From Candidatus Woesearchaeota archaeon (lineage in GTDB: Archaea; Nanobdellota; Nanobdellia; Woesearchaeales; JAGWAF01): a stretch of 32,000 bases of DNA. Where the stretch lies: positions 7,242-39,241 of the forward strand of contig JAGWAF010000003.1 of the NCBI GenBank assembly GCA_018302085.1, in the 5' to 3' direction. Positions 1 through 32,000 of the stretch are shown here, one piece after another. The translations under genes were made by a program, and so were the position numbers. The notes under the pieces were generated by a model, which was not told where the DNA came from, made no database searches, and was given only the letters and a program-made list of their open reading frames with translations. How positions within the stretch are numbered: the stretch's first letter is position 1; each line of letters begins with the position of its first letter.

Positions 1-1115
1 AGCGCAAGAATACAAGAGCCATAATCCTGCAGACGCTGCTCATTGAGTTCATAAGAAATATTTTCGTTAGTTTGGTACACAGCAAAAAATAATATAAGAA
101 TGGTGATGGGGATTATGAAAACTAATTTTTTTGGCAGTACTCCTTTTTTCTCTCCAAAATCAACATTGTTGTCCCTGATTAAAAACGCGCATGCAATTGT
201 TGTAAATGGAATCCAATATTCCACAAAACGTCTGGATTGATATGTGAAAAAGAGAAAAAACAGGGACATGAGAAGCCACGCGACGCTCTCTTTAGTGAAC
301 ACTACTTTTTTCTTCCCGATTGTGAGAAGAGTAAAAATCAGAACCGCTAAAGTAAACCAGCATGCTGCAAGAAATATCGTTATCGAGGGGAAGGGCAACG
401 CTTCCATGGGCAAATCCGTTAAAGGAGGAAAAACAAAACCACCAAAAACTTGCACATAGTATACTTTGAGGATATTTGGAAAAAATGGGTTGATGAGCAA
501 TCCTAGAAGGGACCCTGTTGTTACTGCAACAAGAGGTTTATACTGAAATTCCTTGCGCAAAAAATAATCAGCCAAAAGATAACATAAAGCAAAAACAATC
601 AAGAGGGGGAAACCACTGTAGAGCCATGCGTAAAAAAATGCGATGATTGCGAGGGCTTTGAAATTATTTTTTGAAAAGAAATATGCTGCTAAGATTAACA
701 TCGCTAATGAAAGCATATACACTCGCACCGCGGTTAAACGGAATAAAAGAATATAGCTGCCCGCGAGGATGAAGAGAATCCACATTTCAGGAGAAGGAAT
801 ATTTTGTTTTTTTAAATACCATAATATCAAGGTAAACGTTAATGCTGCAAAAAGAATGATTGCGAGTTTTGCGCCTATGATGGGGTGGAAAACCGTAAAA
901 GGAACAAGCAGGATATGAAATAGCCAGTGAATATCAACGTGTTCAAGAATGCTTTCTGTAAACCAGAAAGGTTCGATGGAATGAGCTTTTCTTACGATCT
1001 CGGAAACTGCGACGTGATAGTAACTGTCCGCGCCGATCAAATGAGATGTAAAGAATTGCAGAAATGCGAAAAAAATGAAAAAAATGCCAAAGGCAATGAT
1101 GTAGTATCGCTTCAT
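1..1115 (-). CDS. Polytopic membrane protein, C-terminus cut by window edge; possibly a GT-C-type glycosyltransferase (STT3/AglB- or PMT/ArnT-like)
   Basis: Absent from the ORF track because there is no stop in the window. Hand translation of the minus strand from the ATG at 1115-1113 (MKRYYIIAFGIFFIFFAFLQFFTSHLIGADSYYHVAVSEIV...YQSRRFVEYWIPF...) stays open to position 1. Many hydrophobic segments. The start lies 2 nt after the stop of the upstream gene (1117). Confidence 0.6.
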   Translation of the reverse strand, partial: MKRYYIIAFGIFFIFFAFLQFFTSHLIGADSYYHVAVSEIVRKAHSIEPFWFTESILEHVDIHWLFHILLVPFTVFHPIIGAKLAIILFAALTFTLILWYLKKQNIPSPEMWILFILAGSYILLFRLTAVRVYMLSLAMLILAAYFFSKNNFKALAIIAFFYAWLYSGFPLLIVFALCYLLADYFLRKEFQYKPLVAVTTGSLLGLLINPFFPNILKVYYVQVFGGFVFPPLTDLPMEALPFPSITIFLAACWFTLAVLIFTLLTIGKKKVVFTKESVAWLLMSLFFLFFTYQSRRFVEYWIPFTTIACAFLIRDNNVDFGEKKGVLPKKLVFIIPITILILFFAVYQTNENISYELNEQRLQDYGSCILA

Positions 1116-1116
1116 C

Positions 1117-1950
1117 TTAATAACCCACGGGGGGTGTTACATCTTGTTCCGCATAAGTGTTGGTGTCATATTGATCAAAATTATATGTCAGTTCGCCTTC
1201 GTTCGTTTCAATAACAATCTTTAAAGGCAACCCAAAATACTCATCAATATAGAAACGCACCTCATCCCAGGAATCAGGCTGATCAGTCAAACGTGTTGAA
1301 AGTACAATTGCAGTTCTGCCGTCCATCTGTTCAGATCCTACACGCTGGGATTCTACAATTTTTTTCATCCATTGATAAGAGGTTAACCTGTATAAATCTT
1401 TGTACTTTACTTCAAATTTCTGTCCTTCGCGATCGCGGCAGAGGAAAGAATCACGCCTAAAACAGTACCCTACCGCCTCCTTTGTTTTTATGTTTAGATA
1501 TACATCACTGATGCCAGATGCTAAATTCACTGCGTTTTCACCTAGCATAATCCTGATGTTATCACCCATCACCATAAACTTATCAGAACCTTGATTGTAG
1601 GGTGGTTCACGATAAATATAGGAGAAACTTTTTACTTTCAGATCTGCTTTTTGTAAAACTTCTCTTGACTTACTGTCAATTTGGATGGATGACTGTTCGG
1701 CAGGAACTGTTGGGGAAGGTTGTGTTGTTACGGAAGTGACTGGTGTCGATGGAGTGGGTGAAGTTGGTTGTGTTGGAGCAGGTTGTGGTGGCTGCTGGGA
1801 AGCAGGTTGGGTCGGGGCAGAGGCTGTTGGCTCCACTTTTACTTCTTTAACTGACTTATTTTCTTCAATTTTGAAAAGTTTTTCTGGAGCTTTACTACCA
1901 CAAGCTACAATGAACAACATGAGAACAATAATACTAAAGATTTTTTTCAT
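1117..1950 (-). CDS. Secreted lipoprotein with a Pro/Thr/Ser/Gln-rich linker and a LolA-like/DUF4367-like C-terminal domain (function unknown)
   Basis: N-terminus MKKIFSIIVLMLFIVACGS (signal peptide plus lipobox Cys). Low-complexity PTQPASQQPPQPAPTQPTSPTP linker. C-terminal pattern ...MDGRTAIVL...VRFYIDEYFGLPLKIVIE... resembles lipoprotein-carrier-like folds. Confidence 0.65.
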   Translation of the reverse strand: MKKIFSIIVLMLFIVACGSKAPEKLFKIEENKSVKEVKVEPTASAPTQPASQQPPQPAPTQPTSPTPSTPVTSVTTQPSPTVPAEQSSIQIDSKSREVLQKADLKVKSFSYIYREPPYNQGSDKFMVMGDNIRIMLGENAVNLASGISDVYLNIKTKEAVGYCFRRDSFLCRDREGQKFEVKYKDLYRLTSYQWMKKIVESQRVGSEQMDGRTAIVLSTRLTDQPDSWDEVRFYIDEYFGLPLKIVIETNEGELTYNFDQYDTNTYAEQDVTPPVGY

Positions 1951-2022
1951 GTGAGAAAGAATCGTATTGAGGTATAAAAGGTTTGTTGTTTTGTGGCGAG
2001 GACTTATTCAAAAATTGCTGAA

Positions 2023-2059
2023 GAGAAGTTTGAGTATTTCTAATTATTTCAAACTTCTC
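2023..2059. repeat. Hairpin repeat: 11-bp perfect stem gagaagtttga/tcaaacttctc with a 15-nt loop
   Basis: Read directly: 2023-2033 is the reverse complement of 2049-2059. The same arms recur at 2362-2423 and 16791-16919. Confidence 0.8.
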
Positions 2060-2085
2060 CGAACTTAAAAAAATATCAAAACGAA

Positions 2086-2286
2086 TTATCTCGGGGCCAG
2101 CTCTTGGTCAGGATTTGCGTGACGCATGGCAATCATAGAAGCAACGAACATACAGAAAAAGACGGTTGCGAAGGCAACTGCCCAGGTTTCAGAATAATCC
2201 CAGACGTAGCTTAAGGAGATAATTAAACCAAGCATTGCAGTGATCATAAATGAGGTATGCAAAGGAGCATAATACATGCAAGTCAC
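2086..2286 (-). CDS. Small two-TM membrane protein, unknown function
   Basis: 66-aa ORF with two hydrophobic helices (FMITAMLGLIISLSYVW, AVAFATVFFCMFVASMIAM). GC is visibly higher than the neighbours. Flanked on both sides by the hairpin repeats. Confidence 0.45.
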   Translation of the reverse strand: MTCMYYAPLHTSFMITAMLGLIISLSYVWDYSETWAVAFATVFFCMFVASMIAMRHANPDQELAPR

Positions 2287-2361
2287 CTCTTTTTTCTATC
2301 TCAGACTTGGGGATATATAAATGTTCTTACGACGGCTTCTGCGAAAACGAGAATTTCTAAA

Positions 2362-2423
2362 GAGAAGTTTGAATAATCTCTTAATTTGCCGAGAAGTTTG
2401 CAAAGTTCTCTGTTCAAACTTCT
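2362..2423. repeat. Compound hairpin repeat of the same family: two forward arms, one variant arm, one reverse arm
   Basis: gagaagtttga (2362-2372), gagaagtttg (2391-2400), variant caaagttctc (2401-2410), tcaaacttct (2414-2423). Either forward arm can pair with the single reverse arm. Confidence 0.7.
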
Positions 2424-2478
2424 GGCAGATTACTTTGAAACATCATTAAAAAATGGGGGTTTTCAAAGTTCTCTAAAA

Positions 2479-3570
2479 TTAATGAAATGTAATGAAGTGC
2501 AGCTTATCAATGTGCTTTCTTGCTTTTTCCAGATTTTTTGTGAACGTGTCCATAAAGTGTTCCATCTTTTCGCAGGCGAGACTTTTAATTTCCCCGGAGG
2601 TCATTTTTCCAGACTTGTACTCCTCATAGATCTTTTGCAACTCCTTATCGTCCTCAACAAGATGTTGTTTTAGCAAATCAAAGACCATGCATTTTTCAAC
2701 TACCGCGCCTAATTTTCGATGTTGTTCAAGAGTGTCCCTTCCCCCAGTTAGTGCACGCATAATTTTGCGCTTTACAGTGGCAATATCCTCAGGAAGCTCG
2801 ATCATGCTCTCGGGATTTGATTTCGACATCTTCAAACCACCGTCAAGGGATCGGGTATATTTATGATACAAACCTGCCAATGGCATGAAACTGTGACTGG
2901 ACTTTGTCCTGCTGATAATGTCTCTTGCCAAACGAATGTGAGGATCTTGATCAGGACCCACAGGGATGATGCCGGGCATTGATTTTTCCAACTGAGGGAA
3001 GAGCATGTCCCCTACTTGAGTTACCGCGGCCATAATCCTGCCAGGATCTGCACTTCCATACACAGACCTAAACTCATTCAAGGTAATCTTCTTAGAAAAT
3101 TCGTATGCCAACTGAATTACTTTTTTATTTTCGGATTGAAAATAAAAGGTTGTCTTCTTTGGATCTAGACCAAGGGCGATGTAAGCTGGAATGTAAAACT
3201 GTTTTGCACGCTCTCGCGCTTCTTCGAGAGTAACCCCCCTTGTTGACGCACTTTCCAGATCTGCTACAAGAATAAAAGTATGTGTTGCGCCATGCTCCTG
3301 AAAATATTTTAAGTTCTCAACGACCATCTTGCTCCCGAAATGAATCCTCTCTGAAGAAGGCATGATACCACTGAGAGCGTAGTAGGGCTTTTTGTTTTTG
3401 ATGCAATCAGCAATAATTTTGAGATCCCTGCCTGCAAACACTATATTTCTCCTCATTAATCTGTTAGGATCTGGAAATAAGGAAGGGTCGAAGGTTTCCA
3501 AACCAAAATCCTGAATGAGGGAAATGTAATCCTCAGGCAGATCTTGGCCCCATGGATCAATAATTTTCAT
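2479..3570 (-). CDS. trpS: Tryptophanyl-tRNA synthetase (archaeal/eukaryotic type)
   Basis: Class I motifs IHFGS (HIGH-like) and KMSKS. C-terminal TGGRDTLEQHRKLGAVVEKCMVF...EDDKEL...YKSGKMTSGEIK matches the archaeal TrpRS pattern. Confidence 0.8.
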   Translation of the reverse strand: MKIIDPWGQDLPEDYISLIQDFGLETFDPSLFPDPNRLMRRNIVFAGRDLKIIADCIKNKKPYYALSGIMPSSERIHFGSKMVVENLKYFQEHGATHTFILVADLESASTRGVTLEEARERAKQFYIPAYIALGLDPKKTTFYFQSENKKVIQLAYEFSKKITLNEFRSVYGSADPGRIMAAVTQVGDMLFPQLEKSMPGIIPVGPDQDPHIRLARDIISRTKSSHSFMPLAGLYHKYTRSLDGGLKMSKSNPESMIELPEDIATVKRKIMRALTGGRDTLEQHRKLGAVVEKCMVFDLLKQHLVEDDKELQKIYEEYKSGKMTSGEIKSLACEKMEHFMDTFTKNLEKARKHIDKLHFITFH

Positions 3571-3627
3571 AGTTTTTCCTCGTAATCTTTCTCATAATCT
3601 TTCCTTATAATTTTGTTTATTTAAACG

Positions 3628-4080
3628 TTAGGATTTCAATAAGGTATCTACAACCTTTAACGCATTTTCCCTTGAAGCTGGAAAGGCAGCGATATGCATC
3701 TTGATGTGAAAACAGTTCCCCCCATCGATGACGAAATATTCTTTATGGTCCATGAGATGATCTTTGTCAAGACGAATAAAGAAAAAATTTTCATCATCCA
3801 AACGCGACTCTTTCTGACGCAAAAGCATCTCCTTTTGTTCGCTACTTAATTTGGATAAAAATTGATCAAGAAAAGATTTAACGTGACGCTCTTTTTCAAG
3901 CACGACTTCCAGTATTTTGATAGGAACTTCATGGAAACCTACCACATTTCTTTCATTGAGTGAAATTTTTTCGTCTTCTAAACTAAAAGGAACGAGGGAG
4001 AGAAATGCAGCTTTATTTTTTTGATAATCTTCCTCCTGCTTAATAAAAACAGTGATGCGGACATTATGCACATACTTCAT
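3628..4080 (-). CDS. Conserved archaeal small protein, possibly COG1931/DUF54-type RNA-binding (exosome-associated) protein
   Basis: 150 aa. The N-terminus VHNVRITVFIKQEEDYQK... resembles the 'V.V.VF.HPTEDEEKV' start of that family. Assigned from memory of the family only. Confidence 0.4.
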   Translation of the reverse strand: MKYVHNVRITVFIKQEEDYQKNKAAFLSLVPFSLEDEKISLNERNVVGFHEVPIKILEVVLEKERHVKSFLDQFLSKLSSEQKEMLLRQKESRLDDENFFFIRLDKDHLMDHKEYFVIDGGNCFHIKMHIAAFPASRENALKVVDTLLKS

Positions 4081-4128
4081 GCGCTGAAGAAACCAAAATC
4101 ATTTAAATACGTTTTCTTTTGGTATGAC

Positions 4129-5019
4129 ATGAAGCACACCATCACGGTCACTTTGCTGCTGCTCGGGCTTTTCTTTTTCGCACAACTGATAGGGCTTTTT
4201 GTCGTGCATGCGTACATTAACCAAGAAGAAACTCAGAAAACCGGGAATTTGACGTGGAATCCCGCACCTCAGATTTTGGGAGTGCAATTGGAGAGACCAG
4301 ACATCGATCCGGCATACTCGGTTCCCTATATCTTGAGCGGGGTATTGATAGGAACCCTCATCGTGCTGATTTTGATTAGGTATAGGAAAGTTTCAGTTTG
4401 GAAAACATGGTTTTACATCGCCGTTGTGATTTGTCTTACCTACGCCTTCGGAGCATTTACATTTATCCCTGGATTGATTGCACTAATTATTTCATTGTTG
4501 CTAGGGTATTTCAAAGTGTTTAAGCCCAATGTGTACGTGCACAACTTTACCGAACTCTTTTTGTATGCGGGCATGGCCAGCATTTTTGTTCCCGTCATAA
4601 ACTTACTTTCTATCATCATTCTTCTACTGCTCATTTCGGCATATGATTTTTATGCGGTGTACAAAAGCAAGCATATGATCACAATGGCAAAGTTTCAGAG
4701 CGAAGCGAAAGTATTTGCGGGATTATTTATTCCTTATGAAAAAATTCACATTGAGGACGTTACTCGAATGGGAGTCAATAAAAAAGTACGACACGCGATT
4801 CTAGGAGGGGGAGACATTGCATTTCCACTCTTATTTGCAGGGGTTATTTTGAAAGACTATGGATTTTTACTTTCGTTAATTGTTCCAATTTTTACAACGC
4901 TCGCTCTTTCCTGGCTCTTGTTTAATGGGGAGAAAGAAAAATTTTATCCTGCGATGCCCATTATTTCAGTTGGATGCTTTTTAGGATGGGGAGTTGTGTG
5001 GTTAATAAACATAATTTGA
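4129..5019 (+). CDS. Presenilin/signal-peptide-peptidase family intramembrane aspartyl protease (A22)
   Basis: Multi-TM protein with the catalytic YD (SAYDFYAV), GxGD (LGGGDIAFP) and PAL-like (YPAMPI) motifs. Start moved to the ATG at 4129, because the track's 4021 start overlaps the divergent gene 3628-4080. Confidence 0.75.
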   Translation: MKHTITVTLLLLGLFFFAQLIGLFVVHAYINQEETQKTGNLTWNPAPQILGVQLERPDIDPAYSVPYILSGVLIGTLIVLILIRYRKVSVWKTWFYIAVVICLTYAFGAFTFIPGLIALIISLLLGYFKVFKPNVYVHNFTELFLYAGMASIFVPVINLLSIIILLLLISAYDFYAVYKSKHMITMAKFQSEAKVFAGLFIPYEKIHIEDVTRMGVNKKVRHAILGGGDIAFPLLFAGVILKDYGFLLSLIVPIFTTLALSWLLFNGEKEKFYPAMPIISVGCFLGWGVVWLINII

Positions 5020-5171
5020 ATTGAAGAGACATTTTCTGACGCTTGTGTTTATACGTTCCTGATACTTTTACCCGCTACAATTAATTTTTAAAATGTAAAG
5101 GGTAAATGGGGATGGTAAATAAAAAAACGGAAAAAAGAATCATATAAAAAAAAATTCTAAAAAAATCAAAC

Positions 5172-5987
5172 CTATTCAAAATTGGTTAAGCGTTTCTGCT
5201 TGCTAATTGCAGCGTAAGAATCGGGAGTTAATTCAAAGCCATCCTCCGCAGCAATCACTTGCACGTTCGTTTGTTTTTGAATTTCCCTGGCCTGGTAAAC
5301 TGGATTTTCTTTCATCATCCTAGGACCGAAATGAGTAATAACACACAACACAGGCTTTACTTTCTGCAAAATTTTAACAGCGTCATCACTCGAAAGACCC
5401 TCCTCTTCCTTCGCTCCAAAGGGATGTTGCACATTTAAGATAAGAATATCAGACTTGTCGTAGGCTTCCAACAAATCTTTATGGTATTTTGTGTCACCGC
5501 TGTAGGAGATAATCGCCTCAGGAGTGTACAGTTTGAAACCTAATGCATGAGAATCTGAGTGAAATGCTGGCAGGGCATGGATTTCCACTTCATCTATTGC
5601 CACCTTTTGAGAAGGTTTCAGAACAATGAGGCGTTCTACAAAATTACGATGCGCGTGCGTGAGTACAGGAGTTAATTTTCCATCACCATTCACAACCGTT
5701 TCATTTGTAATCAGAATTCCATGTCTGTCAAATCCTTGATAGGACATTGCACCCAGCATGACATTTAAGTCGTTACAATGATTCAGGTGAGCATGAGTAA
5801 CGGCAACAGCAGTGTGTTCCTTCACGTTGATTTTGTAATTGTTTAGTTGAAGCAATGCTCCAGGACCCGGGTCAAGATGAACTTGGTAACCTTCGCCTTG
5901 GAGAAGAATACCTCCGGAAGCACGCACTTGCGTTCCATAAATAGCATGATGCCCGGCCGTGCCTAAAAACAAAATTCGCGATCCCAT
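5172..5987 (-). CDS. Metallo-beta-lactamase-fold hydrolase
   Basis: LFLGTAG..., HxHxxH-type motif THAHLNHCND, later conserved His/Asp (FHSDSH, ITHFG). Confidence 0.7.
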   Translation of the reverse strand: MGSRILFLGTAGHHAIYGTQVRASGGILLQGEGYQVHLDPGPGALLQLNNYKINVKEHTAVAVTHAHLNHCNDLNVMLGAMSYQGFDRHGILITNETVVNGDGKLTPVLTHAHRNFVERLIVLKPSQKVAIDEVEIHALPAFHSDSHALGFKLYTPEAIISYSGDTKYHKDLLEAYDKSDILILNVQHPFGAKEEEGLSSDDAVKILQKVKPVLCVITHFGPRMMKENPVYQAREIQKQTNVQVIAAEDGFELTPDSYAAISKQKRLTNFE

Positions 5988-6041
5988 ACTTCTTGGAAAT
6001 ACGTTCTGCTTAATAATGTTTTCGGACGCGCATACCTAAAA

Positions 6042-6166
6042 GGGGTCAGCGGCATAAGGTCGAGCGATTTGACAAAAAAAATAGACAGAGCGGAGGGGGA
6101 AGCCCCATCGGGGATACCGCGTTACAATAAATGAAAAGAATAATTTCGCGAGAAGCCGCTAACCCC
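6042..6166 (+). ncRNA. Candidate structured ncRNA of unknown class, immediately upstream of SRP RNA
   Basis: 12-bp terminal stem ggggtcagcggc (6042-6053) / gccgctaacccc (6155-6166) with one C-A mismatch. GC-rich core gcggagggggaagccccatcggggataccgc with mutually exclusive GGGG/CCCC pairings. TATA-like ttaataat at 6011-6018. T5 run at 6175-6179. No ORF. Confidence 0.35.
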
Positions 6167-6204
6167 AGAGAACCTTTTTAAATGAGCAATGTTTAGGATA
6201 GCAT

Positions 6205-6477
6205 GGACAGGCTAGGCCGGGAGGTTAGCACTCTCCTGTCACCCCCAACGTGCTTCAGCGGGGGTCGAAGCTTGGAAGGCGATTGCCTAAGGTGAGGGTA
6301 GTCTTGCTTTGGACAACGACGATCTGTCCTGCTTGATCGACCTTTGTGAGAACCACGTCAGGGCAGGAATGCAGCAGCGTTCATCACGATGATTGATGTT
6401 TGCAGGGTTGCGGATCCGAGGAAGAAGCGAGGGAACTTCCTTACTGTTATGCACTCCACTTTCGAGCGCGCCTGTCC
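6205..6477 (+). ncRNA. ffs: Signal recognition particle RNA (archaeal 7S RNA)
   Basis: Domain IV motif gtcagggcaggaatgcagcagc (compare GUCAGGUCCGGAAGGAAGCAGC). The 5' Alu-like region is ggccgggaggttagcactctcctgtcaccccc. 5' ggacaggc pairs with 3' gcctgtcc. TATA ttttaaat lies about 24 nt upstream. Ends are approximate. Confidence 0.8.
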
Positions 6478-6479
6478 GC

Positions 6480-6496
6480 TTTTCTTTATTTTTTTG
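6480..6496 (+). terminator. T-rich archaeal terminator after SRP RNA
   Basis: ttttctttattttttt directly follows the 3' closing helix. Confidence 0.4.
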
Positions 6497-6533
6497 CTAT
6501 GATATTATATATCAGTAATTGTTATTTTTATTT

Positions 6534-6890
6534 ATGATCGTCAGAAGAGCAATGGTGCGAGATATATCTCAACTCAAACATTTAAGATTAGCATTATTTT
6601 CAAAATGGGGTGAAATTGATCCTGCGGATAAAATTGAAAAGCAATGGTTTCTATCCTCAAAACATGACAGTATTTTAAAAAAAATGATAGGGAATCAAGG
6701 CACAATGCTGCTTGTTGCAGAAGATGGGAAAAAACTTATTGGATACAATCTTAAAACCGTGGAGTGGTTTCGGAGAAAAAAATTAAAATGGAGTTTTGTT
6801 TCAACCCACAGTCAAGATACTGAAGCCATACAGTTTTGGGAGAAAATAAATTATCGGGAATTTAATAAAACGTTTAAGATGAAATTATGA
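6534..6890 (+). CDS. GNAT-like acetyltransferase remnant; the central acetyl-CoA-binding segment appears to be missing
   Basis: N-terminus MIVRRAMVRDISQLKHL and C-terminus ...DTEAIQFWEKINYREF fit the GNAT ends, but no Q/RxxGxG/A loop is visible. Start taken at the ATG at 6534 rather than the TTG at 6519. Confidence 0.4.
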   Translation: MIVRRAMVRDISQLKHLRLALFSKWGEIDPADKIEKQWFLSSKHDSILKKMIGNQGTMLLVAEDGKKLIGYNLKTVEWFRRKKLKWSFVSTHSQDTEAIQFWEKINYREFNKTFKMKL

Positions 6891-7642
6891 AAAAAATATC
6901 TTTCAAAAACGGGAAAGGATTAACACTGCGGGGGTACATCTTTACTCCGAAAAAATATGACACCGCGGTTGTTTTCCTGCATGGCTTTCCTAGTGATTGC
7001 AGAGGAGGAACTGGAAAAAGAATAGGCCCATCGCTCATGAAGAAAGGGTATTTGGTGTTAACTTTTGATTTTAGCGGCACGAAAACATCTGAAGGAAAAT
7101 TTGAAGATAAGCTGATGAGCAAAGAAGTGAAGGATGTTCACTATGCCATAGATTTTCTTTTTAGAAATTATTGTTTTAAAAAATTAGTTTTGATTGGACA
7201 CTCTACAGGGGCAATTGACGCATCGCTTTATGCGTATAAGGACAAAAGAATTGATAAATTGATTTTATTGGGGGCAGTGAGTGATCTTAAACATTCCGCA
7301 AGGTATGATTTTAACGATGAACAAGTCCGCGATTTTTGGACCAAAGGGTATATTATTTACAAACGTGGAAAGAAATGGGTGAAAAATAAAAAATTGAAAA
7401 AAGCTTTTTACGACGAATTCTTTACGCTTGACATTCCGAAAGCGATGAAGAAGTATAGACGACCTTTGCTGATTATCCATGGAGAAAAAGATGAAGCCAT
7501 TCCTGTTAATGATCCTCAGGCGTTATACGCTCTGGCGCGCCGTCCGAAAAAATTGGTTATTGTTAGAGATGCTGATCATAGTTTTCGCAACCCACGGCAC
7601 TGGAAAAAAGTTGTTGACGCGATGATGAGATTTATGAAATAA
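6887..7642 (+). CDS. Alpha/beta-fold hydrolase
   Basis: VVFLHGF..., nucleophile elbow GHSTGA, late LLIIHGEKDE and DADHSF (Ser-Asp-His triad pattern). ATGA overlap with the upstream ORF. Confidence 0.75.
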   Translation: MKKISFKNGKGLTLRGYIFTPKKYDTAVVFLHGFPSDCRGGTGKRIGPSLMKKGYLVLTFDFSGTKTSEGKFEDKLMSKEVKDVHYAIDFLFRNYCFKKLVLIGHSTGAIDASLYAYKDKRIDKLILLGAVSDLKHSARYDFNDEQVRDFWTKGYIIYKRGKKWVKNKKLKKAFYDEFFTLDIPKAMKKYRRPLLIIHGEKDEAIPVNDPQALYALARRPKKLVIVRDADHSFRNPRHWKKVVDAMMRFMK

Positions 7643-7690
7643 TATTTCTTAAAAAGAAACAATTAAATAAGCCAAAAAAATTCTTATGAT

Positions 7691-8428
7691 ATGTTCTTCT
7701 GGAAAAAAGACACGGCGAAAGAGATTAGAGATGATCTTAAGAAAATAAGAAACAAGGTAGGGCGACTCGAGAGTTTTACGAAACAGATAGAACAAACCGG
7801 TGCCATCATTCAGAGCATCAAATCAAAGATTGACCGCGTAGAACATGAAATTCTTCAAAGAGCAACAGAAGAAAAGGCAAAGCCATGGATTGACGCGCGA
7901 TTTGATCCGCAAATTGATCAATTGGCACAGCAAGAAATTCAAGAATTAAACAAACTCAAACAAAACCTTGGCAGTTACGCTGAAGAAACTCAACAACTCA
8001 AAACTGCACAAGATTTGAATGCATTAATTGATTTGTTAGAACAAGAAGAAACTACAATCCAAACACGGGATGAACAAATCCTAAAACAAATTGAAACGTG
8101 GGAAAGGGAAACGATTAGAGAAAGACTCTCGAGGCCATCGGACGAAGCACCATCATTGCGTACGGTTGATGGCGTTCCCTGGAAAAATATTGTTACAGTA
8201 GCACGCCAGCTCGGGGGTTGGTTTAAAAGAATAAAGGGAGAACATGAAGGGAAGATCCTTTTTCCAGGAGCTGGTAGACCTACTCTCGTATCGGCCGATA
8301 TTGGCGCCACGCGTATTGCAAAACAATTCAGAGAACAGCTTGTTTATTCAATGCCAGGACATAAAATTCCAAATGCGAAAAAACTACGCGATGCACTCAC
8401 GGCTGGCGACATTTATCTTGCCGCATGA
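7691..8428 (+). CDS. Coiled-coil protein with a small C-terminal globular domain, unknown function
   Basis: About 150 aa of heptad-like Q/E/K-rich sequence. The C-terminus is ...VARQLGGWFKRIKGEHEGKILFPGAGRPTLV..., weakly HicA/YcfA-like in pattern. Confidence 0.5.
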   Translation: MFFWKKDTAKEIRDDLKKIRNKVGRLESFTKQIEQTGAIIQSIKSKIDRVEHEILQRATEEKAKPWIDARFDPQIDQLAQQEIQELNKLKQNLGSYAEETQQLKTAQDLNALIDLLEQEETTIQTRDEQILKQIETWERETIRERLSRPSDEAPSLRTVDGVPWKNIVTVARQLGGWFKRIKGEHEGKILFPGAGRPTLVSADIGATRIAKQFREQLVYSMPGHKIPNAKKLRDALTAGDIYLAA

Positions 8429-8732
8429 AAACAATTTTTCCGTAGAAAAGACCGCCTTTTGTGTCCATAAGATGACGCACGACATAAAGTGGATCAATGC
8501 CATTACGAGTTACTAAAAGATAAAATGCACATTCAGTATTTGACGCTCTTTCACTATGCAGGCGGTCGTATTCTCTTTTATCTGATAAAATAATAACATC
8601 ATACTTGGCTTTCTTAAAATACATACGCAGCAGCGCTCTTTCTAATTTACCAATTTCCGGCTGAGTAACTTCTCCACGAAGAATTCTCTCGTCATTATAT
8701 TTGTATGTTTCTTCCCTCTCCACCATACCCAA
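8397..8732 (-). CDS. Hypothetical protein
   Basis: 111-aa ORF in an otherwise empty gap. Its 3' end overlaps the convergent gene 7691-8428 by about 32 nt. No recognisable motif. Confidence 0.35.
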   Translation of the reverse strand: MGMVEREETYKYNDERILRGEVTQPEIGKLERALLRMYFKKAKYDVIILSDKREYDRLHSERASNTECAFYLLVTRNGIDPLYVVRHLMDTKGGLFYGKIVFMRQDKCRQP

Positions 8733-8778
8733 GGTAAAAAGACTCTGTTTTTAAAGGTTCACCATGAAAAATAGTTGA

Positions 8779-9330
8779 TCATTTTGTGAAAATGGACTTT
8801 CTATTCTGATTAAAAGTTTTATTGGTCAATGATACTAAAGAGCCCTCTATAAAGGTTATCGTCAAAACAATTGCAGCTAAATAAAATAAGACATCATTTG
8901 GCTCAAAAAATACTGCGTGGACTGCAAAGACAGAAATCAAAACAAAAGAAGCTTTACCAGAATACATATGATAATTTGTAAAAAGATGATACTTAACATA
9001 CCCGATGCTCATCTTCAGAAAAAATAAGATAATAACGACGATGATTATGGAAAGCATTTTACCAACAAAATCTGGAAACAATATCCAAAATAAAAAAATC
9101 AAAGACAAGTCTAGCAAAGTATCTGCCAAGCTATCAAACCAAGAACCAAAGTCACTCTCTTGCTTCAATTTTCTTGCAAAATAACCGTCTAAACCATCTG
9201 TTAAAGCTGCTAATGACAAAACAATGCCAAAAACAATTTTTAATTTTGAAAATGCCAAAAACCAAAGAACAGGTATGCACACTAAACGAAGAAGGGTAAA
9301 GTAATTAGGAACGTTGTTTTCCCATCTCAT
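8779..9330 (-). CDS. CDP-alcohol phosphatidyltransferase family protein
   Basis: Signature [30 protein letters not shown] (DGx2ARx8Gx3Dx3D). Multi-TM. 4-nt overlap with the leuS stop. Confidence 0.8.
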
Positions 9331-12008
9331 GCTATAATGATACTCGGCTTTCCGGGCAATGCGGCTTTTGCTTTGGGCTCTTCTGTTTTTTCTGCGAGGA
9401 TGATGTGAATAGTAGCTTTATACTCTTTTGCAAAGAAGTCTTTTGCGTCCTGAAGTGTTTGAAGTTCTACATTTTGGTCTAAAATAATGGCAGGCATTTT
9501 CGAGGGATCTTTAATAAATTTCGGAATGAGCTTTGTAATTTCCTCGCCATGCTTTTTCAAATCACCCTGAAAAATTTCCTTCATGATCTCTCCTTGATTG
9601 TATGTTTTTTCAAGTGATTTTTTTAATTTTCCAATAAAAGTGTATTTCCATGTTGGGGCGACAAACAAGGTTATTTCTTTTGGCTCCCTAATTTTTGCCA
9701 AAGTCAAAACATTATTAATATCCGCCAAGGTATTAGAAACGAGCTCGTCTGCAGCCTCCGCTTGCTCATCGATTTTTGACTCATCATATTTTGGCCAATC
9801 ATGAAGGGAAATGAAAGGTTTATGACCTAATCTCTCCCACATTTCTTCTGCGAGATGGGAGGCAAACGGCGAAAGGAGAAGACAGAGTGTTTCCAAACAT
9901 GAACGATGCGTTTTCATATCCACAGGGTTCTCTCTATAACTGTTGAAATCGTTTACAAATTCCATTAATGTGCCAACTGCAAGGCTCAGCTTGAACTCTT
10001 CCATAAAATCTGTTACTTTCTTGATAGTACGATGAAGTTTTCCAAGTATTTTTTTATCTCTGTTTGTAACTTCCACTTTGTGGAATTCGGGTTGCTGTTC
10101 TACAAGATTCCAAACTCTGTTGAGGAATTTGAAACAGCCATGCACTCCTTGATCATTCCACTCCAACTCCTTTTCAGGCAATGCTGTGAAAAGAATGAAA
10201 AGTTTTGCAGTATCAGAACCGTACTTATTGATAATTTCAACAGGGTCAACAACATTGCCAATAGATTTTGACATCTTGGCACCATCTTTAATGACCATAC
10301 CCTGACAAAGGAGACGCTGGAAGGGCTCGTCGAAATCAATCAGTTTTAAATCTCTCAATGCTTTTGTGAAAAATCGTGAATACAACAAGTGAAGAATAGC
10401 GTGCTCAATGCCCCCTATATATTGATCGACAGGAAGCCAGTACCTTACCGCATTTTTGTCGAAGGGGATCTTATTTTCTTTAGGGGAACAATAACGTAGG
10501 AAATACCAGCTTGAATCAATAAAGGTGTCCATCGTATCCGTTTCTCGTCTTGCAGATTTCTTACACTTCGGACATTTTACGGCGTGGAAGGCTTTACTTT
10601 TTTCCAAAGGATTACCTTCGCCCGTAAATTTTACGTCTTTTGGCAAGAGAACTGGCAAGTCTTTTTCAGGAACAGGAAGCATACCACACTGATCACAGTA
10701 AAGTATGGGAATAGGAGTGCCCCAATATCTTTGTCGTGAAATAAGCCAATCACGCAATTTGTAATTTGTCTGCTTGACCCCCTCATTATTTTCAACAAGC
10801 CAATCAATGATCTTTGGGAGTGCCTGTCTATTTGGTAACCCTGAAAATTGCTTTGAATCGAATAAAATCCCATCACCGGTGTATGGTTTTTCTAACTTTT
10901 TCACTTCTTTTTCTTTTCCTGGAGGGGCAAGGACTGCTTTCAGAGGAATTTTATATTTTTTTGCAAAAGCGAAATCACGCTCATCATGCGCATTCGCCAT
11001 CACAATACCCGTACCATAATCAACTAAAGCGAAATTTGCCGTCCAGACAGGGATTTTTTCATTCGTTGCAGGGTTAATGACATAGATTCCGAGAAAAACA
11101 CCGTGCTTTTCTTTATGTTCAGCCGAGCGTTCTATTTCCGTTTCTTTTTTGACGTGTTCAAGAAATTCCTTTACCGTCTTTTCTTGTTTTGAACCCCTCA
11201 CAAGTTCTGCTACTAAGGGGTGTTCTGGAGCAATGACAATAAAAGTTGTACTGAAAATAGTATCAGGCCTTGTGGTGTACGCTGGAAGAATCGTATCCGC
11301 GCCACCTACCTTGAAAAAAATTTCTACACCCTCTGATTTTCCAATCCAATGTTCCTGCATGAGCTTCACTCTTTCTGGCCAGTGCTCAAGCTTTTTCAGA
11401 TCATTGAGAAGTTCTTCAGCATATGCTGTGATTTTCAAATACCACTGCGCAAGTTGTGTCTTTGCCACCTCATTCTTGCAGCGCCAACATTTGCCTTCTT
11501 CTACCTGCTCATTCGCGAGCACAGTTTTACAAGAATTACACCAATTCACCCACGATTCTTTTTTATACGCTAAACCCTTTTTAAGAAATTGAAGGAACAA
11601 CCACTGATTCCATTTGTAATATTCGGAATCGCACGTATTGACTTGACGTTCCCAATCGTAACTCCAACCCATCATCAACTGCTGCTCTTTAATCCCCTTG
11701 ATGTTATTGTACGTCCAGTCTGCAGGATTCACACCCTTCTTGATGGCCGCATTTTCAGCAGGCAAACCAAAAGCGTCATAACCCATGGGGTACAGAACAT
11801 TAAAACCGTGCATACGCTTATATCTCGTATACGCGTCTCCTATAGAATAATTCCTTACGTGACCCATATGGATATAGCCACTGGGGTACGGAAACATTTC
11901 TAAACAATAGAACTTAGGCTTTTTTGAGTTCTCAGAAACTCTAAAGATCTTTGCCTCATTCCAACGCCTTTGCCACTTGTCCTGCACTTGTTTAAAATCG
12001 ATAGGCAT
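9327..12008 (-). CDS. leuS: Leucyl-tRNA synthetase, bacterial-type sequence
   Basis: [51 protein letters not shown]. The N-terminal 250 aa align closely by eye with the E. coli-type LeuRS pattern, not the archaeal AFPYLSGxLHxGH type. Confidence 0.9.
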
Positions 12009-12114
12009 AGAGTATGAGGATAGTTATCTCTTTTTAAATTTGATGTTGAAAAGGCACTGTAGAAAGTGATGGGTGAAGCAAAACATTTATATTTGACAAG
12101 ATGAAGAAAAGGCT

Positions 12115-13146
12115 ATGCTTGCCAATGTTGAAACTTTGAAGCAGTTGATTAATATTCTAGGTCCCTGCGGAATGGAGCAGCTTGTACGGAATTTTATTTC
12201 TAAAAATATCAGAAAACATGTCGATGAAGTTTACGTGGACAAGTTTGGAAATCTTGTTTGCCATCAGAAGGGTAAGGGGGACAAGATCATGCTTGCTGCG
12301 CACATGGACGAGATAGGACTCATGGTGAAAGCAATACGCCTTGATGGTAGGATGAAAATTGCAACTATTGGAACCTGGGAACCTGCAAGCTTATTGGGGC
12401 AGAGCGTGAGCTTAATTGACGATAATGCGAATCTTATTTGTGATGGGGTGTTAACAACCGAGGAGATTCATGAAGACTTCCCCATAGAAAAAGTTCCTTT
12501 GATTGATGACGTCTATATTGATGCAGGGGTGGATGAGCAAGCCCTCATAAAAAAAGGAGTGAGAGTAGGAACGTTCGCGGTTCCAAAACATTCTGCAAAA
12601 TTTTTAGGCTCAGAATCATACATTTCTGGAAAAGGAATAGACGATCGTGTCGGATGCTTTATTTTGATGGAATTAGCAAAGCTTACTCAGAATTTGAAGC
12701 GTGACATTTACTACGTGTTTACAGTGCAAGAGGAGATAGGAATGTATGGAGCGCAAACATGCGTGGATTGCATCGACCCTGATTGGGGAATTGCCGTGGA
12801 CGTTACTAATAGCCTAGATGCGATGAATCCTAAATCCTACATTTTGGGAAATGGGCCCTGCGTTACAGCAATGGACACTGAGATGATTGCAAGTTCGTGC
12901 TTGAACAGCCACTTAATGGAAGTTGCCAAGAAAAACAAAATTCCCTTCCAAATGAAAGTTGAAGAAGGGGGAACAACGGATGCGACACGTATTCGACTTG
13001 CAAGGGGCGGAATCCCCGCAACAACGGTTGGGGTAGCTGTGCGAAATTTACATTCCACGATTAGCATCGCTAATACGAATGATATTAAAAACTGCATTGC
13101 ATTACTGTTTGCATTCTTGAAAAGCCCACCGAAGTGTAGAGTGTGA
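12115..13146 (+). CDS. M42 family (TET/FrvX-type) aminopeptidase
   Basis: LAAHMDEIGLMV, GKGIDDRVGC, FTVQEEIGMYGA. Typical M42 metal-ligand motifs. Confidence 0.8.
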   Translation: MLANVETLKQLINILGPCGMEQLVRNFISKNIRKHVDEVYVDKFGNLVCHQKGKGDKIMLAAHMDEIGLMVKAIRLDGRMKIATIGTWEPASLLGQSVSLIDDNANLICDGVLTTEEIHEDFPIEKVPLIDDVYIDAGVDEQALIKKGVRVGTFAVPKHSAKFLGSESYISGKGIDDRVGCFILMELAKLTQNLKRDIYYVFTVQEEIGMYGAQTCVDCIDPDWGIAVDVTNSLDAMNPKSYILGNGPCVTAMDTEMIASSCLNSHLMEVAKKNKIPFQMKVEEGGTTDATRIRLARGGIPATTVGVAVRNLHSTISIANTNDIKNCIALLFAFLKSPPKCRV

Positions 13147-13153
13147 AAGATTC

Positions 13154-13918
13154 CTAGGGTTTAAGCTTATCCCACAACTGATCGAAGACTTGTTCAAAAG
13201 CTTCAGCGAAAACCTCGTCATCTAGTATAAATGCTCTGGGTGCATTGCGAGTGATGTACATAATAAAGAATTTTTTACCCATGACACCCCACTGTGCCTC
13301 GTTTCTCAAATCGGCGTAACGAACTTCCGCATTTTGCCTTTTTCTTTTCTCCCCATGGGCACGATCGGCGAATGGTAGAATTAACTTATACCCTATCTTA
13401 CGTTTAAGCCTAACTTTATGAAATTCATCATAGAATGGAATTAATGGCTGGTACGCCTCTGGCCTTGCACCGTATATTTTTAAAAACTTTCCTTTGTCTA
13501 AAGAATGCAAATCATCCCTCAATTCGTGCCACATAGATTTTACGCCATTCAACCCTTCATAATAACGATATTTGGAAAAAGGCTCTTCGAGAGGCTTTAC
13601 TTTTTTAAGACTCTCAACAAGATCATTAATCTGCTTCCTTTCCTGCTCAAGCAATTTAACTTTTTCTACGAAAAGGTCATTCAGAATTTCAGGAGAAGAA
13701 GCGACGAAGATTCTTATATTGTTTTGCAATCGATAACTTACAAGACCTTTTTTTATGAGAGTATCAAGGATAGGATAGATATTGGAACTCGCGATCTTCG
13801 CCTTTTTACAAATCTCCCCTGTTTTCGCCTCCTTCAACTCAAGCAAAGCCATATAGACACGAGTTTCTGGGACTGTCAGACCAATTTTCTGCAGGATTAA
13901 TTCATACGCTTTATTCAT
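13154..13918 (-). CDS. TrmB-family transcriptional regulator (paralogue 1)
   Basis: N-terminal wHTH LTVPETRVYMALLELKEAKTGEICKKAKIASSNIYPILDTLIKKGLVSY. About 250 aa, with the coiled linker typical of the TrmB family. Confidence 0.75.
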   Translation of the reverse strand: MNKAYELILQKIGLTVPETRVYMALLELKEAKTGEICKKAKIASSNIYPILDTLIKKGLVSYRLQNNIRIFVASSPEILNDLFVEKVKLLEQERKQINDLVESLKKVKPLEEPFSKYRYYEGLNGVKSMWHELRDDLHSLDKGKFLKIYGARPEAYQPLIPFYDEFHKVRLKRKIGYKLILPFADRAHGEKRKRQNAEVRYADLRNEAQWGVMGKKFFIMYITRNAPRAFILDDEVFAEAFEQVFDQLWDKLKP

Positions 13919-13955
13919 ACTCCTATACTAGATAGTAGGAGATATTTAAATGTTA
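13904..13955 (-). promoter_or_regulatory. Leaderless promoter plus palindromic candidate operator of TrmB paralogue 1 (copy 1 of a direct repeat)
   Basis: TATA atatttaaat (13942-13951) lies about 28 nt from the ATG at 13918. Palindrome CTCCTA-N10-TAGGAG (13920-13941) sits between the TATA and the start. Near-identical sequence at 14897-14945. Confidence 0.6.
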
Positions 13956-13975
13956 TCCATTTTTATCTAAAGTCG

Positions 13976-14686
13976 TTATTGTTTTGCCGTTTTCCATAAC
14001 AATTCAAAATGTTTTTTAAAACTGTCTGCTAATTGTTTTGATTTTATTCTTATCGCAATCATTTCCGGTTCCCAAATCAAATTTAATAGTATATCATTGT
14101 AACACAAATTAATTGTGACACTCTTAAATTCTTTGGGCAGGTATTTTATTTGATAAAATTTAGATGGAGGTGGAATAGTTTTTTCAGTGAAAATAACCCT
14201 ATGCTTAATTTGATGTTTTGTTTGCTCCCTGAGATAATACTCGGCAAATTCAGGTAAAAACTTGCGTAGCTGTCCTGAGATGCTATATCCCAACACTTCC
14301 TCTTTTTTAACAAGGATATCTTTGAGCACAGACTTCATTCCTTGTTTTCCTTTAAAAACCTCTACAGTTACATTTTCAGGAATTTTCGGTCTAATCTCTT
14401 TTAACTCAGGAATCATCTTGGTTACAACTTCTTCCTGCTCTTTTAGGTAATTCAAAAGACTTTCAGGATCTGTAGCGCGAAAGAACTGCTTATTCTCTTT
14501 TAATAGAAATGCAACAATGCCCATCGCTTTTAGCTTCTCTAAACTATCGTAAATGTTTGTTCTATGCAATCCTGAATTTTTGCTTATCTCCGCAACAGTA
14601 GCTTCTCCCAATTTCAACAATGTTAAATATATCTTTGCTTCGCTGTCAGAGAGTCCAATACCCCTAAGCTTTTCAATATCAACCAT
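13976..14686 (-). CDS. TrmB-family transcriptional regulator (paralogue 2)
   Basis: N-terminal wHTH LSDSEAKIYLTLLKLGEATVAEISKNSGLHRTNIYDSLEKLKAMGIVAF. Own TATA (rc acttaaatag, 14707-14716) about 26 nt upstream of the ATG. Confidence 0.75.
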   Translation of the reverse strand: MVDIEKLRGIGLSDSEAKIYLTLLKLGEATVAEISKNSGLHRTNIYDSLEKLKAMGIVAFLLKENKQFFRATDPESLLNYLKEQEEVVTKMIPELKEIRPKIPENVTVEVFKGKQGMKSVLKDILVKKEEVLGYSISGQLRKFLPEFAEYYLREQTKHQIKHRVIFTEKTIPPPSKFYQIKYLPKEFKSVTINLCYNDILLNLIWEPEMIAIRIKSKQLADSFKKHFELLWKTAKQ

Positions 14687-14896
14687 AAGCGTTATGGCCT
14701 GTTTATCTATTTAAGTATTTCGTCTTTTTTTAGACATGCACCTATAGGCAATCACAGAGGCTTCCTATTTGTCTTAAAATAGACAACTGATTCTTAAAAG
14801 TACTGCACTTTCAAAGAAGATAAGTGATTCATTATGGCGGTGAACAAAATTGATACCATCGGTTTTGAAGATGCCGAGAATTCGTATGAATGATTT

Positions 14897-14945
14897 ATAC
14901 GCTTTACTACTCCTATACTAGATAGTAGGAGATATTTAAATGTTA
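14897..14945 (+). promoter_or_regulatory. Copy 2 of the TrmB1 promoter/operator repeat, positioned to drive the 14978-16722 operon
   Basis: Identical to copy 1 over 'atacgcttta' and the final 35 nt 'tcctatactagatagtaggagatatttaaatgtta'. The short segment between them differs (ttcatac in copy 1, ctac in copy 2), which removes the ATG. TATA at 14932-14941 lies about 35-45 nt upstream of the ATGs at 14978/14987. GGTGA at 14973-14977. Confidence 0.5.
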
Positions 14946-14977
14946 CCTGCCGAATATAGAATAAGCATGAAAGGTGA

Positions 14978-15583
14978 ATGATCTTTATGACTTTAGAACT
15001 CCAACATACAAAAATGCCATACAGTATCGACGTACCAAATGTAGGTACTATTCTTTATAGTGCTGCTTCTATTGATTATCTTTCTCATCCTGAAGCTGTA
15101 GCTTATGCTCGAAAGCAAGGTGGAAATTTAGCTAGTCTTGCACAGTTAGGTTTTTTCAAAGCTGCTAGATTTCAACCAACTTTTATCCTTATCGATAGGG
15201 CGCGTGATTGGCCTCAACCTGGTGCTGATTGGCGTCATTCTGGTACATTGGTCTCATATGGTGATGGCGTAATGCGTCCTTGGGAGCCTGATCAAGATAC
15301 TCTTGAAAGGATTTCACAAGCAGGTTATGAAGCGAGTAGTAAAGGAGATGAGCTTATTTATGATTTACGAAGTGAAACAAAAGATCCTGTTGTTCTTGCA
15401 ATAAGAAAAGCATGGATTGAAGGGATAAAAAGACAAGCACTATTACCTACACAAAATTGGAACGAATTAAGCCTGCTTCCGGCGGAAAGTTCTGCTTTTG
15501 AAACTTGTGATATCACACAAGCATTAATGCAACAAGGAGCACATTATCTTGCTGACGATCTCAGAAGTGAAAGAAAGGGATAG
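14978..15583 (+). CDS. Unrecognised accessory-island ORF with a C-type-lectin/FGE-like helix signature; possibly the body of a variable protein, split from its C-terminus by a -1 frame change
   Basis: 201-aa ORF. YLSHPEAVAYARKQGGNLASLAQLGFFKAAR resembles the sW.eA.aY..W.G.rLPTeaEwe.AAR / W.EA...C...GG.LASI motif of CLec/FGE folds. The alternative start at ATG 14987 has better SD spacing. Ends in AAAGGGA-TAG. Confidence 0.5.
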   Translation: MIFMTLELQHTKMPYSIDVPNVGTILYSAASIDYLSHPEAVAYARKQGGNLASLAQLGFFKAARFQPTFILIDRARDWPQPGADWRHSGTLVSYGDGVMRPWEPDQDTLERISQAGYEASSKGDELIYDLRSETKDPVVLAIRKAWIEGIKRQALLPTQNWNELSLLPAESSAFETCDITQALMQQGAHYLADDLRSERKG

Positions 15584-15606
15584 TTTATTGTTTAATCGCA
15601 AAGGAC

Positions 15607-15789
15607 TTGACAGAAGCTGGTCTAGAGGCTGGAGACGGAAAAGTACTCATCCGTCCTTCCCGTCTTGGCTACGACCGCACCTACTCCGACTACGTTGGTG
15701 TTGTTGCTTGCGGCCAGTTCGGTCGCAAGGGGTGGGCTCGCGCGGTAGCCGAGGCGCCGAAAAGTCCCAGTGAAAAACAAGGTGAGTGA
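15607..15789 (+). CDS. Tyr/Asp/Ser/Gly-rich variable-repeat-like C-terminal module (frame -1 relative to 14978-15583; frame open from 15568)
   Basis: Only a TTG start. 19 of 20 codons in 15667-15726 end in C or T (9 consecutive NNC, then 5 NNT). Locally very GC-rich. Scaffold VLIRPS...GWARAV. GTGA start/stop overlap with the next ORF. Confidence 0.45.
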   Translation: MTEAGLEAGDGKVLIRPSRLGYDRTYSDYVGVVACGQFGRKGWARAVAEAPKSPSEKQGE

Positions 15790-16190
15790 AAATGGTTAAT
15801 GTACAAAGACATACAAGATATGGTATTACCATGGTCGATGCACACTCGCTTGCTCATCGGTGCAAATATGGTGATTTGTGGAGTGCTGATGAAGCCATTG
15901 AGTGGATTGCACAGACACCCTGCACAGGAAGGGTTGAAGAATGCGACCCGACGTATAGCCCGATTATCACATGCACGACAGGTATTTATTATGCTGAATC
16001 TGGAGAGATCATTGTTTCATACGTTGACGATAAAGATGGTGCCCTCGCATCACTCGTTGGAAGTACCGTAATTAAAGATCGTGACGATATCCGCGCAGCT
16101 TTGAGAGAAGCTCGAGAAAGAACAACCAGCCCGCCCTGGAGAAGCATATGGAACAGTTCTGACACCAGAAACACTATTTCCGACATATGA
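15786..16190 (+). CDS. Hypothetical protein (accessory island)
   Basis: 134-aa ORF (GTG 15786 or ATG 15792), translationally coupled to the upstream ORF. No recognised domain. The last 25 aa or so look non-protein-like, while the +1 frame is open and protein-like from 16105. Confidence 0.45.
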   Translation: MKMVNVQRHTRYGITMVDAHSLAHRCKYGDLWSADEAIEWIAQTPCTGRVEECDPTYSPIITCTTGIYYAESGEIIVSYVDDKDGALASLVGSTVIKDRDDIRAALREARERTTSPPWRSIWNSSDTRNTISDI

Positions 16191-16197
16191 TATTAAA

Positions 16198-16722
16198 TTG
16201 TTAAATGAAGGGTTAAAGTCGTTAAAGTCGTCGTTGTCCGATGAAAATAAAGCAAGGGTACATGCTGTTGCGATTTATATTAAATATGATATAGTGGACC
16301 AAGACACCGACTCAATAGGGTATATCATTGACGCGAGGATTTCTGGCCCTTTTGGTGATGTGTTACTCGGAACAGGCAGTGCGGGCACGCGCAACACGCA
16401 AGACGCTACGAAAGGTTTGGAAGAAAAGGTTCACACCTCTCACTTCGTGCTTGAAGGGGCATGGCGAACATTAGTACTAGGAGGGGTGGCAAAATTAGAC
16501 TCAATGCTACCAGAAACATTGACGAAAGAGCTAGAGGACGCACGCAGAGAAGCAAGAGACGCACTTTCAGATTACATTTCAGTTGAAAAAGATGAAGAAA
16601 GAAGGGGTTTAGCAGAAGAGCTTAGAGAATCGTTGGGATCTAATAAAATGAACGGGCAGGGAGGATTAGGAGAAGCGATTAAACTTTTCACTTTGTTTGG
16701 AAGAACACTTGAAAAAGAATGA
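16198..16722 (+). CDS. Hypothetical protein (accessory island); may be the continuation of 15786-16190 after a +1 frame change
   Basis: Only a TTG start. The same frame is open back to 16105 (EKLEKEQPARPGEAYGTVLTPETLFPTYDIKLLNEG...). Helical, acidic C-terminal half. No recognised domain. Confidence 0.45.
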   Translation: MLNEGLKSLKSSLSDENKARVHAVAIYIKYDIVDQDTDSIGYIIDARISGPFGDVLLGTGSAGTRNTQDATKGLEEKVHTSHFVLEGAWRTLVLGGVAKLDSMLPETLTKELEDARREARDALSDYISVEKDEERRGLAEELRESLGSNKMNGQGGLGEAIKLFTLFGRTLEKE

Positions 16723-16737
16723 ATCACGATAGAACTG

Positions 16738-16919
16738 TAGAGAACTTTGCAAAATGTCAAAAAATGGGGTGTTTTAGGCAAAGTTCTCTAGAGAAGTTTG
16801 AGTATTTCTTATTATAGTGAAGGCACCAAATATTCGAACATGAATAGTGCATCTTCACTATTACGAAAAGCATTGTAATGTTCGATAATTTAATGCTTTG
16901 AGTATATTTCAAACTTCTC
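16738..16919. repeat. Nested hairpin element: a 13-bp perfect hairpin followed by a roughly 130-nt stem enclosing two hairpins with complementary loops
   Basis: H1: 16738-16750 / 16778-16790 (tagagaactttgc/gcaaagttctcta). P1: 16791-16801 / 16909-16919 (same arms as at 2023-2059). P2: 16815-16826 / 16847-16860. P3: 16867-16874 / 16892-16899. Loop-loop complement tcgaacat (16834-16841) / atgttcga (16878-16885). Confidence 0.7.
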
Positions 16920-16954
16920 TGTAAAAGAACTTGAAGAAAGATTACCAGAAATAA

Positions 16955-17131
16955 CCAGATAGAACACCGGACGGAATTACAGCGTGTGTCCGTACTGCGG
17001 ATATTGCGGATTTGGACTACATCTACGACAGCCACTACCCCCACTACCCTTTACTCAATACCGGCGACATCAGCTACGACTATGGCTGGGCTCGCGGAGT
17101 CATTGAGACGTCGAAGGCATCAGAGAAATAA
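16955..17131 (+). pseudogene. Start-less paralogue of the 15607-15789 module (second variable-repeat-like tract)
   Basis: Frame open from 16955 to the TAA at 17129-17131 with no ATG/GTG: PDRTPDGITACVRTADIADLDYIYDSHYPHYPLLNTGDISYDYGWARGVIETSKASEK. 20 of 24 codons in 17015-17086 end in C. The C-terminus GWARGVxExxKxSEK parallels GWARAVAEAPKSPSEK. Confidence 0.45.
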
Positions 17132-17162
17132 AAAATTAAATCTTCTTAAATTGCCCAGCGAT
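17119..17162. repeat. Displaced copy of the rpoN 3' end plus terminator (direct repeat copy 1, att-like)
   Basis: 44 nt, 41 identical to 18879-18922. On the minus strand it still encodes IAGQFKKI*. The two differences inside the coding part are synonymous third-position changes. Confidence 0.8.
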
Positions 17163-17185
17163 TCAGTACCAACTCTTTATACTGT

Positions 17186-17217
17186 CAATAGAAACTTCTT
17201 TCTATTGGCAATAGAAA
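17186..17217. promoter_or_regulatory. Triple CAATAGAAA motif (palindrome plus one direct copy) upstream of the transglutaminase-like gene
   Basis: caatagaaa (17186-17194), cttc spacer, tttctattg (17199-17207), caatagaaa (17209-17217). About 80-110 nt upstream of the TATA tttataaa (17298-17305). Confidence 0.3.
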
Positions 17218-17329
17218 CATTTAGATATTGGTGAATTCTCCTCCTCTTATGATAACAAAGGGAACGCATAGAATCATTCTTGAACAGAGTGGCACAGTTT
17301 TATAAATGAAGAACAATAAAAGATATTGT

Positions 17330-18856
17330 ATGAATCTTACCAGAAGAGATGCCCTTAAATATGCAGGACTTTTAGCCCTATCTGGATTAGGAGTTCTTCA
17401 GGGTTGCGGCTCAAAACCATCTTCAAATCCTTCTGGATTGCATGAACTCATTGAACATTATAATCATGACGAAGCAAAAAAATCTGCGGCACTATTTCTC
17501 CTCGAAGAGGCAAAGAAAAGAGTTTCACAAGTTTTTCCGGAAGGGGCGCCAGAAGCCGAACAGGATAAACTAAAACCACTTGAAACAATAGATGCAAATC
17601 ATCCTCAGATTGTAGAGGCTTTGGTCCGAAATATAGACTTCGCATTTCAAGCAAGAATGCAATTCCCTTGGTGCTCTGAATTATCGATGGAAGATTTTAT
17701 GCGTTATGTGTTACCTTATAGACAGGGAACCATGGATCTTATACAGTTTCCTACAGCACATGTTCATTGGAGGGAAGCCTTTCTTACTGAATCAGGATGG
17801 AAAAAACTGCAGATGGTGTATGGAATCTCTACACCTTGGGAAGAGGTGAACCAAACAGTACAGACGTTAGTTGAAAGATATAACCATGCTCCAAATTCCC
17901 AAGAAAAACACCGAGTCAAACTGGATCTGGTAAGTTATGTAAACACTACCCTCTGGGTCGAAAAGGAGCTGATAGCTTACAACCCAAGCGGCGCGCAAGA
18001 AAAAACATTGGAAGCTATTCTGAAAGATGGTGGTGGAAGATGCTCTGATTTAACCCATTTATCCTTGATGCATTTACGAGCATTAGGACTACCAGTAACT
18101 ACATTTCGTATACCCGCCTGGGGAAGAGGAGACGACAATCATCAATTATTGATGATGATAGGAGAAACAAGCGAACAAAATGTAGTCTTTGATGGTATGA
18201 GGTCGAAGCCCTCACAAGACCAAGCCTATCCTTGGAAACCTGGAGGCGGAATCCCTAAAATGTACACAGAAGAATTCGGCGTATGGGATAATGCCTCCGC
18301 CTCGGTTGTAGGCCGCATAACAGAGCACCCATGGTTCATCGATTTTTATCTCGGCACAAGATCGTGCAGGGATGTAACCGCACTCTTTACCGATACTGTT
18401 ACCATAACAATACCTGAACTTGAACCCCATAAAATTACTTACCTAGGAGTCCTCAACAATTTTTGTTCAGAAGGTATTGCGTACATAGCTGTAGAAAAAA
18501 CAGACGAAAATGGAACTGCCACTTTTCATAATGTTGGTTGTAAAGGAAATATTTTATATTTTACTGAGACACACGCAGTTCTTGCAAGAGATGATTGTTC
18601 AATTGAGATTTTTCCAAACCGAGATGAACAAATGCCTTACAGCATTAAAGGATTAAAACCTGAGAGAACATATGCGCTATGTCAGTGGGGCACAGGAAGT
18701 TTTCAGGAGGTACAAAGAATAACGGGGGATGATCAGATTGAAATTAAATTAAATGTGAATAGTGTCTATGCCATTAAAGACCTCACAGAAAAAGGTTGGC
18801 AAAAATGGAGACGTCCCTTTATAACACGAAGAGATGGTGCTTTAGAAGAACACTAA
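17330..18856 (+). CDS. Tat-signal lipoprotein with a transglutaminase-like cysteine-protease core
   Basis: MNLTRRDALKYAGLLALSGLGVLQGCGS (twin-arginine motif plus lipobox). Core GGGRCSDLTHLSLMHLRALGLPV...NHQLLMM...VFDG (Cys-His-Asp pattern). Start placed at ATG 17330, 24 nt after the TATA, because the track start 17306 abuts the TATA. Confidence 0.65.
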   Translation: MNLTRRDALKYAGLLALSGLGVLQGCGSKPSSNPSGLHELIEHYNHDEAKKSAALFLLEEAKKRVSQVFPEGAPEAEQDKLKPLETIDANHPQIVEALVRNIDFAFQARMQFPWCSELSMEDFMRYVLPYRQGTMDLIQFPTAHVHWREAFLTESGWKKLQMVYGISTPWEEVNQTVQTLVERYNHAPNSQEKHRVKLDLVSYVNTTLWVEKELIAYNPSGAQEKTLEAILKDGGGRCSDLTHLSLMHLRALGLPVTTFRIPAWGRGDDNHQLLMMIGETSEQNVVFDGMRSKPSQDQAYPWKPGGGIPKMYTEEFGVWDNASASVVGRITEHPWFIDFYLGTRSCRDVTALFTDTVTITIPELEPHKITYLGVLNNFCSEGIAYIAVEKTDENGTATFHNVGCKGNILYFTETHAVLARDDCSIEIFPNRDEQMPYSIKGLKPERTYALCQWGTGSFQEVQRITGDDQIEIKLNVNSVYAIKDLTEKGWQKWRRPFITRRDGALEEH

Positions 18857-18878
18857 ATATTTTTAAAAGAAATAATCT

Positions 18879-18922
18879 ATCAAAGAAATAAAAAATTAAA
18901 TCTTCTTAAACTGGCCAGCGAT
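18879..18922. repeat. Direct repeat copy 2: the functional rpoN 3' end plus terminator
   Basis: Covers the last 8 codons and stop of rpoN (18896-18922) and the downstream T-rich run on the minus strand. Confidence 0.8.
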
Positions 18923-19093
18923 GTCTACCAGATCAACTTGACCCAAGAACATTTGACGACAGCAGTAGCGCTCCAAGCCTAAATCATCCATGACTTTCTT
19001 GCGATCCTCACCCTTGGCCACACGTTCCTTGTATTCTTCCCAGAGATGAGCAATGGGTTTTCCGCAGCTAAAACATCTTACTGGAATTATCAT
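18896..19093 (-). CDS. rpoN: DNA-directed RNA polymerase subunit N (Rpb10 homologue)
   Basis: [14 protein letters not shown]...YCCRQM zinc-bundle motif. 65 aa. Canonical position after S9. Confidence 0.9.
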
Positions 19094-19102
19094 TTTTGAC
19101 CT

Positions 19103-19501
19103 CTATCGGTAGCTCTTCTGACGTTTTGCCCGAGCTTTTCCGTGACAGTTGGGCTTGTGAGTTTCTTTTTGCCTAACATCTGCAACAAGCAATGTACGAT
19201 CATAATCTAGGAATACTTTTTCTAATTTCTTATCATGTTTTGCCAGGGCTCTTGCAATTGCGAGACGGGTTGCATCAGCTTGTGAAGAGGTGCCTCCACC
19301 AAAAGCGTTGACATCAATATCTACAGTTTTCAACACATCGCCTGCCAAAATAAGAGGTTCTTGCATACGCAAGCGCATCATGTTTTGAGAAATCGTTTCA
19401 ATCTTACGTTTGTTCCAGCGGACAATACCTTTTCCGGGGCGAAGCGTAGCTCGTGCAATTGCGCTCTTTCTCCTTCCCCAAGTGTTAATAGCTTTGCTCA
19501 T
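19103..19501 (-). CDS. rps9: 30S ribosomal protein S9 (uS9)
   Basis: GRRKSAIARATLRPGKG...GGGTSSQADATRLAIARAL...KRQKSYR. Confidence 0.9.
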   Translation of the reverse strand: MSKAINTWGRRKSAIARATLRPGKGIVRWNKRKIETISQNMMRLRMQEPLILAGDVLKTVDIDVNAFGGGTSSQADATRLAIARALAKHDKKLEKVFLDYDRTLLVADVRQKETHKPNCHGKARAKRQKSYR

Positions 19502-19917
19502 CGTCCTAAGTATTTACAAATTTGTTCAATAGTTACGTAGGGATACCCCATCAATTTGCTGATGTGAGCACCTTCTACTGTTTCGATGTTCTTTCCTTTA
19601 AAAGCTTCCGGTACGCCGGAGTAACATAATATTCTTTTGTACGCCAATTTTCCTTTTTCTTGTTTGTAAGGAAGCATACCTCTAACAATTCTTCGCATAA
19701 AACGATCAGGAAGTCTGCTCACGAAAGGACCTTTCCTAGGAATTCCTCTTTGGCGCTTTCTCTCTTCTCGTGCCAAAACACGTGTACGAGTTCCTGAAAT
19801 AACTGCTTTTTCACAGTTGACAATAGAGATGGAATCACCCAAGAGCGCTGCTTTTGCAGCCACACTTGCGACTCTTCCTACAATTGCATATTTTGCATCG
19901 ATAATTCTTTCTGCCAT
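19498..19917 (-). CDS. rpl13: 50S ribosomal protein L13 (uL13)
   Basis: IIDAKYAIVGRVAS..., RIVRGMLPYK. 4-nt overlap with S9. Confidence 0.9.
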   Translation of the reverse strand: MAERIIDAKYAIVGRVASVAAKAALLGDSISIVNCEKAVISGTRTRVLAREERKRQRGIPRKGPFVSRLPDRFMRRIVRGMLPYKQEKGKLAYKRILCYSGVPEAFKGKNIETVEGAHISKLMGYPYVTIEQICKYLGR

Positions 19918-19921
19918 GTTT

Positions 19922-20284
19922 TTATCCCATAAGTCGTACTTTTTGAGCTTTTGGATTTTGTTTTAACAAATCCTGAATGGAAAGGCATTTTCCTTTTGCA
20001 CGTTCAATTTCTGCTTTCGCTTGTTCTGAAAATTGCCATGCTGCCACGGTAATATTATGATTGATACTTCCCGTTCCTAACACTTTCCCTGGAACAACAA
20101 CGACTTCGTTTGCCTTTGTAAATCGATTTAATTTGTTTACATTGATAACTCTTCGCTGCCTTGTGGGCATTTCTAAATCATCCGCAAGTCTCCTCCACAA
20201 ATGCACCTGATGAGCATAGCTCTGCCTCTTTAAATCAGCAATCAATGCTTGCAAATGTTGATTTGTTGGACCTGTTCGTTTCAT
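19922..20284 (-). CDS. rpl18e: 50S ribosomal protein L18e (eL18)
   Basis: MKRTGPTNQHLQALIADLKR...VVVPGKVLGTG. Start moved to ATG 20284, because the track's 20320 start runs into the tRNA-Leu gene. Confidence 0.85.
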   Translation of the reverse strand: MKRTGPTNQHLQALIADLKRQSYAHQVHLWRRLADDLEMPTRQRRVINVNKLNRFTKANEVVVVPGKVLGTGSINHNITVAAWQFSEQAKAEIERAKGKCLSIQDLLKQNPKAQKVRLMG

Positions 20285-20291
20285 GGTAAGA

Positions 20292-20411
20292 TGCAGGGGA
20301 CGAGATTCGAACTCGCGCACCCACTAAGGGACTAGCCGTTTGGAACGTCATCCGAATACGGACGGCCGTAGCCTCAAGCTAGCGCATTTGACCAGGCTCT
20401 GCCACCCCTGC
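20292..20411 (-). tRNA. tRNA-Leu (anticodon GAG) with an intron of about 33 nt in the anticodon loop
   Basis: Hand fold: acceptor GCAGGGG/CCCCTGC, D-arm GCA-GAGCCTGGTCAAA-TGC, anticodon stem CTAGC/GCTAG with loop TTGAGG, long variable arm, T-arm GCGAG-TTCGAAT-CTCGT, discriminator A. The extra sequence after position 37 is the intron; its exact borders were not determined. Confidence 0.8.
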
Positions 20412-20418
20412 ATTTGGG

Positions 20419-21207
20419 TTATTGAGCGGTCTTCAGCGACTCCTGGAAATCATCGAGTTGTGTTTTCAAATGATCCAGGGCTGTGATAACCATTTCCTTT
20501 GCGGAAAGTTGCCCCCATGGTTCAACCACGAGGATGAAATCTTCATTTGAGTACTCTACTTTTACGACATCTTCGCAAATGCCATCACAGGCATCTACAA
20601 GATTTAAGTCGAAGATGAGTTTTTTGTCAATTTTTCCCTGCTTGTCAAAGATTTGTGGAGGGAAGAGATTTTTGCAATTCTCAAGTTGCTTTGAACCGTT
20701 ATTAACTGTAATTTTTGGATCATACATGTGCCAAGCTAAGCCCGGGCTCCATTTTGCATGTTCTTGACCCTGACCCAGAACTGCAGTTGCGACAAATTCT
20801 AACTCTTGACCTTTGTGAAGTTTTACAATGGGAGTCTGAGGATGCACAGGAACAACTTTGGGATCTGTTGACTCGATATCTTTTGCGTACACTGTGCAAG
20901 GTCCCTTTGCAGATAAAGAAAGTTTTACCTGACATCTTCCACAACCTTCTGCATTGCATTTACATTTTTGGGGAAGATTATACGTTTTCAAATCGGTTTT
21001 GAGGATCAGCAAACCTAGACGATGCGCAACAATTTCATCGTAGAGAATTGAAGAGTTTTTTCTGAACTCAACATCTTCAATAGCCATCGTGGGAACTCGC
21101 TCGATGATCGCTCTGCGAATTGCATTGACAAAGTTAGGATTCCCCCCATTAATGAGGAGCTTAACCCTTCCTGATTTTTTCTCAGATTCGAGTAAGGAAC
21201 ATTCCAT
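20419..21207 (-). CDS. rpoD: DNA-directed RNA polymerase subunit D (Rpb3 homologue)
   Basis: NAIRRAIIERVPTMAIEDVEF..NSSILYDEIVAHRLGLL. Cys cluster CKCNAEGCGRC. Operon position between S11 and L18e. Confidence 0.9.
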   Translation of the reverse strand: MECSLLESEKKSGRVKLLINGGNPNFVNAIRRAIIERVPTMAIEDVEFRKNSSILYDEIVAHRLGLLILKTDLKTYNLPQKCKCNAEGCGRCQVKLSLSAKGPCTVYAKDIESTDPKVVPVHPQTPIVKLHKGQELEFVATAVLGQGQEHAKWSPGLAWHMYDPKITVNNGSKQLENCKNLFPPQIFDKQGKIDKKLIFDLNLVDACDGICEDVVKVEYSNEDFILVVEPWGQLSAKEMVITALDHLKTQLDDFQESLKTAQ

Positions 21208-21609
21208 TTAGACCCTCCTACCTCGCTTTCCGCCCTTCTTACGACAACCGCCGTGCGGAATTGGGGTGACATCTTCGATCATACCCATTCTGAAACCCAT
21301 TCTTGAAATTGCACGAATGGCTGCCTGAGCTCCAGGGCCCGGATTGTTGGGGCCGTTATGACCTCCGGGTGCTCTAATCTTGACATGCAAACCTGAAATG
21401 CCTTTTTCTCTAGCAACCGCTCCAGCTTTCTTGGCTGCCATCATTGCAGCTGTGGGAGAACTTTCCAAGCGATCACTCTTGACAACCTGGCCACCCGAAC
21501 CAAGGGCAATCGTTTCCGTGCCTGTAATGTCAGTGATGTGAATAATAGTATTGTTGTAAGAAGAGAAAATGTGTGCAACACCCCATCGAATTGGCGGTTC
21601 CTTTATCAT
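21208..21609 (-). CDS. rps11: 30S ribosomal protein S11 (uS11)
   Basis: [21 protein letters not shown]...IRAPGG...[10 protein letters not shown]. Confidence 0.9.
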
Positions 21610-22256
21610 TCGTCAACCTCTTCTATGATAATATTTTGTTGAACAGGACGTCCTCTCGGCCTTTCCCTTCTCTGTTCCCTTCTTCGTGACCCATCAAACC
21701 TTCTCTCTTCTCTCTTTTCAACAGGCTTTTTTTTGGGAACAACAGTTCTTTCAGGGTGCTCTGGATTTGCGAAGCCAGAAGTTGTCTTAAAAGCTATCAT
21801 GGATTCTTCTATAATAGGAACAAGATAGGAAGGAGATGTCATGGGAATTCCCTTAATGATGATGTGACCATGAGTGATCATTTGACGTGATTGTTTTACC
21901 GTGCGTGCAAGACCCTTCTTCACAATGATGGATTGTAAACGTCTGTTCATAATATCCTTCGTGGTTAAACCAAGAATATCTCCCAGTTGAGCATTTTGAG
22001 AAATTAAACCATATTTTTGTACTCTCGCAATGACTTGTTTTCTTTCTTTTTCCACCTGCTCTGGCTTTCCTCTAACGATAGCGAGTTTTTTTGCCTGGCG
22101 TGTGAAGCTTTTGAGAATGGATTCCATCTTCCAAATTTCTTTACGATTTTTGAAGCCGTATTCTTTAGCAAGAACTTTGGATTCTTCTATACGCGCACGT
22201 ATCCAAGGATGATTTGGTGGTACGTACTTTTTTCCAATGTGTCGTGGATCTCCCAT
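21606..22256 (-). CDS. rps4: 30S ribosomal protein S4 (uS4) with an Arg/Glu-rich C-terminal extension
   Basis: [18 protein letters not shown]...S4 domain [18 protein letters not shown]. Tail [25 protein letters not shown]... Confidence 0.9.
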
Positions 22257-22265
22257 GTGATGTCA

Positions 22266-22781
22266 CTACTTCTTAGATTCCTTACCCTCTGATTTTTTAC
22301 CTTCTGAGGGGGCTGTAACTTTTGCGCGAACAACTCCTGTAACTCTACCTTTATTCTTTCTGAAATTAGATTTAGTGCTTTGCCCTCGTACAGGTTGGCC
22401 GAGGATGTGCCTCACTCCCTTGTAGCACTTCATCTTCTTCATCATTTTAATGTCTGTTTCTCTAGAGAATTGTAAGTCTCCTAAAATCAAATGTTGGTCT
22501 TTGCCTGTTTCTGGATCTCGTTTTCGATTACAGAGCCAGACTGGCATATCATACTTGAAGGGATTCTCAATGATTTGACTAATACGCGCAACTTCTTCAT
22601 TACTCAACGTGCCTGATTTTCTTGCGGGATCGATATTTGCAACTTTGCAGATAAAATTAGCAACCATGAAACTAATGCCTCTAATTTTTCTCAAGGCGTG
22701 GAAGATTTGCTTATGACCATCTAAGTCAGTGTTTGCAATTCTTACCAGGTATTTGATGTTTTGTTCTTGTGTTTCTACCAT
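22266..22781 (-). CDS. rps13: 30S ribosomal protein S13 (uS13)
   Basis: YLVRIANTDLDGHKQIFHALRKIRGI...GVRHILGQPVRGQSTKSN. First gene of the cluster. TATA-like ctttataaag about 90 nt upstream. Confidence 0.9.
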   Translation of the reverse strand: MVETQEQNIKYLVRIANTDLDGHKQIFHALRKIRGISFMVANFICKVANIDPARKSGTLSNEEVARISQIIENPFKYDMPVWLCNRKRDPETGKDQHLILGDLQFSRETDIKMMKKMKCYKGVRHILGQPVRGQSTKSNFRKNKGRVTGVVRAKVTAPSEGKKSEGKESKK

Positions 22782-23077
22782 TGTTGTTCGGAGAGAAAAG
22801 AGGAGTAACCGTTTAAGGAAACCCTCTCAACGCTCAGTTGCCTGAACTCGGGCTTGATATGTTAAGAATCAGCGGCTTCTTTATAAAGCTGTTGGTTTTT
22901 TATTGCTTGGTTAATTATTTTATATATTTTAAGTAAATTTTGTTTTCTTTTTATGACGAACTATGAAAGAAAACAAATTCTTGAAAGATAACGATAAAAA
23001 ATACAACCGTGAAAATTTAAGAAATAAAAAAAGAGGGGCAAAGAAAAGATATCTTAAAAAAAATTCTCAGAAATTGT

Positions 23078-23416
23078 TTACCCGTTCAAATCCCCAATGT
23101 TATCTACCTGAAGTGATTCTAGATCTTTTTTCAGCTGATTCAAATCTTCTTTTGTGATACCATCTACTTCAGTAGTTTTTTGTTCGGTCGGTTTTTCAAT
23201 AGTTCCAGTCGAAGTTTCTTTCGGAGCCTCTTTTGCTGTTTCTTTAACCGTTTCTTTTGCAGCCTCTAAGGTTTCTCCTTCTTTTTGAGTAGTCTCAGTT
23301 GCCTTATTCTGCGTTGCTTCATTCTGGCCTAATTCAGATTTCTTGCACCCAACCAGGAGCATTGCAACAATTGTAAATACGAAAATAAAAGCGACGATTT
23401 TTTTCATCTTATTCAC
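23078..23416 (-). CDS. Small secreted lipoprotein, Thr/Glu/Lys-rich
   Basis: MNKMKKIVAFIFVFTIVAMLLVGCKK (lipobox), followed by low-complexity ETxKE repeats. Overlaps the stop of the upstream gene by 8 nt. Confidence 0.6.
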   Translation of the reverse strand: MNKMKKIVAFIFVFTIVAMLLVGCKKSELGQNEATQNKATETTQKEGETLEAAKETVKETAKEAPKETSTGTIEKPTEQKTTEVDGITKEDLNQLKKDLESLQVDNIGDLNG

Positions 23417-24185
23417 CCCTTAGAAGAATATTAAATGCGTCCAGCATGTTACGATGCGCATCCGCCAAGTCTGTTCTTGCAGCATTAAGGAAAACATTCC
23501 CATCATTAAAATTAATGAAAGGTGCACCGGGCAGTTTTACTTTATCATACATGTTATCTGCGCGGTCAATGTTCTCTCTCGCACGCTTAATACTTTGCTC
23601 CGCAGCGTCGAGCTTTGCAAGCGCATTTTTACTATCTGCTTTTTCTGCTGCTGCCCTTAATTTTCCTTCAGATTCCTCAACTTTACTCACAAGATCATTT
23701 GCAATATAAATCCACATATTACCATTGTTTCTTGCAACATCCACCATTAATTCTCCATGAGCCTTTAACATTTTAAGAAAAGTCACACCGAGCTCCAAAC
23801 TATTTTTAACAGAATCAACATCATTTCTCAGGCTGTCAATCTTAGCAAGGTTTGCATCAACATCACTTGCGATGCTTTCCTTAATTTCAGAAGGAACTTT
23901 AGGATTTTCTTCGGCTTCAATCTTTTTCCATTCCAGCCATGCTTCTGCTTCGTCGAGCGCGGCTTGCAACAATGCTTTACCCGTATCTACAACTTTCTTC
24001 TCATTTTCAGGCGTCTTATCCTGCCGATATTCAGATTTTGCTAGGTTATGCTCCTCCCTGAGCTCAGCAGTTCTTTCTTTCGCCTCAAGCCATTGCTGTC
24101 TTGCATCCTGCGCACCTGCATGAACTAGAGACACTTGCAAAGCGATCAGAACAATGAGACAGGTTATAATATTAAATATTTTCAT
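23409..24185 (-). CDS. Secreted all-helical protein, unknown function
   Basis: Start moved to MKIFNIITCLIVLIALQVSLVHAGAQ (signal peptide). The rest is predicted long helices rich in A/E/K/D. Confidence 0.55.
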   Translation of the reverse strand: MKIFNIITCLIVLIALQVSLVHAGAQDARQQWLEAKERTAELREEHNLAKSEYRQDKTPENEKKVVDTGKALLQAALDEAEAWLEWKKIEAEENPKVPSEIKESIASDVDANLAKIDSLRNDVDSVKNSLELGVTFLKMLKAHGELMVDVARNNGNMWIYIANDLVSKVEESEGKLRAAAEKADSKNALAKLDAAEQSIKRARENIDRADNMYDKVKLPGAPFINFNDGNVFLNAARTDLADAHRNMLDAFNILLRGE

Positions 24186-24354
24186 GATTTTCTCCTCCAG
24201 GTGATATAAAATTTTTATAAAATAAAAAAGAGGGACCTGTTTATATTCTTTACGATAAAGTAAAAATGGTCTGAACATAAAATGGTGATAAATTAAGACA
24301 ATAATAAATAGAGGATAACAACATTTATTAACCCTTTTTACAAAAATTGGGTTT

Positions 24355-24945
24355 ATGCAAGAAGCATGGATTATTTGGTTGTTCGCATACGCATTAGGAA
24401 GTATTTCTCCTGCTTATTTTATTGGAAGAAAAATTCTCAAAAAAGATTTACGCAAGCTTGGAACTGGAAATCTAGGAGCACAAAATGTTTTGATTAATGT
24501 GGGTGTTTTTGGTTATGTGCTCTGCGCGGCATTTGATGTCATAAAAGGAATTATTTCAGTTCTTGTTGCGGCCTATTTTGGCTTGCCAGAATACGCACTT
24601 TATGTTGCTGGATTATGCGCAGTTTTAGGACATTGCTTTCCGTTTTATCTAGGATTCCGAGGAGGAAAAGGGATGGCCACCACGATCGGGGCAATTGGAA
24701 CATTGTGGGGGATCTACCTTATTTTTGGAGTGCTCAAGTTTGAAGTCCTAGTGCTTGTAACTGGTGCCTTATTTGTGTTCTACACATTGTTTATGGTTTA
24801 CCTCACCTTTCGCTACAAGAAAAAAATTGAAAAATTAGGAGAACGACAACAAAAAATTGACGAACTACACCAACGCTTACTTTTGCAAGAAACTAAAAGA
24901 AAAAAATCAAAACCTGAGCAACCAAGCCAGCAAAAACTGGAATAA
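24355..24945 (+). CDS. plsY: PlsY-family glycerol-3-phosphate acyltransferase homologue
   Basis: LGSISPAYF, GTGNLGAQNV, FDVIKG, LGHCFPFYLGFRGGKGMATTIG align motif-for-motif with bacterial PlsY (GSIS..., GSGNPGATNV, FDVLKG, LGHIWP..GFKGGKGVAT). Lys/Gln-rich C-terminal tail. Confidence 0.75.
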   Translation: MQEAWIIWLFAYALGSISPAYFIGRKILKKDLRKLGTGNLGAQNVLINVGVFGYVLCAAFDVIKGIISVLVAAYFGLPEYALYVAGLCAVLGHCFPFYLGFRGGKGMATTIGAIGTLWGIYLIFGVLKFEVLVLVTGALFVFYTLFMVYLTFRYKKKIEKLGERQQKIDELHQRLLLQETKRKKSKPEQPSQQKLE

Positions 24946-25450
24946 GAAAATTATCTTCTAAAGTTTCTGTTGTGAGTTCTACAAGCGAGGCGACTAGCGC
25001 TGTAATGATAAGGATCGGGATATTTTGTAAAAAGAAAAAACCAGAAAAAATGTTAACAGCTAAGCCCGCGGTTGTTCCTTCCACACTTTTCTTTCTGTAC
25101 AGTTTATGTTTTCCAAAGATTCTGCCAATAATGCCTGACGCTGCATCACCGAATGCCATCATGGTGATAACCGCGTAGGCCACTTCTTTTTGGTAGATGA
25201 TGATACAAAAAAACATTCCCAACAAAGTTAATGTACCAGTATTAAAAGAGAAAGCTGCTTTTTGCTTGAAAAGTTTATGAAGCACTGGAACATTAATTTT
25301 AAACTCAGTGCGCAAGACGTCGATGAGAAGGCAGAGAAAAATTAGCGCGACAATGGGAAGTAGGCCATAAAAATGATAGAGTAGGAGAACTCCAAACCAA
25401 GAAAGATGAAAACATTTTCTTCCTATCTCTTGCCAGCCTAATTTTGTCAT
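24893..25450 (-). CDS. CTP-dependent polyprenol (dolichol) kinase / CdsA-family membrane protein
   Basis: MMAFGDAASGIIGRIFGKHKLYRKKSVEGTTAG motif. Multi-TM. Start moved to ATG 25450, because the track start 25564 lies inside tRNA-His. The 3' end overlaps plsY convergently by about 53 nt. Confidence 0.65.
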   Translation of the reverse strand: MTKLGWQEIGRKCFHLSWFGVLLLYHFYGLLPIVALIFLCLLIDVLRTEFKINVPVLHKLFKQKAAFSFNTGTLTLLGMFFCIIIYQKEVAYAVITMMAFGDAASGIIGRIFGKHKLYRKKSVEGTTAGLAVNIFSGFFFLQNIPILIITALVASLVELTTETLEDNFLIPVFAGLVAQVLIFFF

Positions 25451-25492
25451 AAATAATTTATTATTTTGGGATATATAAATATAGTGAGAAAA

Positions 25493-25568
25493 TGGGGCGG
25501 TGACCGAGAATCGAACTCGGATCTCAGCCTCCACAGGGCTGAATACTAACCACTGTACGATCACCGCC
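25493..25568 (-). tRNA. tRNA-His (anticodon GTG) with genome-encoded G-1 and CCA
   Basis: Hand fold: G(-1)-GCGGTGA...TCACCGC-C-CCA, D-arm GTAC/GTAT, anticodon stem CAGCC/GGCTG with loop CTGTGGA, T-arm CCGAG-TTCGATT-CTCGG. Confidence 0.85.
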
Positions 25569-25594
25569 GTCCTGCTGAGAAGAAGGTTGCTGCT

Positions 25595-26122
25595 TTATAA
25601 AAGTTTAGCTTTCCCGAACAGCATTTTTTCCCGGATTATAAGTAGGGAGTAGGGAAGCATAAATGCGGCCGTATATGTAATGGCAATCAGCCAATAGTTG
25701 TGGGTCTGAAAACCAAAACCAATTAGGGTATCGACATAATTCGTAAGATCTGTGATCATGGCGACGCTTAGAAAAGAAAAAATTGGTAGTAGAAGCCAAT
25801 TCAGGATATGCTGATGGGGAAGTTTGAGCTCGATATGGTATAAAATATTAATAAATAAAAAACCAAACAAAAATGCAAAAACAAATACCAGAAAAAACAA
25901 CCAAAAGCCCTGAGCAACCATAAGGATTGGAACGAGAAGCACCGCCAGAACAAAATTTCCAATAAGACCTAGGAGCAGGGCAGACCAGTACAGACTCAGA
26001 TCAAAGATCTTAATCCAGGGTTGTTTACGTTCGTGCGCACGCTCGACAATGGCAACGGTTTTCTCAATATCATCCGGATGCCAACCCTTTTCGTATAAAC
26101 GCGCACGCAAGTGTTTTTTCAT
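25595..26122 (-). CDS. Membrane protein, unknown function
   Basis: Soluble N-terminal segment of about 45 aa, then 4-5 hydrophobic helices. Confidence 0.55.
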   Translation of the reverse strand: MKKHLRARLYEKGWHPDDIEKTVAIVERAHERKQPWIKIFDLSLYWSALLLGLIGNFVLAVLLVPILMVAQGFWLFFLVFVFAFLFGFLFINILYHIELKLPHQHILNWLLLPIFSFLSVAMITDLTNYVDTLIGFGFQTHNYWLIAITYTAAFMLPYSLLIIREKMLFGKAKLL

Positions 26123-26199
26123 GATTTAGCTGTTTTAGTATTTTGATCTTTTAAATGTTATTGATTTTTAGCGCCCCGGGAAAGAAATATAGTATAAAA

Positions 26200-26661
26200 C
26201 TACTTCTCAAGCATGGCTTGAATGTACTCTAAGAATTCCTTTGTACGTTCAAAGTAATCAAAGATAATATCGATTGTAATTTCGATTTCCGCATCTTCCA
26301 AATAAGCTGTCATCGTTACGTGACGCCTATACTCACGCGCGCGGGCAAACTCTGCCTTGTGGATTTTGCGCAGAAGCAAATAAAGACGGAGAAAGGTCTT
26401 CATCTGTTCATCATGATCGAACAGCTGCTTAAGCACGTCTACCCTTACCTTAGGAATCGTCGGGATTTCAGTAATTTTCTTTTGCTGCTTTAATTTTTCA
26501 AACAATGAGTCAGTGGTAAAATCAAATGCATTGATTAAACGCTCAATAATACTTTTCAGAACGTCAACGGTTCTTGTATATTTCAAACTAACAAACATGA
26601 GATGATCTGCGCGCTTCATCTCTTCTTTTGCTTTTTCAAAGGATTCACTAAGCATGGCCAT
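26200..26661 (-). CDS. Small helical hypothetical protein
   Basis: 153 aa. The N-terminal helix MKRADHLMFVSLKYTRTVDVLKSIIERL parallels that of the adjacent 111-aa ORF. 14-nt overlap with it. Confidence 0.5.
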   Translation of the reverse strand: MAMLSESFEKAKEEMKRADHLMFVSLKYTRTVDVLKSIIERLINAFDFTTDSLFEKLKQQKKITEIPTIPKVRVDVLKQLFDHDEQMKTFLRLYLLLRKIHKAEFARAREYRRHVTMTAYLEDAEIEITIDIIFDYFERTKEFLEYIQAMLEK

Positions 26662-26983
26662 ACTTCTTACAGACTTCTATTAACTCATCGACTTTTTTAG
26701 TATCCAATTTTGTTGTTGTATACACGTCATTGCACATGACCAACTTCTTATCCCGCACAAATTCAACGGCGGCTCGATCATGTTTATCCAAGATCATTCT
26801 GATCTCCTCAAGCTTTACTGCATCTTCTTTTGTGGGACGACATTGAATAATGAAAGGGATTGTTTTGTTCAATTCTTTAATCGCATCTAAAAGCACACGG
26901 GGTTCCTTTGCTAAAGGGTACACGACACGTAACAACTGCTCTGCACGGTTGACATGGTTGAGAATGGACGTTCTGGCATTCAT
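26648..26983 (-). CDS. Small helical hypothetical protein (distant paralogue of 26200-26661)
   Basis: VNRAEQLLRVVYPLAKEPRVLLDAIKELNKTI. 4-nt overlap with the nac stop. Confidence 0.5.
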   Translation of the reverse strand: MNARTSILNHVNRAEQLLRVVYPLAKEPRVLLDAIKELNKTIPFIIQCRPTKEDAVKLEEIRMILDKHDRAAVEFVRDKKLVMCNDVYTTTKLDTKKVDELIEVCKKYGHA

Positions 26984-27324
26984 TGCTGTAGTTCCATGAT
27001 CGCTGCAGCCAAGTCACCTTTATTTTTTTGTAAAAGTTCCCTAGCTTTTGCAGCATTCACGCCAGTTTGTTCAACAATGGTACGAATGTCTTCCTCACTG
27101 ATGTCGGGCGTTGTATCCAACGATTGCTCGTGAATATTGCCCACAATTTGAAATGTTTGCTGCCCCATCATGTTCACTTTACTCACTTGGGGTTCCGTAA
27201 TAATAATCTGTTTATCCTTTGTTTTGATAATAACTTCCGTTGCATCAATTTCCTGCTGTGCGATGCCCATGCGCTTCATCATCTGCTGCATTTGACGAGG
27301 GTTAACACCAGGAAACATTGTCAT
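26980..27324 (-). CDS. nac: Nascent polypeptide-associated complex protein (archaeal NAC, NAC plus UBA domains)
   Basis: NPRQMQQMMKRMGI...VIIKTKDKQIIITEPQV...C-terminal UBA-like EEDIRTIVEQTGVNAAKARELLQKNKGDLAAAIMEL. Confidence 0.85.
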   Translation of the reverse strand: MTMFPGVNPRQMQQMMKRMGIAQQEIDATEVIIKTKDKQIIITEPQVSKVNMMGQQTFQIVGNIHEQSLDTTPDISEEDIRTIVEQTGVNAAKARELLQKNKGDLAAAIMELQQ

Positions 27325-27329
27325 TCACC

Positions 27330-27512
27330 TTAAGGAAGACCAAACCAACCTTTACCGTACAGGTGGAGCAGAACGACGATAGCCACGACCAAAACAGTAA
27401 GAATAATCACCTGGCCCGGCTTAAACATAAATTTGGAGGGAACTTCATCTGAATACCTTGTTATTCCAGCACCACTGGAGGGCATTGAAATCTTATTGTC
27501 AGCCATACCCAA
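27330..27512 (-). CDS. secG: Preprotein translocase subunit Sec61-beta (archaeal SecG)
   Basis: SSGAGITRYSDE...single C-terminal TM (VIILTVLVVAIVVLLHLY). 60 aa. Confidence 0.75.
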   Translation of the reverse strand: MGMADNKISMPSSGAGITRYSDEVPSKFMFKPGQVIILTVLVVAIVVLLHLYGKGWFGLP

Positions 27513-27598
27513 TTTATAAGTAGACCGAACTATATAAAGGTTTGGGGAAAAAATAAGAAAAAGTCGTGCGGGCTAATCAGAAAGAATTGGATTTTGCC

Positions 27599-28267
27599 CT
27601 ATCTTCCGTCTTCTTCACCAAGTGTGCTCAATAACTTCTTTTTTACCTTTGAATATTCATGAAGATTAAGATTCAGGTGTTTAAAATCCCTGAATGCCCT
27701 TATGATCTCTTTGAGCCGCAACCGATAGCTCTCTAACTTATATTTTTTCAATAAACGGTGGTATTTACCAAAATCAATTTTTGCATAACACAGAAGAGTC
27801 ATAATGTCTATTCTATCCTTTTGCCCTTTGACGCTGTCTCTTCGATCATTTTCTGCCCCTTGTTTTAAAATCAGAAGGATTTCAGGAAGAATGACCTCAA
27901 AACCTTCAATAAATGACGTCTCTTTTGAAATGTCTTCGATTGGAAGCGTGAGTCTTGAATAATACGGGGTATAAATGTCTAGGTCGATATCTTCAAATTT
28001 GATTTCGTATTTTTTTAACGCATCATTCTTGTTGAGAGAATATTTCTGTCGGAGAAAATCCAAATCTTTTATGTCTGGAAGAAGAATGTCAATATCCTTT
28101 GATTTATGTTGTCTTGTCCAAAGATACGCCGCCCACCCACCAATCACAACAAACCTAAAGTGTTCGCCTTTCAATTCCTGCATTTTTTTCCAGCTTTTTT
28201 CTGTCAGCAGACTATTCCAGAATTCCATGCAATCGTGCCTCCAGAGCTTTAAGAAACTCCTTTGCAT
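27599..28267 (-). CDS. Nucleotidyltransferase-fold protein, AbiEii/DUF1814-like (putative toxin)
   Basis: FVVIGGWAAYLWTRQHKSKDIDILL (G-G...D-x-D NTase motif) and LILKQGAENDRRDSVKGQKDRIDIMTLL. The start may be the internal ATG at 28228. Overlaps the upstream wHTH gene. Confidence 0.55.
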   Translation of the reverse strand: MQRSFLKLWRHDCMEFWNSLLTEKSWKKMQELKGEHFRFVVIGGWAAYLWTRQHKSKDIDILLPDIKDLDFLRQKYSLNKNDALKKYEIKFEDIDLDIYTPYYSRLTLPIEDISKETSFIEGFEVILPEILLILKQGAENDRRDSVKGQKDRIDIMTLLCYAKIDFGKYHRLLKKYKLESYRLRLKEIIRAFRDFKHLNLNLHEYSKVKKKLLSTLGEEDGR

Positions 28268-28796
28268 ACCATTCCCTCAAATTCCACAAATCCACGAAAG
28301 TGTGTGCAATTGTCGTGACCTTCCCATATTTTTCAATGAAACGATCCTTCTTCATGATAAAGAGATTTGGAACACCCTTACATTTTGGAAATCTTTTCAC
28401 CAGACTTTCATCGCCATAAACATACACTTCAGAATAATCCGCAGGAACATCATTATACAAAAATTTGTAAGCTGTATATCCACCAAAAACAACGGTGTCA
28501 GGCATAGATTTTTCTAGTTCAACAACCGGTCTTTCAACTCTCGTGGCGTAAAGAATATCTTTCTGCAAGTTTCTTGTGCTTGCCCAATGATAAAGTATCT
28601 TCTTAATATCGATGATGTGGAAGTTTCTTGGCGCTATCTCCACAGCACCCATCCTCTCTAAAAGTTTTACAGAACGATTGATCGTACTTAGGGAAACATG
28701 CAAGACCCTGGCGAGTTCTGCTTGTGTCAAATTCCTGTTTTTTTTCTCAATAGCCTGATACAGCACTTCTCTGAAAATAAGTTCGGTTTTTCTCAT
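28212..28796 (-). CDS. wHTH protein, AbiEi-like (putative antitoxin/regulator)
   Basis: LTQAELARVLHVSLSTINRSVKLLERMGAV HTH, with C-terminal VVFGGYTAYKFLY...VYVYG. Start set at ATG 28796, 26 nt after the TATA atttaaatat. The longer track ORF (to 29000) runs into RNase P RNA. Confidence 0.55.
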   Translation of the reverse strand: MRKTELIFREVLYQAIEKKNRNLTQAELARVLHVSLSTINRSVKLLERMGAVEIAPRNFHIIDIKKILYHWASTRNLQKDILYATRVERPVVELEKSMPDTVVFGGYTAYKFLYNDVPADYSEVYVYGDESLVKRFPKCKGVPNLFIMKKDRFIEKYGKVTTIAHTFVDLWNLREWYAKEFLKALEARLHGILE

Positions 28797-28880
28797 CTTT
28801 CGATAATGATGACAGGGCATATTTAAATCTTTCGATAAAATGCGAAAGATATAAAGTTTGAAAGAAAAGAAGAAAAATAG

Positions 28881-29169
28881 GGAAATGATAAGCCGCCTTT
28901 TGTCAGACTCCGTTAGGACAGTCTGTCTTCGCATTAAACTTAGCGTCACAAAGGACTTGCACGGGCCAGGGCTATCCGTTTCACCGTTTCCAAAAAACAA
29001 GCTCGGCTGGTTAGCTCAGTTTTGTTGCCAAAACCTTCGCAAGCCTCATCGCGAATCTTGGGCGTTCCGTTTCTGAGATGTTGCCATCCCTTACAGGATC
29101 CTTTACAGGTGGCCTTTTCTAGCGTGGGCGGACTTTCCTCAGCATTGAAGCCGGAGCGAAGTCATTTCC
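28881..29169 (-). ncRNA. rnpB: RNase P RNA (archaeal type A)
   Basis: Minus strand carries CR-I GAGGAAAGTCCGCCC and CR-V ACAAAAGGCGGCTTATC, with P4 complementarity (AGTCCGCC/GGCGGCTT). P1 is ggaaatga (rc of 29162-29169) pairing with tcatttcc (rc of 28881-28888). GC-rich and ORF-free. Confidence 0.85.
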
Positions 29170-29198
29170 CCATTTAGGATATAATACATGATCTGACT

Positions 29199-29996
29199 TT
29201 ATAAAGATTTGGTACTAGGATCTGGGAGGATTCCTTCGTATACTAATCCTTTTAATTCTTTAGTAAATGTTTTATCAATCTGGCGATGTAATATATGAAA
29301 TAAAATAAGAAGCCGTAGAAAATCTTTGTGAAGTTGGTTTAGTCCTATTTTTTCGGATTTGTTTTTTTGGTTATCCACAAAATGGTAAACTACAGTGTCC
29401 CTGCCTATAGAGTAATTAAAATGTGCAATAGCATTTCTTAAATTTTTATTTAAATGCTTGAATAAATCGCTAAATTCTTCATAGTCTTTATTTCTGATTA
29501 TAGCCTCATACAGTTTTTCTAGTACAACATAGGGTAATTCTTTATCCTTTTTTGATTGGTATATATTTTTTATTATATCTTCAAATAGAAATAATATTGA
29601 TTCTGATAACATTAAATATGAAAATAAAATTATCTGAACTGAATGTCTTCTTCGATACCCAGAAAAAATATTGCATATTGAAGTTATCATATTAGTTTTA
29701 GAAAATCGTAAATAGATTGAAAGCATATCTTCAAAATTGGTCTTGTTTTGCTGGTTACGAATAAAATTTTTTAATAATTTATCTGGTGCTGGGAATAATA
29801 TTTGCTCAGATTTAAGAAATCCTTCCTGTTTTAATTTTAAAAATAACTTTTCTGACAAAACAATATATTTGTCTACTTCATTTTTAAAATCAACATCCCC
29901 ACCAATAGCCTTTTTATAATCATCAGAAGAGATTGGGCCTATATATTTTTCAAAATAATATTTTTTCTCTTTTTCGAGATATTCGCGCATTCTCAT
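29199..29996 (-). CDS. AT-rich hypothetical protein with an Rx4H motif (HEPN-like, Abi2/AbiD-AbiF-like?)
   Basis: 265 aa. LNKNLRNAIAHFNY contains R-N-A-I-A-H (the Rx4H of HEPN RNases, as in RNxxAH of Abi_2). Markedly lower GC than the neighbours. Confidence 0.4.
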   Translation of the reverse strand: MRMREYLEKEKKYYFEKYIGPISSDDYKKAIGGDVDFKNEVDKYIVLSEKLFLKLKQEGFLKSEQILFPAPDKLLKNFIRNQQNKTNFEDMLSIYLRFSKTNMITSICNIFSGYRRRHSVQIILFSYLMLSESILFLFEDIIKNIYQSKKDKELPYVVLEKLYEAIIRNKDYEEFSDLFKHLNKNLRNAIAHFNYSIGRDTVVYHFVDNQKNKSEKIGLNQLHKDFLRLLILFHILHRQIDKTFTKELKGLVYEGILPDPSTKSL

Positions 29997-31147
29997 TTCT
30001 CAAAAATAAGGATGGTGAATTCTTCCTGGCCCTGCCAGATTTGGCGTTGGGAGTGCAGGGGAAGTTTTACGCGCTCTGCTTCAGGGAGAAAATGATCGGG
30101 ATGCTTGCACAGCAGTACAAGTTTTCCTTTTTTCTTAAGTAAGAATGCTACTTCGTCAAAGAATTGTGTGTAGAGCCTGCGTAACTTGTTTTCATTTGCG
30201 CGTTGGGAAAGAATTGGAGGTTGGGTAACTATGCAATCAAACGTATCTCCTTCAAATTTTGCATCGAGATAATTAATTTCTGTTCTGCTGTAATTCAAAA
30301 AATCATACACTCCTGCCACTTTTGCATTTTTCTTTGTGGAAGCAATATGAGTGAAGGAATCTCCAATGGCCCAGATCTTTGCTTTGACTTCTTTTTTTTG
30401 TTTTTTATCAAGCGTTTCTGTCAAGTGGAGTGCGACATCCTCTTTACAAAAGAACAAATTCTTTTTCCTGAAAAAATTAATGGAACGATGACATGCGTGA
30501 AACGCGGCTTCTATGGGAATCGTACCAGAACCACAGAACGGATCGAGAATGGATTTTCCCTCTTCGAATCCTGCCAAGCGTGTCAGAGCATACGCGAGAG
30601 GACCTTTCAAAGATTGAGCGCCGATAAAAATTTTATAATCTCTCTTGGAGAGGTCAATCCCTGCAATATCAAGACCGAACATCGCTTCCTCTTTTGTGAT
30701 GAACAAAATGAAAGGAATTTGCGGATTTTGATACACTGCCTTTGCCCTTGTGAAATCCGCAATTGGTTTGGCAAGTTCTGCTGCAATATCAGGAGAAGAA
30801 GTTTCTGAAGAATAATTTTCTTTAATACAAGTAATGTTAAAGGTTGCGTTTTGAGAAATTATATCCTTTATTTTTTTCTGATCAAGTTGCACGATCATTT
30901 TTTTAATAATAATCTCATAGGACTCGTGATGGTGTTTTACAAAAGAAAAAATTTCAACAACTTTACGAGCAGATTGCGAAAAATATGTGATGTGAAAAAG
31001 ATCTTCTTTCTTTTCGAAAGGAAAAAGAACAAAGGATGAACACACGACACCCTTTTTGTTAAGAAGCTCCTCAATTTCCTGGGCTGCAATATCTTCCATG
31101 CCAGGAAGAGTAAGCAACGCTGCCTCAGATTTCGCCATGTTCTTCAA
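29993..31147 (-). CDS. THUMP-domain RNA (guanine-N2) methyltransferase (Trm14/Trm11/RlmL-like)
   Basis: N-terminal ALLTLPGMEDIAAQEIEEL (THUMP-protein start pattern). SAM motif I ILDPFCGSGTIPIEAA. Motif IV-like IVTQPP. Confidence 0.7.
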   Translation of the reverse strand: MKNMAKSEAALLTLPGMEDIAAQEIEELLNKKGVVCSSFVLFPFEKKEDLFHITYFSQSARKVVEIFSFVKHHHESYEIIIKKMIVQLDQKKIKDIISQNATFNITCIKENYSSETSSPDIAAELAKPIADFTRAKAVYQNPQIPFILFITKEEAMFGLDIAGIDLSKRDYKIFIGAQSLKGPLAYALTRLAGFEEGKSILDPFCGSGTIPIEAAFHACHRSINFFRKKNLFFCKEDVALHLTETLDKKQKKEVKAKIWAIGDSFTHIASTKKNAKVAGVYDFLNYSRTEINYLDAKFEGDTFDCIVTQPPILSQRANENKLRRLYTQFFDEVAFLLKKKGKLVLLCKHPDHFLPEAERVKLPLHSQRQIWQGQEEFTILIFEK

Positions 31148-32000
31148 TTTTTGCAGCAGCCATCACTTTATCTTCAGGCTTTAATTTCATCAAACGTACA
31201 CCCTTCGTGTTTCTGCCAATCACGGAAATATCTTTACAAGGAGTTCTGATCATGATACCATTTTGGGAAACGATCATCATCTCGTCATCATCTCGCACAC
31301 TTGCGATGGACATTACCTTACCATTTCTCTCATCCGTTTGAATATTAATGACTCCAGAACCTCCTCTTGAAATCAGGCGATAGTCATCCACAGGAGTTCT
31401 TTTACCATACCCATTTTCTGTAATCGTTAACAATGTTTTTGTCTCATCTGCGATAACTGCATCGATGACCTTATCTTTGTCTTTCAGACGAATACCAATA
31501 ACACCCGTTGCTGTTCTTCCCATCGGACGAACGTCCTTTTCCTCAAAACGCACGGCATTTCCTTCCGCTGTTGCGATGATTACCTGTTGATTTCCATTAG
31601 TTAGGAGCACACGCAACAACTCATCATCATAACTTAATCCAATTGCTTGGATCCCGCCTTTCCTTGGATTAGCGTATTCAGGGAGGCCTGTTTTTTTCAC
31701 CGTGCCATTTTTTGTAACGAAAAGAAGGCACTGATCATCTTTGAATTCCTTCACAGAAACAAAGCTGGCAATTTTTTCCCCAGGATCAAGCTGTACCAAA
31801 TTTACAATATTATTTCCGCGAGCAGTTCTTGAAGCTTCAGGTAATTGATAAACTCTAATCCAGTGCACCCTCCCAAGGTTAGTGAACACTAATAGATAAG
31901 CATGAGTATTCGCAACGAAAAGCCACTGTACAAAATCCTCCTCTTTTGTCGTAGCACCAATGACACCCTGGCCTCCTCTCCGTTGAGTTTTGTACGCGTC
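31125..32000 (-). CDS. gyrA: DNA gyrase subunit A, C-terminal beta-pinwheel part (N-terminus beyond window)
   Basis: The frame is open to position 32000 (…DAYKTQRRGGQGVIGATTKEEDF…THAYLLVFTNLGRVHWIRVYQLPEASRTARG…). Repeated GyrA-box-like blades. Confidence 0.85.
   Translation of the reverse strand, partial: DAYKTQRRGGQGVIGATTKEEDFVQWLFVANTHAYLLVFTNLGRVHWIRVYQLPEASRTARGNNIVNLVQLDPGEKIASFVSVKEFKDDQCLLFVTKNGTVKKTGLPEYANPRKGGIQAIGLSYDDELLRVLLTNGNQQVIIATAEGNAVRFEEKDVRPMGRTATGVIGIRLKDKDKVIDAVIADETKTLLTITENGYGKRTPVDDYRLISRGGSGVINIQTDERNGKVMSIASVRDDDEMMIVSQNGIMIRTPCKDISVIGRNTKGVRLMKLKPEDKVMAAAKIEEHGEI

Follow-up and report, generated by a model that had tools for sequence, protein, structure and literature searches.

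Diversity-generating retroelements (DGRs) are, to our knowledge, the only dedicated protein-hypermutation systems of prokaryotes. DPANN and CPR organisms carry them particularly often, and a need to adapt surface contacts to hosts has been proposed as the reason for this abundance. The canonical cassette, from Bordetella phage BPP-1, comprises a variable region (VR) in mtd, the gene avd, a template repeat (TR), and brt. The abundance of DGRs in DPANN archaea is documented in several studies (PMC5006420, PMC8144416, PMC8421398), and one archaeal DGR variable protein, AvpA of Nanoarchaeota, has a structure in the Protein Data Bank (PDB 5ioo; Handa et al. 2016, PMC5006420). The same work reports that Woesearchaeota genomes also encode AvpA-like proteins with no DGR (PMC5006420). 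DGR targets whose VRs lie away from the reverse transcriptase (RT), referred to as remote targets, were noted by Roux et al. 2021 and are known to be easily overlooked by DGR surveys (PMC8144416).

The locus compared with these systems here lies in a 32-kb stretch of DNA from Candidatus Woesearchaeota, called the window in what follows. Archaeal RNase P and SRP RNAs mark the window as archaeal, and the target gene stands between two TrmB-family regulators and a gene of 339 amino acids (Table 1). On the evidence of sequence comparison, a short codon tract near the 3′ end of the target gene is the VR of a DGR target. With a probability of roughly 0.8, it belongs to an AvpA-like lectin family and is now a frozen, decaying orphan, and we infer that the tract is no longer diversified.

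Table 1. Features of the window, with protein-coding genes and target elements in gene order and RNA genes last
Feature	Position	Strand	Remarks
Leucyl-tRNA synthetase gene	9327-12008	-	
M42 peptidase gene			
TrmB-family regulator gene	13154-13918	-	Pfam match
TrmB-family regulator gene	13976-14686	-	Pfam match
Promoter/operator-like module, 38 nt	14908-14945		CTCCTA-N10-TAGGAG inverted repeat, then TTTAAAT
Target gene, 5′ part	14978-15583	+	Predicted body of AvpA-like C-type-lectin fold; premature TAG from frameshift
Frameshift site	15569-15583	+	Window lacks 7 nt (AGAACTG) kept in contigs L003, L006, L007, and L008
Target gene, 3′ part	15571-15789	+	-1 frame; ...GIVYCLIAKDLTEAGLEAGDGKVLIRPSRLG-(VR)-ARAVAEAPKSPSEKQGE*; from translation and alignment with intact homologues
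VR	15649-15750	+	Homologous to family template repeats; variable core ~15670-15735
IMH-like 3′ end of VR	15736-15750	+	Invariant, GC-rich GCTCGCGCGGTAGCC; encodes conserved ARAV strand
Downstream gene	15786-16722	+	339 aa in L003 and L008; GTG start overlaps target stop
Degenerate VR-like segment	16955-17131	+	Translates as ...ACVRTADIADLDYIYDSHYPHYPLLNTGDISYDYGWARGVIETSKASEK*; stop codon immediately upstream
Transglutaminase-like gene	17306-18856		
rpoN-S9-L13-L18e-rpoD cluster			
Archaeal SRP RNA	6205-6477		
Archaeal RNase P RNA	28880-29170	-	
tRNA-His			

The NCBI annotation covers only the 5′ half of the target gene, as the sequence-identical protein MBS3175662.1 (J4457_00300) of a Candidatus Woesearchaeota MAG; the contig carrying MBS3175662.1 is 39,241 bp long. 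An earlier reading of this DNA, made from the sequence alone (the sequence-only reading), had described 15607-15789 as a GC-shifted ORF. Near-identical contigs carry the gene in one frame, and this ORF is no separate gene but the frameshifted 3′ end of the gene upstream. A 7-nt deletion at 15575 has divided this single gene into ORFs 14978-15583 and 15571-15789. The intact gene encodes 272 amino acids in near-identical contigs, where the proteins P0001 and P0007 are contiguous and 99-100% identical; P0001 (99% identity), together with more distant relatives, was found by searching with the joined product of both ORFs. The 7-nt gap appears in global alignments of the window with L003 and L006 and in gapped BLAST matches to L007 and L008, and its junction reads GAA AGA AAG GGA TAG, which contains an accidental A-AAG-GGA heptamer.

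Over 3.5 kb, the window differs from L003 by one single-nucleotide polymorphism, the 7-nt deletion, and an 80-nt deletion at 16128/16129, and by nothing else. L007 and L008 both have the 7 nt, and L008 also has the 80 nt. The larger deletion breaks the downstream gene into ORFs 15786-16190 (134 aa) and 16198-16722 (174 aa), and either deletion might have arisen from faulty assembly of the deposited MAG. The intact 339-aa product has no match in Pfam, PHROGs, NCBIfam, or the PDB, and its gene occupies the site at which relatives have a spacer and TR, the spacer following directly after the VR in L006 and L001.

The codon signature that first drew attention to the tract was borne out by a recount. 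In the frame of ORF 15607-15789, 19 of the 20 codons at 15667-15726 end in C or T and none ends in A, the order being GGC TAC GAC CGC ACC TAC TCC GAC TAC GTT GGT GTT GTT GCT, followed by TGC GGC CAG TTC GGT CGC. The counts that the sequence-only reading had given for the upstream ORF (14978-15583) were reproduced exactly, with TAT:TAC at 7:1 and GAT:GAC at 12:2. In that ORF, 54% of third positions are C or T, and at least 19 of 20 would be reached by chance with a binomial p of 7e-5. The tract is also locally GC-rich, with 66% GC at 15649-15759 and a peak of 77% in the 48-nt stretch from 15712, compared with 39% for the window, while adenine falls to 12% at 15667-15750 as against 30% in the window.

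Comparison with homologues places the variation where the sequence-only reading had expected it, in the tract and between invariant flanks. In homologues of four classes, the tract is preceded by DGKVLIRPxxLG and followed by ARAVA, and the sequences between these two motifs are almost wholly different. Within one 90% cluster, N-terminal stretches of 215 residues that are 98-100% identical are joined to three unrelated tract alleles: YDRTYSDYVGVVACGQFGRKGW in the window, P0001, and P0007; VYNVVGADDRFNSNWL in P0008 (contig L006); and YGIIFSVNVVVAGNLFYIIRL in P0009 and P0002. The nearest available TR comes from another organism (L001) and differs from the window VR by one extra codon (a 3-nt indel). 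Of 32 adenine sites in this TR, 23 are changed in the window VR, compared with 4 of the 45 other sites (Fisher p = 1.4e-8), a bias that supports the earlier identification of the tract as a DGR variable repeat. The L006 allele compared with the same TR is changed at 12 of 24 adenine sites and at none of 37 others. The GC-rich end GCTCGCGCGGTAGCC is the same in the L001 and L006 VRs and nearly so in L004, whereas the L001 TR carries GCTCGCGCAATAACC at this place; the fixed contrast between AAT in the TR and GGT in the VR in the IMH-like end recurs in L013 and L015.

The sequence-only reading had also proposed comparing strains over the tract. Between L006, a sister strain, and the window, there is no substitution at 13749-15574 (~1.8 kb), and all substitutions are confined to the gene end at 15594-15789. 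Part of these differences are non-adenine positions in the flanks (15594, 15597, 15625-6, and 15658-61), and the DNA downstream of the target also differs between the two, so recombination probably contributed. The L005, L006, L007, and L011 contigs end 45-160 nt after the target gene, and such breaks are explicable because population heterogeneity in a VR tends to break assemblies. The VR itself is identical in the window, L003, L007, and L008, which are consensus sequences from different samples; identical consensus VRs in four assemblies are compatible with minority variants at the level of reads.

A family profile search of 1.8 billion protein representatives yielded about 40 relatives, counted as cluster representatives, all of ~250 aa and all with a C-terminal (V/I)RPxGLG-variable-AR(G/A)V arrangement. 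Several of these show what a complete locus looks like. Near P0050 (L013/L014) and P0049 (L015), the target, a spacer of ~240-300 nt, the TR, and a DGR-type RT follow one another in this order; the RT lies directly after the TR, matches RVT_1, and has the motifs LGNWTSQ and YVDD. Mismatches between TR and VR in the variable cores of L013 and L015 fall at TR adenines only. In L001, whose target P0004 is 40% identical, the TR lies ~230 nt 3′ of the target stop codon, and over the part of the repeat that begins with the GGC opening the variable core and runs to its end, its own VR differs at 15 of 30 TR adenines and at 0 of 44 other bases, with one 3-nt indel. This TR translates as ...GNDNNFNNNDVNANDQFNNNRLARAI, an Asn-rich sequence of the kind typical of DGR templates. 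The spacer 5′ of the TR is conserved among L001, L006, L013, and L015 (GGGGCTACACGYCCTGYCA ... GGGCTACTGAG). No RT was found near L001 within 4.4 kb downstream or 7.7 kb upstream, and Pfam searches of the unannotated L001 ORFs gave a HATPase-like protein and others but no RT; P0054, on the long contig L017, has neither a local TR nor a local RT. These relatives use the standard cassette, and the suggestion that the tract might owe its diversity to some non-standard mechanism found no support.

Set against the BPP-1 type of cassette, the family shares adenine-specific TR/VR substitutions, a VR at the 3′ end of a gene with a C-type-lectin (CLec) fold, a GC-rich invariant VR end with a few fixed differences from the end of the TR, and, in the relatives, an RT directly after the TR. 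Unlike BPP-1, the relatives have no Avd-like gene between target and RT, the gap holding only an ORF call of 46-56 aa that lies over or just before the TR. The target differs further in belonging to the AvpA-like subclass rather than the FGE type and in having no significant hairpin after the VR, where folding energies are no better than those of shuffled sequences, and the window differs in having no TR and no RT.

An AlphaFold2 model of the target, built with a 33-sequence alignment (pLDDT 89, pTM 0.88), agrees with the CLec fold that the sequence-only reading had suggested looking for by structure prediction. Its best Foldseek match in the PDB is AvpA (5ioo_A; E 2.6e-4, probability 1.0, TM 0.63 on the target, 246 columns), followed by mincle, CD23, langerin, and other C-type lectins, and the predicted fold is accordingly that of the AvpA-like CLec subclass. 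In this model, the VR (residues ~233-256) falls in predicted strands 224-235 and 241-245, among the last of the fold, while the final strand, 258-261, is made up of ARAV, which the invariant GC-rich end encodes. The comparison with FGE-type targets that had been drawn earlier did not hold: no Pfam family, FGE-sulfatase PF03781 included, matched the target at E <= 1, and no Mtd, TvpA, or FGE entries occur among the best 50 of 361 Foldseek matches. The target likewise has no Pfam, NCBIfam, or PHROGs family match.

AvpA and the target are both single-domain proteins of ~250 aa in DPANN archaea, and in both, a short VR close to the C-terminus precedes an invariant strand that the IMH encodes, after which comes a short disordered tail (PMC5006420). 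They differ in that identity is only 11% with no link at the level of sequence, AvpA not being recovered from PDB sequences at E <= 10 by phmmer or by the 33-sequence family profile, and the AvpA motifs GxxVVVYAH, HPxxxPFxG, and RFxGV (PMC5006420) were not seen when the family alignment was scanned by eye. The equivalent C-terminal motif in the target family is AR(A/G)V.

The absence of an RT and a TR from the 32 kb, asserted earlier from the letters alone, was confirmed. No TR in the 32 kb came out of an ungapped sliding scan that tolerated any mismatch at a candidate A, and no copy of the conserved TR spacer was recovered by motif searches with up to 3 mismatches. Neither RT motifs nor tblastn matches to two family RTs, whole or fragmentary, were found. 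An nhmmer profile of spacer plus TR matched the window with its TR part only, at the VR itself (15644-15750, E 2.5e-4), with a weak second match at 17024-17099 (E 0.52). Beyond the window, no cognate TR for its VR was found in any sequence available. A TR-specific pattern, GCTAAYGAYCAATTYAAYAAYAA, gave nothing in metagenome contigs and two matches in genome contigs, both in Acutalibacteraceae MAGs, which were treated as chance; the one inspected (L009) lies in repeat-rich coding sequence unrelated to a TR. A protein-based scan of metagenome contigs returned no relatives, and although a family RT used as query matched thousands of RTs from DPANN archaea, none of them could be attributed to the prefix J4457.

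The TR of L001 was considered as a template acting in trans within the same cell and rejected, as it has 4 non-adenine mismatches to the window VR, a 3-nt indel, and flank differences; the mismatches and the extra codon mean that the real template of the window VR was not of the L001 type. L001 was rejected as a donor also because its ribosomal protein S9 gene is only 48% identical to that of the window, which makes it a different organism despite a common locus-tag prefix. P0010, a protein nearly identical to P0004 of L001, carries the same J4457_ prefix as the target, and window-type and L001-type populations co-occur in sample ERZ27254845. From the common prefix and the co-occurrence, it follows that the deposited bin may be mixed; the bin also seems to contain two S9 genes.

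In a working system of this family, the RT would copy the RNA of the adjacent TR while misincorporating opposite adenines, and the resulting cDNA would replace the last ~80 nt of coding sequence before the invariant GC-rich end GCTCGCGCGGTAGCC. Codons AAC and AAT would thereby become NNC and NNT codons encoding residues on the ligand-binding face. The lineage of the window would have lost the partners of this process, the 339-aa gene now standing where relatives have spacer, TR, and RT. Placed side by side, the relatives form a decay series that runs from a full cassette (L013, L015) through loss of the RT (L001) and loss of the TR (window lineage) to a frameshifted target (this assembly). The identity of the VR in four assemblies, the missing TR cassette, and the two frame-breaking deletions together point to a frozen orphan. 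The sequence-only reading had proposed a remote target or a fossil, and with no TR or RT nearby this proposal is supported, the fossil being favoured.

The alternative of a VR that is still active, rewritten in trans from a matching TR by an RT, both encoded at another site of the genome, is unlikely, though several findings speak for it. It takes the frameshift as an assembly error or a subpopulation variant, and it gains from the intact IMH-like end, from the gene being unbroken in three other assemblies, and from the status of such targets as a recognised survey blind spot (PMC8144416). The window VR resembles remote or orphan targets in having that end with at least 15 kb free of any TR or RT to each side. 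Two family members lend further weight: L017 is also without local TR and RT, and L001 has a TR/VR pair with zero non-adenine divergence yet no RT in the 4.4-7.7 kb around it, and this combination suggests that an RT acts in trans or that one was lost very recently. A true remote target has a matching TR elsewhere in its genome, however, and for the window VR, where the search of its own genome covered the 32 kb, no match came from any available sequence, the L001-type TR being disqualified by its mismatches, indel, flanks, and different organism. The VR is moreover static across four assemblies, comprising the window and at least three other samples, and this, with the frameshifted gene, fits a relic better. 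A distributed DGR of these tiny archaea, composed of orphan VRs such as that of the window and RT-less spacer-TR cassettes such as that of L001, in which one RT elsewhere serves several TRs and targets in trans and the window VR is still being rewritten, is rather improbable; under it, a -1 slip at the junction left by the deletion might even rescue the broken gene. That the split gene is expressed whole through programmed -1 ribosomal frameshifting is in itself very improbable. The junction does offer an X-XXY-YYZ heptamer (A-AAG-GGA) directly before the TAG, and the shift needed is indeed -1, but the heptamer exists solely through the 7-nt deletion, and the protein lies in one frame in every related contig. 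The gene next to it, moreover, is interrupted by a separate deletion of 80 nt, a sign of decay or of faulty assembly.

Homologous recombination, exchanging 3′-end cassettes between strains or paralogues with retrohoming not currently involved, would account for L006 being identical to the window up to 15574 and then differing at non-adenine flank positions and in its downstream DNA, and it is in keeping with the relic of another gene 3′ end at 16955-17131 and with two paralogues on one L004 contig. Recombination moves alleles, however, and cannot create the pattern within the tract, with its bias to TR adenines and its fixed third positions, and in relatives, TR/VR pairs differ at adenines only and lie beside RTs. 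As a full explanation it is improbable, and it is best seen as an extra layer atop the DGR, contributing alongside retrohoming rather than replacing it. That the tract is a chance island of codon bias, a horizontally acquired GC-rich piece, or a structured RNA gene would suit a local GC peak inside a window of 39% GC, but the tract is protein-coding in a conserved family and the adenine-site test is highly significant. An RNA gene was rejected, as neither Rfam nor ARAGORN (tRNA) gave a match at the tract and folding was no better than that of shuffles. Homologue comparison, family alignment, and the adenine test leave all three versions effectively refuted, and the frozen, decaying orphan remains the preferred reading.

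The locus thus holds a DGR VR whose target, of AvpA-like lectin fold, belongs to a sequence family of DPANN archaea that had not been annotated before. The kind of system is already known, and the understanding of how DGRs work is left unchanged. What it adds is a small unannotated target family of about 40 cluster representatives, with a fold that sequence searches alone do not recognise, and a decay series across related loci, from full cassette to frameshifted target. Here the codon signature alone identified an orphan VR. Loci of this sort escape RT-anchored surveys, and a VR-like codon signature may persist after the machinery behind it has gone.

A second VR-like segment lies downstream, at 16955-17131, where a repeat finder pairs 15730-15761 with 17084-17115 (repeat D16). 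This segment was considered as a TR and rejected on several grounds: its mismatches to the VR involve all bases and are not adenine-specific; it is rich in NNC codons and not in adenine; it is without the conserved spacer and fits the known family TRs weakly; and its homology to the target does not stop at the IMH-like end but takes in the coding tail (GAG ACG TCG AAG versus GAG GCG CCG AAA), a part absent from TRs. Its ARGV motif resembles that of distant family members, and the most fitting reading of the segment is a relic left by the 3′ end of another target gene. On the other side of the target, the 38-nt promoter/operator-like module ends 33 nt 5′ of the target ATG and probably has a regulatory role; an identical copy, which the repeat finder gave as a perfect repeat, occupies 13918-13955, immediately next to the start of a TrmB-family gene.

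Two stretches are missing from the window when it is compared with three near-identical contigs: 7 nt (AGAACTG) at 15575 within the target gene, which encodes a DGR target with a predicted AvpA-like C-type-lectin fold, and 80 nt at 16128/16129 within the gene 3′ of the target. Each deletion breaks the frame of its gene and is flanked by 3-nt microhomology (GAA and GGG), and AAGAACTG occurs in both of the missing segments. These deletions could represent genuine decay or errors in the metagenome-assembled genome (MAG). The gene for a 339-aa protein is translationally coupled to the target gene, has a GC content above that of the genome, and occupies the site where relatives carry the spacer and template repeat (TR). 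Its product had no match in Pfam, PHROGs, NCBIfam, or PDB sequences.

Features of the target locus, its surroundings, and related contigs
Feature	Location	Strand	Remarks
Perfect 38-nt direct repeat (TACTCCTATACTAGATAGTAGGAGATATTTAAATGTTA)	Window 13918-13955 and 14908-14945		
Gene for 339-aa protein	Window 15786-16722		Unbroken in near-identical contigs L003 and L008
∼75-nt non-coding element	Window 16740-16814; L001 3264-3350		
44-nt repeat, 93% identical	Window 17119-17162 and 18879-18922		
rpoN	Window 18896-19093	Minus	PF01194
Paralogous target genes (n = 2)	L004 1-654 and 3009-3470		

Upstream, the 38-nt repeat comprises an inverted repeat of two 6-bp arms separated by 10 nt, followed by a TTTAAAT box. 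A TrmB-family gene begins right next to the first copy, the second lies 33 nt upstream of the target gene, and the repeat may serve as an operator and promoter common to both genes. A TrmB gene is also adjacent to the target in L001, a related locus from another organism, and lies within 8 kb of the target in the distant relatives L013 and L015, which encode full cassettes. At the L001 locus, other DNA seems to have taken the place of the reverse transcriptase (RT): the position 3′ of the TR where relatives carry the RT gene holds 186 nt of non-coding DNA (7896-8081), followed by a cytidylyltransferase-like gene. The non-coding stretch includes a short frame ending in ...DGGTLHCASQ*, which resembles the C-terminus of a guanidino-group-modifying enzyme.

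The ∼75-nt element has a 12-bp stem (AGAGAACTTTGC ... GCAAAGTTCTCT). Its window and L001 copies share 89% identity, whereas identity between proteins of the two organisms is only 40-48%. A further, partial copy is located at 2012-2059 of the window, and the element is a candidate small RNA, MITE-like element, or conserved regulatory site.

A transglutaminase-like gene (17306-18856) is flanked on both sides by copies of the 44-nt repeat, one consisting of the final eight codons and terminator region of rpoN and the other, distal to rpoN, being a duplicated rpoN end (IAGQFKKI*). No integrase was seen. The arrangement looks like an insertion into the rpoN 3′ end that regenerated the end of the gene.

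Two HEPN/nucleotidyltransferase pairs lie between the target paralogs of L004, a contig from NCBI MAG GCA_030697685.1. This MAG is labeled "bacterium," a label that probably does not suit a relative of Woesearchaeota proteins. Two versions of the target locus seem to be present in the deposited bin with locus tags J4457_, on the window contig and on the contig encoding P0010, another target-family protein. Their S9 genes are only 48% identical, a figure inferred through L001 as a stand-in for the P0010 contig (L001 is 99.6% identical to L005, a fragment of that contig), which suggests that the bin combines two Woesearchaeota populations that occur side by side.

Follow-up and report, generated by a model that had tools for sequence, protein, structure and literature searches.

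A start-less tract of C-ending codons in an archaeal contig as the probable fossil of a DGR variable module

The stretch of DNA analysed in this study (32,000 nucleotides, hereafter the window) carries an archaeal RNase P RNA at 28880-29170, an archaeal SRP RNA at 6205-6477 and, according to the Pfam labels, the block rpoN-S9-L13-L18e-rpoD at 18896-21207. These RNA genes, together with the order of the ribosomal-protein and RNA-polymerase genes, identify the window as archaeal. Its overall G+C content is 39%, and the locus described here, which we call tract 2, lies within a G+C-richer island (45-55%) with two TrmB-family regulator genes on one side and the ribosomal block on the other. The features of the island to which the text refers are as follows.

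15650-15760, plus strand: VR1 (tract 1), the variable region of target gene A (14978-15789), delimited by comparison with a template repeat and between haplotypes.
15786-16722, plus strand: gene B (P0005), 336 aa when intact, delimited by assembly comparison and hhalign.
16735-16920, no strand assigned: two-hairpin palindromic repeat element, the left boundary of tract 2, recognised by motif count, folding and the divergence of contigs L005 and L006.
16894-16962, plus strand: frame-1 piece ending in ...NFSVKELEERLPEITR and a stop, resembling the family motif WSLT.EDLE and lying outside the hhalign match.
16955-16989, plus strand: 5' part of the open frame of tract 2, PDRTPDGITACV, with two competing alignments.
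16990-17131, plus strand: securely homologous part of tract 2, a remnant of a C-terminal variable module including the stop codon, supported by the DNA offset, hhalign and BLASTP.
17015-17086, plus strand: 24 putative former variable codons, 20 of them NNC, recognised by codon bias and by the hypervariable stretch of the family.
17084-17100, plus strand: G+C-rich block GGCTGGGCTCGCGGAGT, which codes for GWARGV and is the DNA most conserved with VR1.
17119-17162, no strand assigned: copy 1 of a 44-nt direct repeat, comprising the end of tract 2 with its final codons and stop, and a pseudo rpoN 3' end (minus strand).
18879-18922, no strand assigned: copy 2 of the 44-nt direct repeat, comprising the real rpoN 3' end and the remnant of a stop reading ...SKK.

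Two side observations concern the DNA to the left of target gene A. A perfect 38-nt direct repeat, which contains a TATA-like box and the palindrome CTCCTA..TAGGAG, occupies 13918-13955 and 14908-14945. Its first copy lies upstream of one TrmB-family gene (13154-13918) and its second copy between the other TrmB gene (13976-14686) and target gene A, and the arrangement suggests that a regulator plus its own operator was duplicated in tandem. Furthermore, the related contig L023 encodes at 7064-9685 an 873-aa protein with an intein (an Intein_splicing domain and a LAGLIDADG homing endonuclease domain), and the position of this protein in L023 and related contigs corresponds to the DNA just past the left end of the window.

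In the window, a private 7-nt deletion at about 15575 splits ORF A (14978-15583) from VR1. All the other assemblies that cover this site (L001, L004, L005, L026 and L030) have seven extra bases and carry a single ORF of 264-272 aa, and the continuous ORF in every one of them rules out that ORF A passes into tract 1 by a programmed -1 frameshift at A-AAG. Gene B, whose start overlaps the stop of the target gene, is affected in the same manner, since a private 80-nt deletion at 16129/16130 splits it into ORFs of 134 and 174 aa. The NCBI annotation treats the fragments left by these deletions as separate proteins (P0016, 198 aa; P0013, 162 aa). Annotators should be cautious here: the frameshifts in this contig are private deletions and not programmed events.

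A search of 1.84 billion representatives placed the 272-aa target protein in a family of about 40 clusters. Its members are mostly 230-285 aa long and share the C-terminal consensus LT..DL...V.[VI]RP.GLGGD......V.A...F...G.ARGVR. None of the members matched Pfam, a sequence-level search of the PDB with the target protein gave no match, and the IMG/VR searches with the family (alignments A2 and A5) returned no relatives; the scan of GTDB genomes returned one MAG contig only, which was already in the protein-search set. An AF2 model built on an alignment of 34 sequences had a pLDDT of 90.7; with a 4-sequence alignment the pLDDT was 30, and enlargement of the family was needed for a usable model. 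The only significant Foldseek match of this model in the PDB was 5ioo_A (E=1.5e-4, probability 1.0, TMt 0.63), a DGR variable protein of Nanoarchaeota that has the C-type lectin fold, and weak C-type lectin matches ranked after it. By AF2 and Foldseek, the family (P0001) paralogous to tract 2 is thus one of C-type-lectin-fold proteins.

A template repeat (TR) of the family was found on the related contig L002, whose target protein is 40% identical. The VR occupies 7451-7544 and the TR 7794-7890, some 230 nt 3' of the target gene. Between the two there are 15 substitutions at TR adenines, 4 substitutions elsewhere and a 3-nt indel near the 5' end. In the 68-nt block 3' of the indel, there were 11 mismatches at adenines and 0 at other bases. 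No reverse-transcriptase gene was found across the 12.4-kb contig of L002. The DNA right after its TR reads ...DGGTLHCASQ followed by a stop, which we take to resemble the C-terminus of agmatine/arginine deiminases. When VR1 of the window was compared with the L002 TR, 22 of the 28 substitutions fell at TR adenines, and the N-terminal domain is the same in the strain variants P0019, P0020 and L030, whose VRs differ. The adenine pattern, the restriction of strain differences to the VR, the family and the fold therefore indicate that tract 1 is a real DGR variable region.

Comparison of assemblies revealed two arrangements downstream of the target gene. Contig L030 (ERZ27254752 k141_359035), from the sample that also yielded L006, shows no difference from the window over 13749-15574 (1.8 kb); over 13749-15782, all 58 differing alignment positions lie within 15575-15778, and the VR of L030 is shorter. 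After the target stop, L030 continues into a spacer resembling that of L002 (77.6% over 263 nt), which in L002 precedes the TR. In the window-type haplotype (L001, L004-L006 and L026), the target stop is directly followed by gene B, which occupies the place of the spacer (and then, in L002, of the TR) in the other haplotype. The TR-associated and the gene-B/tract-2 arrangements are thus polymorphic within one population, and the absence of a TR from the 32 kb of the window haplotype fits the finding that VR1 is identical in all six copies.

Tract 2 consists of a frame (mod 3 = 2) that is open from 16955 to the TAA at 17129-17131 and translates as PDRTPDGITACVRTADIADLDYIYDSHYPHYPLLNTGDISYDYGWARGVIETSKASEK. 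The sequence-only reading from which this study started had described this frame as lacking ATG and GTG, and the frame check bore this out (0 in-frame occurrences of either); the sole in-frame TTG, at 17012, would give an ORF of 39 aa. In the stretch 17015-17086, the third position is C in 20/24 codons, T in 3/24 and A in 1/24, with NNC runs of 11 and 7, a TAC:TAT ratio of 5:1 and a GAC:GAT ratio of 4:0, and all of these counts, previously reported in the same reading, were reproduced on recounting. In the background of 6629 codons from 25 window genes, 16.8% end in C, and the binomial probability of at least 20 such codons in 24 is 1.7e-12. Moreover, the proportion of C-ending codons falls to 2/20 in the 5' flank and 2/14 in the 3' flank and is 7-21% in the neighbouring genes. 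The bias is therefore local, and a general effect of a high-GC donor, which had been named as one of the findings that would overturn the initial interpretation, is excluded for tract 2.

The codon signature of adenine mutagenesis, namely NNC/NNT codons derived from AAC/AAT and confined to a variable stretch, is thus present in tract 2. The NNC run lies in the hypervariable stretch of the family, from GLG to ARGV, which is the stretch under the L002 TR, and it represents the footprint expected of adenine mutagenesis on AAC-type template codons; DGR mutagenesis is its probable origin. Downstream of the run, zero-mismatch occurrences of the G+C-rich block pattern were found in the window at 15730 and 17084 only. 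The block at 17084-17100 may be the G+C-rich 3' element of a former VR. The G+C-rich sequence GGCTGGGCTCGCGG is common to tract 2 and VR1 and is a candidate for the initiation-of-mutagenic-homing (IMH) element of a VR 3' end, yet it also codes for the conserved GWAR. The nearest inverted repeat 3' of tract 2, at 17171-17222, lies past the boundary of the 44-nt duplication.

The paralogy of the two tracts, proposed earlier from their shared C-terminal scaffold, was supported at the DNA and protein levels. A single ungapped offset of 1354 nt aligns tract 2 with tract 1 in codon register. For 16990-17131, the best match on both strands of the whole window was at 15636 (67/142; next best 58), and two sub-blocks independently gave the same offset (23/32, next best 19; 20/25, next best 16). 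In an hhalign comparison of the frameshift-corrected tract 2 with the 34-member family profile, residues 16-67 aligned with approximately residues 219-265 of P0001 (E=0.0015, 46 columns), in the C-terminal variable module. BLASTP against P0001 paired GWARGVIETSKA-SEK with GWARAVAEAPKSPSEK (10/16 identities, E=0.004), with the common pattern GWAR.V.E..K..SEK. The protein-level similarity is short and moderately significant (E about 1e-3 in single comparisons), and the module in tract 2 follows the pattern ...VR....[variable]....GWARGV.E..K.SEK plus stop. Tract 2 is thereby linked to the variable module of a family with a TR/VR pair, and its sequence supports its interpretation as a divergent paralogue of tract 1, the C-terminal variable module of target gene A. 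As tract 2 covers only the equivalent of residues 219-265 of P0001, it cannot form the fold alone. A TAC-rich run of tract 2 also matched 1721-1751 (minus strand), and this match proved to be merely a Pro/Thr/Ser linker.

Upstream of this part, the homology is less certain. The 5' third of tract 2 has two alternative alignments to the family, and the homology of 16955-16989 is plausible from the sequence. The piece in another frame at 16894-16962, which the initial description had pointed out, is present and reads CFEYISNFSVKELEERLPEITR before a stop; judging from its resemblance to the family motif, it may be a further upstream remainder of the tract 2 gene that was split off by a frameshift.

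The identity between the DNA of tract 1 and tract 2 is 63/136 (46%), with mismatches at all base types, and consequently neither tract is the template of the other. Tract 2 does not derive from a TR of the L002 type either, given 45/86 matches with mismatches at all bases. The earlier view that the low identity speaks for paralogues and not for a TR/VR pair therefore stood, and in the window and all fetched loci no cognate TR for either tract came up in an adenine-wildcard scan. The best non-self candidate for tract 2 had 29 non-A mismatches in 111 nt, compared with 0 for the positive control, the L002 VR-TR pair; the suggested alignment of both tracts to any template repeat thus yielded none that fits in these loci, and no TR with adenine-only mismatches to tract 2 was detected there. 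A TR of the tract-2 type was not encountered, and the L002 type is the only TR type known for the family.

On its left side, tract 2 is bounded by the palindromic element. Hairpin 1 is formed by AGAGAACTTTGC...GCAAAGTTCTCT and hairpin 2 by AGAGAAGTTTGA...TCAAACTTCTCT, with perfect 12-nt stems and a folding z-score of -4.9 for 16735-16920; in the window, the loop of hairpin 2 contains an extra palindromic insert of about 88 nt (16816-16903). The motif AGAGAA[CG]TTTG[AC] occurs 12 times in the window, where 1.1 occurrences were expected, and clusters at 2022-2474 and 16739-16920. Copies of the element are found at 2022-2474 of the window, at 3264-3350 of L002 (upstream of an HTH_7 gene) and at 1570-1770 of L005, and the repeat units are intergenic and conserved in a related species. 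The element matched no Rfam family and no known intron or RNA family, and candidate identities for it are a MITE-like or REP-like element or a site for protein binding. The agreement of L005 and L006 with the window ends at 16808, inside the element, beyond which both contigs have other repeat units and different genes, and this marks the element as a rearrangement hotspot. The proposal that a hairpin element had replaced or interrupted this copy was accordingly upheld in part: the element is real, but a unique insertion or simple interruption of a gene is contradicted by its multiple copies and by gene B, which is complete and has the same stop without tract 2, so that the element is better regarded as a rearrangement boundary.

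Gene B, which ends at LEKE and a stop before the element, is an ORFan seen in this population only and has no Pfam match. Within its N-terminal 155 residues, residues 26-155 align weakly with the N-terminal part of the target family in hhalign (E=0.0023), and the alignment ends just before the variable module; on this sequence evidence, gene B is possibly a remote paralogue of the target family without a variable module, and the island may be a decaying array of three paralogues. Gene B was also considered as a reverse transcriptase and rejected, as its YVDD motif lies too far towards the N-terminus (residue ~78) and other reverse-transcriptase features and a Pfam match are lacking.

On its right side, tract 2 runs into the 44-nt direct repeat, the two copies of which are 93% identical and the first of which contains the last 13 nt of tract 2. 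Both copies encode the rpoN 3' end IAGQFKKI plus stop, with synonymous differences only, and their plus-strand stops read ..SEK and ..SKK, respectively. They flank the gene of a 516-aa transglutaminase-like putative lipoprotein (17306-18856), which suggests that this 1.7-kb segment was inserted by recombination with the DNA of a relative. Since both copies consist of the rpoN end and a plus-strand stop, the parent of tract 2 was probably tail-to-tail with rpoN before the 1.7-kb insertion.

The state of tract 2 agreed with the initial impression of a decayed copy. Tract 2 lacks the ~200 N-terminal residues of the family, about 58 codons are open, a stop lies 5' of the frame and a piece lies in another frame; it is therefore not a VR that terminates an intact target ORF. 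Tract 2 is base-for-base identical in six assemblies from different samples (the window, L004, L026, L027, L028 and L029), and no hypervariability was seen between these consensus assemblies. Besides the motif of gene B, no reverse-transcriptase ORF with YxDD was found in the 32-kb window; the related loci yielded only the same gene B motif, in L004 and L005, and Pfam found nothing reverse-transcriptase-like in the ORFs neighbouring tract 2, so that a DGR-type reverse transcriptase was not detected within the window and related loci. The frameshift-corrected tract 2 (70 aa) shared words with none of 5.8 billion protein clusters. A degenerate DNA pattern for GWARGVIET gave 4 matches in JGI metagenome contigs, all of them by chance in unrelated high-GC DNA. 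A broader pattern of this type gave 10 matches in IMG/VR, 8 of which fell in the conserved phage motif GVDPP...GWARAVAEA, presumably of the terminase large subunit, and were irrelevant. Across the databases and assemblies searched, the tract-2 gene had no intact orthologue.

Drawing on the directly observed codon bias, paralogy, family, fold, TR/VR pair of the relative, lack of a TR or reverse transcriptase in the window, invariance between assemblies and two haplotypes, we consider it probable that tract 2 is a non-functional fossil variable module of an archaeal DGR with a C-type-lectin-fold target, a system of a known kind. Tract 2 would preserve the final ~50-70 codons of a diverged third paralogue within the target family. 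In the living gene, error-prone reverse transcription of an AAC-rich TR would have replaced the variable region many times, leaving successive NNC codons, scrambled in their first two bases, between the invariant scaffold ..V/I-R.. upstream and G-W-A-R-G-V downstream. The N-terminal domain of ~200 codons would then have been lost in a rearrangement bounded by the repeated palindromic element, possibly with a frameshift. As to the probable order of the rearrangements, the tract-2 gene would first have stood tail-to-tail against rpoN, and the 1.7-kb segment with the lipoprotein-like gene would later have been inserted with duplication of the 44 nt. The lack of a TR in the 32 kb of the window and the retention of the spacer in the other haplotype imply that VR1 and tract 2 are frozen, and the locus appears to be losing its DGR system.

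The same haplotypes would also be compatible with a DGR switch-off in nature, in which the spacer, and presumably the TR, was replaced by a cassette of gene B, palindromes and tract 2, and VR1 was thereby frozen, but we regard this scenario as unlikely. Within it, and with the same low likelihood for the whole, tract 2 may be the frozen tail of an earlier generation of the target or the recipient of cDNA from a second TR. If tract 2 did still receive cDNA, it would be an 'orphan VR' without an ORF that is maintained as a homing site, and we know of no description of such a site.

It is improbable that tract 2 is a live remote DGR target served by a TR and a reverse transcriptase outside the window and translated from an unconventional start or by way of a frameshift or fusion. 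DGRs are able to act on remote targets, the DNA examined represents 32 kb of the genome, VR1 has the G+C-rich 3' block TGGGCTCGCG in perfectly conserved form, and the 58-codon frame remains open, all of which would suit such a target. Nevertheless, 58 codons stay open by chance with a probability of ~6%, so that the open frame is weak evidence, and tract 2 has neither a start codon nor an N-terminal domain, with a stop 5' of its frame. Furthermore, its identity in six assemblies from different samples, the lack of a TR in the window or any fetched locus and its misfit to the only TR type known for the family all argue against a live target.

A degenerate TR, for example one that became a homing target and lost its adenines, is very unlikely, and this reading is already largely refuted. 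The position of tract 2 would be suitable, as the spacer follows the target gene in L030 and L002, in the latter with the TR after it, and tract 2 likewise lies 3' of VR1. On the other hand, AAC/AAT account for 1/24 of its variable codons compared with 13/20 in the L002 TR, its similarity to VR1 runs past the VR to the stop codon (E..K..SEK plus stop) whereas the L002 TR/VR similarity ends at the VR end, and its mismatches to VR1 are of all base types. Tract 2 thus does not have the properties of a DGR template repeat.

Equally slight are the chances that gene B, or one long gene, has tract 2 as its 3' exon or C-terminus, the pieces being joined by removal of the element, in the manner of an intron or mobile insertion, or by programmed frameshifting. 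The weak alignment of the first 155 residues of gene B with the family up to the variable module, and the fact that the frame-1 piece after the element shares the frame of gene B, could be taken in its favour. Against it, gene B has the same LEKE stop in every assembly, including L005 and L006, which lack tract 2, and the occurrence of this stop in both arrangements indicates that tract 2 is not its C-terminus. In addition, gene B holds its own LT..TL motif, which the piece past the element would duplicate, the element is an intergenic repeat present in many copies, and such a gene would need one more frameshift at about 16955-16962, where there is no slippery site.

Finally, chance or ordinary intergenic DNA, a structured non-coding RNA, or an accident of composition or imprint of a high-GC donor, although tract 2 is a local G+C peak (47% versus 39%), of the kind that is a common signature of RNA genes in AT-rich archaeal genomes, and has no database relatives, is the least credible origin and on the sequence evidence can be taken as refuted, because the C bias is strictly third-positional, restricted to 24 codons and absent from the flanks and neighbouring genes, because Rfam gave no match at the gathering threshold or at E<=1 and the folding z-score was -1.8, which does not indicate a structured RNA, and because tract 2 is homologous to VR1 and the family profile.

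Taken as a fossil variable module, tract 2 is valuable as a marker and, as a pseudogene fragment alone, changes nothing. It led to an archaeal family of C-type-lectin-fold DGR targets of ~40 clusters without a Pfam model and to a population with two haplotypes, one of which has kept the spacer and the other of which has a different cassette. The family and the haplotypes together offer a usable case study of the loss of a DGR locus and the fixation of its variable region. Moreover, the NNC footprint is a recognisable fossil that outlasts the retroelement.

Archaeal DGRs have reportedly been surveyed by Paul et al. in 2015 and again in 2017. The reference DGR variable protein of DPANN/Nanoarchaeota is AvpA, PDB 5IOO (Handa et al. 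2016, BMC Struct Biol 16:13, as cited in PMC8144416). The system described here shares with AvpA-like archaeal targets an archaeal host, a small C-type-lectin-fold protein with its variable module at the very C-terminus (in the family), the NNC footprint (in tract 2) and an adenine-specific TR/VR pair (in the relative L002). It differs in that the target family has no detectable sequence similarity to AvpA or any Pfam family, and in that tract 2 comprises only the last ~50-70 codons, without a start, TR or reverse transcriptase and without variation between assemblies.

Where one TR serves several VRs, these agree almost completely outside the adenine positions. The two VR-like tracts of the window lie 1354 nt apart in the same orientation and share the conserved G+C-rich 3' block, as would be seen in a DGR with several targets, but they are 46% identical with mismatches at every base type, so that tract 2 and VR1 cannot have shared a TR recently. 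Some DGRs do have several VRs and one TR (Wu et al. 2018, PMC5758913). A fraction of DGRs has been scored as 'inactive' from missing VR diversity (Roux et al. 2021, PMC8144416). The window locus resembles these in having no consensus-level VR variation across samples and in missing parts of the retroelement; it differs in that the decay can here be traced structurally, with two haplotypes in one population, and in that the private 7-nt and 80-nt deletions also disrupt intact genes in this contig. Compared with these systems, tract 2 most likely represents an ordinary pseudogene relic, of a type already known, and calls for no new mechanism.
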